Shown in pieces: positions 1 to 64,000 of a stretch of 64,000 nt of DNA (position 1 is its first letter; every line of letters starts with the position of its first letter). Source of the stretch: Nannocystales bacterium (lineage in GTDB: Bacteria > Myxococcota_A > Polyangia > Nannocystales > Nannocystaceae). Position numbers and translations under genes: made by a program. The notes below the pieces were generated by a model. It searched no databases, was not told the DNA's origin, and saw only the letters and a list, made by a program, of their open reading frames with translations. Where the stretch lies: contig JBOEGF010000016.1 in assembly GCA_050633305.1 (NCBI GenBank), positions 70,057-134,056 of the forward strand, read 5' to 3'.

Positions 1-1743
1 GCCGAGCGCTCTCTTGGAGCTGGTCGGGGCCGGTGTGCGAAGCAGGTTGAGCGTCGACGCAGCCCAGTTCGCGATGTCTGGGGTGTCGTGCTGACGCAGT
101 GCGGAGGCGATGGCCTGCTCGGCGTCGCGCGGGATGCTCAGCGACCCAGCGTGGACGCAGAAGGATCCTTGCGCATCGGTACCGAGGCTGAGGACCGCCC
201 GAACGAGCTCGTCCGCGTCGTGATTGTGCAGCACGTCCTGCAGCACCCCGAGCGTGCGTTCGTCGGTGGCGGTGGGGAGAAGTGCTGTGAGCAGACGGCG
301 GAGGTCGGCGCCCTGGCTGTTGGCGCACAGGAGCGCGGTCAGCTTGGACAGCTGCTTCTTGGTGCCGCCCGTGCCCGGCGAAGACGCGACACGGATGAGG
401 ACTTCCGCGGCGGTGGAGGAGTCGAGCGAGTCGATGACTCGGTCGAGCAGCGTCGGTGGTGCGTCCTCCTTGGCGTTGTGCTTGGCCGCGGATGAAAGCA
501 GGAGCCAATGAGGAGCGGCGGCCGCGATGAACCCGACGGCGGCACCGGGATCCAGGGCGCGCATACCCGAGATGAACCACTGGGGGCCTCCGTCCGCATC
601 GTCGGGAAGCTCGGCGAGCATGGTCCATGCGCCCGGTGTTGCGACGGCCGCCGCGAGCAGTGCTTCGTCACCCGCGATGTCCCTCAGGGTTGCAACGCCC
701 CGCCCCGGGATGAAGCTGGCCAGCAGCGCTGCGGTTGTGAGGTCGAAGGACTCTGCTGAGCCGACCAAGGGGCTTGCGAGCAACGTCTCGATCAGCGCCG
801 GCTTGACGCGGAGGAGCCGGGCTCGGTGTGTGCGGAGGCCGAGCACGGCCCCCTTGCGCGCCTCGAGGGGCAGGGCCGAGCTGCGAAGAAGGCTGGGGTG
901 GCATGCCACCGCGAGCTGAAGCGTTTCGGGGAGGTGTTCGTCACGCTGCCCGTGAAGCAACAACGAGAAGGCTGCCCGAGATCGGAGGGAGCCGCCCTTG
1001 GCGAGGACGGCTTCGGCGAGACTCCGGATGAGCGCCGAGCGGGACTGGTCGCACGCCCAATAGACCCGGCACCACAAGTCGAGCACGTCCCGCCCTTCGT
1101 GGGCGAGTGGTATGCCCCCTTCGAAGGTTGCGAGGGAAGTCCCGACGAAGTCTGCTGTGCGGCGAACACTGTGGCTTAGGAGGCTGCGCAGGTCGCTGAC
1201 CGGCGCGTTGGCCAGCGCGTCTCCGGCTTCGATGGCGTCCACATGCCCGCGCAGAAGCATGTCAAACACCAACCCGCTAGGTTTCTTGGGCCACGGAGCT
1301 TCCCGGGCCAACCCTCGAAGTTCGGGGTCTGCTCGCAGGTATGTCGCCAGCGACTGCATCGCCCGGGGGGGTTCTGTCTCGAGTGCGAGGCGCCGCACGT
1401 CCTCCCGGGGGTGGAACACGGCATGCGCCCATCGCTTCGGAGCGGTCCCGCAGCTCGCCCGCAGTGCGCGCACGGCCATGCTCCGTACGTGGGCCTCGGG
1501 GTCATCGAGTGCGGCTGCGATGCGCTCGAAACCACCATGTCCCTTGGTGCCACCCAACAGTGAAACGGCCGCACCGCGGAGAAGTCCCGAGGGGTGACGA
1601 AGCAGCGCGTCGACGAAACCTAAGAACGGAGCCCGGTGGTGGAATGCGAGTTCGCACAGCGTGTGAAGCATCGCGGCGAGGCCTTCGAGGTCCTCGTCGT
1701 CGTCGATGTTCGTCAATCGCTCCCAGAGCTCGAGATCGTTCAT
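1..1743 (-). CDS. Large HEAT/ARM-repeat protein, partial (C-terminus runs off the left edge); absent from the ORF track
   Basis: Manual translation from ATG at 1743 is open for 581 codons to position 1: MNDLELWERLTNIDDDEDLEGLAAMLHTLCELAF...LLRHPSGLLRGAAVSLLG...AAALDDPEAHVRSMAVRAL...RWAHAVFHPREDVRRLAL. It has HEAT-like LxDPxxxVRxxAxxAL repeats and Leu/Ala-rich helical composition. The frame stays open upstream to about 2016, so the start is not certain. Confidence 0.8.
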   Translation of the reverse strand, partial: MNDLELWERLTNIDDDEDLEGLAAMLHTLCELAFHHRAPFLGFVDALLRHPSGLLRGAAVSLLGGTKGHGGFERIAAALDDPEAHVRSMAVRALRASCGTAPKRWAHAVFHPREDVRRLALETEPPRAMQSLATYLRADPELRGLAREAPWPKKPSGLVFDMLLRGHVDAIEAGDALANAPVSDLRSLLSHSVRRTADFVGTSLATFEGGIPLAHEGRDVLDLWCRVYWACDQSRSALIRSLAEAVLAKGGSLRSRAAFSLLLHGQRDEHLPETLQLAVACHPSLLRSSALPLEARKGAVLGLRTHRARLLRVKPALIETLLASPLVGSAESFDLTTAALLASFIPGRGVATLRDIAGDEALLAAAVATPGAWTMLAELPDDADGGPQWFISGMRALDPGAAVGFIAAAAPHWLLLSSAAKHNAKEDAPPTLLDRVIDSLDSSTAAEVLIRVASSPGTGGTKKQLSKLTALLCANSQGADLRRLLTALLPTATDERTLGVLQDVLHNHDADELVRAVLSLGTDAQGSFCVHAGSLSIPRDAEQAIASALRQHDTPDIANWAASTLNLLRTPAPTSSKRALG

Positions 1744-2531
1744 ACGTGCGGGCCATCGGACGATACCAACCAACGCCGAAACCGACCGCGTCTGATTGAC
1801 GGGTCGGGTGGCGTGGAGCAGCACGCTCCTCGACGCACAGGCTGCTGCCGAGGTGCTCTCGAGCTCGAGACGATCGCTGAAAATGGTGAACGCAGCACGA
1901 TGCCGCTGCGAACACACGTAGAGCTGTCGCCAAGAGTTCGGGAACTCCAGGACCGGTTTGGGTCTGGACGCTGCCCACTCGGCTGCCGCAACTCCCGTTA
2001 CAAACGGGCGCGCGCCTCAAAGGCGAAGTCCATGGTCGATGGCATGGTGGGTTGATTGGCCCAAAGACCCCGCACTCACGATGGTCTTGGCGGAATCAGG
2101 CCTCGCGTCCGACTGCTCCCATCCGAGAAGTCGCCATGGCAGACGCGCCCCTGCACGTCACCGCCAAGGCGGGCGCACAAACATCAGAATCCCAAATCGA
2201 GCCCGAGACCGGGCGTGTTCAGCGATTGAGGACGAGCACGACCGAAGCCGAGATCATCATCAACCCAAACGCGTCCGCTCTCGCGGCAAGCACGGCGCAG
2301 TCGTTACAAAGCATGAAATCTGCCTTGCTGGACTGGACCGCCTGTTCCACGAGAATCATCCGAATCTGATTCGCGCGGAGCTGGTGTGGTTGTTGGTGTG
2401 TTCTCTAGGCTCACAGTGCACCTCCAGGTGCCGGTCGAGTCTGAATGATTGAGGAACGACTTCGGATGAAGCCGCGCCGGACCGTAGCACCACGATCCGT
2501 ACCGTCAAGGACGCAACGACAGCACGCGGAT
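1744..2531. ncRNA. Candidate large structured non-coding RNA (~790 nt) upstream of the HEAT-repeat gene
   Basis: Longest intergenic gap in the window with no convincing CDS. More than 12 short hairpins, internal repeated motifs (GATTGAGGA..CGA..GAAGCCG at 2224 and 2447; CGTTACAAA at 1996 and 2302), and long-range complementarity (2048-2056 with 2259-2267; 1763-1777 with 2383-2399). Confidence 0.5.
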
Positions 2532-3587
2532 TCAAATGCCGCCGTCGAAACTCTTGAGTGTGACGGCTTCGTAGGTCCAGTGCCCGGTCTCGATGTGCCC
2601 GCCGACCATGAGCGTCCCTGGGCCCGCGATCCGCTCCGCCCCGTCGTCCATGGCGTGAACCTCGGAATGGGGGCCCCAGGCGTCGTCCACGAACTGCTCG
2701 AGGTAGCCGTCGAGGACGACGGGGTCTGAACCCGACACATCAAACCGAAGGCGGTACAGCGGCCCCTCCTCGACCGGCGCTGTCATCGGTTGCACGTAGT
2801 CCGCAGAGAAGCTCCCTGCGATCTGGCGGGTGATGGTCAGGTTCCCGGTTGTGCCGTGGATGAACAGCAAGTACCCGGTGACCGAGCCGGGGGTGTCGAT
2901 GTCTTTGGCCTGGATTCGCAACCCGCACTGGGGGCTGCCGAGGTCGCCTTCGATGTTGAGCCAGGTCAGCTCGAGGGTGACTTCGGCGTCGAGCCATTCG
3001 TCCTGTGGGCGATACACGAGGTTGTCCGGATACCCGCTGGTCGTGTCGACCCGGCGGATGCCCCCGTCGATCAGCGCGAACGACTCCGGGCTCTTCTCGA
3101 TCCACCCGTTGCCCACGTCGTCGGAGTCCGGCCGTTCGAAGTCATCGAAGAAGTCGTGCTTCGCCGGTCCTCCCGAACTGCTTTCCTCGGACGAACCCGC
3201 GTCGGCGTCACCGGTCGACGAACTCCCGCTCGTGGCGACTCCGGTGCTGGAGGACGTGGTGGTGCTCGCGACCGCAGTTGTGCCCGAACTGCTTCCGTCC
3301 GGCTCGAGCGTTGCGGATGCAGGCTCGGTGGACGTCGTGGACGAAGTGGACCCGAGGTCCTCGACGGGGACGCAGACGTCTCCCGCAGGTGTGAACTCCG
3401 CGAAGCGTCGGCCGCTCTCGCACTGTGCGTCGGGGAAGCTACAACCACCGTCGGGTTCGCAGGCCCCCTGCGCGCCACACTGGGCGTCGGAGATGCAGAA
3501 ATAGGTTGGCGCGGGCCCACACGCCAGGAGCAAGGCCCCAAGCGAGGCGCTTGCGATCGCTATGCACCGCCCACCCACGGCAACCAC
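2532..3587 (-). CDS. Lipoprotein: Cys-rich N-terminal module, Ser/Thr-rich linker, C-terminal lectin-like beta-sandwich domain
   Basis: Lipobox LLLAC; CISDAQCGAQGACEPDGGCSFPDAQCESG; S/T linker; FFDDFER...GNGW start of a ConA/LamG-like domain. Confidence 0.75.
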   Translation of the reverse strand: MVAVGGRCIAIASASLGALLLACGPAPTYFCISDAQCGAQGACEPDGGCSFPDAQCESGRRFAEFTPAGDVCVPVEDLGSTSSTTSTEPASATLEPDGSSSGTTAVASTTTSSSTGVATSGSSSTGDADAGSSEESSSGGPAKHDFFDDFERPDSDDVGNGWIEKSPESFALIDGGIRRVDTTSGYPDNLVYRPQDEWLDAEVTLELTWLNIEGDLGSPQCGLRIQAKDIDTPGSVTGYLLFIHGTTGNLTITRQIAGSFSADYVQPMTAPVEEGPLYRLRFDVSGSDPVVLDGYLEQFVDDAWGPHSEVHAMDDGAERIAGPGTLMVGGHIETGHWTYEAVTLKSFDGGI

Positions 3588-3654
3588 GATACCGGCCCGC
3601 GTCCGGATCCGAAACCGGGCTCGCGCGCGCAGCCCAGGGCGCTACACTCCTGCC

Positions 3655-4566
3655 GTGCCCGACTACGAGCTGCGCCGGTTTGCAGGGCCCGCCATCTTTA
3701 CGGAGCAGCTCGACGGGATCCGTGTCGCACACCTGACCGACCAACATGTCGGCCGTGTCACCTCGCACGAGGTCCAAATCGGCGCGGTCGAGCTCGCGAA
3801 TGCGCAAGAGCCGGACATCGTGGTCCTCAGCGGTGACTTCGTCTGTCACAGCCAGGAGTTCCTCGACCAACTGGTCGATGTGATGGGGCGGTTCAACGCG
3901 CCTGTGTTTGGGGTCCTGGGCAATCACGACCATTGGTCGGGCGGGGATGAGGTGCGATGGGCGCTGCGCAAGGGCGGGGTCGAAGTCCTCGACAACGCCT
4001 GGACGAGCATCGAAGTGAAGCACCAGCGTTTGCAGGTGTTGGGCCTGGACGATGCGTACACAGGCAACGCCGACATTCCCCGCGCACTCAAGGGCCTCGA
4101 CCCACGCAAGCCCACGATCGGGCTCTCGCATATCGCGGAGGAGGCGGATGCGTTGTGGGACCACGGCGTGCCGATGGTGTTCTCCGGACACACCCATGCC
4201 GGACAAGTCACCTTGGCGCGGCTGCACGAGTTCATCCTCGGTCGTGTCGTGGGACACAAGTACGTGCACGGCCTCTACGGCCAACGTGGCGGGGAACGCC
4301 CCGGGGCCGTCTACGTCGGCGCGGGGATCGGTGCCGCGGTTGTACCGGTGAGGCTCGGCGCTCGCGGTCGTCGCGAAGTCGCGGTGTTTGAGCTCGGTGA
4401 AAAGGTCGGCGCGTTCGAGGAGGACCACGCCGAGCAGGCGCCCGCACCGGGTCGCGCGCCCAGCATCGACCTGCGACGGCGCAGGGTGCTCGAGGCGCAG
4501 AAGAAGAGCGAGAAGCGGCGCGCGGTCGCTCGCGCAAAAGGGATCGACCCGTTCGCGGCGAAGTAG
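3655..4566 (+). CDS. Metallophosphoesterase (calcineurin-like, YkuE-type)
   Basis: Motifs HLTDQH, SGDF, LGNHDHW, SH, SGHTHAGQ. GTG at 3655 chosen because TACACT lies 6 nt upstream and it avoids overlap with the divergent gene; the ORF track start is 3562. Confidence 0.9.
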   Translation: MPDYELRRFAGPAIFTEQLDGIRVAHLTDQHVGRVTSHEVQIGAVELANAQEPDIVVLSGDFVCHSQEFLDQLVDVMGRFNAPVFGVLGNHDHWSGGDEVRWALRKGGVEVLDNAWTSIEVKHQRLQVLGLDDAYTGNADIPRALKGLDPRKPTIGLSHIAEEADALWDHGVPMVFSGHTHAGQVTLARLHEFILGRVVGHKYVHGLYGQRGGERPGAVYVGAGIGAAVVPVRLGARGRREVAVFELGEKVGAFEEDHAEQAPAPGRAPSIDLRRRRVLEAQKKSEKRRAVARAKGIDPFAAK

Positions 4567-4603
4567 TCGAGGCTCCTCGACCGCCCCGGACTCCGCCGAC
4601 TCC

Positions 4604-5446
4604 CTATGGCGCGTGGCAAGTGATGCAGGCCGTATGCCCGTGGGGCCATAGAGGCGCGGGGGCATCGTTGGGCGCCGGCGTCGACGCGTGCTGACGGGCC
4701 ACCCCGGCGAGCGTGCGAAGGGCCGGGGTGTCGTCGGCCTGGTCGATAGCCTGGAGAACCACGTCATATGCCGCACTCGCCCTCGGGTCTCCGTCGCGCC
4801 GCAGCAGCTCGGCCCACCACATCGCAAACACCGGCCGAACTCCGGGCAAGCCAAGCGTGATGCCTTGAGCTTTGGGGCTGAGTTCGTCGAAGCGGGTGAC
4901 GACTTGCTCGAGGTGATGATTGGCCAGCTCGAAACGACGGGAACGCCTCAGCGGCACGAGTCCTCCGGCCTGGTGTGCATAGTTGCCCAACATCGCGTGC
5001 AGCTCGACATCGTCGGTGCGCTCGAGCTCGGCTTCGAGGTCTCGCTCCAGCCGTCGCAACGTGACAAGGGCGCGGATGGATTTTCCCTGCTGATACTGCT
5101 CGGCGGCGGTCGAAGCGAGCAGGAACCCGCGGGCGATCGTTGCGTCGCGTTCGGACGGGTGGGGCCCCTGCGCGAGTCCTTCGTACAAGGAGCGCTGTAA
5201 CGACGCATAACGAGCGTCGCCCTCGGACAGCGGCAGGTTCAGCAGTCGGGCGAGGACGGCTGCGGCCTGGGGCTCGGATCTCCGCGCGTACAGCTGGGAT
5301 ACGGCTTCCTCGAAGCGCCCGCGGTCCCCCTCGAGAACCGCTTGCACCGACGTCGCAGCGGAGCCTCCGTTGGGCGAGGCTTGGGGGCGCGCAGCGGGGC
5401 GGCTACAGGCGGCAAGCACGAGGAAGGCCGTCCCCAAACGCCGCAT
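4604..5446 (-). CDS. Helical (TPR-like) lipoprotein with a C-terminal CxxCH heme-binding motif
   Basis: Start MRRLGTAFLVLAAC (lipobox) at 5446; ends ...WPHGHTACITCHAP. Confidence 0.7.
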   Translation of the reverse strand: MRRLGTAFLVLAACSRPAARPQASPNGGSAATSVQAVLEGDRGRFEEAVSQLYARRSEPQAAAVLARLLNLPLSEGDARYASLQRSLYEGLAQGPHPSERDATIARGFLLASTAAEQYQQGKSIRALVTLRRLERDLEAELERTDDVELHAMLGNYAHQAGGLVPLRRSRRFELANHHLEQVVTRFDELSPKAQGITLGLPGVRPVFAMWWAELLRRDGDPRASAAYDVVLQAIDQADDTPALRTLAGVARQHASTPAPNDAPAPLWPHGHTACITCHAP

Positions 5447-5451
5447 GACAT

Positions 5452-6243
5452 TCAACTCCACCAGGCCCACAACAGCGCAACCGCGGCGAGCATCGCCAGC
5501 AGTAATGCGACCTTCTTGGTGTCGACGGGCGTCTTCCCCGTCACCCGTCCGGTCTGGCCGTTGATGACGAAACGCCAGGGCTTGTCCGCGAACCGGATGC
5601 AGCCGACGTAGACCGGAAGCATGACGGCGGCGGTATCGACATCGCGCAGCAGGACGGACGCGCGACAATCTCGCAGCCGCTTGTCGCGGATGAGCTCCTC
5701 TCGGACAGCCTGCCGAAACTGGGCGCGTGCCTCGATCGACGCGGTTTGAGCCGAGGACCCGGCGACCTCGTAGGAGGCTTTGGACGTTTCGCGGTCCCAC
5801 GCGATCGGGTGATCGGCGGGGAAGGGGGCCAGCGCGCCGAGCTCTGTCTGGGTGAGTCCGAGGCTGGCCGGAACCCACGCCTCGCGCTGTCGCTCACTTG
5901 TGCCGCTTTCGGGTCGCTTACCACTGCGGGTGTTCGCTGCGACGAGGCCCGTCCAGGTGGCCTGCACGTCGGCTCGGACTCGCCAGGCCGGAACCCACAG
6001 CTTGCGCACTTCGATGTCCTGGCTGCGAAATGCGGACGGTGTCCAGAACGAAGCCTTGGCCCACGCCCGGAACAGACCGCGCGCATCGGTATCGGACACG
6101 GAGAACGGCAGCGCGACCGTAGGCTGTTCGACCTCGTGGAGTTCGGTCGCGGTCAGCGAGATATCCCCACAGAAGACGCACTTCACGGCCTCGACCTGGG
6201 CATCGAAGACCACGATGCCGCCGCAGTTTTCGCACTCGGTCAC
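5452..6243 (-). CDS. Zinc-ribbon protein with C-terminal membrane anchor (paralog 1)
   Basis: GTG at 6243 overlaps the upstream stop; CENCG...CVFCG; FVINGQTGRVTGKTP followed by a TM helix. Confidence 0.8.
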   Translation of the reverse strand: MTECENCGGIVVFDAQVEAVKCVFCGDISLTATELHEVEQPTVALPFSVSDTDARGLFRAWAKASFWTPSAFRSQDIEVRKLWVPAWRVRADVQATWTGLVAANTRSGKRPESGTSERQREAWVPASLGLTQTELGALAPFPADHPIAWDRETSKASYEVAGSSAQTASIEARAQFRQAVREELIRDKRLRDCRASVLLRDVDTAAVMLPVYVGCIRFADKPWRFVINGQTGRVTGKTPVDTKKVALLLAMLAAVALLWAWWS

Positions 6244-7196
6244 ATCCACGGCAGGTCTCCCCTCGTCCACAGGACCAGCAGCGTGGTCAACACCGCGAGG
6301 ATGGCCACGACGGCCGCGACTTTCGCCTTCGAGGTGGGAATGGAGCCGACCACGGTTCCGGTCTGTCCGTTGATCGCGATCTGCACGGGTGCGTTGCCCA
6401 GCCGAACGGTCGCCAACCACACGGGCATCAGCACGAGTCGGACCCGGTGGATCTCGACATCGAACTCCGCTGTTCGGATTCGCTGGGCATCCCCTGTGAG
6501 GTGCTTGCGGCGAAGATGTGCGCGGCCGATTTCGCAGAGGGTGTGGTGAGCCTCCGCGTCGATGTCACGGCGGGCCTTGGAGGGAAGCTCGGCGCTCCAC
6601 CCCAGCATCACGCGGGCGTCGAAGTCCGCGGCGCGCCCGAGGTCGAAGGGCGCGAGTTTGCGGGCGCGCTCGGTACTGAGCCCTGCCGACGCGCACACGA
6701 GGTGATCCTCCAGCTGCATCCCCATGCTCCCCCGTAGATCGAACCACTCGGTCTCGCGGACCGTCCTCGTCTGGGTGGTGGGACCTTCGGGTTCGATATG
6801 GATCGTCTCCCCGGCTTTGTCGGGCTTGGGCTTGGCTGGCTTGACCTCGACGGTCTCCTTTCTGTGCCAGTGCACACCCACACGCGCGCTGTAGTCCGCA
6901 CAGATCGTCGCGTCGTACGCGTAGAACGGAACGAGCACGCCCTGCACGGCATCGGTCTGCAGCCGTCCTCGCTTGGCCAGCGTGCGTACGGCCTGCGGTG
7001 TCCACCACCGGTCGCCGATGTGGGTCCGCAGACGCTCGAGCGCCGCGCGCTTGCTCAGTCGGAAGGGAGCGATTGCGTCGATCGCGGACGCGGCACGCTG
7101 CGCGTCGACCAAGGGCGCGGTGCAGTAGGCACACCTCGTGGCGATGTGTCCGACATCGGCCTCGACAACGGCACCGCAAGCCGTACACGCATACAT
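6240..7196 (-). CDS. Zinc-ribbon protein with C-terminal membrane anchor (paralog 2)
   Basis: CTACG...CAYC; PF...WWTP; INGQTGTVVGSIP followed by a TM helix; clearly homologous to the downstream gene. Start approximate. Confidence 0.8.
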   Translation of the reverse strand: MYACTACGAVVEADVGHIATRCAYCTAPLVDAQRAASAIDAIAPFRLSKRAALERLRTHIGDRWWTPQAVRTLAKRGRLQTDAVQGVLVPFYAYDATICADYSARVGVHWHRKETVEVKPAKPKPDKAGETIHIEPEGPTTQTRTVRETEWFDLRGSMGMQLEDHLVCASAGLSTERARKLAPFDLGRAADFDARVMLGWSAELPSKARRDIDAEAHHTLCEIGRAHLRRKHLTGDAQRIRTAEFDVEIHRVRLVLMPVWLATVRLGNAPVQIAINGQTGTVVGSIPTSKAKVAAVVAILAVLTTLLVLWTRGDLPWM

Positions 7197-7433
7197 GTGG
7201 CTCCCGCTCAACGCCGACAGTCTACCGACGGTGTCAGCGTTCGGTCGGTGAAAGATCGTCAGAGAACCGTCGTGATCCACTGACGGTTTGTCGTGTCCCA
7301 CATTTCGCCCACTCGGCAACGGGCCGGATCTTCGTTGCCGAGCGATTGGCCGAAGTTGGTACGCCACCTGCAACCCTTCCTGACCGAACGGGTGAGCGTC
7401 ACTTCAGACGGCCACACCGACAGGAGGACAGGA

Positions 7434-7598
7434 ATGAACGATCAAATCCGCTACTACCGCTTCGTTGCTCAGTTTGTCGATGCGGTGCTCTCCGAGCCTC
7501 TCGTCCGCACCTTCCGCGAAGACCGCCGCAAGCCGATCCCCATGCCCACCCGGGCACCGCGCGTGCTTCACGAGACCCCGCTGCCGCGCGCAGCCTGA
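7434..7598 (+). CDS. Small hypothetical protein (54 aa)
   Basis: Strong SD (AGGAGG..AGGA) directly before ATG; MNDQIRYYRFVAQFVDAVLSEPLVRTFREDRRKPIPMPTRAPRVLHETPLPRAA. Confidence 0.5.
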   Translation: MNDQIRYYRFVAQFVDAVLSEPLVRTFREDRRKPIPMPTRAPRVLHETPLPRAA

Positions 7599-7695
7599 GT
7601 TTTCCCCCGGAGTCGCGGCGACGAGTGAAACAAGACTCCCAACACAGGACACCAATCCCTGGCTCGTCTCCTCCCCCTCGGCGAGCCTGTCCCCC

Positions 7696-7953
7696 ATGCC
7701 TGTGCTCGTTCCTCTTGTCGTCGCGATTCCCTTTATCTTCGCCGGTTGGGTTGTTCACCGCGCCCTCGAGCACCGGGCTCGAATGCGGCAGTTGAGCGTC
7801 CCCGCATTTCCAGCTTCGGTACCCGCGCTTCCGGCAGCCGACCGCGCTGCTCTCGAGCAGCGGATCGCAAATCTCGAGGCCATCGTCTGCAGCGATGAGT
7901 TCGCGTTTCAGCGGACGCTCGGCGAGCGCCGAGACGAGCGCGGCGCGGCCTGA
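7696..7953 (+). CDS. Small membrane protein, PspB-like architecture
   Basis: N-terminal TM helix followed by the coiled coil LEQRIANLEAIV, reminiscent of the PspB C-terminus. Confidence 0.6.
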   Translation: MPVLVPLVVAIPFIFAGWVVHRALEHRARMRQLSVPAFPASVPALPAADRAALEQRIANLEAIVCSDEFAFQRTLGERRDERGAA

Positions 7954-7967
7954 GCTCTGCTTCAAGG

Positions 7968-9836
7968 CTATCGATCGGCCAGCAGCTTGAGTTGGTCGAT
8001 GAAGCCTTGCGACACGTTGAGGGAGCCGGAGACGACGCCGGGCGCGGGGTGACGAAACACGAAGCTCACGTCGTCGATACCCACCCCGAGCGGTGAGGGA
8101 ATCTCGGCAGCGTCGCTTGGAGGCAAGATCGGGCGAAGCCATTCGACCGCGCCCGCGATGTCGAACGCGTACAGCCCCACAAGCCCAGAGCGGCCCGAGT
8201 CGAGGCCCTTCCAACCCTTGCGATCTTTGACCGTCTTGCCGTCGCGCGTCGCCTTGATCGCTGCCTGCATGTACGAGTCGCCTTCGGTTGGAGAGGCGAC
8301 GAAGATGACCCGGTCATCGATCTCGGCGCGGTCGATCTGCATCGTGAGGTCGGGCCACAGCTTCAGGAGGCGCTCAGCGTCCTCATCGGCCGAAGCCTCC
8401 TTGAGGACCTCCGCTGTCGGGCTGATCGACCAACGGTCGATCTCGATGCCCTCGATCGTCGTTGCGCCGGCTTCGAACTTCCATTGGACTCCGTCTTGCG
8501 CCTTCTTGGGTAGGACGGCCTCCGTGGTGAAGCGCTCACTCCATGCTTTCCACAGGTCGCGGCCGGGCGCGGCCTTGCCAACCTCGAGCACCAGTGCGCC
8601 CAGCGTCCCGGGCTCGTAGAGCATTCCCATGGCGACGTCGCGCGAGTAGAGTTCGGACTCTTCTTTGATGAAGGCCTCGAGCTCGGTCTCGAGCTTGCTC
8701 GCATCGACGTCGAACTCCTTGGCGATCTCGGTGGAGGCAAGCTCGATCGCTTTTGTCCAGTTGCCGTTCTCGAGCAACCCAGACCCCATCTGCATGCCGG
8801 CAAAGACGAAAGCCGACATCGGAAGCGCGGAGACGAAGTCCTCGTTCATTCGACCGGCATAGGTGGTGTCGAACTCCTTCTGCAGATCCGAGCCCGGCTT
8901 GGCGTGGGTGGCCATCGACAAGTGTGCACCGGCGGGTGTCATCCCCAAGCCGATGGAGAACTGGCCCATGTCGGCGACGCGCTTCTTGAGGTCTGCGGGC
9001 GAGGTCGCCCCGGGGGAGCTGTCGAGTTTGCCGAGGCCTGCCATGAGGTCCTCGACTTCCTTGCCGTAACGCGTCATGGCGTCGGACGGGTAGATGACAA
9101 CTTCGAAGTCGGCGATCGCCTTGTCGGCACGGCCGACGATGTTCGCTTCGAGGTAGCCCTTCGCGCTCGCGAGCACGTCCGGGTGGTTCGAGAGCGCAAC
9201 CTCGTCTCCGAGTGCGTCGATGTAGACCTTCTGGCCTTCGACCTCATAGGCGGCGACGTGCCCCTTGGCATCGTCGAGCTTGCTCGTCTCGCCCAGGTCT
9301 TTGACCAAGCCTTCGGCCCCGCCCGTGTAGCCGATGACACACGCGACAGGTGTGTCGTCGACGGTGCTGTTGACGAGAGCACAACCGAAGGGCTTGGTGA
9401 GGTCCACGTTGATCGCGACGGTCGACCGCTCGCCGAGCTGCATCGCGGCGAGGGACTTGAGCCCTTCGAGGTCGACCATGCTTTCGACGGAGGGCGGGGA
9501 CGCCTGCGCCTTGATCTCCTTCACGGAGGCGACCGCGTTGCCCATCATGAAGTGTCCGAGGATTCCTTCGTGCTCGAGCAAGGGTGCGGCGGCAGCGGCG
9601 GCGGTTGCAGCTTGGATCGTGGCTGCAGTCGTCACACCGAGGCCGGTCACGGGCTTGTCACCTTCCGGTGTTGGGGCGGCTTCGGGCTTGTCACCTTCCG
9701 CTTGCTTGCCGTCATCACCCGCGGCTTCGGCCGCTTTGGTGTCGCCTTCGGCGGGTGCGGGATCTTCTTTCTTGCAGCCACCCGGAACGACGAGGGGGAG
9801 GGCACACAGGGCGATCAGTCGAGGGCGGCAGAGCAT
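7968..9836 (-). CDS. Large hypothetical lipoprotein (622 aa)
   Basis: Signal peptide with lipobox VPGGC-KKED, Ala/Pro/Glu linker, long globular region, typical codon bias. Confidence 0.8.
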   Translation of the reverse strand: MLCRPRLIALCALPLVVPGGCKKEDPAPAEGDTKAAEAAGDDGKQAEGDKPEAAPTPEGDKPVTGLGVTTAATIQAATAAAAAAPLLEHEGILGHFMMGNAVASVKEIKAQASPPSVESMVDLEGLKSLAAMQLGERSTVAINVDLTKPFGCALVNSTVDDTPVACVIGYTGGAEGLVKDLGETSKLDDAKGHVAAYEVEGQKVYIDALGDEVALSNHPDVLASAKGYLEANIVGRADKAIADFEVVIYPSDAMTRYGKEVEDLMAGLGKLDSSPGATSPADLKKRVADMGQFSIGLGMTPAGAHLSMATHAKPGSDLQKEFDTTYAGRMNEDFVSALPMSAFVFAGMQMGSGLLENGNWTKAIELASTEIAKEFDVDASKLETELEAFIKEESELYSRDVAMGMLYEPGTLGALVLEVGKAAPGRDLWKAWSERFTTEAVLPKKAQDGVQWKFEAGATTIEGIEIDRWSISPTAEVLKEASADEDAERLLKLWPDLTMQIDRAEIDDRVIFVASPTEGDSYMQAAIKATRDGKTVKDRKGWKGLDSGRSGLVGLYAFDIAGAVEWLRPILPPSDAAEIPSPLGVGIDDVSFVFRHPAPGVVSGSLNVSQGFIDQLKLLADR

Positions 9837-10041
9837 GCGGAGCGCAGAGTACCGACGAACGCTCCGCGAAAGTCCGGCCCCGAGAAGGCGTCGAGCGGCG
9901 GAGACAACCGGCCAGCGAGATGCGCGCTTCGCGAGCCAGTGCGGTTCGGGGCGTTGACCTTCTTACGGGGTCTGAGACCCCGCGGAGGACGTCTTCGCAC
10001 GCTTTTTTGGCCTCGTCCGACCTCGTAGTACATCTGCCTAC

Positions 10042-10374
10042 ATGCCCGTGATCGATCGTCGTGGTCCCTCTCGCCAGCGTGGCTGGTTTGCTGTTCGTGT
10101 CGCCAACAAGGGCGACGACGCCACGACGGTGGCCCAGAACGTGAGCGAGAGCGGCGTGCTCCTGGTGTCGCGCGATGCGATGTCCGTCGGAGACACGGTG
10201 ATGTTGAGCATGCACGTCGACCCCGCCAACGAGCCCCCATGGATGCTCGGCGGACGGGTCGTGCGAACCTTGGAGAACAAGGCCGACCCCGGGGGACTGT
10301 GGCCGCACAAGGTTGCGATCGCCTTCGATGCGCCCGTGCCCGCGCTTGTTCAGTCGGTCCTCGCCGCGTCCTGA
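10042..10374 (+). CDS. Stand-alone PilZ-domain protein (c-di-GMP receptor candidate)
   Basis: RxxxR (RGPSR) and NxSxxG (NVSESG) motifs; GRVVR...VAIAF. Confidence 0.85.
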   Translation: MPVIDRRGPSRQRGWFAVRVANKGDDATTVAQNVSESGVLLVSRDAMSVGDTVMLSMHVDPANEPPWMLGGRVVRTLENKADPGGLWPHKVAIAFDAPVPALVQSVLAAS

Positions 10375-10430
10375 ACAACTCTGCCGGACTCATCGTTCCG
10401 GCGACGACGGACCTACGGTAGGGTTGTGGC

Positions 10431-10928
10431 ATGCGCTGGCCCATTCCGTTGCTCGTCTCGTGTCTCGTCGGCTTACCTGCTTGCGAACTCCTGACAAGGA
10501 AGATCGACCCGGACCTCGCCGGCGGCTTGGTGGAATCGCTCCTCACCAGCGAAGGATTGACGGTCAGCTCGGTCGACTGCCCAGACGGAGTGAAGGCCGA
10601 GAAGGACACGACCTTCGAGTGCACCGCGACGGTCGACGGAACCGATGTGCACTTCGACATGAAGGTCATCGATGACAAGGGCACTGTCGTTGCAACGCCT
10701 CGCGACCACACCCTGGTCGTGAAGAAGGTCGAGCCTGAGATCGCTGCGGACTTGAAGGCCAAGGGCCACGAGGTCTCGAAGATCGACTGCCACGGGGATG
10801 TGTGGGTCGCCGTGAAGGGCGCGAAGGTGTCCTGCGATGTGTTTGACGAGGCCGACGTCGAGTACCTCTGGAGCGCCGAGTTCACGGACGACGACGGCAC
10901 GCATAGCCACTCGATCGCGCCGAAGTAG
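10431..10928 (+). CDS. Lipoprotein with two tandem DUF4333-like repeats
   Basis: Lipobox LPAC; repeats SVDCPDGVKAEKDTTFECTATVDG and KIDCHGDVWVAVKGAKVSCDV. Confidence 0.8.
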   Translation: MRWPIPLLVSCLVGLPACELLTRKIDPDLAGGLVESLLTSEGLTVSSVDCPDGVKAEKDTTFECTATVDGTDVHFDMKVIDDKGTVVATPRDHTLVVKKVEPEIAADLKAKGHEVSKIDCHGDVWVAVKGAKVSCDVFDEADVEYLWSAEFTDDDGTHSHSIAPK

Positions 10929-10980
10929 CTCTGCCGGGCCCACGACGCGAGCACGTTGAGCAACCGTCTGAGCGGAGCCG

Positions 10981-11832
10981 CTACTCTTGCGGTTGCATGA
11001 TGGCGGCGAACGAAGCGAACGCGTCCGTCGCGTCGCTGTTGGGGTCGATCAGAGCGCAGGCTCCTGCGGGTTGCATGCAGTAGTTGACCTCGATGCCGAG
11101 GACCCACGGTCGGTCGGTGAGCGCGGGGTCCAGCATCTCGTTGCTGGCAGAGATCGACTGGACGAGGGTGCCAGCCCCACCGTTGTCCTCGAGTTCTGCG
11201 CCAAGCATGACCGTGGCCGGGTCGAAGCCGCCGGGCGAGAGCGAGAAGGCGAAAGAGAAGCTGCAGTCGTCCGCAGGGCAGAGCTGAGCGGGGCGGACCC
11301 GTAACGTGGGGCTGGCGTCGAGGGCGACCGCACCGCTCGGATCGAAGGACTGCGTCAGGACCGGCGCGGGATCAGCCTCGACCGTGTACCCGGCGAGCGA
11401 ACTCTCCTGAACGGCGCAGAACGGAACTTGCAGCGTCTGCCCGTCTCGCTCCACATCCACAATCTGGGCCCATCCGCCAACGCGGTCCTCTCCAATGGTT
11501 CCCTCGAACGAGCAGTCGGCGGCAACGCTGAGACCGGTGGGCAGCTGACCATCCGCGGGCTCGGTTCGCGGGGTGCACGTGACAGGGCCGCAGTCCTCGA
11601 TGAAGTTGGTGATCTGGTGCTGGCCAAAACGAACGCAGGGCTCGTCACCAAGCTCGACCGTGAACGTCTCGCAAAGGTCTGGTCCGCTCGAGCTCGTGTC
11701 CGCGCTGGTGGTGCTGGAGCTCGCGTCCGTGGTCGAACCAGAGGTTCCATCGGTGTCGCCCGACGGGTCCGAGGAGCAGCCGACGTGGACAAGTGCGAGA
11801 GCGGCACAGAGACGGAGCGACAGGCGGCGCAT
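10981..11832 (-). CDS. Lipoprotein with Ser/Thr linker and putative Ig-like domain
   Basis: MRRLSLRLCAALALVHVGC-SSD lipobox; GQLPTGLSV...EGT resembles He_PIG Ig domains. Confidence 0.7.
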   Translation of the reverse strand: MRRLSLRLCAALALVHVGCSSDPSGDTDGTSGSTTDASSSTTSADTSSSGPDLCETFTVELGDEPCVRFGQHQITNFIEDCGPVTCTPRTEPADGQLPTGLSVAADCSFEGTIGEDRVGGWAQIVDVERDGQTLQVPFCAVQESSLAGYTVEADPAPVLTQSFDPSGAVALDASPTLRVRPAQLCPADDCSFSFAFSLSPGGFDPATVMLGAELEDNGGAGTLVQSISASNEMLDPALTDRPWVLGIEVNYCMQPAGACALIDPNSDATDAFASFAAIMQPQE

Positions 11833-11854
11833 GACGGGGGAACGATGGCAGATC

Positions 11855-14041
11855 TCAGAGCCGTCGTCGTCCCCTGAACAGGCCGAACAACACGACGAGC
11901 CAACCACCGCCGAGCCCCCGTCCCGAGTCGCCGCTGTGCGTGTCGCAGCTACAGCCATCGAGCGTGGCTGTGTCGACGCCGGACTCCCCGGTCGAGCCCC
12001 CTGGGCCACCACTCGTTGAGGGATCGGTCCCGCTGGTGGTGCCCGTGTCGGGGGGAGACGAGGTGCCTCCGACGGTGTTTCCCCCCGAGCTGTCCGCAAC
12101 GCCTCCTGTGGTGACAGAAGCGCCGGTGGTCCCCGTCGAGCTCGACCCTGAGGGAGCGTCGGTTGTGCTGGTATCTCCGGTGTCGCCTCCAGACTCACCC
12201 GACGTTGAGCCGCCGGTTTCGGAGGGGGCGCCGAGGCAGCTGGCGGGCTCGCAACAAGTGTCGAAGTCGAGCGTCCCTGAGATCTGTTCCAGTGCGTCTC
12301 GGAGCGCGCTCTCGTCTGCCGCGATCAACGGGCCGATCGAGCCACCGGTACACGGGATGCCAGTTCCGCCGGACCCCCAGCAGGCCATGTTGGCGAGCTC
12401 CGCCGAGGCGAGCTCCCCGCCGAACCCGACGACGAACGTGGTGGTGTTGTCGTTGCCATACATGTCCTGCAGCTCGGCGGACACTTGTTCGTCGGTGGAC
12501 CAGCCTTCGTCCCCGTATGACCCATCGGTGATCAGGATGTTGACGAAGACCGTGGACGCCGAGACTGACGTCGTGGGCGGGGGATCGAGTCGATACTGAT
12601 CAGCATTGGCGTTGGCCAGCGCCAACCCGGTGTGGGTCGCGGTTGCCGAGCCCGTGCAGGGACCGGGGCCCAACCCCACTCCCACGACGCACTCCGGCAT
12701 CGCGCTGAACGTATCTTGATCGAAGCCCGGGTAGCCCGCCGAGTCTGGTCCTTGGGGCGACCAGATGATCGGGGGTCCGCTCCATGCATCGCCGCACCCC
12801 GCCCCACACGATGTGTTTGGGTCGAGCGCCCAATCGACGTTCGCCCTCGTACAGGGCCCGTAGTTGGTCAACAACTGCTGCTGGCCCTCACTTCCAAACG
12901 TCATCACGCCGATGTGGGCGAGGTCTGCAAGCGAGGCACCGTCCAACCCGGTCGGTTGGATCCCAAAGAAGGACGGGGCGTCCACGAGCACGCGCCTTGC
13001 GATGTCCCAGCCCGTCGTTCCCATCGCCCCGGGTTGGGTAACCCCAGGCTGCAGGGGGTCCTCGACGTTGAGCATCGAACTCGAGGCGTCGAGGATGACC
13101 ATGATGCGCGGCGCCTGTTCGAGGCACGGGGTTCCGATCTGGGAGTCGGTGACGTCGTCCGCTAGGCTGATGAGCCCCGCTTCCAGCTCCTCGTCATCGG
13201 CGGGCCCGAGGGCGAGTACGGTTCCACCAGCGTTGGCCGTGTCATCCGCGAACGGGGCTCCCAGCGCGTCACCAAAGGCGATGACGTAGGTCGGCACGTT
13301 GTCCGACGCAAAGAGTTCCCCGGCGACAGGGACTGGGTCGTGCAGCTCATCCTCCGGTGGTAGCCCCGTCGGTGTTGTCCACGGGCCGTCCGTCATCAGG
13401 ATGATGAAGTAGTCCCGCTCGTCTCCCGGCGTCGTGTCTTGGGGATGGTCGGCGCGCGTCTGCGCGATATAGCCGCGGGCTGCTTCGAGTGCCCCGGTGG
13501 TCCAGCTCTCAATGCCTGCGCACGAGGGGCCGACACACAGCGGGGGCCCGGCTGCGGTCAACGCGTTGACGACCTGAGCCCCCGAACACTCGAAGTATCC
13601 GGAGGGGTCGCCGACCGGATCGTACCAGCCAACGTCGATAGCGTGCCCATCGATGAGCCCAGAGGACTCCACTTGTCCGCCTTCCACGATGATGGTGCCT
13701 TCGGTGTCTAGGTCGGGATCATGCCCGTAGCGTAGGAGTCCGAGGTGCATCTGTTCATCGAAGAATCCGTTGTCAGCCAGCACCAGGCCCTCGATCGCTT
13801 GCACCGTTGCCTCCCACCGGGTTTGGGTCGCCGTGAGGTCCTCGTTCATCGACGACGAGTAGTCGACCACGAGCAAGAGGTTGGGCTTCTTGAGTCCACA
13901 CGACTCCTCCTCCGAGAGGCAACCGCCTCCCGCGCGGGCGGGCGCCTGGGCTCCCCCGGCAGCCGCGAAACCAACTCCCACCAGCAGTCCGCACTGCACG
14001 CTCATGTGGAGCCAAGACCCAAACTTTGTCGGTTGCTTCAT
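11855..14041 (-). CDS. Double vWA-domain surface protein with MYXO-CTERM-type sorting signal
   Basis: Two MIDAS motifs (VVDYSSSM...MTDG and ILDASSSM...ITDG); S/T/G linker; C-terminal GCSC...TM...RGRRRL. Confidence 0.9.
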   Translation of the reverse strand: MKQPTKFGSWLHMSVQCGLLVGVGFAAAGGAQAPARAGGGCLSEEESCGLKKPNLLLVVDYSSSMNEDLTATQTRWEATVQAIEGLVLADNGFFDEQMHLGLLRYGHDPDLDTEGTIIVEGGQVESSGLIDGHAIDVGWYDPVGDPSGYFECSGAQVVNALTAAGPPLCVGPSCAGIESWTTGALEAARGYIAQTRADHPQDTTPGDERDYFIILMTDGPWTTPTGLPPEDELHDPVPVAGELFASDNVPTYVIAFGDALGAPFADDTANAGGTVLALGPADDEELEAGLISLADDVTDSQIGTPCLEQAPRIMVILDASSSMLNVEDPLQPGVTQPGAMGTTGWDIARRVLVDAPSFFGIQPTGLDGASLADLAHIGVMTFGSEGQQQLLTNYGPCTRANVDWALDPNTSCGAGCGDAWSGPPIIWSPQGPDSAGYPGFDQDTFSAMPECVVGVGLGPGPCTGSATATHTGLALANANADQYRLDPPPTTSVSASTVFVNILITDGSYGDEGWSTDEQVSAELQDMYGNDNTTTFVVGFGGELASAELANMACWGSGGTGIPCTGGSIGPLIAADESALRDALEQISGTLDFDTCCEPASCLGAPSETGGSTSGESGGDTGDTSTTDAPSGSSSTGTTGASVTTGGVADSSGGNTVGGTSSPPDTGTTSGTDPSTSGGPGGSTGESGVDTATLDGCSCDTHSGDSGRGLGGGWLVVLFGLFRGRRRL

Positions 14042-14230
14042 TCGGATATGCGCTCCTCAACGATCGGGGCATCACCCAGGCGTGGGTTGCCAGCCCCATG
14101 GTCACCGAGGGCGAGCCGCTGGGTCTACGACCGAGTCCTGAGACAGCGATCGGATTCGTTTTGTTAGTTTAAGTTGTTTTAAATGTTGGCTTTGCTATCT
14201 TGAGGTTGCTGCAGGCGCCGCAGGGTTCAG

Positions 14231-15190
14231 ATGACGAATAAGGCAAGTATTTTCAAGGTCCTGGCAGTTCTCTCTCTGGCTACGTCCGCCTGTGATGCGA
14301 AAGACGGAGAGTCGGCAGCTCAGATCGCTGGGACGTCGGGTACGGAGCCCACCACGGCCGGTCCCGTGGCCGATACGGAGGACCCTCCATCGACCTCCCC
14401 TGTGGACGATGACGGGGGCGAGGAGAGCTCCACCACCGACGCGCCTTCGGAAACCGAAGGCGACACCGAGCCTGGGTGCGCGTTCTTGGGATGCGGCGAG
14501 ACGGACGACAACCGAGAGGTCTTCGGCTGTGACCTCTGGGGGCAGGACTGTCCGTCGGGCGAGAAATGCATGCCGTGGGCGAATGATGGCGGCCCGTCGT
14601 GGAACGGGTCCCGATGTTCGCCTGTTGACGCCAGCCCGGGGCAGCCCGGAGACCCATGCATGGTCGAGGGTAGTGGCGTCAGTGGTGTCGACTCCTGCGA
14701 CGTCGGGTCGATGTGCTGGAATGTCGATGAGGAGAACGCGGGTACATGTGTCTCGCTGTGCCAGGGCTCGCCGGAGAACACGCTGTGTGACAACCCGGCC
14801 GACGTTTGCATCGTCGCCAACGACGGGGCGCTACCCTTGTGCCTGCCGCAGTGTGACCCGTTGTTGGGGTGCGCGGACGGTGAGGGGTGTTACCCCGGAG
14901 CCGGTGGCTTCGTCTGCATTCCGGATGCTTCGGGACCGGACCTCGGTGCGTACGGTGACGCGTGCGAGTACGTGAACGCCTGCGACCCGGGCTTGTTCTG
15001 TGGAGCGTCGACCATCGTCCCTGGATGCGAGGGCAGTGGCTGTTGCACGGACTTCTGTGACCTGGACGACCCCGAACCTTCCGCGGGCTGCGGCGGCCTC
15101 GCCGGAGGCCAAGAATGCATCTCGGCCTTCGATGAAGGGCAGGCGCAACCAGGGCTCGAAGACGTCGGAGTGTGCGCAATCCCGGAGTAG
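14231..15190 (+). CDS. Cys-rich myxobacterial lipoprotein
   Basis: Lipobox TSAC; CDLWGQDCPSGEKCMPWANDGG... with about 30 Cys; this family type is abundant in Nannocystaceae-like genomes. Confidence 0.85.
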   Translation: MTNKASIFKVLAVLSLATSACDAKDGESAAQIAGTSGTEPTTAGPVADTEDPPSTSPVDDDGGEESSTTDAPSETEGDTEPGCAFLGCGETDDNREVFGCDLWGQDCPSGEKCMPWANDGGPSWNGSRCSPVDASPGQPGDPCMVEGSGVSGVDSCDVGSMCWNVDEENAGTCVSLCQGSPENTLCDNPADVCIVANDGALPLCLPQCDPLLGCADGEGCYPGAGGFVCIPDASGPDLGAYGDACEYVNACDPGLFCGASTIVPGCEGSGCCTDFCDLDDPEPSAGCGGLAGGQECISAFDEGQAQPGLEDVGVCAIPE

Positions 15191-15249
15191 GGTTCTCTTC
15201 CCAGGCTTGCGAGCCTTGGGGCGCCGGAGGAGCTATCGTCTCGGCGCTC

Positions 15250-15930
15250 ATGAAGGCGAAGCACAGGGTTGTGATGGTCGGGTCGACAGGTGCCGTGGGC
15301 GGACACGTCGCGATGGCCCTGGCGGACTCCGAGGATGTGGAGCGGTTGACCCTGCTGGGTCGACGCCCCACCGAGGGACTCCCGGGCACCTGCGTCGAGC
15401 AACACACGGTCGATGTGCTGGATCCCTCGACCTACCGAGAGCTCGTCTCGGAACATGACGTCGCGATCTGCACGCTCGGGGTCGGGGAGCCTTCGAAGAT
15501 GAGCAAGGAGGACTTCGTGCGCATCGACAAAGACGCCGTTCTCGCGTTTGCCACCACGTGCCGCGAGGCGGGAGTGCAGCACTTCGAGCTGCTGTCCTCG
15601 GTGGGGGTCGGCTCGCAGGCGAGCTCGTTCTACCTGCGGACCAAGGGCCAACTCGAAGACGGCCTTCGGGCGTTGGGGTTTTCGCGGCTCAGCCTGTTTC
15701 ATCCCTCGATGATCCTCACCCCGAGCAACCGCTACGGGGTGAGTCAGGCAGTCACGTTGGCGGTGTGGCCGAAGCTGAAGCCCCTGCTTCTGGGTCCGCT
15801 GCGAAAACTCCGGGGCGTCCGAGTGGAGGACCTCGGCCGAGCGATCGCGCTGAATGTGTTCACGCGGGGGCAGGGCGAGGAAGTCCTCGAGTGGGATGAC
15901 TTCTCCGCCCTGGTCACGGGCGGCGCTTAG
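15250..15930 (+). CDS. NAD(P)-binding Rossmann protein (TIP30/YraR-like atypical SDR)
   Basis: GSTGAVG; CTLG; FVRIDKD; FYLRTKGQLE; FHPSMI. Confidence 0.9.
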   Translation: MKAKHRVVMVGSTGAVGGHVAMALADSEDVERLTLLGRRPTEGLPGTCVEQHTVDVLDPSTYRELVSEHDVAICTLGVGEPSKMSKEDFVRIDKDAVLAFATTCREAGVQHFELLSSVGVGSQASSFYLRTKGQLEDGLRALGFSRLSLFHPSMILTPSNRYGVSQAVTLAVWPKLKPLLLGPLRKLRGVRVEDLGRAIALNVFTRGQGEEVLEWDDFSALVTGGA

Positions 15931-16904
15931 GCGTCCGCCAACAGCGACTCGCTGAGGGTCCACAGTCTCTCGGCCTGCGCGTCGTCGCATGCGTGATCGT
16001 TGACGCCGGCGAACCGACCCGTCGGGGAGTCTGGGTCGGTCGGGCTGGCCACGTCGCAGTCCTCGCAGTACACGCCCGCCTTGCCCGCCAGCGTCTCCGA
16101 CGTCGCGGCCCACAGTGTCGTGGAGCAGCCTTGCTCGGGTGTCTTGAAGCTGGATTTGGCGGTCTCCGACGGCTCGCCATTCTCTTCGATCCAACCCAGC
16201 GCGACCATCTCCTCCTTGGGCAGGTGACGCTGCAGCGGGGTGAAGATGCCGCCGGGGTGCACGGAGAACGCGAGGCCTCCGGTGTCGGAGAGACGCCGAG
16301 CGAGGGCGTTGGCAAACAGTGCGTTGGCGGTCTTGGCCTGCCCGTATGCCTTCCACTTGTTGTACTTCGTATCGGCGAACTGGATGTCGTCCCAACGAAT
16401 GCCGCTGATCTTGTGCCCGGTCGACGAGAGCGCCACAACCCGGGTGCCCGCGGTCTTCTGCAACAGGGGCATCAGCGCCTGCGTCAGCGCGAAGTGACCG
16501 ACGTGGTTCACGCCGAACTGCGCTTCCCAGCCCGGACCGACGCGCGTCTCGGGGCAGGCCATGATGCCGGCGTTGTTGATCAACATGTCCAGCCCCTCGA
16601 GCTGTCCGAGCATGGCCTCGGCAAAGCTGCGGACCGAGGCGAGGTCGGCGAGGTCGAGGGCGTGGGTCTTCACGTCTCCGTCGACGCCTGCCAGGCTCTC
16701 CTTGGCTTTGTCCGGCGAGCGCACGGGGACGATCACTCGGACACCCTTGGCCGCCAGCGCGCGCGTCGTCTCGAGACCGATACCGCTGTAGCCGCCCGTG
16801 ACGATCGCGGTCTTTCCGGAGAGCTCGACCTCTGCGATGACGTCGGCACCGTCGGTCTTGGAGGAGAAGCCGGAGTTGGTGGGGACTTGGTCCGTGCGCG
16901 ACAT
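15927..16904 (-). CDS. Short-chain dehydrogenase/oxidoreductase (retinol-DH/WWOX-like)
   Basis: TGGYSGIG, INNAGIMA, YGQAK catalytic motif, VHPGGI. Confidence 0.95.
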   Translation of the reverse strand: MSRTDQVPTNSGFSSKTDGADVIAEVELSGKTAIVTGGYSGIGLETTRALAAKGVRVIVPVRSPDKAKESLAGVDGDVKTHALDLADLASVRSFAEAMLGQLEGLDMLINNAGIMACPETRVGPGWEAQFGVNHVGHFALTQALMPLLQKTAGTRVVALSSTGHKISGIRWDDIQFADTKYNKWKAYGQAKTANALFANALARRLSDTGGLAFSVHPGGIFTPLQRHLPKEEMVALGWIEENGEPSETAKSSFKTPEQGCSTTLWAATSETLAGKAGVYCEDCDVASPTDPDSPTGRFAGVNDHACDDAQAERLWTLSESLLADA

Positions 16905-16981
16905 GGAGCGCGTAGCCTGCCACGAGACGCAGGAAATCTGACGGAGAGTTGGGTCCCAGTGGTTGGGACGCCCGAACGCGC

Positions 16982-17800
16982 CTATCGATTCGCCGAATTG
17001 CCGGTCTCATGGTCGCCCATGACCCGGAACAGCAATTCGTGGAGTCGAGCACTGGACCCTCCCTCGAGGTCGGCGCTGGAGACCACGTTGAGACGATGCC
17101 GGTACCGTTCCTCATCGCCATCGCCCTCGGTCCCCAGCTGCGGCACTTCGGGCCCGCGCTGCTCGACCGGAAAGGTGCCCCGCAGCCCCGAGCACTGGTA
17201 ACAGATGCCCTGCTTGGCGACGATGGCACACAGTCCATCAAACGAACGCTGCATGTGCTTGCGCGCGTCGGACAGCCGGTGACGCAAGACGGATTGGCTG
17301 ACGCCCGCATGCGTGGCCGCCTCCGCGTTGGACAGGCCGAGCACGTCTCGGAGCACCAACGCGACTTGTTGCTCGGGCTCCAGCGAGCGCCCCACACACG
17401 TGAAGCAGAAGGCGATGTGTTGGTGCGCGTCGAAGACGAAGCTTGGGTCGAACGCCGGGGAAGCCGGGTCGCGGTGCACGGCTTCTTGCGCAGCAACCGG
17501 GAGGTCCCGCTGTGCATCCCATCTCCAGCGTTTTCTCGCCCGCAACGCGTTGAGGCATTGCCTTGTCGTGATCGAGTATAGCCACGTCCCGAACTGCGCG
17601 TCCTCCCGAAACCCATCGAGCCCGTTCGAGGCTCGGAGCAGTGACTCCTGCACCACCTCCTGCGCGTCGTCGGGGTTGCCGAGCATCCGTGCCGCGAGCT
17701 TGTGCAGCCGCTGAAGGTGCGGCTGGACCAGGTGCCGAAACGCTTGTTCGTCTCCCTGTCGGGCCCGCGCCAACCACTGGGAACTGCCAGGCTCGTCCAT
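16982..17800 (-). CDS. ECF sigma-70 factor with Cys-containing linker and C-terminal extension
   Basis: Region 2 (DAQEVVQE...FGTWLYSI) and region 4 (ALVLRDVLGLSNAEAA...RLSDAR); CFTC in the linker; LCAIVAKQGICYQC tail. Confidence 0.9.
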   Translation of the reverse strand: MDEPGSSQWLARARQGDEQAFRHLVQPHLQRLHKLAARMLGNPDDAQEVVQESLLRASNGLDGFREDAQFGTWLYSITTRQCLNALRARKRWRWDAQRDLPVAAQEAVHRDPASPAFDPSFVFDAHQHIAFCFTCVGRSLEPEQQVALVLRDVLGLSNAEAATHAGVSQSVLRHRLSDARKHMQRSFDGLCAIVAKQGICYQCSGLRGTFPVEQRGPEVPQLGTEGDGDEERYRHRLNVVSSADLEGGSSARLHELLFRVMGDHETGNSANR

Positions 17801-17906
17801 CGATCAGGATCTGTTGTAGCCCACGAGACCCACGATGGCCACGATGAGAACCCGCAAGGTTTCAACACTTTGGCAGGTTGACGAGCGGTCGGTGTCCAAC
17901 TCGGTG

Positions 17907-18281
17907 ATGCACAAGATCATCGTTGGAGTGTTCAATCCTGGCGAGACTCCCGCCGACAACGGTCGCACCATTCACGCACTCAAGCTGACCCAGCGCCTCC
18001 ACGCCGAGAGCGCCGACGTGGAGTTGTTGTTCGAGGGGCAGGGGGTTCAGTGGTTGCCCCGACTCACGCACCGTACGGAGGACAGCCACCCGTTCGACAG
18101 GCACTACGGCTCGGTGTTCGACGAGGTGCGGAGCCTCGCGAGGGCCTGCAACATGTGCTGCATTCGCTTCGACGTCCTGGACGCCGTTCGTGAAGCCAAG
18201 ATCCCGATTCTCGGCACGGGGCGAGAACACGTCGACATCGCTCGGTACGTCCTGGACGGCTACCAGATCATCAACCACTGA
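17907..18281 (+). CDS. DsrE/DsrF-like family protein
   Basis: VELLFEGQGV...ACNMCC...GYQII pattern typical of DsrE-like proteins. Confidence 0.75.
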   Translation: MHKIIVGVFNPGETPADNGRTIHALKLTQRLHAESADVELLFEGQGVQWLPRLTHRTEDSHPFDRHYGSVFDEVRSLARACNMCCIRFDVLDAVREAKIPILGTGREHVDIARYVLDGYQIINH

Positions 18282-18333
18282 TCCGGGACACCTCGCGGGT
18301 TGGCCCACTGCGGCAGGCACGGCGCCTGCCCAG

Positions 18334-18675
18334 TCAACCCAGGAGCTCGAGCAACGCTTCGGGCGGCCGACCCACCGCGGCCTTGGTCCCCACAACGCCG
18401 ATGGGCCGCTGCAGCAGCGTGGGGTTCTCGGCCATCAGTCCGAGCAGCTCCGCGTCGGTTTCGTCTCCGGTCAGTCCCAGCTTGTTCGCGTCCCTGGTCC
18501 GCAAGACCTCCCGGGGCCCTACGCCCAGCTTGCCCAGCACGTCCTCGAGCTCGTCTTGGCTGAGGGGATCTTGCTTGTACTCCCGATACTCGAAGGCAAC
18601 GCCCTTGTCGTTGAGCAAGGCGACCGCCTTGCGACACGTGCCTCAAGTCTTCGTGCAGATCAGCAGCATGCTCAT
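18334..18675 (-). CDS. ArsC/Spx-family thioredoxin-fold selenoprotein (UxxC; in-frame UGA at 18645-18643 read as Sec)
   Basis: MSMLLICTKT-UGA-GTCRKAVALLNDKGVAFEYREY...P.TLLQRPI...AVGRPPE. The UGA occupies the catalytic Cys position of the CxxC motif, and a SECIS-like hairpin follows. Confidence 0.85.
18606..18636 (-). promoter_or_regulatory. Bacterial SECIS-like hairpin
   Basis: Minus strand GCAAGGC-GGTC-GCCTTGC (18632-18615) starts 10 nt after the UGA, has GU in the apical loop, and extends via TGTCG/CGACA. Confidence 0.75.
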
Positions 18676-18696
18676 TTGTTGCAGGCTACGAACCAT

Positions 18697-18717
18697 TGCA
18701 GTTGGATTGCAACTGCA
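18697..18717. promoter_or_regulatory. Palindromic Fur/Zur-type operator between the selenoprotein gene and the Fur-family gene
   Basis: TGCAGTTG-GATTG-CAACTGCA; contains TGCAG-N5-TTGCA. Confidence 0.65.
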
Positions 18718-18740
18718 GATCGACTAGGCTCGCGCACCCA

Positions 18741-19208
18741 ATGGCCAAGCTCAGTCGAGAAGAGGCCCGGCGCGCGCTTCATGATGCCGGAATGAGGGCG
18801 ACCGCTCCGCGTGTTGCGGTCTTTCGTCTTCTGACCGATGCAACCCGTCCGCTGTCGCATGCCGAGGTCGTCGAGCGCATCGGGACGGACGACTGGGATG
18901 CGGCGACTCTCTACCGCAACCTCATCAAGCTCGACGAAGCGGGGCTGGCGCGGGTCGCTTCGCGTGTGGGCGGTGTCACGCGGTTTGAGGCATACGGGGG
19001 AGATGCACCTGCACATGTGCACCCGCACTTCGCTTGTCGTGAGTGCGGAAACGTCACCTGCCTGCATGACGCGACGCTGTCGATCCCCAAGGACGACGTC
19101 TGGCGCGAGGCGCTGCTCGACGCAGACCTTCAGGTCGTGGGTCAGTGTCCTAGCTGTCGAAAGCCAGCGCGGAAGACGAAGACAGGTCGCAAGCGCAAGG
19201 GTGTGTGA
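18741..19208 (+). CDS. Fur-family metalloregulator (probable Zur-type)
   Basis: GMRATAPR...ATLYRNL...HVHPHFACRECG...GQCPSC. Confidence 0.9.
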   Translation: MAKLSREEARRALHDAGMRATAPRVAVFRLLTDATRPLSHAEVVERIGTDDWDAATLYRNLIKLDEAGLARVASRVGGVTRFEAYGGDAPAHVHPHFACRECGNVTCLHDATLSIPKDDVWREALLDADLQVVGQCPSCRKPARKTKTGRKRKGV

Positions 19209-19363
19209 GGGCTTGGCGCCGTCTCAACCAAGAGGACGCGCGTTGCCCGGGTGCCGAGCTGAGACCACTGCTGGGACTGAGTTCAGCTGCCTTCCCGCGC
19301 CGCGCGCGACCGTAGACGCTCGATGTTGACGCACACCCGCAGCTCGTACAACCACGGTGCACA

Positions 19364-19378
19364 TGCAAAACAGTTGCG
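19364..19378. promoter_or_regulatory. Putative Zur-type box upstream of the TonB operon
   Basis: TGCAA-AACAG-TTGCG, 16 nt before the ATG at 19395. Confidence 0.6.
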
Positions 19379-19394
19379 ATATGTTGGCTTTCTG

Positions 19395-20156
19395 ATGCCG
19401 AAGAGTCGCTCAGTGGCCGCGTGGTTGGCGGTGCTCGCGTTGGGCATCCCGGCGTTGGCACACGCCACAGGCGTGACGGTTGCCGATCTCGCCAAGCTTC
19501 GGAGCGAGGTCGATCAGCTCGCCTCCGACCTCGAGACCGAGCGGACGGCAGCGCGCGACGAGCTCGCAGCGCTGCGGGCCGAGCGAGCCGAACTGGAGCG
19601 TCAGGTCCGAGCCGCGCGAACCCGGAAGGCAACGCTCGAGGCCCTTCGTACCGAGGCAACCAAGCAGGCTGAAGCCGCCGACGAAGACGCGCGTCGCTGG
19701 GCCGAACCGATGAAGGCGGCAGTCGCTGCAGCTCGGTCTCACGTGGCCGATGGCTTGCCGTTCGCCCGGGATGCTCGGTTGAAGACGCTCGAGCGGTTGG
19801 AGCTCGACCTCCAAGCTGCGACTCCGGACTACGGACGGGTGCTGGAGCGGCTGCTTCGCTTCGTCGAAGAGGAAGAGGCGATGGCTGGCGAGGTTGCGTA
19901 CACGCAGCAGCGGCTGGAGGTTGAGGGCAAACCGCAGATCGTACGTGTGCTCCGCCTTGGACTGGCTCTGCTGTATTTTCGCACCGAAGACGGTCGCGTG
20001 GGCTGGGCGATCCCCGGTCCGGCCGGCTGGGACGTTAAGCTCCTGAGCGATGCTCTTGCCGAACCGGTTCGAGCACGCTTCGAGGCGGCCGAGGACAACG
20101 AAACGTTGGGGGCTGCGGCGCTGCTTCTTCCGGTCACCCCGGAGATGACGCGATGA
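19395..20156 (+). CDS. DUF3450-like periplasmic coiled-coil protein (TonB2/TtpB-type system component)
   Basis: Signal peptide, coiled coil, LPF...R..R, LRLG...LYF; first gene of an exbB/exbD/tonB operon. Confidence 0.75.
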   Translation: MPKSRSVAAWLAVLALGIPALAHATGVTVADLAKLRSEVDQLASDLETERTAARDELAALRAERAELERQVRAARTRKATLEALRTEATKQAEAADEDARRWAEPMKAAVAAARSHVADGLPFARDARLKTLERLELDLQAATPDYGRVLERLLRFVEEEEAMAGEVAYTQQRLEVEGKPQIVRVLRLGLALLYFRTEDGRVGWAIPGPAGWDVKLLSDALAEPVRARFEAAEDNETLGAAALLLPVTPEMTR

Positions 20157-21532
20157 AGCATGGGCTGCTCATGGCGTTGCTGTGGCTTTGGCCAGCGTTC
20201 GCTCTGGCCGCGCCGCCCCAGACCTGGGAGCAGGCGCGTACTGACGAGGGGGAAGCGCTCCGGGCTGAGCGCGATGCCTTGCGAAAGAGCTTGAGCACGG
20301 CCAAGTCGGGCACCGCCGCAGCAAAAGGATCCCTGCGCAAGGACATCGATGCGCTGTCGGCCGAGCTGACCAAGCTCCAAGTCCGCAACGCCGCTCTCGA
20401 GCGCAGCATGCCCGGGCGAGAGCGTGATCGGAGCCGCGACGCGCAGTCCGCCGCGCTGCGCGACCTGCTGTCGCGACTCGCGGGTCGAAGTCAGGCGACG
20501 CTGCCCGAGGACCCCGATGCTCGGGCGGCAAAACTCCCTGAGCTCGTCGCGGAGCAACTCGCGGCCATCGAACGCGCGGGCAGCCTCCGGGTGGAGGCCG
20601 GGGTGGAGGTGTTCGACACGGGCGGTCACGCGGTCGATGCAACCGTCCTGCACATCGGCCAAGTCGGGGCGCTTCGGTGGGACGCACAGACCAGCCGTCC
20701 ACTCATCTCGACACCCGAAGGCTTTCGCGAGGCCCAAGGCGAGTTCCCCCCAGCGGACGTTGGCGACGTGCATGCTGTACTGACCGCGGTGCTCTATGAC
20801 GAGGCCGATCCACCGGATGCGGACTCGTTCGCGGTCAAAGGCTGGCGGACCAAGATCGACGCGGGTGGCCCGGTCATGTGGGTCTTGCTGGGGATCGGGG
20901 CGATCGCGAGTCTCATCATCGTCGAGCGCACGGTAGGCTTGCTGTTGGCGGGAGGTCGCTGGCGGTACGAGCAGCGGCGGTTCGAGGCCGCCGTTCGGGA
21001 AGCCCACACCAACTCGCTGTTGCATGTGCAGGGCTGGGTCGCCAAACCATTGGTCATCGCGGCCGCGGCTCGCTGCCCATCATGCTCGGCCACCGTCGAT
21101 GTCGATGTGGAAGAGCGCGCAACCCAGGCGCTGATGGTCATGAGAGAGCAGCTTCAGCGCCGCCTCTCGCTCGTCAACGTGGCGGCTGGTGTCGCGCCGT
21201 TGCTGGGGCTGCTCGGCACGGTGACCGGGATGATTCACACGTTCTCGGTGGTGACCGACACGGGGACCGCCGAGCCGCAGCTGTTGGCGGCGGGCATCTC
21301 GGAGGCGCTGCTGACCACGCAATTCGGGCTCGCGATCGCGATCCCGGCCTACCTCGCCCATGCTCTGCTCAGCCGAGGGGCGAGGCGGATCCTGTCCTCC
21401 GCCGAGCAGTCGGTCTTGGCCTACCTGCACGGCGGCGACGGACACGGGCACGAACACCACGCGGGTGGTCATCACCACCACGACCACGAGCACCACCACG
21501 ACCACAAGGACGACGATGGTCACGGCGGATGA
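20153..21532 (+). CDS. Extended MotA/TolQ/ExbB protein (TtpC-like) with His-rich C-terminal tail
   Basis: APLLGLLGTVTGMI...GISEALLTT; large N-terminal periplasmic domain; 15 His in the last ~34 aa. Confidence 0.9.
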   Translation: MKHGLLMALLWLWPAFALAAPPQTWEQARTDEGEALRAERDALRKSLSTAKSGTAAAKGSLRKDIDALSAELTKLQVRNAALERSMPGRERDRSRDAQSAALRDLLSRLAGRSQATLPEDPDARAAKLPELVAEQLAAIERAGSLRVEAGVEVFDTGGHAVDATVLHIGQVGALRWDAQTSRPLISTPEGFREAQGEFPPADVGDVHAVLTAVLYDEADPPDADSFAVKGWRTKIDAGGPVMWVLLGIGAIASLIIVERTVGLLLAGGRWRYEQRRFEAAVREAHTNSLLHVQGWVAKPLVIAAAARCPSCSATVDVDVEERATQALMVMREQLQRRLSLVNVAAGVAPLLGLLGTVTGMIHTFSVVTDTGTAEPQLLAAGISEALLTTQFGLAIAIPAYLAHALLSRGARRILSSAEQSVLAYLHGGDGHGHEHHAGGHHHHDHEHHHDHKDDDGHGG

Positions 21533-22115
21533 GCTTCGGTCACTGCTCGATGCGGGCGGTTGGGTGAGCGCCCCGCTGGTCGCCACCAGCCTCACGCTGT
21601 GGTTCGTTGCAACGCTGCGACTCATCACCTTGCGCCGAGGGTTCGGCGGCGATGTGAAGGCGGCGGTCGAGCAGGCGGTGCGTCACCCCCTCGACATTCA
21701 CGCCGATGGTGCCGTCGGTCGATATCTGCGCGGTGCCCTTGGGGCCCTCGAGCGCTCGGGCACGTGCCAGCACCACGTTGAACGCTTCCTGGAAATCGAG
21801 CGCGAACGCGTCACCGACTTGGGCACCTTGCTGATGGGTCTGGTGACGATCGCGCCGCTTCTGGGGCTACTGGGCACGGTCAGCGGGATGATCGAGACGT
21901 TCTCCTCCATGCAGGGAACCACGCTCAACCACGCGACGGAGCAGACGGTCGCAGGAGGTATCTCGGTGGCGCTGATCAGCACCCAGCTCGGGCTGATGGT
22001 CGGCGTTCCGGGCTTGGCGGTGGCTCGTCTGCTCGCGCGTCTGGAAGCCAAGCGCGCCCGGGAGTTGTTGCAGGCGCACAGCGTGCTGGTACAGCGCAGG
22101 CAGGTGCCGCAGTGA
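21516..22115 (+). CDS. exbB: MotA/TolQ/ExbB proton channel protein
   Basis: APLLGLLGTVSGMIETF...GGISVALISTQ; AAGGA SD before the ATG at 21516. Confidence 0.9.
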   Translation: MVTADELRSLLDAGGWVSAPLVATSLTLWFVATLRLITLRRGFGGDVKAAVEQAVRHPLDIHADGAVGRYLRGALGALERSGTCQHHVERFLEIERERVTDLGTLLMGLVTIAPLLGLLGTVSGMIETFSSMQGTTLNHATEQTVAGGISVALISTQLGLMVGVPGLAVARLLARLEAKRARELLQAHSVLVQRRQVPQ

Positions 22116-22525
22116 AGATCGGCCAGCTCAGCAACGAGGTCACCGAGGGCGCTGAACTCAACATCACGCCGCTCATCGACATCGTCTTCATCTTGCTGAT
22201 CTTCTTCGTGGTCACGACGACGTTCGTTCACGAGCTGGGCCTGCCGATCGAAAGACCCGACTCCTCCACCGCCACGGAGCAGCCCCACGACGTGGTGCGG
22301 GTCGCGGTGAGTCGGCAGGGCGAGGTCACCGTCGATGCGCAGCCCACCAGTCCCTGGCGGGTGGAGGCCGAGGTCCGTGCTCGGCTCCGGGAGCACGCAG
22401 ATGCTTCGGTGATCGTGATCGCGGACAAGGGGTCGACCGCCGAGGTGATCGTCGACGCGATCGATGCGTGTCGCCGTGCGGGGGCCGACGGCGTTGCGCT
22501 GGGTGTCGCGGAGGGGGCCCCATGA
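22112..22525 (+). CDS. exbD: Biopolymer transport protein ExbD/TolR
   Basis: LNITPLIDIVFILLIFFVVTT; IADK. Confidence 0.95.
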   Translation: MKIGQLSNEVTEGAELNITPLIDIVFILLIFFVVTTTFVHELGLPIERPDSSTATEQPHDVVRVAVSRQGEVTVDAQPTSPWRVEAEVRARLREHADASVIVIADKGSTAEVIVDAIDACRRAGADGVALGVAEGAP

Positions 22526-23196
22526 ATCCGGTGGTGTTGGGATTTGCGCGATGGACGAGCGCATTCGTAGTCGCGGTGTCGATGACGGGCGGGTCGTTGG
22601 CGCTCGTGGCGTGGATGAACGACGACCCCTCGCCGCCCGAACACGAGTCGGAGCATTCCGGTCCACGGCCGATCCCGGTGGTGGCCCCGCCTCCACCCGA
22701 CACTCCCAGCCCGGTTTCAGCATCGAGCGAGATGTCGGCCGACGCTGCAGCGAGTCCACTGGCGCCCAGCCTCGCACCGCCCGCTCCCGCGCCACCGCAG
22801 ATCGCAGGGCTGCTTCCAGGCGCCGGTCCCGGTGGCATGCCTGTGGGACCCGGCGGCGGCAGCCTCCCCTCGATGGGCACGCTGCCGGGGTCGGGCCTCG
22901 CGGAGGCTCCCACGCAGACGCAGGGCACCCAAGCTCGGCCTCGCAGTCGTCCCAGGCCGCGATACCCCCGTGTCGCGCAGCGCCAGGGGATCGAAGGCTT
23001 CGCGACGGTCCGCCTCCGTATCGACGCGACGGGCCGGGTCGTCGACGCCGTTTTGGTGACGTCCGAACCGGCTGGAGTCTTCGACGACGCTGCGCTCGCG
23101 GCCGCGCGCCGCTATCGATTCACCCCGGCCCGCCGTGGAGGTGAGGCCGTCGAAACCACCCTCCAACAGACGATCCGTTTCGAGCTTCAGAAATGA
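22522..23196 (+). CDS. tonB: Energy transducer TonB
   Basis: N-terminal TM, Pro-rich linker, PRYP...GIEG...GRV...S.P.GVFD.AAL...RFTPA. Confidence 0.9.
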   Translation: MNPVVLGFARWTSAFVVAVSMTGGSLALVAWMNDDPSPPEHESEHSGPRPIPVVAPPPPDTPSPVSASSEMSADAAASPLAPSLAPPAPAPPQIAGLLPGAGPGGMPVGPGGGSLPSMGTLPGSGLAEAPTQTQGTQARPRSRPRPRYPRVAQRQGIEGFATVRLRIDATGRVVDAVLVTSEPAGVFDDAALAAARRYRFTPARRGGEAVETTLQQTIRFELQK

Positions 23197-24218
23197 ACGT
23201 CTTCGCGCTGCTCCTACTCCTCGTTGCACCGATGTCTCCTACGGATATCGAGCGGAGTATCGATCGTGGGGACCTTCAGGAGGCGAAGGACGCGATGGCG
23301 GACGCGGACCTCTCGCCGGTCGCTCGGGCCACGCTGCGGGGTCGGTTGGCCCTCGCAGAGTCCCGCCCTGCCGATGCAGCACGTCAGTTCGAACAGGCCG
23401 TGGAACTGGCACCGGAGCATGTGCCTCTGCGACTGCTGTGGGCACACGCGCTGCTGAGGGCGGACCGCCCCGGCGAGGTCGGAGCTGCGCTCAAACCCCT
23501 CAGTGGCAAGGACCCCGCCGTTGCGCGGCTACGTGCGGCCGCCGAGGAGGCCAACGGAAACCCGGGGGCGGCCTATGCAGCACTCGAGGGCGCGTCGCGG
23601 GCAAACCCGGACGACCTCGAACTCAAGCGGCAACTGGTGCTCTTGTGTGCGCGCGAAGGTTTGCTCGAGCCCACTCGCGCCTGGATCGAAACCCTCACCC
23701 CGAAGCAACTCGGACGGGTCATGGCCTTGGCCGTCCTTCAGGAGATCCGAAGCGACGCCCACGCCCTACCGTTGGCTCGCCAACTCGCCAGCGCGTTTCC
23801 CAACGATGCCGAGGTTCACGCGCAGTTGGGCTGGGTCGCAAGCTCGGCTGGGGCCCCGGCCGAAGCTTCTCGTGCGTTTGCCAGAGCCGTGTCGTTGGGC
23901 GCCGACGAGGCCTACGCTGGGGCAGAACATGCTCGTGCAGCCGGGCGGCACCGTGAAGCACTGCGGCTCAATGCCCGGGTCGGTGACGACACCAAGCGAG
24001 CCGAGCAGCGCTTCGACATTCTGTTCGAGTCCGGGAAGCTTGCGCGGGCGATCGCGGCGGCCCAGTCGCTCCGCCTATCGCCACGGCGCCGCTACAACTT
24101 GGCATACGCGCACTACGGTCTTCAGCAGGTCGCCGAGGCCTCCACGCATGCCCGTACGCTGACCGGTACCGACTACGCTGCACGGGCGCAGACCTTGTTG
24201 CGCGCGATGGGACGCTGA
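23193..24218 (+). CDS. Secreted TPR-repeat protein
   Basis: Signal peptide and repeated Ala/Leu helical TPR-like units; coupled into the TonB operon. Confidence 0.8.
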   Translation: MNVFALLLLLVAPMSPTDIERSIDRGDLQEAKDAMADADLSPVARATLRGRLALAESRPADAARQFEQAVELAPEHVPLRLLWAHALLRADRPGEVGAALKPLSGKDPAVARLRAAAEEANGNPGAAYAALEGASRANPDDLELKRQLVLLCAREGLLEPTRAWIETLTPKQLGRVMALAVLQEIRSDAHALPLARQLASAFPNDAEVHAQLGWVASSAGAPAEASRAFARAVSLGADEAYAGAEHARAAGRHREALRLNARVGDDTKRAEQRFDILFESGKLARAIAAAQSLRLSPRRRYNLAYAHYGLQQVAEASTHARTLTGTDYAARAQTLLRAMGR

Positions 24219-24220
24219 GC

Positions 24221-26635
24221 ATGGTCGGGTGGTGGATGCTCGCGGCCCTTGCGGCGCCGCCGTGTGAAGACAGCCTCGAAGGCAGGGTCATCGACGAGAA
24301 CACCGGGTCCAGTGTGCCTCGGGTTGCCGTCACAGCCGGAGATCAAGAGGTCACGACCAACGACGATGGTGTGTTCGTGTTGACGGCGGTGTGTCCTGGC
24401 CGCGTCACGGTCACCGCATCGCGCGCGGACTACAGCAGCCGCAGCCAACGTGTGGAGGTCCCTGCGAAGGCGCCGGTCAGCCTTGTGCTCCGTCCTCACG
24501 AGGTCGATGTGCTCGACGATGTCGTCGTCGTGGCCCCGGCGCCCAAGAGCCTCGATACGACGGCGAACGATGCGCTCAGCGACGAGGAACTCGACGACCT
24601 CCGCGGACGAGGACTGGCGGATGCGTTGTCGTCGATCTCCGGCGTGAATGTGTTGCGCGGCCCGGCGGGGGGCATGGGCAAGCCGATCATTCGTGGCCAA
24701 GTCGGCCGCCGTAACTTGATCCTCTACGACCGCGTTCGACATGAGAGCCAGAAGTGGGGCCTCGAGCACGCGCCAGAGGTGGACCCGTTTGGCGCGGAGA
24801 CGATCACGGTGATCAAAGGGGCGGGCGGGATCCGCTACGGGCCGGACGCGATCGGCGGTGTGGTGCTGATCGATCCGCCCCCGTTGCCGACCGACCCGGG
24901 GGTGACCGGTGAGGTGCACCTCGTGGGGACGAGCAACGAACGTCGGGGCACGGTCGCAACGCGGATTCAGGGCACCCACCGCTTCCTGCCGGGCCTTGCG
25001 TGGCGTGCCGAGGGCAACGTTTCGCGGGGTGCGGCCGGCATGACGCCACAGTACCCACTGGACAACACCGGGACTCGGGTCTGGAACGCCGGGGGGTCCC
25101 TGGGTTATCAGCGCCGTGGCTTCTCGCTTCAAACCTCTTACCGCCATCACGCGATGAAGTCCGGCATCTTCACGGGACTGCGTGCAGAGACGGCGGAGGA
25201 CTTCGTGGCCGCGTTGGGCTTGGGGCGTCCGTTGGGTGCGGAGCACTACCTGCGGGACTACGAGATCGAGCGGGCGTTGCAAGAGGTCACCCACGATCTT
25301 GCGATCGTCCGGGGTCGGGCGCCCCTGGCCAAGGCGGGCACACTCGTTGCGACCTACGCGTTCCAGAACAACGACCGCGACGAGTACGACGTGGTCCGAG
25401 ACAACATCAGCGGCCCGCAGCTCGAGCTCGACCTTCGCACGCACACGGCCGGCTTGGTGTTTGAGCAGAGTCCCGTCGCACTGGGCGGCGCAGCTCTCCT
25501 CGAGGGAGACGTGGGCGTGAGCTTCGCGAACCGTCGCAACCGCTACGAGGGGAGCGCCCCGGGGTTCCTGCCGGACTACGACGAGCAAGCCGGTGGCGCG
25601 TTTATTCTGGAGCGCATCGTCTGGGAGCGGGTCGAACTCGAGGGCGGCGCGCGCTACGACGGCATGGCACGACGCTCGGTCCTCGATGACCGCACGTTTC
25701 TTCCGTTCCGGGCTCAGGATCGCCTGCCCGACGACTGCACGGAGAACGACGAAGGCGCGGTCTGTCAGACACCCTTCCATGCGGCGTCGGGGTCGATCGG
25801 GGTTGGGGTGCACCCCGTCGCGGCGGTGCCGGAGTTGGTCACCTCACTCGACCTCTCCACGGCGGTCCGTTTCCCCAACAGCGACGAGCAGTTCATCAAG
25901 GGTGCTGCGCCCTCGTTCCCGTTCTTCTCCAATGGCGACGGTACCCTCGATCCCGAGCGGACGTGGACGGGCGGGTTGACGGTGGGCTACGCCAACGACT
26001 GGGCGTTCGTCGAGGTTGCTGGGTACGGCAGCTTCATCGACGATTACATCTACTTCCGCGTCCAGCCCCAACAGAATGAGGATCGGATGGCGCCCGACTT
26101 CAGCGACTGCGCCCCACTACAGTGCGGGATTCAAGGGGCCTTTCCTCTGTTTGCACCGGAGGCGGTCGATGCCTTGTTCTATGGCGGCGAGGCCGAGGGC
26201 GCGATTCAGCCTCCGGGGTGGCCGGTTCGATTCGATGCTCGGGCATCGTGGGTGCGCGGACGGCAGGTTCGGGGAGGCGCGCCGCTGACCTTCGTGCCTC
26301 CGGACCACTACGATCTGGGGATCACGTACGAGTGGCCCGACCTCGGAATCAGCGAAGACGGACACGTCGGCGTCCAGGCGTCGTTCGTCGATCAGCAGAG
26401 GCGGTTCGACCTCGCGGCAGACTTCGCCGCACCACCGCCGGCCTATTTCGTGTTGGGCGCGAACGCGGGCATTGCGGTTCCGCTCGGCGAGCAGCGACTC
26501 ACGTTCTCGTTGACGGGGCAGAACCTGACCAACGCCCGCTATCGCGACTACACCAGTCTCCTGCGGTACTACGCGAACGAACCTGGCTGGGATGTGCTGC
26601 TGCGCATCTCACTCGACTTCGCCGTCGGGGGCTGA
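24221..26635 (+). CDS. TonB-dependent receptor with N-terminal carboxypeptidase-regulatory-like domain (probable Zn/metal uptake)
   Basis: Plug motifs KPIIRG, WGLEHAPEVD, VIKGAGGIRYGPDAIGGV; barrel end NLTNARYRDY...LDF. Confidence 0.92.
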   Translation: MVGWWMLAALAAPPCEDSLEGRVIDENTGSSVPRVAVTAGDQEVTTNDDGVFVLTAVCPGRVTVTASRADYSSRSQRVEVPAKAPVSLVLRPHEVDVLDDVVVVAPAPKSLDTTANDALSDEELDDLRGRGLADALSSISGVNVLRGPAGGMGKPIIRGQVGRRNLILYDRVRHESQKWGLEHAPEVDPFGAETITVIKGAGGIRYGPDAIGGVVLIDPPPLPTDPGVTGEVHLVGTSNERRGTVATRIQGTHRFLPGLAWRAEGNVSRGAAGMTPQYPLDNTGTRVWNAGGSLGYQRRGFSLQTSYRHHAMKSGIFTGLRAETAEDFVAALGLGRPLGAEHYLRDYEIERALQEVTHDLAIVRGRAPLAKAGTLVATYAFQNNDRDEYDVVRDNISGPQLELDLRTHTAGLVFEQSPVALGGAALLEGDVGVSFANRRNRYEGSAPGFLPDYDEQAGGAFILERIVWERVELEGGARYDGMARRSVLDDRTFLPFRAQDRLPDDCTENDEGAVCQTPFHAASGSIGVGVHPVAAVPELVTSLDLSTAVRFPNSDEQFIKGAAPSFPFFSNGDGTLDPERTWTGGLTVGYANDWAFVEVAGYGSFIDDYIYFRVQPQQNEDRMAPDFSDCAPLQCGIQGAFPLFAPEAVDALFYGGEAEGAIQPPGWPVRFDARASWVRGRQVRGGAPLTFVPPDHYDLGITYEWPDLGISEDGHVGVQASFVDQQRRFDLAADFAAPPPAYFVLGANAGIAVPLGEQRLTFSLTGQNLTNARYRDYTSLLRYYANEPGWDVLLRISLDFAVGG

Positions 26636-26648
26636 GGTCAGCTGCATC

Positions 26649-27041
26649 TCAGGGGTTCGCCTTGAGACGTGCGAGTGCCCAGGCGACGGCTTCGGCCTCG
26701 GTCGGGACGATGACATGCTCGCCCCCGAGCGGTTGGATCGCGAGGAGTCCGCGGAGGACGCCACGCATCAAGGGGGTCGGCAGGTGAAACGCCAAGCCTC
26801 GATTCAGCGACCCCGCGAGGTCGCGGTGGTCCTTCATCCACTTGGCTTGAAGCCGAACCTGTCGGGGGGTCGGCATACGAGCGTCAGGCCCGGTCGTGTA
26901 CACCGTCGCGTACGGAACGCCGCGCTTGACCAAGTCGGTGTAGCGCTCGAGGTACGCGTCAAACTCGGCTTCGTCCGGACGGCCGTCGTATCGAGCGATG
27001 ATGACGCCCTGAGCCAATTCGACGCTGAAGCGATCGGGCAC
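26649..27041 (-). CDS. STAS/SEC14-like small myxobacterial protein
   Basis: ~130 aa with pattern ..R...AKW......LAF...TPLMRGVL...P...H..V.TEAEAVAW; start approximate. Confidence 0.6.
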   Translation of the reverse strand: MPDRFSVELAQGVIIARYDGRPDEAEFDAYLERYTDLVKRGVPYATVYTTGPDARMPTPRQVRLQAKWMKDHRDLAGSLNRGLAFHLPTPLMRGVLRGLLAIQPLGGEHVIVPTEAEAVAWALARLKANP

Positions 27042-27235
27042 GAGCCTGGACCGTACCCTGTTGTTGGACCCAGGCCGGCGAAAACCCACATGACAGTACA
27101 CCCCCTCGATGACGGCTTGTTCGGGGCCTGCTGCAGGTGGCCCGATGCGGCCACGCTGGAGGCGTTCAGTGTGCGGTGGCGCGCTCACCCGCTATGATTC
27201 CGGTCTAGGGACGTTCTCCCGGATCGAAGGAAGAC

Positions 27236-29128
27236 ATGCGCATGTTCGAGAAGCTCCAGTCTCTGGCGAAACGGCGCCAAGCCCTCGCCGCAGCCGCGGT
27301 TGTCGTGACCGCCACCGTAGTGGCCGCGACGCACGCACCTGACGACGAAGGTCTGGCAGCCGCCGACATCACTCCCGAATTCGTCGCGGACACGGCCGCC
27401 GAGCTGGGCATCGCCGCCTCGGATTGGACCACCGGCAACATGCTCCTCGACTTCGTCGAGCCCGAGGATGGCGAGGGCGGGTCCGAAAGCGAGATCGCGG
27501 CACTTGTGGCGCAGCTCGATGCGATGCCCGGGGTCGATGTGGAGCCCGCAGGCTTCTACAGCGACACCGAGCACCTCTACCGCTTGTCTGCATCGGCCTC
27601 CACGTGGGACCGCATCGACGACGACTTGTTGGCCAACGACCTTCTCGAGCTCGCCGAGCCTGAGATCCTGTACGCGCTGCCCAAGACCGCAGCCGCTGTC
27701 GCCGACTACGCCCCCCCCCTCTGGGAAGACCAAAAGGGCTCAGGTGAGCGCGTCGAGGTCAATGACCCGATGTTCAAGCTGCAGTGGCACATGGAGCAGA
27801 TCCACGCGCCCGAGGCTTGGACCAGCCAGCGCGGTGACGGTGTCGTCGTTGCGGTCATCGACACGGGCGTCGCGTGGAAGGACGGCTCGGGTGTCAAGAA
27901 GCTCCCCGACCTTGCCCAGACCAAGTTCACCAAGGGCGAGAGCTTCATCAGTGGCGGCCTGCCCGAGGGTCTCGACGACCACGCGCACGGCAGCCACGTG
28001 GCGGGCACCATCGCGCAGAGCACCAACAATGGTATCGGCGCCGTGGGTGTGGCGTACGAGTCCACCATCATGCCGCTCAAGGTGCTCTCCGGTGACGGGC
28101 GCGGCAGCGTGCCAGGCATCGGCAACGCCATTCGTTATGCCGCCGACAACGGCGCGCAGGTCATCAACATGAGCCTGGGCGGTCCGCTGCCTTCGCGCGT
28201 GTTGGCCAAGGCCATCGAGTACGCACACAGCAAGGGCGTCACCACCGTGTGCGCCGCGGGCAACGAATCCCGCAGCCGCGTGGGCTACCCCGCCGCCAAC
28301 AAGTACTCCGTTGCCGTCTCGGCCACCAACTACGACCGCGGGCTCACCTTCTACTCCAACTGGGGCAAGGACATCGACGTCGCCGCACCCGGTGGTGATA
28401 CGCGTAACGACCGAAACGGCGATGGTCATCCCGACGGCGTCCTGCAGAACACCATCAAGATTCAGCAGCCGATGCAGAACGACTACCTCTGGTTCCAGGG
28501 GACATCGATGGCATCGCCGCACGCCGCCGGCGTGGCTGCGCTCATCGTCGGTGAGGGCATCACCAACCCCGACGAGGTTGAGCGCATCATGAAAGAGACC
28601 GCCGTCCACCCCGGTGGTAAGAAGTGGGACAAGAAGTTCGGCGCCGGCATCATCGATGCCCAAGCGGCCGTCTCCAACGCCCACGCCGACTACGCGCCCG
28701 AGCGCGGCGGCCTCACCTTCCTGTTCGGGCTGTTCGCACTGGGCGGCATCGGCCTCGCCAGCGCACGGGGTCGCAACAAGATGTTCGGCCTGCTGGGTCT
28801 CGGCGCCGCAGCAGCGGTGGCATCTGGAGCGTTCGGCTTCGCACCGCTGGCGTACGGATTCGCCGGCCTCACCGGTACCTTCGGTTCGGGCCTCTGGATG
28901 AGCGCCGCGCTGCCCTTCGCGGCTGCCCTCATCGGCCTCAGCTACAAGCCCGCACGTCCGGTGCTGGCTGGCCTGGCACTGGGCTACGCGGCCATGCTCG
29001 CCCACGGCGCGCTGGTGCTGCCCACCCTGCTCAGCGGCGTCCCCGGTGGTGAGTTCGCCGACCGCCTGTGGCTGGCTGGAAACGCCATCGCGGCGCTCTG
29101 GCTCGCGAGCCGGATCAGCAAGAAGTAA
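27236..29128 (+). CDS. S8 (subtilisin-like) serine peptidase with C-terminal multi-TM region
   Basis: VAVIDTG, HGSHVAG, AAGN, GTSMASPH catalytic motifs; hydrophobic C-terminal helices. Confidence 0.95.
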   Translation: MRMFEKLQSLAKRRQALAAAAVVVTATVVAATHAPDDEGLAAADITPEFVADTAAELGIAASDWTTGNMLLDFVEPEDGEGGSESEIAALVAQLDAMPGVDVEPAGFYSDTEHLYRLSASASTWDRIDDDLLANDLLELAEPEILYALPKTAAAVADYAPPLWEDQKGSGERVEVNDPMFKLQWHMEQIHAPEAWTSQRGDGVVVAVIDTGVAWKDGSGVKKLPDLAQTKFTKGESFISGGLPEGLDDHAHGSHVAGTIAQSTNNGIGAVGVAYESTIMPLKVLSGDGRGSVPGIGNAIRYAADNGAQVINMSLGGPLPSRVLAKAIEYAHSKGVTTVCAAGNESRSRVGYPAANKYSVAVSATNYDRGLTFYSNWGKDIDVAAPGGDTRNDRNGDGHPDGVLQNTIKIQQPMQNDYLWFQGTSMASPHAAGVAALIVGEGITNPDEVERIMKETAVHPGGKKWDKKFGAGIIDAQAAVSNAHADYAPERGGLTFLFGLFALGGIGLASARGRNKMFGLLGLGAAAAVASGAFGFAPLAYGFAGLTGTFGSGLWMSAALPFAAALIGLSYKPARPVLAGLALGYAAMLAHGALVLPTLLSGVPGGEFADRLWLAGNAIAALWLASRISKK

Positions 29129-29152
29129 ACCGAAGCGCTACGGCGCTTGATG

Positions 29153-29182
29153 AGGGGGAGTCCGCAGGGGCTCCCCTTTTTC
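29153..29182 (+). terminator. Rho-independent terminator after the S8 peptidase gene
   Basis: AGGGGGAGTCC-GCA-GGGGCTCCCCT hairpin followed by TTTTT. Confidence 0.8.
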
Positions 29183-29212
29183 TGTGGTTGCCCCATGGTA
29201 TCCCGGCTGTCG

Positions 29213-29698
29213 ATGGTCGCTCCGCTTCGTCACCGTCGCTTCGATCTCATGCTGGTCGCGTGGTTCGTGGTGTTCGCGTTCACGTCCTTGGTGATGGAGA
29301 TGTACATCACCTTCCGCGTCGACCTGGCGTCGGCGACCGACCCGTTTGGCCGGGTGTGGTTTTGGTACGCGAACTCGTTCGACCCGGTCTTCCTCGACCC
29401 GCCGTACTTCCTATGGCTGATGTGCACGCTCGACGGCTTCGTGTTTGGGCCGTTCTACTTGGTGCTGATCGCGGCGTTCGTTCGCGGATGGAACTGGATT
29501 CGGCTTCCGGCGATCATCTATGTTAGCGCGATCGTCTACTCGACCGCGATCTACTTTGGCGTGGAGTTCGCCGAGGAGGCCCATCGCGCTGACTTGCCGA
29601 TGGTGTTGCTGATCAACATCCCGTACACGATCGTGCCAATAGTCCTATTGGGCCGAGTATGGCGGCCGGACGTGTTTGCGACCGGCGCGGCCGAGTGA
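29213..29698 (+). CDS. EXPERA/emopamil-binding-protein family membrane protein (sterol isomerase/TMEM97-like)
   Basis: Four TM helices; W.WY..FDP.FL.PP...L.GFVFGP...N.PY..VP pattern. Alternative ATG at 29195. Confidence 0.75.
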   Translation: MVAPLRHRRFDLMLVAWFVVFAFTSLVMEMYITFRVDLASATDPFGRVWFWYANSFDPVFLDPPYFLWLMCTLDGFVFGPFYLVLIAAFVRGWNWIRLPAIIYVSAIVYSTAIYFGVEFAEEAHRADLPMVLLINIPYTIVPIVLLGRVWRPDVFATGAAE

Positions 29699-29712
29699 GT
29701 GGGCACTCCCTG

Positions 29713-30294
29713 TCAGAACCGCCCGGACACCACCGCTCCGCCGCCTGATGCAGTCGCGATGGGGTGGACCCTCACTTGCTCGGGAAGACCGAGCTCGGCC
29801 CGCAGCCGCCTGTTCTTCTCGTTGACGAGTTTGCCGACCTCGGCTGGGGTCACGGGGTGAGGCGAGAGCGCGGTGGCGAATCCGATTGGCACCATGCTGC
29901 CAAACATCAGCACGACGCCGCTACCGAGGAGTGCGTTGGCCGTGCGTCCACTGGCGGCGATGTAGCCGAGGCTTAGGCCGGCTCCGGTGGCGAGAAGGCC
30001 AATGCCAACGCCGCCGAGGATCTTCTTCCGCTTCGACCGTGCTCGATAGGCGATGGCGAGATCAGGCCGGTCCACGTACGCATAGAACTGGGGTCCGACC
30101 AGCTCGCGTCCGTCACCCGTACGGGTTTGGAAGCGCTTCGGGACGATCTCTCGGCCGCCATGGTCGTCGATCGCAAACACGGTGTCGACGGTGACTCTGC
30201 GGTTGTCGTACTCGCGAAGTACGGTCTCCAGCCCCGGTCGCGGGGTCGTCGCAGCCACCATGCTGGCGACGAGGCAACCGTAGAGAACAGCCAT
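29713..30294 (-). CDS. Hypothetical membrane protein
   Basis: Signal-like N-terminus, two Gly-rich hydrophobic segments, C-terminal ...GGGAVVSGRF strand typical of myxobacterial envelope proteins. Confidence 0.65.
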   Translation of the reverse strand: MAVLYGCLVASMVAATTPRPGLETVLREYDNRRVTVDTVFAIDDHGGREIVPKRFQTRTGDGRELVGPQFYAYVDRPDLAIAYRARSKRKKILGGVGIGLLATGAGLSLGYIAASGRTANALLGSGVVLMFGSMVPIGFATALSPHPVTPAEVGKLVNEKNRRLRAELGLPEQVRVHPIATASGGGAVVSGRF

Positions 30295-30439
30295 GCGATC
30301 CGAGCCCGATAATAGCAACCTTTGGGTGGTGACGGGGACCTGATGGCGGGGGCTGGGCTCCTTCGCGGGTGGCCAGGACAGGGACTCCTCTCCGCACAGC
30401 AAGAGGTCGTCGAGGTACACCCCCCACTGGCGGGACGAC

Positions 30440-31099
30440 TCAGCATCCGCAGGGACCCTCGTCGATCTTGAACACAAGTCGACGCAGCTCACGATCGACG
30501 ATCGGCGGAGACCGGTGCACTGCGCCCGAGCCCCGCCCTTCGCCAAACCCTTCACCCTTCAGAAGCAAGATGTCGCCGGTCTTGCACTGCTGAATCGCGT
30601 CACGATGTTGGAGGACGGAGCGGTTGGCCTCGTCGATATCGACGTCGATGCGGGCGAGGTTGGAGCGCACGACATCCTCGTTGCGAACCCATTGGGTCCC
30701 GGGTCCCGAGTAGGTGCAGAGCAGCCGGACCGAGACGTGATCGACATGGAGCTTGCGGCACCCGTCGTGCTCCACGACGGAGAGCTGACCATGGACGTGA
30801 CGGCGTCCGAGGAGCGCACCGTAGTCCCGGGTGATCGATGCGATGTCCTGCTCGAGGAATCGCCGAGCGACGGGATTCAAAATCGGTTGAAGGAGCTCTT
30901 CCAGGTCGGGTTGCGCTGCGTCGAGGTTTGCCCCGTGCTCGAACGCGTCCCCACGCGCGACTTCGTCCAGGGCAGCGGCGACGGAGGCGTGCGTGGTTCG
31001 CTCGACTACGAGCACGTTGACCCCGAACTCGAGCAGTTCGCCGAAGGGTTGGGGGCTCCGCGCTGATGCCGGCTGCGTGAGGGCGTGAATGGGGTGCAC
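30440..31099 (-). CDS. DUF1826-family protein (2OG-Fe(II) oxygenase-like, associated with zinc starvation)
   Basis: CRKLHVDHVSVRLLCTYSGPGTQW...LLKG...VHRSP. Confidence 0.88.
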   Translation of the reverse strand: MHPIHALTQPASARSPQPFGELLEFGVNVLVVERTTHASVAAALDEVARGDAFEHGANLDAAQPDLEELLQPILNPVARRFLEQDIASITRDYGALLGRRHVHGQLSVVEHDGCRKLHVDHVSVRLLCTYSGPGTQWVRNEDVVRSNLARIDVDIDEANRSVLQHRDAIQQCKTGDILLLKGEGFGEGRGSGAVHRSPPIVDRELRRLVFKIDEGPCGC

Positions 31100-31130
31100 C
31101 CCGTTCTTCTAGACGCAGCGCGCACTTACT

Positions 31131-31145
31131 TGCAAATCAATTGCA
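31131..31145. promoter_or_regulatory. Putative Zur-type box upstream of the DUF1826 gene
   Basis: Perfect TGCAA-ATCAA-TTGCA. Confidence 0.7.
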
Positions 31146-31409
31146 TGAGCGGGTCGCGACCGGAGTCTACGCTCTCCAACTGACGCTGCGGTAGCGGCGC
31201 TCACGAGCTCCGCCGTCGTGCGCCCAACGCTGCACCCAGTCTCGCACCGCGGGTACCGTGCGGCCATGCTTGCGCGACACGGATGGCGGAGCTGACGGTC
31301 CACCTGGGGCATGCATCGAGAGTGAAGCGCTCTGCGCCTTGTTTCTGCCACCGGACTGAGGACGGCCCTGGCCGCGTCACCCAGCGGCGGATACTGTGGT
31401 CATCCTCCG

Positions 31410-32243
31410 GTGGATGACGGCAAAGCCAGTTTACCCGCATCTGTGGAGAAGGTCGTCGAAGGTCTCCGCGGGCGGGACACGGTTCCTCCGGAGGAGGTGC
31501 GGGATCTGCTTCTCGATGCGCCGGTCATGCCCGAGGAACTCGAACCGTGGGAGGACTTCGACCACCCGGTCAACGACAGCTACGGACGAAGGCTCGCCTA
31601 CACGCGTTCCGGCCTCGAGGTCCTGGTGGTCTCGTGGGCCCCCGGGGATTTCTCCGCGATTCATGACCACGGTGGTACGCAGTGGGGAGCAGTCCAGGTG
31701 TTTGGGCCCGCGGAGCACGCGACGTTTTCGATCGACGGAGGGGAGCTCTCGACCCGCTCCCGCAGACGTCTTCGCCCCCGTGAGGTCCTCACCGTAAGTC
31801 ACGATCTGGTTCACCAAATGGGCAACCCAAGCGGCGAGCGATTCACGAGCTTGCACATCTATGGGACGGCGGCACACGTCCCCTCGGTGACCGCGAATGC
31901 CCGCGTCTTCGACCCGCAGGAGCAACGGATTCTGCGGGTCGACGGCGGGGTGTTCTTCCGACTGCCGGCCTGCGCGATCAAAGAGGAGGAGCCAGGTCCG
32001 CTCGGCGATGCTCCGACCATCCTTCGCGACCTCGGCGAGCAGATTCGTCGACTGGCCCGGATTCAGGCCGAACGTGGTGCCCACGCAGACGCACTGGCCA
32101 GCGCGATCCGTCGTTGGTCCGCGATGCTCAGGGAGGTGGCTGCTTTCGCTCGCGACCAGGAGGTCGATGCTCCTGGGACGTTGGTGCTGAACGAAGAGTT
32201 GAAGGCCGCCGCCCGCCTGCAAGCAGACCTCGACGCCCTCTAG
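31410..32243 (+). CDS. Cysteine dioxygenase type I-like cupin
   Basis: YGRRL...W.PG..SAIHDHG...VHQMGN...SLHIY. Confidence 0.85.
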   Translation: MDDGKASLPASVEKVVEGLRGRDTVPPEEVRDLLLDAPVMPEELEPWEDFDHPVNDSYGRRLAYTRSGLEVLVVSWAPGDFSAIHDHGGTQWGAVQVFGPAEHATFSIDGGELSTRSRRRLRPREVLTVSHDLVHQMGNPSGERFTSLHIYGTAAHVPSVTANARVFDPQEQRILRVDGGVFFRLPACAIKEEEPGPLGDAPTILRDLGEQIRRLARIQAERGAHADALASAIRRWSAMLREVAAFARDQEVDAPGTLVLNEELKAAARLQADLDAL

Positions 32244-32252
32244 GGACGCCCC

Positions 32253-33245
32253 CTAGAGTTCGCTCATCCAGAAGTCGAGGGTGGGTCCGCTGATGTCGTG
32301 AGCACAGTGTGTCGCTCCAGGGTGCACGAGCTGGCCGGTCATGAAGCCCATCTCCGTGTACTCGGCGTAGCTCTCGGCCGACGGTTGCGCGAGGAAGTCC
32401 TGGTCGCCGTAGTTCATGTACAGCGAGTTGAGGGCGACGATCTCGGGGGAGTCGTCGGGAACCCACTCCCATCCGAACGAGACGCCCGAACCGCCACAGT
32501 TTGCGACGAAGATGCCTGGGACACGATGGCCAGCAGCGGGGATGAGCGAGCTGGTCGTGAACCAGGACCCTCCCGATACGCCCCAGTACAGGGTCCGGTC
32601 CTCGACCACGTCGTACGCGTCGATGAAGGCCTCGAGCGTTGTTGCGACCATGTCGGCGTGGACGGGCTGGGCTGCACCGAACGAAGGATCGGTGTCTCCG
32701 TCGTAGCTCGCCGGAGATCGGATGCCGATGACGAGGTAGTCCTGCGGGATGGCCCAGTCGAGGATGTCCTGACTGAAGCCCCAGTTGTCGGTGTAGTCGG
32801 CGCCACCGTCCCCGTGCAGAAACACGACCAGGCGCTGGGCGGGAGCGGGTTCATCCAGGGGGAAGAACTTCACCTCGAGCTCTCCGACGGTGGCGCGGCA
32901 TCCCTGGCGTCCCGCATGTTCGAACGGGTCGTCGCAGGCGAAGCCCTCGGGGGGGTCGACGGGCCCGCCGGTTGTCGGCTCGGCGGTCTCTCCTGCGGTC
33001 CCTGAACCGCTCGGGTCGCTGTCACTCTCGTCGGTGGTCTCGACGCCCGAATCGCTGGTGCTTGCTTGGGTGTCGCCCTCGGTCGCGTTGGACCCGTTGG
33101 CGTTGGAGGAGGCCGACGGATCGTTGCTGTCGGAGGCGCCGGTTCCTCCGTCGGTTCCGCCGTCGGTGTCTGCGTCGTTGGAGTCCGAGTCGCACCCAGG
33201 CGCGAAGCACAGAGCCAACGCGAACACGCGGGACCAAGTCTTCAT
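32253..33245 (-). CDS. Lipoprotein with alpha/beta-hydrolase domain
   Basis: Lipobox APGC; S/T linker; VFLHGDG, WGVSGGS nucleophile elbow, D and H (GATHC). Confidence 0.8.
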   Translation of the reverse strand: MKTWSRVFALALCFAPGCDSDSNDADTDGGTDGGTGASDSNDPSASSNANGSNATEGDTQASTSDSGVETTDESDSDPSGSGTAGETAEPTTGGPVDPPEGFACDDPFEHAGRQGCRATVGELEVKFFPLDEPAPAQRLVVFLHGDGGADYTDNWGFSQDILDWAIPQDYLVIGIRSPASYDGDTDPSFGAAQPVHADMVATTLEAFIDAYDVVEDRTLYWGVSGGSWFTTSSLIPAAGHRVPGIFVANCGGSGVSFGWEWVPDDSPEIVALNSLYMNYGDQDFLAQPSAESYAEYTEMGFMTGQLVHPGATHCAHDISGPTLDFWMSEL

Positions 33246-33451
33246 GCTGCTGTCGTTGTCCCGGTGCGCGACGTTTGCCATCCACCCAACTGTGTCATGC
33301 CCCACCGCTCTCGTGGGGTGGGGCCCTTGCTGAATCACGAAGGGACTTCAGTGGCTGGGCATACGAAACACCGTCGCAGTCGCTCACCTGCCCGGATACC
33401 GGGCTACGCTGCCCGACATTGTAGCAGGTCGTGGCGTGTACTCCCGCGGTC

Positions 33452-34498
33452 CTACCGAGCGCAGCAGATCGTCACGGGACCCGTGGGCGCAACGTCCCCG
33501 GTGATGGGCGCGGTGCCCGTGCCGCCGCAGGTGATCGTGGACGGACCTGGCTCGTACGTTGCCGCTGCGACGTTGGCATTGCCGGTCATCTCGCAGTCGG
33601 AGTTTGTCGCCGTGAGGATGTCCCCACAGGCTTCGGTCTGGAGGGTGATGCTGGAGTCGCACAACCCCTCAGGGGTGCCACAGTCGCAGGCCCCACACTC
33701 CCGTTGGTCGTCCGACCCGCCGAAGCCAAGAGTCGCCTCGGGATAGCCATCGGGGCAGCTGTGTTCGCCCTCTCTCCAGATACAGACGTCGGTGTTGTCA
33801 GCGATGCAAGGACCGCCGTCGTCGCACATGCTTGGTTCTGCCGTCGGAGAGCACAGTTGCACCGAGTCTGCGAACCCACCTTCGTTGAAGGTCGCGACCC
33901 CGTCGCAGGTGCCCGACTCGATCAGCACGGGTCCGATGGTCACGAAGTCCATCGAGAGCGCAGAGGCGGCTCCGTCGTCGTCCAGGGACGCTGGGAACGG
34001 CCCTTCAATGGATGTGCATGCCGTAGCATCGATGTCGACGGTGAAGTCAGGATCTCCTGCACAGCCGCCTTCGCCCCAAACCTGCACTTCGACGGTATCG
34101 GCGCACGCGGCATCGACCGGCTGACAGTCACAGCTGCAGCTTTCCTCGCCGGGGTCGAAGTCCGTGAAGAAGGCGCCCGCTGGGTCGGCAAAGCCGCCGT
34201 TGCAGTCGACCGCGTTGTCGCCCGCCTTGACCGGCCCTGTCCATCCGCTGGGGATGACCGCGGCGCAGGTTCCCGAACACAGGCCGGGGCCGTCGGTCGT
34301 GGCGGGTGGTGCGGTGGTTTCGCTCGACGCGTCTTGGCCGGTGCTGCTGGAACTCGTGGGGGCAGTTGGATCGACGTCGCCCGTGGAGGCGGGGTCGCTC
34401 GACGAGGATGAACTGTCCGTCGCTGCACCCCCGGAGCTGTCGTCGCCGCAGCCCGTCCCAAGGACCATGATCGCGAGAAAGGAGCCGAGGCGCTTCAT
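33452..34498 (-). CDS. Cys-rich lipoprotein
   Basis: MKRLGSFLAIMVLGTGC-GDD; S/T linker; many Cys; ends TICCAR. Confidence 0.8.
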   Translation of the reverse strand: MKRLGSFLAIMVLGTGCGDDSSGGAATDSSSSSSDPASTGDVDPTAPTSSSSTGQDASSETTAPPATTDGPGLCSGTCAAVIPSGWTGPVKAGDNAVDCNGGFADPAGAFFTDFDPGEESCSCDCQPVDAACADTVEVQVWGEGGCAGDPDFTVDIDATACTSIEGPFPASLDDDGAASALSMDFVTIGPVLIESGTCDGVATFNEGGFADSVQLCSPTAEPSMCDDGGPCIADNTDVCIWREGEHSCPDGYPEATLGFGGSDDQRECGACDCGTPEGLCDSSITLQTEACGDILTATNSDCEMTGNANVAAATYEPGPSTITCGGTGTAPITGDVAPTGPVTICCAR

Positions 34499-34536
34499 GC
34501 TCAGACGGTACGCGAACGAGTGCCCGACAAACAAGT

Positions 34537-34968
34537 TCAGTCGAGGCCGAGCCGGGCCTTCATCGCCGAGAGTTCGTCGTCGAGGGCGGTCTCCTGGGCG
34601 CGCACCTCCTCCCGACGGCGCTTGGCCTGGGCTTCGCGCTGCTTCTTTCGTTCGGCCTCGGCTTTGGCTTGCGCTTCTGCCCGTTCAGCCTGGGCTTTCG
34701 CCTCGGCCTTGGCACGCTTGGCTTTCTCGCGGGGGCTGAGGTTCGGCTCCAGCGTGCGGTCCAGGCTCATGACTTCGCTGCACTCGCTGCACGCAAATGC
34801 TGTGGACTCCGTGTCGAACAGGTCGACGACGGCATACGCGGTGTACGTCTTCTCCACCTTCACTTCGATGAACGTCGTGTCGGCGCCGCAGTCAGGGCAC
34901 TTTCGTCGTTCACGGCGCCCGCCTTTGACCGGGCGAACCTTTGACTTGCGCCCGAAGAAGAACCACAT
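34537..34968 (-). CDS. Zinc-ribbon protein with C-terminal coiled coil
   Basis: MWFFFG...CPDCG...CSEC; charged coiled coil ending LDDELSAMKARLG (PspA-like terminal helix). Confidence 0.75.
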   Translation of the reverse strand: MWFFFGRKSKVRPVKGGRRERRKCPDCGADTTFIEVKVEKTYTAYAVVDLFDTESTAFACSECSEVMSLDRTLEPNLSPREKAKRAKAEAKAQAERAEAQAKAEAERKKQREAQAKRRREEVRAQETALDDELSAMKARLGLD

Positions 34969-34990
34969 GAGCCCAAGGGTACGCTTTTGA

Positions 34991-35929
34991 TCAGCGGTCG
35001 TCCTCTTCGGGTTCCTCGCAGCCAACCGCGTCGAACGTGCCTTCGACTTGGCCCTCGCAGTCGTCGTTCTCGGTGCAGGTCACGTCGGGAAATGGGGTTT
35101 CCTCGTAGAGGGGAGTCCACATGGAGAACCGACCCGCGTCGACGCAGTAGTCGAACACGCCTTGCGACTCACCGGCCTCGGAGGTCAGCAGCAGGCCACC
35201 CCCGAATAGATCCCACGTTCCGGTCTGAGCATCCGGAGACAGGACTGTGTACGTGCAGTCGCAACCCCCACCTGCGGCGTCCGCACATGTCATGTCGAAC
35301 TCTGGCCCTTTGCTGAGGGCCGTCCCGAACTCTTCGCACTCGAGCCCTGCACACGCCACCGAGTCGACCTGCAAGTCGGCTTGGAGCTGCGTGGTCTGAT
35401 CGATCTCGTACGTTCCGTCTTCGTTGAACGTGCGTGTTCCGCTGAGCATGCTTCCGGTGATCTGCTGGGTCGCGCCGGGGCAAATCTCGTCGAAGAAGTT
35501 GGGCAAGGCCTCGTAGCCGCAGGAATCCTCCGCCGTCCAGGTTCCCACGACGTCTCCTTCACATGGGGCGGGCTCGGTCGTGCAGACCGGGTCGCCAACG
35601 GCAGTTCCGTCCGTGTAGACCTGATGGGTAAACCCGAGGAACGAGTATCCGTAGCAGATGTTTTCCTCGGTGGTGCCCGTGGATGACTCGTCCGCCCCGC
35701 CCGTCGTCGAGGTTTCTGCGCTGCCCGAGGAACTCGAGGTGGACTCACTCCCGGTGTCGCCCGACGAACTCGAACTCGTGGAGGCGGTCGTGGGGAGGTC
35801 GGAAGTCGTGGAGTCCGACGTGGAGCCCATCTCGGTGTCGGTGCCCGAGTCGGTGTCCTCTTCGGCGTCGCTCGTGCAAGCGGGGAGTGCGAGGATGACT
35901 ATCGAGGCGAGCAAGGACCGGCAATGCAT
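34991..35929 (-). CDS. Hypothetical lipoprotein
   Basis: Lipobox LPAC; S/T linker; CEGDVVGTW...YCV lipocalin-like beta domain. Confidence 0.75.
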   Translation of the reverse strand: MHCRSLLASIVILALPACTSDAEEDTDSGTDTEMGSTSDSTTSDLPTTASTSSSSSGDTGSESTSSSSGSAETSTTGGADESSTGTTEENICYGYSFLGFTHQVYTDGTAVGDPVCTTEPAPCEGDVVGTWTAEDSCGYEALPNFFDEICPGATQQITGSMLSGTRTFNEDGTYEIDQTTQLQADLQVDSVACAGLECEEFGTALSKGPEFDMTCADAAGGGCDCTYTVLSPDAQTGTWDLFGGGLLLTSEAGESQGVFDYCVDAGRFSMWTPLYEETPFPDVTCTENDDCEGQVEGTFDAVGCEEPEEDDR

Positions 35930-36062
35930 GCGTCCAATTTGAGCCAGGTTCGTGTCAGCGCCAAGAGGCACAAGTCACGAGCTGGCGGGGGCGCCGAGCG
36001 AGTCCATGGCAACGAAGGGCCAGTTGCCCTGCACGGCATCCGAATGCTAGGCGTAGCGAGTC

Positions 36063-37031
36063 TTGCTCACCTTGAGTGTCGCTTTGTGGTCGGCGCTGTC
36101 GCCCCCGGTCGAGGTCGGCTGGTCCGGCTCTTGCGATGCCCCTGACGCCGTCGAGCTCGCTGTCGTCGCCGAGCTCGAGGGAACACAAGACGAGGCGCGC
36201 TGGGTCCCGGTCGATGTCCAGGTCGGGGTGCATGAGGCTGAGGGCGTGTTTACGGCAGATGTCCTTCTTGTGACGGAGTCTGGCGAAACCGCTCGCACCC
36301 TGCAGGCCGGGACGTGCGAGGAACTTCATCAGGCGCTCGGTCTGATGATCGCGATTCACGTCGACCCCTTCGCGGGCGAACCCGAACCTGAACCTGAACC
36401 TGAACCCGAACCCGAACCCGAACCCGAACCCATTTCGGTCGTGCCGGGGCCCGTCGATTCGGCGCCTCCCGATTCGATACCGCCCCCGGAGCCTCCCCCC
36501 GCTGAACGCCCCGTGTTCGGGCCCGAGCGCGGTGCCGGCCTGCTCCGTGTTGGCGTGGGTCTGACCATGGGTCTTCTCCCGCGTGCGGCCCCCACATTCG
36601 AACTCGCCGGCGGCTGGTCTCGCGGCCACCTTCGACTGGCTGGGCACTTCGACTATCTCCCGCCGCAACTGGAGGAGGTCTCGGATGGAAGCATCTCACT
36701 ACAGGCTTGGTCCGCGAGCGGGCAGGCGTGCGGCGTGTTGTTCGCCCGGGCCCTGAGCGTGCCGCTGTGTGGGGAAGTTGGAGCGGGCGCGGTTCACGGG
36801 AGTGCGGCCGGGTTCGTCGAGACGGACACCGATGCCAGGCTTCAAGCGCTCGCAACCGCGTCGGTGGGCGTGGACTGGGCGATCGCGCCCGGGTTTTCGT
36901 TCTGGGCTCGGGTCGAGGGAGGAGCGACGTTGGCCCGGCCAAGCTTCGAAATTCAGGGTCTGGGGACGGTCTTTGCTGCCGAGGCGTGGCGAGCCGGGGC
37001 GACGATCGGCGTGGGATACGATTTTTTGTGA
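36063..37031 (+). CDS. Outer-membrane beta-barrel-like protein with (EP)9 linker
   Basis: Periplasmic N-domain, EP repeat, alternating beta strands ending GVGYDFL; first gene of an ECF module. Confidence 0.7.
   Translation: MLTLSVALWSALSPPVEVGWSGSCDAPDAVELAVVAELEGTQDEARWVPVDVQVGVHEAEGVFTADVLLVTESGETARTLQAGTCEELHQALGLMIAIHVDPFAGEPEPEPEPEPEPEPEPEPISVVPGPVDSAPPDSIPPPEPPPAERPVFGPERGAGLLRVGVGLTMGLLPRAAPTFELAGGWSRGHLRLAGHFDYLPPQLEEVSDGSISLQAWSASGQACGVLFARALSVPLCGEVGAGAVHGSAAGFVETDTDARLQALATASVGVDWAIAPGFSFWARVEGGATLARPSFEIQGLGTVFAAEAWRAGATIGVGYDFL
36378..36431 (+). repeat. Coding hexanucleotide tandem repeat (GAACCY)x9
   Basis: Encodes EPEPEPEPEPEPEPEPEP. Confidence 0.9.
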
Positions 37032-37064
37032 CGGGTTGCCCACGTCCGCTGCAACTCGTCCCGC

Positions 37065-37643
37065 ATGGCGGTGTGCACCCACGGCGATGTGGCACGGTTG
37101 CCCGTGGCCACCAACCGGACGCTGTCGTTCGACGCGGTTTTCCGCGACGAGCATGACTTCGTCTGGCGCACACTGCGGCACTACGGAGTCCCAGACGGCG
37201 GGCTGGACGACGCAACGCAGGACGTGTTCGTGGTTGTTCACCGTCGCCTGGCCGACTTCGACGCGCGTGGACCGCTTCGGAGTTGGTTGATCGGGATCGC
37301 ACGCAGGGTCGCGTCCCGGCATCGCTCTCGGACGGCCGCCCGGGCCAAGCGCGAGACCCCGCTGGGTGTGGTCGAGCCAAGCTCGGATGAGCCGGGCCCG
37401 CATTCGGGGGCCATTCGAGTCGAGGCGGCAGACTTCGTCTCGACGTTCTTGGACGCTCTGGCTGCGAAGCTACGGGTCGTCTTTCAGTTGTGCGAAATCG
37501 AAGGGATGTCTGCCCCCGAGGCCTCCGAAGCACTCGGGATCCCCGTCAACACTGTCTACTCTCGACTGCGGCTGGCCCGAGCGCGATTTGAGCGCGCGCT
37601 CGAGCGTCGGCAGCTGCGGGAAAAAAGGAGCCACCAGCGATGA
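37065..37643 (+). CDS. ECF sigma-70 factor
   Basis: DDATQDVFVVV...RSWLIGIA; GIPVNTVYSRLRLAR. Confidence 0.92.
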   Translation: MAVCTHGDVARLPVATNRTLSFDAVFRDEHDFVWRTLRHYGVPDGGLDDATQDVFVVVHRRLADFDARGPLRSWLIGIARRVASRHRSRTAARAKRETPLGVVEPSSDEPGPHSGAIRVEAADFVSTFLDALAAKLRVVFQLCEIEGMSAPEASEALGIPVNTVYSRLRLARARFERALERRQLREKRSHQR

Positions 37644-38359
37644 GTTCGTCCCCGCCGCCTCGACTCTCCGACGATGCCCAAACCATGTTGGCCGCCTATC
37701 GCGACGCTTCGCCGGGGGCGCGCCGCCGCGATGCGAACCTGGAGGCGGTGCACCAAAGGGTGGCTGCCGAGTCTCCTCCGAGGGCTGCCGCAGCGGCCGG
37801 GTGGATGTGGCCGTTGGGGTGGGGCCTCGGTGCGGCTGCAGCCGCAGCCGGCTTGGTCTGGGGACTGGTCGAGCTTCGCTCGGTCGACGTCGAGGCGTCC
37901 GCACCAGCAGCGGAAGCACCTTCAGTGGCTGCTCCGAGGGAGCCCGCTCGAGCCGTCCCGCAAGACGCAACTCCGCACGAGCCCGCACCAGCTTCTGACC
38001 CGGAGCCTGCGCCTCCGCAGCCAACGGCCAAGAGCCCCACACCTGCTCAACTCGAGGCTCCCGGTGCTGCGCCTGTTCCCCCCGCATCGGATCTTCGGGA
38101 GGAGACGCGTCGCCTCCGAGAGGTCCGGGCGTCGATTGCGAGCGCCGCGTGGGACGACGCTGCACGCCAACTTGCCGCGTACACCCATGCATTTCCCAAT
38201 GGAGCGCTTCGTGAAGACGCGCAGGCCTACCGCATCATGGTGCGGTGCGAACAGGGCCGGTCGGTCGACGCGCTGCGCCGGGCGTTCGACGCCCGATACC
38301 CGGCCTCGCCGCACGCGGCTCGAATGGATGCGGCCTGCCTCGGGGAGAAAAAACAGTGA
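37640..38359 (+). CDS. Putative membrane-anchored anti-sigma factor with C-terminal TPR-like domain
   Basis: Coupled to the sigma gene (ATGA overlap); single TM, Pro-rich linker, LREE...Y..AFPNGALRED...YPASPH. Confidence 0.75.
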   Translation: MSSSPPPRLSDDAQTMLAAYRDASPGARRRDANLEAVHQRVAAESPPRAAAAAGWMWPLGWGLGAAAAAAGLVWGLVELRSVDVEASAPAAEAPSVAAPREPARAVPQDATPHEPAPASDPEPAPPQPTAKSPTPAQLEAPGAAPVPPASDLREETRRLREVRASIASAAWDDAARQLAAYTHAFPNGALREDAQAYRIMVRCEQGRSVDALRRAFDARYPASPHAARMDAACLGEKKQ

Positions 38360-38391
38360 AGGGTTTGGGGCTGCCTCCGCAATGCACAGGC

Positions 38392-40047
38392 ATGAACGCC
38401 GCACAAAGTCTCTTCTGTGGGTTGCTGCTTCTCAGTGCTGGCTGCCTGACACCGCCCGGTGATCTCGGTGCCGTTGGCGAGAGTTCAGGCGGGGTCGCGC
38501 CCGGGTCTGGCGAGTCGACGGATGCAGAGACTCAGACGGGTGAGGTGGGGACTTCGGGCGACGAAACCTCCACGGGCACAGCGTCGGGTGAGGAAAGCAC
38601 CGGGGAACCAATCGAGCCCCCACCGTGCGGAGTCGGCTCGGGACTGCAACGCCGGCTGACCTCGACTCAAGTCGAGCACGCGATTGCGGACTTGTTCGGC
38701 GTTACGGTGGAGGTGCAGTTCGACGACGCGTCCATTCCCTTCGAGTCTGCAGTGTCGCTCTCGAGTGCCGACGCGATGTCGCTGGTCACCGTGGCCGCCA
38801 CGGTTGCGGACGCGTTCGCGGTGCCCGTGTGCGCGGGAGACGAGGCCACCTGTGCGCAGGAGTTCATGGACACCTACGTTCCCTTGGTGCTTCGCGGCCA
38901 GGGGAGCGTCGATGCGTTCACGCCCATCTATGACGAGGTTGGCGACCATGAAGCGGGGCTCCGTGCCGTGGTCGGGGCGTTGATCACCCACCCAGCGTTC
39001 ATCGACCTCACACCGACGGGGACGGACGAAGACGGTGTGGTCACCCTCGACGCGAACTCCCTCGCAACTCGCCTCGCCCTGCTCGTTTGGAACTCGGTGC
39101 CCGACGCCGACCTCCTCGAATCGGGGGAGGGCCTTGGACAGCCGGGGGGCGTGGAGGCCCAGCTCGCATCCATGCTGGACGACCCTCGTTATGCCCGGGC
39201 GCAGGCGGATCTGTACTCGACGATGACTGGGGTTCGGGGGCTGCCTTCCGCGGATCGTTCGACGGTGTATCCCGATTGGTCGGGCGCGATCGGAGCATCG
39301 ATGGTCGAGGAGCAGAGACGGTTCGTCGCCGACCACGTCGGTGACGCTGATGCCTCGCTCGAGGACCTGTTGACCTCGAGCTCAACGTTCGTGAACGCCG
39401 ACCTGGCGTCGCTGTACGGGGCCGACCTTCAAACACCGGCTCCGGCGGGGAGCGGTTGGGGTCCGGGTGAACTCGACCCGACCCGGCGCGCCGGACTGCT
39501 CACGCAGCTGGGGATGATCACCGCAGGGTCGTACGACCTTCCTGAGGACGTGTTTCGGGTGCCCGTACTTCGCGGGACCTCGGTTCTCTCGGCGTTCTTC
39601 TGCGTGGATGTTCCGCCACCGCCTGCGGACCCCAACCCTTCTCCGGCCGGTCCCGTCGAATCGAGAGCGGATTGGGAGGCGTATGTTTCCGATCCAGCCT
39701 GCGCGGCATGCCACGACCTTTCTGATCCGTTCGGGTTCGCCTTCGGGGACTATGACGGCGTCGGTCGATGGGAGCCTCTGGGCGACGCGACGAACGCGTC
39801 TCATGCCTTCCTCGACGAGGAGTACGCGGACGCACTCGAGCTCGGTGCGCAACTCGCATCGGACGACGAGGTCCACGCGTGCATGGCCGAGCGCTACTAC
39901 ACGTTCGCGCTTCGGCGTGAACTCGATGACCAGGACGCCTGCGCGGTGGAGGAGTACTCCGCGGCGTTTACCGAGGGCGGCGGCAACCTGCGCGCGTTGG
40001 TGCAGGCCATCGCCACCTCGGACGCGTTTCGGATCGCCCGGCCGTAG
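38392..40047 (+). CDS. DUF1592/DUF1588/DUF1585-type lipoprotein with c-type heme motif
   Basis: Lipobox SAGC; RRLT..., LATRLALLVWNSVPD, RAGLLTQ, CAACH, FALRR. Confidence 0.85.
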   Translation: MNAAQSLFCGLLLLSAGCLTPPGDLGAVGESSGGVAPGSGESTDAETQTGEVGTSGDETSTGTASGEESTGEPIEPPPCGVGSGLQRRLTSTQVEHAIADLFGVTVEVQFDDASIPFESAVSLSSADAMSLVTVAATVADAFAVPVCAGDEATCAQEFMDTYVPLVLRGQGSVDAFTPIYDEVGDHEAGLRAVVGALITHPAFIDLTPTGTDEDGVVTLDANSLATRLALLVWNSVPDADLLESGEGLGQPGGVEAQLASMLDDPRYARAQADLYSTMTGVRGLPSADRSTVYPDWSGAIGASMVEEQRRFVADHVGDADASLEDLLTSSSTFVNADLASLYGADLQTPAPAGSGWGPGELDPTRRAGLLTQLGMITAGSYDLPEDVFRVPVLRGTSVLSAFFCVDVPPPPADPNPSPAGPVESRADWEAYVSDPACAACHDLSDPFGFAFGDYDGVGRWEPLGDATNASHAFLDEEYADALELGAQLASDDEVHACMAERYYTFALRRELDDQDACAVEEYSAAFTEGGGNLRALVQAIATSDAFRIARP

Positions 40048-40076
40048 TGCGGGTGGCTTGAGTCCGCGCTGGGCCG

Positions 40077-40886
40077 TCAGCGGCCCAACGTCGCCAGGTC
40101 GCGGCCCAACTCCACCAGCAAGCCGCCGGAGTCTTTGACGACCGCCACGCTCTGCCCCAGACCTTTGACGATCAGGTCGAGGTGGAGCACGGTTTTGGGG
40201 TTGGTGATCGAAGAGGGCGCGCCCGCGATGAGCTGTTGACCGGAGCTGATCAGGCCCTGGGTCTTCTGAACGAAGCCCGGTGTGGTACCGCCGAGCAACA
40301 TGGCCAGCTCCCGGGTCTCGGCGAGCTGGCCTTCGACGGCGAGTCCCGCTTCGCCGCCCTGGGCGACCGCTGCGTTGACGGCATCGCCGAGTGACATCTT
40401 CGCCTTGTAGTCCTTCCCCAGCGCGGCCTTGGCCGTGAGGCGGAGGTGCTTGATGGACTCGCGGGTTTGGTAGACGAAGCCGTGGAACTCGGCGGTGGAC
40501 TTGAAGAACGCGTCGTAGGTGGGGACGCCTATCTGCACGTAGGTGAAGCCGTCCTCACCCGAGGCCCGAGCGTTGCCCACGAAGTCGAGGTTGCTGTTGC
40601 CTTCGTAGTCCGCGAGTCCCGGCGAGAGGTCCGCCAGGTGCACCTCGCCGGGAGGGGGGGCCTCGACCAGCTTGGTGAGCAGCTCCTTGGTGGTGCCGCG
40701 TAGTTCCTTGAACGATTTGTCCATGGCAGCCTTCATCTCCTGCCAGTCGTCGAACTCCTCGGTCGTGGTGACGGTCTGACCGTCGACGGTCTTGGTCTTG
40801 GTGATCGTGCCGTGAAACTGGAACATCGAGCAGCCGCTCAAAAGGAGGGCGGCTGCGAGTCCAAACATGCTCGTGGTCGTGCGCAT
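40077..40886 (-). CDS. Hypothetical helical lipoprotein
   Basis: MRTTTSMFGLAAALLLSGC lipobox; strong codon bias. Confidence 0.75.
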   Translation of the reverse strand: MRTTTSMFGLAAALLLSGCSMFQFHGTITKTKTVDGQTVTTTEEFDDWQEMKAAMDKSFKELRGTTKELLTKLVEAPPPGEVHLADLSPGLADYEGNSNLDFVGNARASGEDGFTYVQIGVPTYDAFFKSTAEFHGFVYQTRESIKHLRLTAKAALGKDYKAKMSLGDAVNAAVAQGGEAGLAVEGQLAETRELAMLLGGTTPGFVQKTQGLISSGQQLIAGAPSSITNPKTVLHLDLIVKGLGQSVAVVKDSGGLLVELGRDLATLGR

Positions 40887-40962
40887 AGTAAGGTCCTTTC
40901 CCCGGAGGGGAAGACGAGGAGAACCGCTCGCGGTTGCAGGGATGCGAGCGGGAATCGGGAGA

Positions 40963-42477
40963 TTACCTCTGCGCACCCATCTCGATCCACGCCTTGACCA
41001 GACCGACGAGCGCGGGATCGAGCAGCGTGGGGGCGCCAGCGGGCATGTGCCGCGCGGTGGTTCCTTGCGCCTCGGGTTCGCACTCCGAGAGCAGCCGAAA
41101 TAAGTAGCTTCCGTCCGGATCTCCCGGAGCGACGCGGGGCATGTCGAGCGCTGTCGCTGTCACACCCACAAGGGCAGCGAACGCCCCTTCGTCATCAAGG
41201 ACAAGATCGCCCGCGCCTGCTTCCCCATGGCACGAGGAGAAGTTGCACCACGGCTGTAGGACGCGCGCTTGGACCTCAGCAAACGTGGGCGTCGCGGTGC
41301 TGTCGAAAATGCCTTCGATGTCCTCACAGGTGGGAGGCTCGGGGGTGGGGCCGTCGGAGTTGGGCAAGACAAGCGGTCCGGCGATCTCGCCTCCGGTGGG
41401 AGGGTTGTACGCGATGCTGCGAGGGACGAGGGTGATTGGGCAGGCCCCTGTCGAAACCTGAATGCCATCTTCGTCCTCGTAGAGCAGAGGAGTCGCGTCT
41501 CGGGCGACCCCGGCAATGAGGAGGTTCGACGCGTCGGCGAAGCCCAAAAAGACACACATCTCGTTGATGCCGACCCCCCAGGTGAGTGTCTGGTCGTGGG
41601 GGTTGTCGTAGGTGCACGAAAACTCGATCGCCCCGAGGTTCTCGAACACGATCGGGGGATCGAAGGTTTGTCCCATCGGCGACGCGCCGAAGCCCACGTG
41701 GTCCAGGACCACCGTTCCTTGGCTGTCCTCGTACAGGGTCACTTTCGCCGATATACCGGTTCGGTGGTAGTGCGGAAGAATGTAGTGCAACTCGAGCGCA
41801 CCGAGGTCCTCAAAGGCTGGCCCGGAGCACCCTGCGAGAAACGTGGAGACGCGCTTGGGGGGGATGCTCAGTGGAAGATAGCTGAGCATGACCGGGGAGA
41901 GGATCGTCTCCACAAGAGCGGGGTGGAGCAGTTCCATCGCGAGCCACGCGGCGGTCTCGCGCGGATCGGGACCGAGGTTCAGCAGGTGAACGCCCGCGAC
42001 GATTTTGGACCGCGCGGGGATGCGGATGACCGCTCCGTCCGTGAACTTCATCGACTCCAGCTGGGCTTGGGTCGATTGAGCGAAGAGGACGGTCCCAGCG
42101 AGGGCTGCGGATACATCCTCGAAGCCCCGTTCTGCGCACGGCCAGAAACCGTCGTCCCCTGGATAAACGTCTTCGGGAACGACGAACCAGTTGCTGTGGT
42201 GGAACGAACCGCCGTTTTGGAAATCGACCGCCTGGACGTACAGCGGCGCATCGTTGTCGACGGTCCAGCTGTAGCAGGTCATCGTCTCCTCGCTGCCCTC
42301 CAGGGCAAAGGGCGTCACGGCATGCACGACGTCTCCGCTCGCCTCGGCGTCCGCGGGCATCTCCGGGGGGGGCAGTGGGTCACGAGGGGCGGGGGGCTCG
42401 CGTTCGGGTTGAGCGCAGCCGAACATCAGCGTGACGACGAACCATACGAGCGAGGGAATGGAGCGATGGACGATCAC
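40963..42477 (-). CDS. Copper type II (PHM/DBH-like) monooxygenase lipoprotein fused to a cytochrome c-like domain
   Basis: SFHHS, VHLLN, PHYH and NEMC copper ligands; C-terminal CNFSSCHG...GDPDGSYL...MP. Confidence 0.8.
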   Translation of the reverse strand: MIVHRSIPSLVWFVVTLMFGCAQPEREPPAPRDPLPPPEMPADAEASGDVVHAVTPFALEGSEETMTCYSWTVDNDAPLYVQAVDFQNGGSFHHSNWFVVPEDVYPGDDGFWPCAERGFEDVSAALAGTVLFAQSTQAQLESMKFTDGAVIRIPARSKIVAGVHLLNLGPDPRETAAWLAMELLHPALVETILSPVMLSYLPLSIPPKRVSTFLAGCSGPAFEDLGALELHYILPHYHRTGISAKVTLYEDSQGTVVLDHVGFGASPMGQTFDPPIVFENLGAIEFSCTYDNPHDQTLTWGVGINEMCVFLGFADASNLLIAGVARDATPLLYEDEDGIQVSTGACPITLVPRSIAYNPPTGGEIAGPLVLPNSDGPTPEPPTCEDIEGIFDSTATPTFAEVQARVLQPWCNFSSCHGEAGAGDLVLDDEGAFAALVGVTATALDMPRVAPGDPDGSYLFRLLSECEPEAQGTTARHMPAGAPTLLDPALVGLVKAWIEMGAQR

Positions 42478-42485
42478 GAGACACC

Positions 42486-44888
42486 TCAGTAGTCGATACG
42501 GAACCCGAGACTTGGAAAGATCGGAAGACCGACGGCGTCGACCCGGCGTGTGTAGTCGGAACTATAGATGTACGCCTCGGGGTTGAGGCGGTTGTAGACG
42601 TTCTGCACGTCCATGTATGCGCCGATCTCCACGCGTTGCAGAATCCAGGATTTGTCGACCCGAAGGTCGAGTTGGTGGAAGACCGGGAACCTCTCGTGGT
42701 TGCGAGGCCCGGCCGCAGCAAGCGGGACACTTCCCGGAGGCACCCAGACCACCCCTGCGACGTCGGTGAACGGGGAGCCGCTGACAAGTCTGAATCGACC
42801 TCCCAGGCGCCAGCGCTGGGGAAGACGGTAGCTGGCCAGGACGACGAGGTTGTGGCGTTGGTCGAAAGCGTTGGGCCAAACGTTGGGTCGGCGGGACAGC
42901 GGCGCCCGGTCGAGCACGCGATCCTCGACTCGTGAGAGCGTGTAGCCCAGCCACCCCCATAGCTTGGGTCCGAGACGCCGCCGCACCAAGGCCTCGAGTC
43001 CGTATGCGGTCGACCAGGTGGACGACACGAGCTCTGCGGTCCCATCGGTGTTGCGACGGATACCGTCGGCGTTGTCTCGGACCCGAGCCCATGTGCCCAG
43101 TTCGACCGACCAGAACTCTCCAACCTCTCGGCTGATCGCGGTGCTGGCCTGGGCGGCTCGCGCAACGGTCAGACCTCCGGCTGCGGGGGAGAAGCCGGCT
43201 CGGGGTTCGAGGGAGAGCAGGGACGCTGGTAGCACCACGTTGCCCGAAAGCTGGCCGGCGGTGCCGGACAGGAAACCTCCCGAGACGCTGGACTGTTGAA
43301 TCGCCGCCTGCGAGTACAAACCCAGGCCCGCCGACCAACGCCACTTCGGAGCGAATCGCCAATGGGTGCTGAATCGGGGATCGACTGCGGAGGCGTTGGT
43401 CGGGCCCAAGGTGAACGCGCTGGCACGCACACTGGGTGCGAGCGTCCACTTTTGGATGTCGATGGACGCCTGGGTGTAGATCCCGACTGCGCTGGAAACC
43501 CCATGGCGCCGGTCCAACTGCGACGCCTCGGCGGTGGCCAGGTTTGCCGGTCGTTCGAATCTAGTTCGGTACCAGTCGACCTCCGTGTCCGCGCCGACCG
43601 TCACCGAGGCTCTGCGGGTCAGCGCGCGACTGGCCTCGGCGCGGAGGCTGAGGACCGCGTCGTCGCGAATCGACAGCGCGTCACTCACGGGCTGACGCCA
43701 CCCGTTGCGTTCCACACGGGCCGAGGGAGTGAGCCAGAAGGACCAAGGGCCTCGCTCGACGCGGTAGGAGAGGTCCGCACGGTGGAACTGCGAGACCATC
43801 TCGAAATAGAGGGTTGGGCGAGAGTCGGGGTTGGGGCCGCGGGCCTGAAACCGGTCGCCTGCACCCAGGATGCGCGCAGTTATCACCCCTTTTTTGCCAA
43901 CTGGATGCTCGAAGAAGGCCTGGTAGTTGTAGTAGCGCGGAAGCGTAAAGGCTTGTGTCGGCTCGACCCTCTCCGCGGCCATGAGGGCATACTCGGCCGT
44001 ACCGCGTTGTGCTGCGACCAGCCAAGCGCCTCGCTTGAGGGGACCGCTCGCCAGCGCACTCGCCCCGAGTAGGTCGAGTCGCGCGTGGCCGTGGACGCTC
44101 TCGGACTCCAGCTGTGCAGGGTGCAGGACCACGAGACCGCCGGTGGCATCGCCGTAGCGCGAGCCGAAGTTGCTGGGGACGAACTCCATGCGATCGATGG
44201 CCGCCGCTGGCACGACGCTGGCGATCGCCAGGGAGTGGAACGCGCGGGGCAACGCATGCCCCCCCAGGAAGACGCGCGATTGCGAAGGCGAAGCACCGCG
44301 AAGGACGAGCAGGCCGAAGCCTCCGGGGGTCCGGGCCACGCCGGGCAGGTTCTGCAGCGCCCGCAGTGGGTCTCCTTGCGTCCCGGGTGCGGTCCGAATC
44401 TCTTCGGCGCTCATGATCGTGCTGTGGACCTGCTCGGGAGGCGGCTCGCTGGAAGTCTCGACGACGGTTCGCATCGCGGCGCCCTCGTCGGGGAGCGCGA
44501 ACAGCACTGCGCCGCGGCGCTTTTGTGAACTCGCATCGACGATGACCTCGAGACGTCGGTATCCCGCGGCAATCACGACGAGCCGAACCTTCGGGCTCTG
44601 CAGGCCTTCGAACGAAAATCGACCATCATGGTCGGTGGTCGTGCTTTGCATCCACGCTGGAGGATCGATGTTGGGGTCCAGATGCTCGGGCTCGGCGACC
44701 GGGCCCAACGGGGTGTCGGTCGCCGCGGGGACAGCCAACACCCTCGCGCCTGCGATGGGTTCGCGCTCGCCGGCCGCCTTCAGAGCCCCTCGCAGTACGG
44801 ACGAGGTGGCTTCGGAGGATGGCGGCGCGGATGCGACACTTTGGGGGCTCGAACCCAGCAACGTGAGCAAGGCGAGCGTGGCGTTCAA
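42486..44888 (-). CDS. TonB-dependent receptor (myxobacterial type)
   Basis: PGTQGDPLRALQNLPGVAR, RYGDATGG, FDQRH, FHQLDLRVDK, GLPIFPSLGFRIDY. Confidence 0.9.
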   Translation of the reverse strand: MNATLALLTLLGSSPQSVASAPPSSEATSSVLRGALKAAGEREPIAGARVLAVPAATDTPLGPVAEPEHLDPNIDPPAWMQSTTTDHDGRFSFEGLQSPKVRLVVIAAGYRRLEVIVDASSQKRRGAVLFALPDEGAAMRTVVETSSEPPPEQVHSTIMSAEEIRTAPGTQGDPLRALQNLPGVARTPGGFGLLVLRGASPSQSRVFLGGHALPRAFHSLAIASVVPAAAIDRMEFVPSNFGSRYGDATGGLVVLHPAQLESESVHGHARLDLLGASALASGPLKRGAWLVAAQRGTAEYALMAAERVEPTQAFTLPRYYNYQAFFEHPVGKKGVITARILGAGDRFQARGPNPDSRPTLYFEMVSQFHRADLSYRVERGPWSFWLTPSARVERNGWRQPVSDALSIRDDAVLSLRAEASRALTRRASVTVGADTEVDWYRTRFERPANLATAEASQLDRRHGVSSAVGIYTQASIDIQKWTLAPSVRASAFTLGPTNASAVDPRFSTHWRFAPKWRWSAGLGLYSQAAIQQSSVSGGFLSGTAGQLSGNVVLPASLLSLEPRAGFSPAAGGLTVARAAQASTAISREVGEFWSVELGTWARVRDNADGIRRNTDGTAELVSSTWSTAYGLEALVRRRLGPKLWGWLGYTLSRVEDRVLDRAPLSRRPNVWPNAFDQRHNLVVLASYRLPQRWRLGGRFRLVSGSPFTDVAGVVWVPPGSVPLAAAGPRNHERFPVFHQLDLRVDKSWILQRVEIGAYMDVQNVYNRLNPEAYIYSSDYTRRVDAVGLPIFPSLGFRIDY

Positions 44889-45931
44889 GGCTCAGCGACC
44901 TCGAAGTTGAACGTCTCCCAGGCGGTTCCGCCCGCCTGGTCGTGCAGCACGAAGCGAACCTCGAATGAGCCCGGCTCTTCGGGAGCCCAGATTTGCCAGC
45001 CGGGCATGAATGAGAAGTCGAGGACGTCTGGCGCGGAGGTGAACAGCGACCGTGACGGGAGGGAAACCTCGGTCGATAGCCCGAGCGGCCCGATGATTGC
45101 CAACGGCTGGATCTCCTTGGGGTCCCAATAGGATCCGCCAGCGTAGACGATGCCTGGTTCCAGGGTTGTCGTCTCACCAGGGCGTACGGTGATGGCACGA
45201 GAAAGGTCGAACTGGAGACCGCCGTGATACGGAAACAGCGTGAGCGGAATGACCTCCGGGTTGAAGGGTGGATGCACGGGATCGTTCACGAAGAACACGG
45301 GGTTCTCGGGAAACGCCATGCCCAAGTCGATCGCGTGGGTGGCGAGTCGAAGTGCTGGACCGAGGGTGATGCCCCGATAGCCAACGAGGCACCCCGACCA
45401 ATCCTCTGTCGAGGGGGCGGACACCAGCTCGACGCATTCCTCGGTGGTCATCCCCTCGTCGACGTGCCCAACCATCGCAATCTGGAAGAAGGTTTGGTCT
45501 TCGAGCGGGGTCTCCGGGTCGAGCGCGGGGGCGACGAATTGTGGGCGGTCCCCGTCAGGCAGTCGACACGCGACGTCCTCAGGCACGACACCTGTGCACG
45601 GCTCGGATGCACCCGGGCGGCCCAGCGTCGCGACGCAGCTCGTCGCACGGGGACACATGAACCATGCGGGATCCACCTCTTGCGTAGGCACCTCGCGCTC
45701 TGCCATGACCACCCACGGGGAGACGTCGATCGTATCGCCGGGCAGGGGTTGGCTTCGGATGCGATCGGCAGGGATGGGCAGGAAGCCGTACGATAGGGGC
45801 CCGGGCTCGGTGACCTCGACGCGAAACGCCAACACGCGCGGCTCTTCGGTCAGGAGCCAGGCAGGTTCGGGCAACTCACCGCAGGCAACCAGCCCGAGTA
45901 AGGCCACGGTCCATCCTGGACGAGGCGACAC
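44885..45931 (-). CDS. Lipoprotein partner of the TBDR
   Basis: Lipobox LVAC; PRVLAFRVE; C-terminal W.APEEPG...FVLHDQAGG.AW; stop overlaps the TBDR start. Start approximate. Confidence 0.7.
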   Translation of the reverse strand: MSPRPGWTVALLGLVACGELPEPAWLLTEEPRVLAFRVEVTEPGPLSYGFLPIPADRIRSQPLPGDTIDVSPWVVMAEREVPTQEVDPAWFMCPRATSCVATLGRPGASEPCTGVVPEDVACRLPDGDRPQFVAPALDPETPLEDQTFFQIAMVGHVDEGMTTEECVELVSAPSTEDWSGCLVGYRGITLGPALRLATHAIDLGMAFPENPVFFVNDPVHPPFNPEVIPLTLFPYHGGLQFDLSRAITVRPGETTTLEPGIVYAGGSYWDPKEIQPLAIIGPLGLSTEVSLPSRSLFTSAPDVLDFSFMPGWQIWAPEEPGSFEVRFVLHDQAGGTAWETFNFEVAEP

Positions 45932-46158
45932 ACGCGCAGTATCGGAGAACTCCGAAAGGGTGCCAAGAGCGTGCCGCATGGCGGGCTTCATTGGCGGTCG
46001 GAACGTCCGCAATGACAGGCGTTGCACCGTTCCGGAGCCTCCCCGAACCCTGACGTTGCGCATACAGCGCGGAGTCCGTTCACGATCGGGTCGGGTCCGA
46101 GTTGAAAAGGCCGATCAACGCCCTTGCCGCTCGGCCTGCCCTCGGGTACAAATATATG

Positions 46159-46183
46159 GAAGTTGATTTTTGTTTTCAACTTC
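46159..46183. promoter_or_regulatory. AT-rich palindromic operator upstream of bfd (probable iron-responsive Fur-type box)
   Basis: GAAGTTGA-N9-TCAACTTC. Confidence 0.65.
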
Positions 46184-46210
46184 GACCGAACCCGAATCGC
46201 TGCCCCCGCC

Positions 46211-46411
46211 ATGATCGTTTGCCTCTGCAAAGGAATCTCCAGCCGCACCATCGACGCCGAAGTCGAGCGGGGCGCGCGAACGGTCGGAGGCATCGCAAAA
46301 GCATGCCAGGCGGGTACCAGCTGTGGAATGTGCGTCGGTCAGATTCGCGATCTCATCCGTCTTCGCACGGGTGATTCGGCGGAAGATAACGCGCCAGACA
46401 ACCTGACCTGA
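46211..46411 (+). CDS. bfd: Bacterioferritin-associated ferredoxin
   Basis: MIVCLCKG...GTSCGMC; directly upstream of bfr. Confidence 0.92.
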   Translation: MIVCLCKGISSRTIDAEVERGARTVGGIAKACQAGTSCGMCVGQIRDLIRLRTGDSAEDNAPDNLT

Positions 46412-46597
46412 CTCCAGATTGGACGCTGCGCAGTCAACGCGTTCCAGACCGACAGTGCGAGCGGTTTTGAAAGCGATCCTCAGGATCGTATCCGGGCCGA
46501 CCGGCTCGAGTCGAACTCGACTTCGCCTTTCATGTCCATAAATGCGCGAGATTTCAGTTCTTTTCAGGGAGGAAAACGCTGCTAGGTTCGCCGCTCC

Positions 46598-47071
46598 ATG
46601 AAGGGTAGCGACAAGGTCATCGAGCAGCTCAACGAGGTTCTCACCGCGGAGCTGACGGCCATCAACCAGTACTTCATCCACGCCAAGATGTGTAAGGACT
46701 GGGGCTACGGGCGTCTCGCCGCGCATGTGCATCACGAGTCGATCGACGAGATGAAGCACGCGGACGAGATCATCGAACGCATCTTGTTCCTGCAGGGCAT
46801 CCCGAACGTTCAGCGCTACAACAAGATCACCGTCGGCGAGACGGTCAAAGAGCAGTTCGAGCTCGACCTGAAGATGGAGTACGACGCTGTTGATCGGTTC
46901 CGCAAAGCCATCAAGGTCGCGCGCGACGAAGAAGGCGACGAGACCACGGGCTTGCTGTTGGAGAAGATGCTCGCCTCGGAGGAAGAGCACGTCGACTGGC
47001 TGGAAACGCAGCTCGAGCTGATCAACCAGGTCGGGCTGCAGAACTACCTTTCGCAGCAGATCGGCGGCTGA
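46598..47071 (+). CDS. bfr: Bacterioferritin
   Basis: MKG...ELTAINQYFIH...ESIDEMKHAD...EEEHVDWLE...GLQNYL. Confidence 0.97.
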   Translation: MKGSDKVIEQLNEVLTAELTAINQYFIHAKMCKDWGYGRLAAHVHHESIDEMKHADEIIERILFLQGIPNVQRYNKITVGETVKEQFELDLKMEYDAVDRFRKAIKVARDEEGDETTGLLLEKMLASEEEHVDWLETQLELINQVGLQNYLSQQIGG

Positions 47072-47075
47072 GTTC

Positions 47076-47483
47076 GTGCCGGTTCAGTTCGAGATCCCCG
47101 TCGCCTGGGGAGAGATGGATGCCTTCGGCCACGTCAACAACGTGGTGTTTCTGCGATGGTTCGAGACCGGTCGCATGGCGTTCTTCTCCGAGGTCGGGGT
47201 GACCCTTCGGGATATCGGCGATGGCTGTGGGCCCATCCTCGCCCAGACGAGCTGCACATTTCAGAAACCGGTGACGTTCCCCGACACCGTGACCGTGCAT
47301 ACCTCGATCGAACGCATCGGCACCAAGAGCTTCGTCATGCGCTACCGCGTGGAGAGTCAGGCTCTAGGGGAGACGGCGGCACAAGGCGATGGAACCATCG
47401 TCTGGTTCGACTACGGCAAGGGAACCTCGGTGCCTGTGCCCGACGAACTGCGCGCTCGGCTCGAGGCGCACCGCGTGCCGTAG
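47076..47483 (+). CDS. Acyl-CoA thioesterase (4HBT/YbgC family)
   Basis: WGEMDAFGHVNN...FETGR. Confidence 0.92.
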   Translation: MPVQFEIPVAWGEMDAFGHVNNVVFLRWFETGRMAFFSEVGVTLRDIGDGCGPILAQTSCTFQKPVTFPDTVTVHTSIERIGTKSFVMRYRVESQALGETAAQGDGTIVWFDYGKGTSVPVPDELRARLEAHRVP

Positions 47484-47492
47484 AGGCCGTCC

Positions 47493-48128
47493 CTAATTTG
47501 GTGAAGCGCCCAGGGCGGTCCCGTGCGAGCCCACACCGGCTTGGTGCCGAACATCGGACGCTGCATCGGCGGCGACACGGTCCATCCACCGCGCCCGAGT
47601 CTCGGCGCTGCTGTGCAGGACTTCGGGAAAGATCCGGGTTCGGATCGGTGAGAAGCCGGTGTACCAGAGCGTCGCACGCTGCATCGAGCGGCGCGCGCTG
47701 GCGCTGTAGAACCAACGGTCGAACCACCCGGGCGCGTCCATCGTGACCAGAAGTCGAGCGCTGCGCCCCGCGAGGAGCCCCTCTGGTCGGCCCTTGGGGC
47801 GTGCGTTGAACGCCCAGCCGGGCAGGAACGCCCGGTCGATGAAACCCTTGAGCAGCGCGGGGGGTGCTCCCCACCAAACCGGGTAGACCCAGGTCACGTG
47901 GGTGGCCCACTCGATCTGCTCTCGCGCGCGCAGCAGATCGGGCTCAAGCGGCTGTGGCTCCTCGAATCCGGCCCTCAACAGCGGGTCAAAGCTCAGCTCG
48001 GAGAGGTTCAACACCCTGGATTCGGCGCCGGAGTATCTCGCCGCCCGGGCATAGGCCTGGGCGATCGATCCGCATAGACTCTCGGGGCGCGGGTGCCCCA
48101 AGAGGACCAGTGTTCGTACGTCGCTCAC
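47493..48128 (-). CDS. NAD(P)H-dependent oxidoreductase (flavodoxin-2/quinone reductase family)
   Basis: GHPRPES; YPVWWGAPPALLKGFIDR. Confidence 0.9.
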   Translation of the reverse strand: MSDVRTLVLLGHPRPESLCGSIAQAYARAARYSGAESRVLNLSELSFDPLLRAGFEEPQPLEPDLLRAREQIEWATHVTWVYPVWWGAPPALLKGFIDRAFLPGWAFNARPKGRPEGLLAGRSARLLVTMDAPGWFDRWFYSASARRSMQRATLWYTGFSPIRTRIFPEVLHSSAETRARWMDRVAADAASDVRHQAGVGSHGTALGASPN

Positions 48129-48184
48129 GGACGAAGCCTGGCCCCGACCCCACCCGAGAGCCACCGGAAGTCCTGCACAGCCCC

Positions 48185-49066
48185 ATGCACCAATCGCCAC
48201 CCCCACACGCATCGGTCCACTGGGATGACCTGCGGGTGTTCGTGGCCGTGGCGGATGTGCAGAGCTTCTCCGCCGCGGCGCGTAGCTTGGGCGTCGAGCC
48301 ATCGACCATCGGGCGACGCATCAAGCGGCTCGAGGACGTCCTTGGAGTGACGCTGTTTGAGCGGCACTCCGATGGTCTGCGGCCCACGGCGGCGTCGAAG
48401 CCGTTGCTACAACACGCGCGAGATGCCGCGCGGAGCATCGACACGCTCGTTGCGACCGCGCGGGAGCACCCGAACGCCGGAGGCAGAGTTCGGGTCGCAT
48501 GCACGGCGGCGATGGCCGACCTGGTGCTCGTTCCCAACATGCAGAGCTTTCTGTCCGAGCATCCCGCGCTGCGAATCGACTTGGAGACGGGGCTGGAGTT
48601 TGTCGATGTCTCGCGGGGGCAGGCCGATGTCGCACTTCGCAGCCGGCGTCCGAGTGAGCACGGCCTGGTGTCGCGGAAACTCGCGACCATGCATTTCGCT
48701 CCTTTTGCAACCAAGGCCTATGCCGCTGCGCACCGCGCCGAGCCGCCATCGTTGTGGGACTGGCTGCTCGTTCGTGCCGATGTCGTGGAGACGGCGTGGT
48801 TTGAGAAGCACCTGGGGGTTGAGCCTCGGCTGACCATGCACTCGTTCAAGGCGCAACTCGACGCGGTTCGACAAGGCCTGGGCGTTGGACTGATCGCCAG
48901 CAAGGCCGCGGCGATGTTCGATGACCTGGTGGAACTCGCCTTGCCTGGACTTCCCGAGCCCGCACCCTTCGAGCTGTGGCTGGTCACGCAACAAGAGCGC
49001 AGGCAGCAGCCGCATGTCCGCGCGGTGATCGACTGGCTCACCCGGTTGGTGGAGGAGATGGAGTGA
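48185..49066 (+). CDS. LysR-family transcriptional regulator
   Basis: WDDLRVF...SFSAAARSLG..PSTIGRRIKRLE...LFER; divergent from the oxidoreductase gene. Confidence 0.93.
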   Translation: MHQSPPPHASVHWDDLRVFVAVADVQSFSAAARSLGVEPSTIGRRIKRLEDVLGVTLFERHSDGLRPTAASKPLLQHARDAARSIDTLVATAREHPNAGGRVRVACTAAMADLVLVPNMQSFLSEHPALRIDLETGLEFVDVSRGQADVALRSRRPSEHGLVSRKLATMHFAPFATKAYAAAHRAEPPSLWDWLLVRADVVETAWFEKHLGVEPRLTMHSFKAQLDAVRQGLGVGLIASKAAAMFDDLVELALPGLPEPAPFELWLVTQQERRQQPHVRAVIDWLTRLVEEME

Positions 49067-50898
49067 CCCGCTTGTGCACACAGACCCAAGCCAAGACCGT
49101 GCTGCGGGAGATGTTCGGGTACAGGAGCTTTCGCCCCGGACAAGTCGATGCCGTCGCGCACGCGTGCGCTGGAGACGATGTTGTCGTGGTCCTGCCGACC
49201 GGGCTGGGCAAGTCGGTCTGCTACCAAGTCCCCGCGATCGCAGCCGGACGGCGCGGCCTCGGTGTGACCATCGTGGTTTCGCCGCTCATCGCCCTGATGC
49301 AGGACCAGGTGACACAGCTGATCGGCCGCGGGGTTTCAGCCGCTGCCCTGCACAGCCATCTGAGCAATGAAGAAAGCCGCGAGGTCGTCGATGACCTGCT
49401 GGGCGGCACCCTCACGCTACTGTACGTCTCGCCCGAGAGGGCGGGAAAGGCGAGCTTTCGTCGGCTACTGCAGCGGGTTGACGTTGCGTTGATCGCCATC
49501 GACGAGGCGCATTGCGTCAGCCAGTGGGGCCACGACTTCAGGCCCGACTACATGCGGCTCCACGAGCTACGCGAGGCCTGCTCGGCGCCGACGATTGCGC
49601 TGACTGCCACCGCCACGCCTCGGGTGGTCGAGGAGATCGCGCAGAAGCTCGAGCTGCCGAAGCCGGTCCTGGTTCGCGGAGACTTCCGGAGGCCAAACCT
49701 GCGCTTCGTGGTGCGGCATGCTCGAACCGCCAAGCAGCGTCTCGAGATCCTCGAAGGCGAGCTGGCCGCTCTAGGTCTGAACACGAAGAAGGGGGAGGGG
49801 CGGGCGGTGATCTACTGCAGCACCCGCAAGACCGTCGAGTCAGTGGCCAAGGCTCTGCGCGCGAAGAAGGTTGCCGTGGGCCACTACCACGCGGGGCGCA
49901 CACCGTTGGCCCGGGACCGAGCCCAGCGCTCCTTGTCGGAGGGGCGTACCCGGGTTCTGGTGGCCACCAACGCGTTTGGCATGGGCATCGACATGCCCGA
50001 TGTCCGCCTGATCGTGCACTACCAGACGCCGGGCAGCCTCGAATCTTACTATCAGGAGGCCGGGCGCGCAGGCCGTGACGGAGCGCCGTCTCGTTGCGTG
50101 CTGTTCTTCGGGGCGGCCGACATGGTCACGCAGCGGCGCTTGATGGGCACCTCTGGTACAGCAGCGGTGCTTCGGCATCGCGTCGCATCGCTCGCGGCGA
50201 TGGAGGCCTATGCAAATGCGAGGGAGTGCCGACAGGCTATGTTGTGCGGCCACTTTGACCCCGACACGCATCATCAGGACTGTCTGAATTGCGATGTGTG
50301 TACCCCGGAAGGTCCTCTCGATGAGACTTCCGTCCGGGCCGCGCCGACCCCGACCGAGACGCTTTCGGACACCGCGCTCGAGGTGATCGTGGAGGCCGTG
50401 GACGCGCTGAGAAAGCCGGTGGGGAAGTCCTCGCTGGCCAAGGCGTTGCGAGGCAGCAAGGCTCGGGCACTGAACAAGCTCGGGCTTCGAGAGCTGCCGC
50501 AGCATGGGGCGCTCCACGAATACGATGAGAAGTCGGTCGTCGCCGCGATCGAGAGCTTGCTGCAGAACGGGTCTCTGGCGCGGGCCGGTCGCAAGTATCC
50601 GACGGTGTGGATGCCCGGAAAACCGATCCGAGCCCGACGGGCGACAGGAGCCACGGGCGCGGCAAGTCCCCGCCGTCACTCCTCACTCGCCACCGAGCTG
50701 GAGCGCTACCGCAAGCGCATGGCCGGCAGGCTCAAGTGGAAGGCGTACATGGTTTTCCAGCGCCAAGCGATCCTCGCCATTGCGAAGGCGCAGCCCTCGA
50801 CCTTGGACGAACTTCTGCTCATTCCCGGGCTGGGACCCGCAAAGGTGGAGCGATTCGGCGCAGACATTCTAGAGTTGGTTCGCGAGCACGGGCCCTGA
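49063..50898 (+). CDS. recQ: RecQ-family ATP-dependent DNA helicase (with RQC and HRDC domains)
   Basis: PTGLGKS, DEAHCVSQWGHDFRPDY, ATNAFGMGID, QEAGRAGRDG, Zn-binding CRQ...CLNCDVC, HRDC tail. Confidence 0.93.
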   Translation: MTRLCTQTQAKTVLREMFGYRSFRPGQVDAVAHACAGDDVVVVLPTGLGKSVCYQVPAIAAGRRGLGVTIVVSPLIALMQDQVTQLIGRGVSAAALHSHLSNEESREVVDDLLGGTLTLLYVSPERAGKASFRRLLQRVDVALIAIDEAHCVSQWGHDFRPDYMRLHELREACSAPTIALTATATPRVVEEIAQKLELPKPVLVRGDFRRPNLRFVVRHARTAKQRLEILEGELAALGLNTKKGEGRAVIYCSTRKTVESVAKALRAKKVAVGHYHAGRTPLARDRAQRSLSEGRTRVLVATNAFGMGIDMPDVRLIVHYQTPGSLESYYQEAGRAGRDGAPSRCVLFFGAADMVTQRRLMGTSGTAAVLRHRVASLAAMEAYANARECRQAMLCGHFDPDTHHQDCLNCDVCTPEGPLDETSVRAAPTPTETLSDTALEVIVEAVDALRKPVGKSSLAKALRGSKARALNKLGLRELPQHGALHEYDEKSVVAAIESLLQNGSLARAGRKYPTVWMPGKPIRARRATGATGAASPRRHSSLATELERYRKRMAGRLKWKAYMVFQRQAILAIAKAQPSTLDELLLIPGLGPAKVERFGADILELVREHGP

Positions 50899-50944
50899 GG
50901 GGTGGACGGCTGTCATCGTTGGGCCCACCTCGAGCCGCGACACG

Positions 50945-53900
50945 ATGGTGCTCAGTGCTCCGACCATGAGAGAATCCGCCGTGTCCTCGGAGCAGTCGGT
51001 CGGCGACTCAAACGACGAAGACGGTTCGGCGACGCAGGCGTTTGCTGCGAAGGAACAATCCTCTCGCGACGCGGAGTCGGCTCGCGCCGAGCACACGGGG
51101 CAGATCGGTACGACGGTCAGCCGATACGTCGTGCTCGAACGGGTGGGCATGGGCGGGGTGGGGAAGGTCTTGCGCGCCTACGACCCTCGGCTACAACGAG
51201 AAGTGGCGGTCAAACTTCTGCGGGTCAACGCGCTGTCTCCCGAGGCCTCCGCTCGGCTTGTGAACGAAGCGCGCGCGATGGCGAAGGTTTCGCATCCCAA
51301 CGTCGTCCCCGTGTACGACGTTGAGACACTCTCCGACGGCCAGATCGTGCTGGTCATGCAGTACGTCGCAGGCGACACGCTTCGCAGTTGGAGTCGTAGG
51401 GCGCACCCGTGGCGGGAGGTGGTCGACACGCTGGTTGCAGCTGGGCGCGGGCTCGTGGCTGCCCACACGGCCGGGATCCTTCACCGCGACTTCAAGCCCG
51501 CCAATGTCCTCCTCTCTGACGACGGACGGGTCAAGGTCACCGACTTCGGCCTTGCGAAGACCACCGCGAGCACGATGTCGATGCCCACCGGGGAGGGCAT
51601 TGTGGCTCCGGTTCCCGAGCCTCCCGAGACGGAGACGAAAGCCGGCGTTGTGCTCGGAACTCCGCGCTACATGGCGCCCGAGCAGCATGCGGGCTCAGAA
51701 CTCTCACCGGCCGCCGACCAGTACGCTTTTTGCGTGACGCTGTGGGAGGCCCTGACTGGCAAGCCGCCATTTACGGGGGTGGGACTCTCGAAACGAAAGT
51801 ATGGCGGGCCTCCGCCGTGGCCTGGCGAGGGCGTGCCGCGGCACATCGTCGATGCGCTGGAGCGCGGCATGGCTCCGGCAGCAGACGCGCGCTGGCCCTC
51901 GATGGAGGCCTTGCTGCAGGCGCTCGAACACGACCCCGCGAAGCGCCGCAGGGCGGCGCTGGCGCTCTTGGGCGTCGGCGCGCTGGTGGTCTCGACGGGG
52001 GTGTTCGGGTGGAAAGCCTATTCGGCGGAGGCCCCCGCCGTTTGTGTCTCCGGGCGGGGCGAGTTGGAGGCGGCCTGGGGGGACGTGCGTCGGGCGGAGA
52101 CCAAGTCGGCCCTTCTCGCCGACGACTCTGCGTACACCCGCCGGCTGTGGACTCGAACCGAGTCTCGACTCGATGCGTACAGCGAAGCGTGGGTCGAAGG
52201 CTACGAGGAGGCGTGCCGTGCCACGTCGGTGCAGGGCGTGCAGTCGGAAGTGGTCTTGGACCTGCGGATGGCGTGTTTGCGTTCGGTCGAGCTCGATCTG
52301 CGCGCTGTCACAGGCGTCCTCGCCAACGCAGACGGGGATGTTCGCCAGCATGTGGATGCTGTGTTGGATGGTCTGCCTCCGGTCGAAGGCTGTGCGGACA
52401 TCGAACGCATGCGGTCTGAGGTAGAGCCGCCTCTTTCCGCCGATGCAGACCGGGTTCGACGGGCTCGGACGCTGCTCGCCGAAGCCGCGGCCGAACGCAA
52501 CGCCGGCCTGTTTGAACCCGCGCTGGGGCGCGTCCGGGAATCCGAGGTGACGTTGGTGGGGGTCGACTACGTGCCGGTTCGCGCCGAGTTGCACCTCGAA
52601 CGGGGAAAGGTCTTGGACGCTCTTGGACGGTACGAGGACGCGGTGCAGCCGTTGCAGGAGGCGGCCCGTCTCAGCGCCGCTGTCGACCGTCGGGCGCAGT
52701 TGCGAGACGCGACGACTCGCCTCATGTTCGTCCTGGGCAAGCGTCTGGCGCGATTCGATGAGGCCCTCGCGCTGCGCCCGATTGTCGAGGGGTTGGCGCA
52801 GGGGCATCCGCTGGAGGAGGCGGACGTCGCGAATACCCTGGCGCTGGTCCTGGTCGAAAAGGGAGACATACAGGACGCCGAGTCCGAGCAGCGCAAGTCG
52901 TTCCGGCTCCGGCTCGGAGCGCTTGGGCCCGCCCACCCATCGCTGGCAAACTCCCACCACTCTCTCGCACTTGTACTCACCGCGCAGAGTCGACATGCGG
53001 AGGCCCAGCGGGAGCATGAAAAGGCGATGGGCATCTGGGAGGCCGCGCTTGGTCCTGAGCACCCCAATGTCTCGATGTCGATGGTCAACGTCGCAACGGA
53101 GTACTTCAACCAGGGCATGTACGACGAGTCCGAGGCGGCGCATCGTCAGGCGCTCAGCTTGCGGACTGCCGCCCTAGGCGCGGAGCACCCAGAGGTGCTG
53201 CATGCCCGAGTGAACTTCGCCCTCGCGCTGTGCCGACAGGGGCAGTGGAAGGTGTGTGACGGCGAACTCGAGGCCACGTTGACGCTGCAGGAGAGAGTCC
53301 TTGGTCCCGAGCACCGCGCGCTGGCTCGGACCCACATCAACTTGGCCGTATCCAAGCAGGCGCAGGGCCTGTTCGACGACGTCGGGTTGCACCTACAGCG
53401 TGGTCTGGAGATCTCCGAGGCGACACTGGGCCCCGATCACCACGACACGGCGGTGGCACGGATCAACATCGCCAACAACCTCGCACGACAGGGGAAACAC
53501 GCCGAGGCTGCAAGTGCCTACCGCAAGGCCCTTGTGACCCTGGAGCGGACGCAGGGGAAGCACCATTCTTCCGTGGCCACCGCGTGTAACAACCTGGCCG
53601 CGATGCTCGAACAGCAAGCCCAGTTCTCGGACGCCGAGCACTTCTACCGTCGCGCGTTGACGATCCGTCTCGAGACCCTGGGAGAGGCGCATCCCCAGAT
53701 CGCGACCGTTCGGACCGCGTTGGCGCGAGTGTTGCTCGAGCGCGGAGAGGCGCAAGAGGCCGTGCGGCTGGCAGAGCGGGCGTGGGCCAACGCGGACCGT
53801 GCCGCGCCGCTCACATGGGGAGAGGCGGCGTTTATCCTCGCGAAAGCCACGGTCCTTGCTGCGCCTTCCTCCGAGTCGCGCGCTCGAGCCAAGACCTTGT

Positions 53901-53989
53901 TGGTCTCGGCCCGGGAGGGCTACTCGGAGGCCGAGGCCGAGGACGACCTCGAGCTCGTCGAGGCCTGGGCTCGGCGGAACAAGATCTAG
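50945..53989 (+). CDS. Ser/Thr protein kinase with TM and TPR repeats
   Basis: GMGGVG, VAVK, HRDFKPAN, DFG, YMAPEQ; LGPEHP-type TPRs. Confidence 0.95.
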   Translation: MVLSAPTMRESAVSSEQSVGDSNDEDGSATQAFAAKEQSSRDAESARAEHTGQIGTTVSRYVVLERVGMGGVGKVLRAYDPRLQREVAVKLLRVNALSPEASARLVNEARAMAKVSHPNVVPVYDVETLSDGQIVLVMQYVAGDTLRSWSRRAHPWREVVDTLVAAGRGLVAAHTAGILHRDFKPANVLLSDDGRVKVTDFGLAKTTASTMSMPTGEGIVAPVPEPPETETKAGVVLGTPRYMAPEQHAGSELSPAADQYAFCVTLWEALTGKPPFTGVGLSKRKYGGPPPWPGEGVPRHIVDALERGMAPAADARWPSMEALLQALEHDPAKRRRAALALLGVGALVVSTGVFGWKAYSAEAPAVCVSGRGELEAAWGDVRRAETKSALLADDSAYTRRLWTRTESRLDAYSEAWVEGYEEACRATSVQGVQSEVVLDLRMACLRSVELDLRAVTGVLANADGDVRQHVDAVLDGLPPVEGCADIERMRSEVEPPLSADADRVRRARTLLAEAAAERNAGLFEPALGRVRESEVTLVGVDYVPVRAELHLERGKVLDALGRYEDAVQPLQEAARLSAAVDRRAQLRDATTRLMFVLGKRLARFDEALALRPIVEGLAQGHPLEEADVANTLALVLVEKGDIQDAESEQRKSFRLRLGALGPAHPSLANSHHSLALVLTAQSRHAEAQREHEKAMGIWEAALGPEHPNVSMSMVNVATEYFNQGMYDESEAAHRQALSLRTAALGAEHPEVLHARVNFALALCRQGQWKVCDGELEATLTLQERVLGPEHRALARTHINLAVSKQAQGLFDDVGLHLQRGLEISEATLGPDHHDTAVARINIANNLARQGKHAEAASAYRKALVTLERTQGKHHSSVATACNNLAAMLEQQAQFSDAEHFYRRALTIRLETLGEAHPQIATVRTALARVLLERGEAQEAVRLAERAWANADRAAPLTWGEAAFILAKATVLAAPSSESRARAKTLLVSAREGYSEAEAEDDLELVEAWARRNKI

Positions 53990-54414
53990 GCGTTCTCGCG
54001 TTCCTGGCGGACTTCGGATGCACCCTCGATTGCGATGCCCGAGATCGCGGTGAGGGTCTCTGTCCATGCCGTTTGGAGCGCGGGCGTCCACGCTTCGGCG
54101 CTGACCTGCTCCAAGGTCGCGACGAGGCACTCGCCAACCCAAGCGTACATGCGGTCCTCGACGCCGTAGTCGACGTGTTTTCGGCCCACAGAGAGCATCG
54201 TGGTGCGGACAAACTCGGGGTCGTCGACGTTGGCGACGAGCATGCCCACGGCCTCTGTCAGCATCTTGGCCTGCTCCTCCTGCGAGTTTCGACCGAAGAG
54301 CGGCTTGGCCTCGGGATACCGTTCGAACAGAAGGCCGTAGAAGATGAGCATCAAGTCGGGGTCGCGCGAAACGACGAGCTCGAGGTTATCCTGAAGGAGT
54401 TGTGCGTTTGACAC
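53986..54414 (-). CDS. Single-domain globin (flavohemoglobin-like globin domain)
   Basis: FY..LFERYPEAKPLF...Q..ML...GRKHVDYGV...Y..VGECL...AW. Confidence 0.9.
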   Translation of the reverse strand: MSNAQLLQDNLELVVSRDPDLMLIFYGLLFERYPEAKPLFGRNSQEEQAKMLTEAVGMLVANVDDPEFVRTTMLSVGRKHVDYGVEDRMYAWVGECLVATLEQVSAEAWTPALQTAWTETLTAISGIAIEGASEVRQERENA

Positions 54415-54430
54415 GGCGAGGTTATGCCAC

Positions 54431-54457
54431 AAAACAGGCATCTGACATGCCTGTTTT
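54431..54457. promoter_or_regulatory. Perfect inverted repeat upstream of the globin gene (Rrf2/NsrR-like operator candidate)
   Basis: AAAACAGGCAT-CTGAC-ATGCCTGTTTT. Confidence 0.65.
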
Positions 54458-54615
54458 TTTCTCGAAGGGTGTTGGTCGCCGAACGCTGCGGGAGGGGCGC
54501 GTCGCCAAAAGAGGGCTCTGGAGTGCCCTGGCGTGCCCCTTGGGGCGGATCCCTCCGGGTTTCAGAGCGTCCGTTGCCTCCACGGCGGGTAGAGTTCCGC
54601 TGAACTCGGTTCGCC

Positions 54616-55083
54616 ATGACGACACGCACTGCCACGCTCGAAGACGCTGCTGCGCTCGCCGAGTTGAACCACCACGTCCATGACATACACGTCGAAGCGG
54701 AGCCCGAGCGCTACTCCGTGACGGACGACGCCGCGGTTGCGGAACAGTTCCGTATGTTCATCCGGGGCGTTGCTACGGAAGTTCTGCTCGCGGAGCGCGG
54801 CGGGGTCGCGATCGGCTACGTGGTTGTCGTGGGTGTTGAGCGGCCGGCTCAGGCGTTCGCGCATGCCCGTCGATGGGCGCTGGTCGATCAGATTGCGGTC
54901 GCTCCCCATGCTCGACGGACAGGGGTCGGTCGAGCACTGATGGATGCGGCCGCACAAAGCGCCCGACGTCGCGGCTACCCGGAGCTACAGCTCGATGTTC
55001 GGGCGCACAACAAAGGTGCGCGCGCCTTCTACGAGTCTTTAGGCTATCGCGTGGCGCAGTCGCGGATGCAGAAGTCCGTCTGA
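54616..55083 (+). CDS. GNAT-family N-acetyltransferase
   Basis: VAPHARRTGVGRALM...N.GARAFYESLGY. Confidence 0.92.
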   Translation: MTTRTATLEDAAALAELNHHVHDIHVEAEPERYSVTDDAAVAEQFRMFIRGVATEVLLAERGGVAIGYVVVVGVERPAQAFAHARRWALVDQIAVAPHARRTGVGRALMDAAAQSARRRGYPELQLDVRAHNKGARAFYESLGYRVAQSRMQKSV

Positions 55084-55271
55084 ACTCGCCGCTCTAGTCG
55101 GGGCGGAGCTCCGCGAGGATGCTGAGGCTCGCGGCGATGAACGCCCCCCAGAGCATGACGTTGATCATGTTGTGACCATGCAGTCGAAACGGGCACGGGG
55201 CGATGGGGCGCTTCGTCGCGTGACAGGTTGCCACGTGACAAATCGTCGCTCCTCGCTGTTAGGATCTGCGC

Positions 55272-55682
55272 GTGATCCGATCCACGACGATGTTGCTCAC
55301 CGCCTGTCTTCTGCTCCCTGGGTGCGACGACAAGAAAGCCGACGAGACGAAGACCGAAGAAATCAAGTGGCCAGAGACGCCTGCCGACGGCTCCAACCTT
55401 GCAGTCGAGGTGCTCGCGGTCGAGGAGGATGGTGCGAAGATCAAGGCGTACAACTTCGCCGACAAGGGGGTCTCGAAGATCAGTCTCCGCCAGCGCTACC
55501 TCGACGAGGGCGGGAAGGAGGTCGGTACGTTCCCATTCATGTGGGCGGGAAGCATCGGTGCGAAGTCGGTCGGTGAGTTCGAAACCGTGATCATGAGCAG
55601 GCCCGAGGGGATGAAGACGGTGGGGTTTGTCGTGCGTAAGGTGGTGTACGCAGACGGAACCGAGTGGAAACTCCAGGAATAG
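55272..55682 (+). CDS. Hypothetical lipoprotein (beta-sandwich)
   Basis: Lipobox LPGC-DDKK; ends VRKVVYADGTEW. Confidence 0.75.
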   Translation: MIRSTTMLLTACLLLPGCDDKKADETKTEEIKWPETPADGSNLAVEVLAVEEDGAKIKAYNFADKGVSKISLRQRYLDEGGKEVGTFPFMWAGSIGAKSVGEFETVIMSRPEGMKTVGFVVRKVVYADGTEWKLQE

Positions 55683-55873
55683 GCGCGACTTCCGATCGCG
55701 CGCGCCTCTGCAGACGCAAGGGCATCCTGGAGCACGAATCGGGTCCAGTGTGCCCTACCGGTGTCCCAAGACGACACAGAGCAGCGCGAGGGGTCGACGG
55801 ACCGTGAAAGCGGCCGAGTCTCTGGTCAGGACCAACCGGCCTCGACCCAGGCCACCACGGAAGCGATTCAGAC

Positions 55874-56707
55874 ATGACCCTCTCGATGCTCAGCAACCCG
55901 ACGAGCCTTGGCGCTCAGAAGCACTTCAACAACACACAGAAGGGCCTCGGTAAGTCCATCGGACGATTGAGCTCCGGCTTGCGGATTCAGTCCGCAGCCG
56001 ACGACGCAGCAGGTATGGGAATTTCTTCCGTGATGGTCGCGGACATCCGAAGCGTCGTACAGGCGGAACGGAACGCCAACGATGCCATCTCGATGATTCA
56101 GATCGCCGAAGGGGCGATGAGCGAGCAGTCCGGCATCATGTCTCGACTGCGAGAGCTGGCGGTGCAGAGTGCCAACGGTGCCCTCTCCGCCAACGAGCGA
56201 GCCTTTATCGAGGTCGAGCATCAACAGCTCGTTGCCGAGTTGCAGCGCATCGCTGCCGGCACAGAATTCAACAGCTTCGAGATGCTCGGTGCAGATGCGG
56301 GCGTGTACTCGATGCAGGTCGGAAAGGACGGGGTCGGCGGTATCGACACGATCGACGTGACCTTCACCCCGACCCACACCAACGCCCTTGGAGTGAACGC
56401 CATGGATTTCACGACCGTGGCGGGCTCGCAAGCAGCCCTCGGAACGATCGACGCCGCGATCGGCGTCCTCTCCACGGCTCGGGCCGACGTTGGCGCGTTG
56501 CAGAACCGCCTCGAGGTCACCGTCTCGAACCTGCGGGTTGAGGAAGAGAACCTCACCGCAGCGAACGGGAGGATCCGCGATGTGGACGTCGCTCGAGAGA
56601 CAGCGACGCTCACCCGCAACCAGATCATGTCCCAAGCGGGCACGGCGATGCTGGCCCAGGCGAACCAGCTCCCCTCGGCCGCGGTTCAGTTGCTCGGTGG
56701 CAACTAG
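55874..56707 (+). CDS. fliC: Flagellin (minimal D0/D1 type), orphan in this window
   Basis: RLSSGLRIQSAADDAAG, NANDAISMIQIAEGA, RLRELAVQSANG, RADVGALQNRLE, RIRDVDVA, AMLAQANQ. Confidence 0.93.
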   Translation: MTLSMLSNPTSLGAQKHFNNTQKGLGKSIGRLSSGLRIQSAADDAAGMGISSVMVADIRSVVQAERNANDAISMIQIAEGAMSEQSGIMSRLRELAVQSANGALSANERAFIEVEHQQLVAELQRIAAGTEFNSFEMLGADAGVYSMQVGKDGVGGIDTIDVTFTPTHTNALGVNAMDFTTVAGSQAALGTIDAAIGVLSTARADVGALQNRLEVTVSNLRVEEENLTAANGRIRDVDVARETATLTRNQIMSQAGTAMLAQANQLPSAAVQLLGGN

Positions 56708-56727
56708 CGGCCTGAGCAGGGAAACGC

Positions 56728-57450
56728 TCAGTCGTAAGGATCTTCTTTTGTCATTCTTGTCATGGCGTTCTCAAGAGTGATCTCCGGAACAGCGGCGGGC
56801 TCCGCCCAGACGCTGAGGGTGCTACCACCCCTGGAGACTGACGGGAACGCGCCAATCGATTGGAGGTGAGCCTCACTGCCAACAAATTCCATCAAAGCCG
56901 CATTGCTCTCCCAGACCGTGAACGTGCGCAGTGAACCGCAGGTCATCGAAGCGCCCAGTTGGAGCGCGACCATCCCCGGGTTGCTGTAAAGAGCCATCGA
57001 GTTCGCAGCGTTTAGTTGGCCGAGGAGTTGCGAGTCTGTGTCTGGACGCAGAGCGAGGTAGGTGACGCTGACGACAAACTCGGTTTGTCCGTCATCGATG
57101 AGATTACCGTCTCCGTCTGCACCGGGGCCGTACCAACGGGTAGGGCCAGGCACACCGAGTTCGTCGATCACAACGTAGTCATCTTCGAGCAAGTCGCGGC
57201 GACATCCGGCGAAGGGGTCTGAGCCGGTTGAACTCTCGTCATCGGGCCCAGTGCTGCCCTCGGCACTGGAACTGGTCGAGCCCGAAGACGAAGGTGTTCC
57301 TGTACTAGGGACATCGGTTGTAGAGCCACCACTAGGTCCAGTGGTGGAAGCATCAGCACCGGTGTCATCGGAGGCGGCGTCACCGTCGTCGCCACAGGCG
57401 GGAGCAAGCGCGAGGGTGATTAGGTAGGCGTAGCGAGCGTAGGTTTTCAT
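56728..57450 (-). CDS. Lipoprotein with C-terminal DUF3291/ABM-like dimeric alpha-beta barrel domain
   Basis: Lipobox APAC-GDD; S/T linker; PG.V...RTFTVWES..ALMEFV.SEAH. Confidence 0.7.
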   Translation of the reverse strand: MKTYARYAYLITLALAPACGDDGDAASDDTGADASTTGPSGGSTTDVPSTGTPSSSGSTSSSAEGSTGPDDESSTGSDPFAGCRRDLLEDDYVVIDELGVPGPTRWYGPGADGDGNLIDDGQTEFVVSVTYLALRPDTDSQLLGQLNAANSMALYSNPGMVALQLGASMTCGSLRTFTVWESNAALMEFVGSEAHLQSIGAFPSVSRGGSTLSVWAEPAAVPEITLENAMTRMTKEDPYD

Positions 57451-57489
57451 GAGTTGTGGTCCCAAACGGAAGATGAAGGAAGGAGGAGT

Positions 57490-57882
57490 TCAAGCGTGCG
57501 AGGGCACGCTCGCGAAAAAGAGCCGCTCGAAGTCACGGTCGAGCCGCCGGGAATGAAAGTTTGCTTGGCTGCCGTGTACGCTCAAGGTGATGGTCTCGCC
57601 TTGTTCGGCGCCCAGCGGCCCCATCACGACAGCCCAGTCCCCGTTGGTCGCGGGGGCACCAACCCGGATGTACGTGTAGGGCCCCACAGTTCTTCGTTCG
57701 TGGACGACGCCGCAAAGGGTCGCGACGTCGGTCTCCTCGAACGAGGGCATGGTCTCGGTTTTCGCCGGCGGGGTCGCTGCAGGCGGAAGGGTCACAGCGG
57801 CGCTCGCTTCGAGCGCCGGGGCTTCGGTGGTCGAGCAGCCCCAAGCAAAGGCAGCACACAACAGCAGTTCTCGACGGAGCAC
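57490..57882 (-). CDS. Small OB-fold lipoprotein (NrfJ-like)
   Basis: Lipobox AWGC; G.V.E....GPYTYIRV...WAV...NFHSRRLDRDFERLFF. Confidence 0.65.
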   Translation of the reverse strand: MLRRELLLCAAFAWGCSTTEAPALEASAAVTLPPAATPPAKTETMPSFEETDVATLCGVVHERRTVGPYTYIRVGAPATNGDWAVVMGPLGAEQGETITLSVHGSQANFHSRRLDRDFERLFFASVPSHA

Positions 57883-58072
57883 GGGGCCAGCGTGAGCGGA
57901 GAACGCGTCATGCGGGAGGCACACCGATGGAAGGGGGCCTTGCAGGAATGGTCCCAGCGTTCCGGAACGAGCCGGAGCATGCTCTGGGAGGACGGGGGAC
58001 GGGTCCAAGGCGCGATTGCAACACCCCCTTGCAGCCGCGGGGCTTCCCCAAGAAGTCCGGTACTGTAGTGCC

Positions 58073-59047
58073 GTGCTGAACTGGGACGACCTCAAGGTGT
58101 TCCTTGCCGCCTTCCGAGAGGGGAGCATCGGCAGGGCGGCAGGGCGGCTTGGCGTCAGTGGGTCGACGGTGAGTCGTCGGCTGACCGCGCTCGAAGCCGC
58201 GTTGGGTCAGAGCCTCTTCGTCCGCTCGCCCGACGGCCTCAAGCCGACCGCGGCGGGCACACGAGTTTGGGATGACGCGCAGGAAGCTGAGCGTCACGTG
58301 ACTCGGATGCAGTTCGGCGTGCAGGAGGTCGACGAACTTCGCGGGAGTGTTCGGGTCTCTGCTTCTTCCGTGCTTCTTCACACCGTCATCCTTCCGAATT
58401 GGAGCGAGTTTTCGCGGACGTACCCCGAGATCACGGTCGAGTTCGTGGAGAGCACAGAGCTTGCAGACCTCGAGCGGTGGGAGGCGGACATCGCGATTCG
58501 CGTTGTCCGGCCGCAGTCGGGCGACAACCTCGTCATCACTGCTTTGCGGGAGTCGAAGATGTGGGTCTTCGCCGCGCGAGCGCTGCTCGTGGAGCGCGGC
58601 GTCGACCCTGACGATCATGCGGCTCTGTGTGGGGTTGGCTCGTCGCTCGGGGATTGGCCGTGGGTCGACTGGACGACCGAACAACGTCATCTTCCCGGGG
58701 CCGCGCTGCGTGAGCACTTGGTCCCGAACGCTCGGGTCGTGATGCGTCTGTCCAACCTCGAGACGATCCGTTTGGCGGTGGCGGCGGGTATGGGACTTGG
58801 GGTTCTACCGTCGTTCTTTGGGCGGGTTTGTCCGACCATCGTCAGGCTGCCGGAGCCGAATTTCGACAAGAACTCGAGCTTGTACTTGGTGGGTCACGCT
58901 GCCGTACGGAACACAGCCCGGGTCAAGGCCGTTTGGGAACACCTTGTGACCTTCCTTCGGGGCACGGACGAAGAGCAGCTCGAGGAGGGCAGGACCTTGC
59001 TGACGAGGGCCTACGGGGTCATCTTCGACGAAACAAGCGGCGCTTGA
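58073..59047 (+). CDS. LysR-family transcriptional regulator
   Basis: NWDDLKVF...AAGRLGVSGSTVSRRLTALE...LFVR; EADIAIR. Confidence 0.92.
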   Translation: MLNWDDLKVFLAAFREGSIGRAAGRLGVSGSTVSRRLTALEAALGQSLFVRSPDGLKPTAAGTRVWDDAQEAERHVTRMQFGVQEVDELRGSVRVSASSVLLHTVILPNWSEFSRTYPEITVEFVESTELADLERWEADIAIRVVRPQSGDNLVITALRESKMWVFAARALLVERGVDPDDHAALCGVGSSLGDWPWVDWTTEQRHLPGAALREHLVPNARVVMRLSNLETIRLAVAAGMGLGVLPSFFGRVCPTIVRLPEPNFDKNSSLYLVGHAAVRNTARVKAVWEHLVTFLRGTDEEQLEEGRTLLTRAYGVIFDETSGA

Positions 59048-59091
59048 CGTTTCGCAACGGGGTTGTGGGCCCCGTGCTAGGTTCGCCGGCT

Positions 59092-60501
59092 ATGCAGAAG
59101 ACGTCCGTCGTCCGCATCTTCGCGACCGCCCAAGAGTCAGACTACGAGAGCCCTTGGCAGGCCACGCGCCCGACCAGTGGCACGGGCTCGGGCGTTGTCG
59201 TGGCCCCCGGCATGATCCTCACAGGCGCGCACGTGGTGGCCGACGCGACCTTCATTCAAGTCCAGACCAGCACCCACCCCGACAAGTTCATCGCTCGGCT
59301 CGCGGCGGTGTGTCACGACTCCGACTTGGCACTGCTCCAGGTTGACGACGAGGGCTTCCGGGCGGAGACGACGGTCGCCGCCTTGGGCGACCAGCTCCCC
59401 GACCTACAGGACAAGGTGTCGGTGGTCGGCTTCCCCGTCGGTGGCGAGGAGGTCTCGGTCACCGAGGGGGTCGTCAGTCGTATCGAGCTGCAGCGCTACG
59501 CGCACTCGGACCGTTGGTTGCTGGCCGTCACCGTCGACGCTGCGATCAACAACGGCAACAGTGGCGGTCCCGTCTTCCTCGACGATGAAGTTGTCGGCAT
59601 CGCGTTTCAGAGCCTCGACGACGCCGAGAACATCGGTGAGATGGTGCCGACTCCGCTCATCCGGCGGTTCCTCGAAGGTGCCAAGACCCGGGTGCAAGTG
59701 CTCGTACCGGGCTTGGGAGGAACGATTCAAACGCTCGAAAACGCGTCGCTCCGAGCAGCGCTCAAGATGGAGGCCGGCCAGACGGGGGTCCGCATTCGTA
59801 CTGTGGCCGCTGGAAACTCCGTCGACGGCGTGCTCGAAGTCGACGACGTCCTCATGTCGTTCGACGGCTACGACATCGCCAACAACGGGACGATTCGCTA
59901 CGACGACAACCACCGGACCGGTTTCTTGGTGCTGCTGGGGGACCACTTTGTCGGCGACTCCGTCGAGGCCACGGTGCTGCGAGACGGCAAGGAACTCAGC
60001 GTCACGCTTGTGCTCAAGCCCCTCAGCCCGCTGGTCCACCGCGCACGGTACGACCACGTTCCGAGCTATTTCGTGTTCGCCGGTCTCGTGTTCCAGCCGC
60101 TCAGCGTCAACTTCCTACGGACCTGGACAGACTGGTGGGACACCGCGCCGAAGGAGTTCCTGGCGCACTACTACATGGGCGAGCCCACCGCGGAGCGTCG
60201 CGAGGTTGTGGCGCTCACGCAGGTGCTCTCCGACGGTGTGAACGTGGGCTACGAGGACCTCTACGCGGAGACCGTCAAGTCGGTCAACGGGAGCGTTCCT
60301 CGGGACCTCACCCATTTCTCGCAGCTCGTCGACGCGTGTGGCGACCACCTGGAGCTGCGGATGAGCAGCGGTGCGCTCGTCGTTTTTGATGCTGTGGAAG
60401 CCCGAGCCCAGCAAACAGAGATCCTATCCCGGTATCGGGTTCCCGCCGATCGCTCGGAGGGTCTGTCGACTGGCGAGGCTTCGGACCTCCCCAGCGAGTA
60501 G
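59092..60501 (+). CDS. Deg/HtrA serine protease with PDZ domains (plant Deg2/9-like architecture)
   Basis: TGAHVV, DLALL, DAAINNGNSGGP; PDZ; PSYFVFAGLVFQPL second PDZ-like domain; no signal peptide. Confidence 0.92.
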   Translation: MQKTSVVRIFATAQESDYESPWQATRPTSGTGSGVVVAPGMILTGAHVVADATFIQVQTSTHPDKFIARLAAVCHDSDLALLQVDDEGFRAETTVAALGDQLPDLQDKVSVVGFPVGGEEVSVTEGVVSRIELQRYAHSDRWLLAVTVDAAINNGNSGGPVFLDDEVVGIAFQSLDDAENIGEMVPTPLIRRFLEGAKTRVQVLVPGLGGTIQTLENASLRAALKMEAGQTGVRIRTVAAGNSVDGVLEVDDVLMSFDGYDIANNGTIRYDDNHRTGFLVLLGDHFVGDSVEATVLRDGKELSVTLVLKPLSPLVHRARYDHVPSYFVFAGLVFQPLSVNFLRTWTDWWDTAPKEFLAHYYMGEPTAERREVVALTQVLSDGVNVGYEDLYAETVKSVNGSVPRDLTHFSQLVDACGDHLELRMSSGALVVFDAVEARAQQTEILSRYRVPADRSEGLSTGEASDLPSE

Positions 60502-60519
60502 CGGGCGGGACGGGCCTCG

Positions 60520-63168
60520 CTATTTGTCGAGTCCGGCGAGGAGTTCTTCGAACTCCTTCACTTCGTCGCCCAATGTCCGGGCCATCTTCAGTCCGTCTTC
60601 CGCATACTGGCGGGCTGCGGCATCCCGGGCCTGCTCTGTCGCGACTCGGGAGAGGGGGCCCAGTGTCGAGAGAATGTCGCGGTGGGCGTTGCCCCGCGTC
60701 TTGCGGGCGATGACCAAGGCCTCCTCGAGCTTGAGCCGAGCCGCCTCGAAGTCCCGGTCGGCCATGTCGACCTTCGCAAGGATGCGAAGCGAAGCGGCCA
60801 CGGTCGGGTGGTTGTCACCGTCGTGGGCACGGCGGGCGGCAAGTGCTTGGGCCGCATGGGCTCGCGCTGACTCCACCTCGCCGGCATCCAACTCGACGAG
60901 CGCCAAGTTGTTGCGGAAGTCGGTGGTCATGGGGTGGTCGTCCCCGCGGGACGCACTGGCTCTGCGGACAACGGCTTCGAAGGCCTTCACGCAGGCCTCC
61001 GCGGGCCGCGTGTTGTAGCAGACCCCTGCGATCCCGTTCTCCACACTCGCGAGGCTGGGGTGTTCTTCGCCGAGCTGCGAGACGAGCTTGTCCCGTGCAA
61101 ACTCGAACTCGGTCAGCGCATTCTCGGGTTGTCCCGCGTAGAAGTACGCGACGCCCAACGAGTGATGGGCAAAGGTGGTGGCAAGGGTTTCGGGGCCGTG
61201 CACCTTCTCGTTGAGTTCGATCGCACGTCGGCAGTGCGGGAGTGCAGGGGCGGTGTCCCCCTTGTCCGCGAGCAGCTGGCACATCACGTTGTGGTACTCG
61301 GCCGCCTCACCGGTATCGTCACCCAATCGGCTGACCGCCGCTTCGGCGTGTTTGCCCCACCGAAGTCCGTCGTCGTACCGGGAGAGCAGGATCCCCGTCG
61401 CGTGGGCGAGTTGGGTGAACGCGTCGGCCAGGACCCGGTCGTGGTCGGAGGAAAGCGCGGCGTAGACCGCTTCCTCGAGGTGTTGCACCGCATCTGCGTG
61501 CCTGCCTTCCCAGACCGCGTAGCGGGCGGACATGTATTGGGCTTCGGCGAGGAGCGGTCCGTGCCCCGTCGCCCGGGCATCGTTGAGGACTTGCTTCGCG
61601 TCCGGAGGAGCCTTCCGAGAGAGTTGACCTGCGGCGGTGAGCCCTGCGATGCGTTCGCGGATCTCCTGCACCGTTTCGGCGAGCGAGGGGTCCTCGGGAA
61701 GGTGAGCGCTCGTGTCGAGGTTGTCAGCATCCTCGCAGGCCGCGATTGACGGCAGCGCATCGATAGCCCTCGGCGCTCGCTCGAGAACGGCGGCATCGGA
61801 GCCTCGCAAGGTCTCAACGGTGCTCCGCAGTCCCCGTAGGCGTTGCGAGAGACAACCCATTCGCAGGTCCAACACGTGCGCGGATTGTTCGCGCCGAACA
61901 TGGGTCGCTTCGCAGGCTTCGCGGTATTCCGCCCCCCACGCGGAGGCGTACTCGTCGAGTTGTTGTGTGACTCGCTCCGCGCTCGACCGGGCGAAGCCAG
62001 CCTCGGACCCGGAGAACTTGTCCCGGAGCCCGGCCGCCAACATCGGGTTCCAGACCTTCTCGATGCGCCTCTCGCCCGACTTGCAAGGGTCGGTGGGCGG
62101 CTCGGCCACGGCGGCGAGTGCTCCCAAGGCCACGGTGGCTCCTGCGAGGACCATCCATAGTGGACGGTTGGAGTGAGGTTTTTCGACCGCGATCTCCCGG
62201 AGGAGCGACTCCATCGAGGGAAAGCGGTCCTTGGGGTCTTGACTCAGACCCTTGTCCAGCGCCCGCTGGAGTCGAGGCGGAATGGGGCTGTTCGCGGGAG
62301 GTGGGGTTTTCTGGCCGGAGCAGACGGCGAGACCGAGCGCCGCGGTTGTCTCTCCGACGAAAGGCCGCGCGCCATGCAGGCCTTCCCACAAGACCACACT
62401 GAATGCGAACTGGTCCGTACGGGCGTCGAGTTGTTTCGACAGGTACTGCTCCGGTGCCATGTACGCGGGCGTGCCCGTGAGACCACCGGTGCGGGTGATG
62501 CGATCACCGAAGTCGTCGCGGCTTCGCATGCGGACCTCGAGTGAGACCTCCTCGAGCTCGGCCCTGTCCTGCGGCTCGGTTGAACTGCCGGTCGAAGACC
62601 GAGCCAGGCCGAAGTCCAGCACACGAGGTCGGCCGTCCGCGCCCAGCAACACGTTGTCCGGCTTGAAGTCCCTGTGGACCAAGCCCTGGGCATGTGCGGC
62701 GACGAGTCCACGTCCGGTCGCGACCATGCATGCGACGACCTCTTCCCACGGCGGTCGAGTCTTGAGCCACGCGGTGAGCGTCTCGCCTTCGATGAACTCC
62801 ATCGCCACGAAGACACGCTCGTCGAAGACGCCGACGTCGTGCACCGCCACCACGTTGGGGTGGGCCAGCTTTGCCATCGCCTTCGCCTCCCGGATCAGAC
62901 GTGCGTGACCGCGGCTTCCGGAGTCCCCGTCGAGACGCTCGGGGTGCAGGACCTTCAGAGCAACCTTGCGATCGAGGTCCGGGTCGAAGGCTGCATAGAC
63001 CACGCCCATGCCGCCCGCTCCAATCCTTCGCAGGACGTGGTAGCGGCCGAGCTGGGCGCCCGGGAGCAGATCGGTGTCCTCCAGATCGGGCCGCGAGGCA
63101 ACCGGCGTGGTCTCGAGGCTGGGGTCGGCGCTCGTGCCTGAGTCGCTGTCGGCGGGTGGGGAGCTCAT
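60520..63168 (-). CDS. Ser/Thr protein kinase with TM and TPR repeats
   Basis: GAGGMG, VALK, HRDFKPDN, DFGLAR, GTPAYMAPEQ; TPRs; paralog of 50945-53989. Confidence 0.95.
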   Translation of the reverse strand: MSSPPADSDSGTSADPSLETTPVASRPDLEDTDLLPGAQLGRYHVLRRIGAGGMGVVYAAFDPDLDRKVALKVLHPERLDGDSGSRGHARLIREAKAMAKLAHPNVVAVHDVGVFDERVFVAMEFIEGETLTAWLKTRPPWEEVVACMVATGRGLVAAHAQGLVHRDFKPDNVLLGADGRPRVLDFGLARSSTGSSTEPQDRAELEEVSLEVRMRSRDDFGDRITRTGGLTGTPAYMAPEQYLSKQLDARTDQFAFSVVLWEGLHGARPFVGETTAALGLAVCSGQKTPPPANSPIPPRLQRALDKGLSQDPKDRFPSMESLLREIAVEKPHSNRPLWMVLAGATVALGALAAVAEPPTDPCKSGERRIEKVWNPMLAAGLRDKFSGSEAGFARSSAERVTQQLDEYASAWGAEYREACEATHVRREQSAHVLDLRMGCLSQRLRGLRSTVETLRGSDAAVLERAPRAIDALPSIAACEDADNLDTSAHLPEDPSLAETVQEIRERIAGLTAAGQLSRKAPPDAKQVLNDARATGHGPLLAEAQYMSARYAVWEGRHADAVQHLEEAVYAALSSDHDRVLADAFTQLAHATGILLSRYDDGLRWGKHAEAAVSRLGDDTGEAAEYHNVMCQLLADKGDTAPALPHCRRAIELNEKVHGPETLATTFAHHSLGVAYFYAGQPENALTEFEFARDKLVSQLGEEHPSLASVENGIAGVCYNTRPAEACVKAFEAVVRRASASRGDDHPMTTDFRNNLALVELDAGEVESARAHAAQALAARRAHDGDNHPTVAASLRILAKVDMADRDFEAARLKLEEALVIARKTRGNAHRDILSTLGPLSRVATEQARDAAARQYAEDGLKMARTLGDEVKEFEELLAGLDK

Positions 63169-63255
63169 ATACCGCTCCATTGAAGGCTATCAGGTCCGAC
63201 GTCAGGGAGTCACCGATCGGGCGGAGCGGAGCCGCGGTACTGCTACGGTGGGCAT

Positions 63256-63945
63256 GTGCCGACCGCACCCTCGCTCCTGCACCTCGACGCACACGTGCTC
63301 GCGATGAACAAACCATCGGGGCTTGCGGTGCATCCGGGCTGGGTGCCGAGGACCGAGCCGACCGCGTTGGTCTGGGCACGGCGAGAGGCGGGTTGTCATG
63401 TGTACCCAGTGCACCGGCTCGATCGTGCGACGAGCGGTGTGTTGCTGTTTGGGCTGAGCTCGGAGGTCGCGCGAGTCCTGGGTGCAGCGTTTAGCGCGAC
63501 CGAAGTCCACAAGCGCTACATCGCGCTGGTTCGGGGGGCTCCGCCCGATGAGGTCGAGATCGACCACCCCGTTCCGAAGACCGAGGACGGTCCCCGTGTC
63601 GACGCGGTCACGTGGTGTCGAAAACTCGCGCGCAGTGCTGTGGACCGATGCAGTCTCGTCGAAGCGCGGCCACGGACCGGCCGTCTGCATCAGATTCGCC
63701 GCCATCTCAAGCACCTCTCGCACCCGCTCGTCGGAGACGTGCGCTACGGCAAAGGGGACATCAATCGGCACTACCGGTCGACGTATGACCTGCACCGGTT
63801 GGCGTTGCACGCCCTCGAACTCGAGGTCGCCCATCCCTCCGGGAAGGGGATGCTGCGTCTACGGGCTCCGGTCCCCGAAGACCTCGCCGAACCGCTGCAG
63901 CGGCTCGAGGTCTTCGACGCGATTCCTGCCGCCGACCTTCCCTAG
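63256..63945 (+). CDS. Pseudouridine synthase (RluA/TruC family, TruC-like)
   Basis: NKPSGLAVH, VHRLDRATSG, TGRLHQIRRHLKHLSHP..GDVRYG, LHA. Confidence 0.92.
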   Translation: MPTAPSLLHLDAHVLAMNKPSGLAVHPGWVPRTEPTALVWARREAGCHVYPVHRLDRATSGVLLFGLSSEVARVLGAAFSATEVHKRYIALVRGAPPDEVEIDHPVPKTEDGPRVDAVTWCRKLARSAVDRCSLVEARPRTGRLHQIRRHLKHLSHPLVGDVRYGKGDINRHYRSTYDLHRLALHALELEVAHPSGKGMLRLRAPVPEDLAEPLQRLEVFDAIPAADLP

Positions 63946-64000
63946 CAGCCCGTGGCGAAACCCGACACGACGTCTCACTCGTCTTTTTCGCTCCTGGCGG

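Follow-up and report, generated by a model that had tools for sequence, protein, structure and literature searches.

The window analysed here is a 64,000-nt stretch of contig C16 from a Nannocystales genome. Its left end is occupied, on the minus strand, by the 5′ third of a gene (1..1743) encoding a 1694-aa protein with a HEAT solenoid, an HEXXH segment, and a vWA domain; this gene ends outside the window at C16:66715. A gene for a 377-aa MoxR protein, likewise outside the window (C16:66691-65561), starts 23 nt after its stop codon. The initial annotation had expected a locus that continued beyond the left edge, was linked to an AAA-ATPase, and might include vWA genes. Both genes do extend in that direction, MoxR is an AAA ATPase, and the vWA domain sits in the HEAT protein itself. 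The region upstream of the HEAT gene (1744-2531) had been described as the longest gene-free gap of the window; with a crude ORF filter it ranked third, behind gaps of 1599 nt (56708-58306) and 1122 nt (35943-37064), which may hide missed genes. Elsewhere in the window, positions 5452-7373 hold two tandem, similar genes for zinc-ribbon membrane proteins without Pfam matches.

Judging from orthologous sequences, the gap 1744-2531 is non-coding, because the frame of the 2052-2369 ORF was open without stops in merely one of nine orthologues and the orthologous proteins start at the ATG at 1743, with a nearly invariant first methionine. Two coding alternatives were rejected: a longer HEAT N-terminus together with the 2052-2369 ORF, whose frame is unconserved, and stop read-through into the HEAT gene, as the stop-to-stop frame lengths differ among orthologues. 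The gap was 74–83% identical in all six same-genus genomes (6/6), and its centre matched in four further genera. Searches of its own genome with BLASTN/nhmmer and with a covariance model found no second copy of the element. Among assembled contigs of relatives, one from an RNA-seq run that may contain DNA spanned 1962-2314 and part of the HEAT gene, and contigs from two runs of uncertain type, which may also contain DNA, ended near 1939. Because these runs were found by searching with this very stretch and may hold DNA, we do not take their coverage as evidence of expression.

All 13 inverted repeats listed by the initial annotation are present at the positions it gave (13/13). The whole 788-nt gap folded better than its dinucleotide shuffles, with z scores of −4.2 on the plus strand and −3.0 on the minus strand (20 shuffles per strand). 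When 200-nt windows were compared with 120 control windows (mean −0.16, SD 1.29, 5th percentile −2.07), only the flanks stood out (z = −2.8 at 1744-1943 and −2.9 at 2244-2443), and the windows over the core had an unexceptional folding energy (z = −0.04 and +0.28). The A-rich linkers that had been noted between the hairpins exist on the plus strand as read; the RNA is on the minus strand, as described below, and they are hence U-rich in it.

Comparative analysis revealed a conserved core of approximately 117 nt on the minus strand (2035..2151). We aligned 42 sequences obtained by iterated profile searches upstream of the protein gene; the top 14 column pairs by unbiased mutual information were mostly standard base pairs in 79–100% of the sequences and defined the helices. 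The core consists of three nested helices, namely P1 (2147-2142/2104-2109), P2 (2133-2125/2110-2118), and P3 with a 3-nt bulge (2101-2090/2059-2073), together with a kissing loop between the P2 loop (2123-2119) and the P3 loop (2080-2084) and a long-range pseudoknot (2140-2134/2042-2047); a short helix, P0 (2150-2149/2049-2050), also belongs to it. Across 41 pairs in seven helices, 94.4% of the cells could pair and 35 of the 41 pairs varied on both sides. None of 500 shuffles equalled this pairing, and slid registers gave 38–51%, although the shuffle figures are not probabilities, since related sequences are not independent. The pairing is thus long-range and pseudoknotted, instead of the independent hairpins of the initial annotation. 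Within the proposed helices, G-U cells outnumbered A-C cells by 133 to 17, which fixes the strand: by this measure the conserved element is on the minus strand, and a plus-strand RNA was rejected.

The helices were then examined in 42 held-out cores, whose alignment used a profile of sequence alone. Pairing was 98–99% in P1, P2, P3, and the pseudoknot and 73% in P0, where the search pattern that supplied most of these cores had constrained P1, P2, and the 5′ strands, and had left P3 and the 3′ strands free. The kissing loop was 82% paired in the same set, a value reached by 4 of 500 shuffles; its central pair was broken in 15 of 42 sequences. The expectation of a conserved, covarying non-coding RNA thus held, with seven helices confirmed in held-out sequences. 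The contrary explanation, that the gap is plain intergenic sequence, or a protein gene missed by annotation, and is conserved through relatedness alone, could draw on the unexceptional folding energy of the core and on a mini-ORF whose frame is kept within the genus. It is opposed by the covariation of the seven helices, by a core that is 99% identical within the genus compared with 52–77% across much of the flanks, and by frameshifts in the candidate ORF 2052-2369; the covariation and its confirmation in held-out sequences have already largely refuted it, and we consider it extremely improbable. On the comparative evidence, the element almost certainly represents a real and new class of structured RNA that is tied in evolution to the HEAT-HEXXH-vWA protein and the MoxR ATPase.

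Around the core, we delimited a predicted RNA unit of about 630 nt on the minus strand (1843..2474); the corresponding unit is about 430 nt in Kofleriaceae. Both ends are predictions, the 5′ end (~2474) from conserved promoter spacing and the 3′ end (~1843) from a closing stem and from the point at which homology stops in a copy with an inserted gene (L006). In ten genus-level sequences, the unit presents in order −35 and −10 elements, a GGAGG hairpin, a GTG mini-ORF, the core, and peripheral hairpins. A candidate sigma70-like promoter heads it, in which the TTGAC of the −35-like hexamer (2503..2508) is invariant in 10/10 sequences, the 16-nt spacer diverges, and a −10-like hexamer preceded by TG (2481..2486) is suggested by the conservation pattern. 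A strict consensus promoter scan did not call this −35/−10 pair; a loose pattern hit 18 of 94 where 6.8 were expected, and most of these hits came from the genus of the window.

The 5′ hairpin (2418..2431; 92% paired in the ten genus-level sequences) contains a GGAGG Shine-Dalgarno sequence (2425-2421), and a mini-ORF of 36 codons with a GTG start follows (2304..2414), whose frame does not shift within the genus. Of 35 Kofleriaceae-type copies, 31 had an SD-like word, and in 28 of these 31, against 7.5 expected, it preceded a start codon at +4 to +7; the SD pattern had been widened after inspection of the data. The mini-ORFs of these copies span 1–28 codons in all three frames, and a conserved leader peptide was rejected given lengths of 1–36 codons overall.

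The closing stem, formed by 2284..2292 and 1843..1850 (paired as 1850-1843), was merely 74% paired in the ten sequences of the window's genus, a moderate value. In 35 Kofleriaceae-type copies, which had been selected for a visible closing stem, its equivalent was 97% paired with a U-rich tail after it; four further helices covaried in these copies, each with 0/500 shuffles as high. An outer helix (2191..2196 with 1962-1957) was 87% paired with six two-sided changes in ten sequences, and helix Pb, which joins 2182..2186 to the 3′ tail of the conserved core (2041-2037), was 100% paired in the genus and 97% paired in the Kofleriaceae-type set (five two-sided cells, 0/500 shuffles). The genus-level peripheral hairpins between 1891 and 2025 on the minus strand, namely 2013-2025, 1994-2008 (88% paired), and 1891-1910 (97% paired, seven two-sided changes), were 88–97% paired in ten sequences and could not be aligned outside the genus. 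Among the other hairpins originally listed, 2161-2172 was 100% paired in the same ten sequences; 2201-2214 (58%), the palindrome at 1857-1870 (70%), and 1934-1947 (73%) did not hold. On the minus strand, the protein operon has its 5′ UTR at 1744..1842, with hairpins at 1782-1807 and 1815-1829; the copy that carries an insertion has lost this interval or diverged in it.

Next, we focused on the proteins. The predicted structure of residues 1-1119 of the HEAT protein is an all-helical solenoid (pLDDT 90) with many conserved arginines; a search with this 1119-aa model returned generic HEAT/ARM matches with Z up to 9.9, and Ro60 was not among the matches listed. Residues 1120-1694 carry an HEXXH motif, a segment that the fold searches barely covered, and a vWA domain with DxSxS. 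Both motifs are invariant, as are acidic residues downstream of HEXXH. The MIDAS is intact (DxSxS, T, D), with D413, S415, S417, and D504 invariant in 54 C-terminal sequences. The best structural match of the vWA module was the MIDAS of Rea1/MDN1 (Z 20.5, rmsd 2.8, 201 aligned residues), NorD matched with Z 17.3 (rmsd 7.6, 222 aligned), and CobT was the sole PDB profile match. Relatives come from records titled Nannocystaceae, Kofleriaceae, Polyangiaceae, and Sandaracinaceae, and the protein lengths are near 1650–1750 aa throughout. A quick tree of the 54 C-terminal sequences grouped largely by host family; the system of a record titled Pirellulaceae (L092), which lies whole in a region of lower GC, was nested among Polyangiaceae, suggesting either transfer or mis-binning.

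The MoxR protein matched AAA_5 (E 8.6e-12), and its match to bpMoxR was weak and below the cut-off. Its N-terminal ~85 residues offer a lead to a further domain. In a targeted pairwise test with a diverse profile, HHalign aligned them over 58 columns with profiles of TRAM, for which 22 local matches had been used, at a probability of 80%; the score was 29.2, compared with 8.2 ± 1.6 and a maximum of 14.3 for 100 column shuffles. The comparison with S1 gave 20% over 19 columns, and that with CSD 1%. A narrower profile found no Pfam TRAM or PDB match and at most weak DUF5818 matches, and ESM Atlas gave no usable match. TRAM domains bind RNA. A wider MoxR subfamily (P0127-P0233, G355:C184, and G468:C4; 24–51% identity), which includes one member titled Phycisphaerales, shares the TRAM-like N-terminus. 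Two more distant homologues with this N-terminal domain, in genomes G355 and G468, had no big protein in their vicinity and no RNA that could be clearly recognised there.

The RNA and the proteins co-occurred closely. Among 72 genomes of the order, 22 contained the C-terminal part of the protein and 22 the RNA, in one copy each; 21 contained both and 49 neither, where most of the positive genomes had helped to build the model. Of the two mismatches, G089 has the RNA beside the N-terminal part of the protein at a contig break, and in G091 (63% complete) the protein gene runs off the contig and the RNA was not found. Starting from the protein, after removal of four duplicate loci, the core was found upstream in 42 of the 43 loci with more than 300 nt of upstream sequence, L096 being the one miss. 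Starting from the RNA, a pattern scan of metagenomes gave 60 loci, 42 of which had at least 900 nt downstream; in 38 of these 42 the protein gene follows in the same sense, one breaks off too soon, and three show unrelated genes. The MoxR gene lay within 400 nt of the protein gene in 40 and within 10 kb in 47 of the 52 loci with room, and was alone among the neighbours in 65 loci in being widely conserved. Samples of the phylum contained the RNA in 2/151 genomes, the protein in 3/151, and MoxR in 14/401; seven of ten MoxR genomes searched gave a strong RNA match, some perhaps overlapping the training set.

The three RNA-first exceptions (L114, L135, and L138) have complete cores followed by unrelated genes (by eye, kinase, oxidoreductase, caspase-like). 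Upstream of the cores in L114 and L135 is a gene pair that resembles, again by eye, a methyltransferase and a nuclease, in one case with an apparent intein. The most divergent full system found was L163 (G129:C108), in which the protein is merely 34% identical and is accompanied by a promoter and a weak RNA core, correctly placed and with its kissing loop intact. It is flanked by genes resembling, by eye, a HipA-like kinase and HIRAN, and the same genome has a second partial locus on C120.

The position of the RNA relative to the gene was informative in 82 of 95 distinct cores, the remaining 13 being on short contigs. In 69 of the 82 copies, the RNA immediately precedes the gene and shares its orientation (62 identified by profile and seven missed by it). 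In eight distinct copies it is separated from the gene by a gap or by inserted genes, several on the opposite strand. One core is inverted (L068), as is a second case (G384), and in G227 the RNA is about 26 kb from the protein gene; three further cores lack a partner within the sequence available. The inserted genes, identified by eye, include the following: L036 (G006) has a gene for an apparent 436-aa Asp/Asn-tRNA synthetase (7558-8868) within an insert of 2.8 kb in all; L042, L124, and L140 carry an opposite-strand gene for a 190-aa DedA-like membrane protein; and in L126 and L084 a gene for a small glycine-rich peptide with a bacteriocin-like leader lies on the opposite strand just 3′ of the RNA, before the HEAT gene.

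To interpret this arrangement, we considered whether the RNA could be a cis-regulatory leader of the HEAT-vWA/MoxR operon, such as an attenuator, a riboswitch, or an autoregulatory site. Whether the closing stem and the U-tract form and transcription stops would then be set by a ribosome at the mini-ORF, by a ligand, or by the protein. The sense-adjacent position of 69 of the 82 informative copies is expected of such a leader; a promoter, an SD sequence, and a mini-ORF lie upstream, the mini-ORF overlapping the 5′ strand of the stem in 12 of 28 Kofleriaceae-type copies; a U-rich tail follows the closing stem; and unpaired bases that are invariant might line a pocket. The same 5′ strand of the stem could alternatively form a local hairpin, which was 92% paired, yet showed no two-sided change. 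However, intact copies occur inverted (L068 and G384), 26 kb away (G227), and behind opposite-strand genes (the five loci named above), and whereas a riboswitch should turn up in front of different kinds of gene, 38 of 42 RNA-first matches precede this single one. We regard a purely cis-acting leader as fairly unlikely. A trans-acting subunit is favoured over a riboswitch because the structure survives inversion, displacement, and opposite-strand insertions, yet is hardly ever kept without both proteins.

Taken together with this trans-type behaviour, the large arginine-rich solenoid, the possible RNA-binding domain on the ATPase, and the MIDAS handle led us to favour a remodelling particle. 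With slightly better than even confidence, we propose that the RNA is the RNA subunit of a MoxR-vWA remodelling ribonucleoprotein particle, a three-part system of Myxococcota. Its parts would be a large structured RNA gene, a giant adaptor (the 1100-aa HEAT solenoid, the HEXXH zinc-peptidase-like segment, and the vWA/MIDAS domain), and, as ATPase, a MoxR AAA+ protein whose N-terminus is TRAM-like. The RNA structure, its strand, the domain folds, and the tight co-occurrence are computational findings; the mechanism that we propose is as follows. The RNA would be transcribed first from a shared promoter and released as a free RNA at the closing stem, with read-through supplying both proteins. 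It would act in trans, with the solenoid, the TRAM-like domains, or both binding its pseudoknotted core. In NorQ-NorD, CobS-CobT, and Rea1, an AAA+ ring pulls through a vWA/MIDAS domain; by analogy, a MoxR hexamer would pull via vWA/MIDAS and remodel or release the cargo of the particle. A conserved Shine-Dalgarno sequence and start codon without a conserved peptide suggest that the RNA also loads a ribosome, which would be the lead candidate for the client or trigger, or else a control on the amount of read-through into the protein genes; this is the weakest step of the proposal.

Several observations stand against the particle. The predominance of sense-adjacent copies is as expected of a cis-regulator, and the three RNAs followed by unrelated genes lack a partner gene in the 1.6–3 kb at hand. 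The TRAM match came from a targeted pairwise test with moderate probability, the narrower profile having given nothing, and the MoxR homologues of G355 and G468 are without the big protein or a clear RNA nearby. The frequent breaks in the central pair of the kissing loop, the 82% pairing of that helix in the held-out set, and the 74% pairing of the closing stem in the window's genus also weigh against it.

A bolder form of the remodelling particle would make the RNA a decoy mRNA, whose SD sequence and start codon load a ribosome against the locked pseudoknot domain, while the HEAT-HEXXH-MIDAS adaptor and the TRAM-bearing MoxR ring remodel, split, or cleave the captured particle. We put this split-midasin ribonucleoprotein forward tentatively. 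If true, bacteria would have a counterpart to the action of Rea1 on ribosomal particles, and MoxR proteins their first RNA-guided machine.

A different possibility, modelled on type III toxin-antitoxin and retron systems, is that the RNA guards an effector. The RNA would keep the HEXXH peptidase-like effector inactive, or would sense infection by its own degradation or mistranslation, and MoxR would free the effector. The invariant HEXXH motif and downstream acidic residues are compatible with such a conflict system, as are the patchy presence (22/72 genomes in the order, 14/401 in the phylum sample) and the one Pirellulaceae-labelled copy nested among Polyangiaceae. MoxR-vWA conflict systems have also been described in multicellular bacteria (PMC7159879, Kaur et al. 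2020). Against it, PADLOC gave no match for the big protein and matched 4 of 83 neighbouring ORFs, all generic enzymes (two kinases, an apparent helicase, and an apparent phospholipase D-type protein); one pattern tried on viral contigs gave 0 matches; the quick tree groups by host family; and the proteins, with their near-uniform lengths, have no variable effector domain. The defence role proposed in the initial annotation stays hypothetical, and we consider an RNA-guarded effector unlikely.

We also considered a catalytic RNA, self-cleaving or of another kind, that would process the transcript of the operon. HDV-like double pseudoknots have a strand order similar to that of the core (P1, pseudoknot, inner hairpin, P1′, hairpin, pseudoknot′) and, in the joiner that precedes their last helix, a catalytic C that is invariant. 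The compact, doubly pseudoknotted core, in which 23 positions are at least 95% conserved among 84 sequences, and its tolerance of inversion and displacement would suit a ribozyme. However, no Rfam ribozyme matched at E values up to 10, the joiner before the 3′ strand of the pseudoknot has no conserved C (at most 50/84), the loop pairs with a hairpin loop and not with a junction, and the link to one gene is near-exclusive. A catalytic role appears very unlikely.

Classes of large, intricately folded bacterial RNAs are few, and each has opened new biology. The RNA described here has named partners in a MoxR-vWA pair, and few clients of that family are known. Plesiocystis pacifica (L052) is a carrier available in culture, and the core structure is resolved enough for compensatory mutants. 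Were it a cis-regulator, it would still constitute a new riboswitch-like class with two tertiary contacts.

Finally, we compared the system with known RNA families and protein machines. Rfam 15, which we take to include MISL, OLE, Y RNA, HDV-like, and retron models, gave no match at the gathering score in the window and four chance matches (E 4.5–7.6) in 1650-2650. MISL RNAs consist mostly of independent stems; the kissing loop, pseudoknot, and long-range helices that covary here, like the Rfam result, speak against the MISL identity raised by the initial annotation. In retrons, the reverse transcriptase gene adjoins the RNA. The retron identity and reverse transcriptase link that it also raised were not supported, given the lack of an Rfam match, the location of the genome's three RVT_1 matches on C36, C9, and C24, with none on C16, and the absence of such genes among the conserved neighbours of the 65 loci. 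The RNA thus has size class alone in common with MISL and retron msr-msd. A divergent RNase P RNA or tmRNA was rejected, as the genome has canonical copies of both elsewhere.

OLE RNA with OapA offers a parallel in a structured RNA of roughly 600 nt whose partner protein was first suggested by genomic co-location (PMC12265935). It differs in giving no sequence or model match, in its phylum, in its membrane-protein partner, and in lacking an ATPase. The MoxR-vWA ternary conflict systems likewise combine MoxR and vWA genes in multicellular bacteria (PMC7159879), and the portion of that text available mentions no non-coding RNA; unlike them, the present system has no third variable protein component or variable effector. 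No description of the RNA or of the system was found in the literature, although the supplementary motif tables of large screens could list the motif. This includes PMC5737381, whose main text, by term search, contains no MISL, HEAT, MoxR, or Myxococc- and whose supplements could list it.

Among motor proteins, NorQ-NorD, CobS-CobT, and CbbQ-CbbO similarly place an AAA_5-type ATPase beside a vWA protein, whereas the system here adds an 1100-aa HEAT solenoid to the adaptor and a TRAM-like domain to the ATPase. Rea1/midasin shares the MIDAS that best matches the vWA module in structure, but has ring and MIDAS in one chain. A literature search found no MoxR-vWA pair with an RNA subunit, and we know of no such adaptor pair.

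Ro60 (Rsr) with its Y RNA is the closest parallel in gene arrangement: phage Ro60, according to PMC12135203, combines HEAT repeats and a vWA/MIDAS in one protein with Y-like RNAs encoded upstream, as the present protein has a structured RNA gene just upstream. In both, the RNA ends pair, and Kofleriaceae-type copies end in a U-rich tail. In contrast, Ro60 is a protein of about 500 aa with a TROVE ring, whereas the protein here has 1694 aa and an HEXXH segment, and the RNA is 400–630 nt, pseudoknotted, and without a Y RNA match. TROVE (PF05731) had no match in the protein or in the 92%-complete genome, in a search whose controls were positive in 2/14. To our knowledge, Ro60 loci do not include MoxR as a partner. 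In sum, the putative RNA-protein system falls outside Ro60 and every Rfam family, and resembles Ro60-Y RNA most closely in layout and NorQ-NorD or Rea1 in its type of motor.
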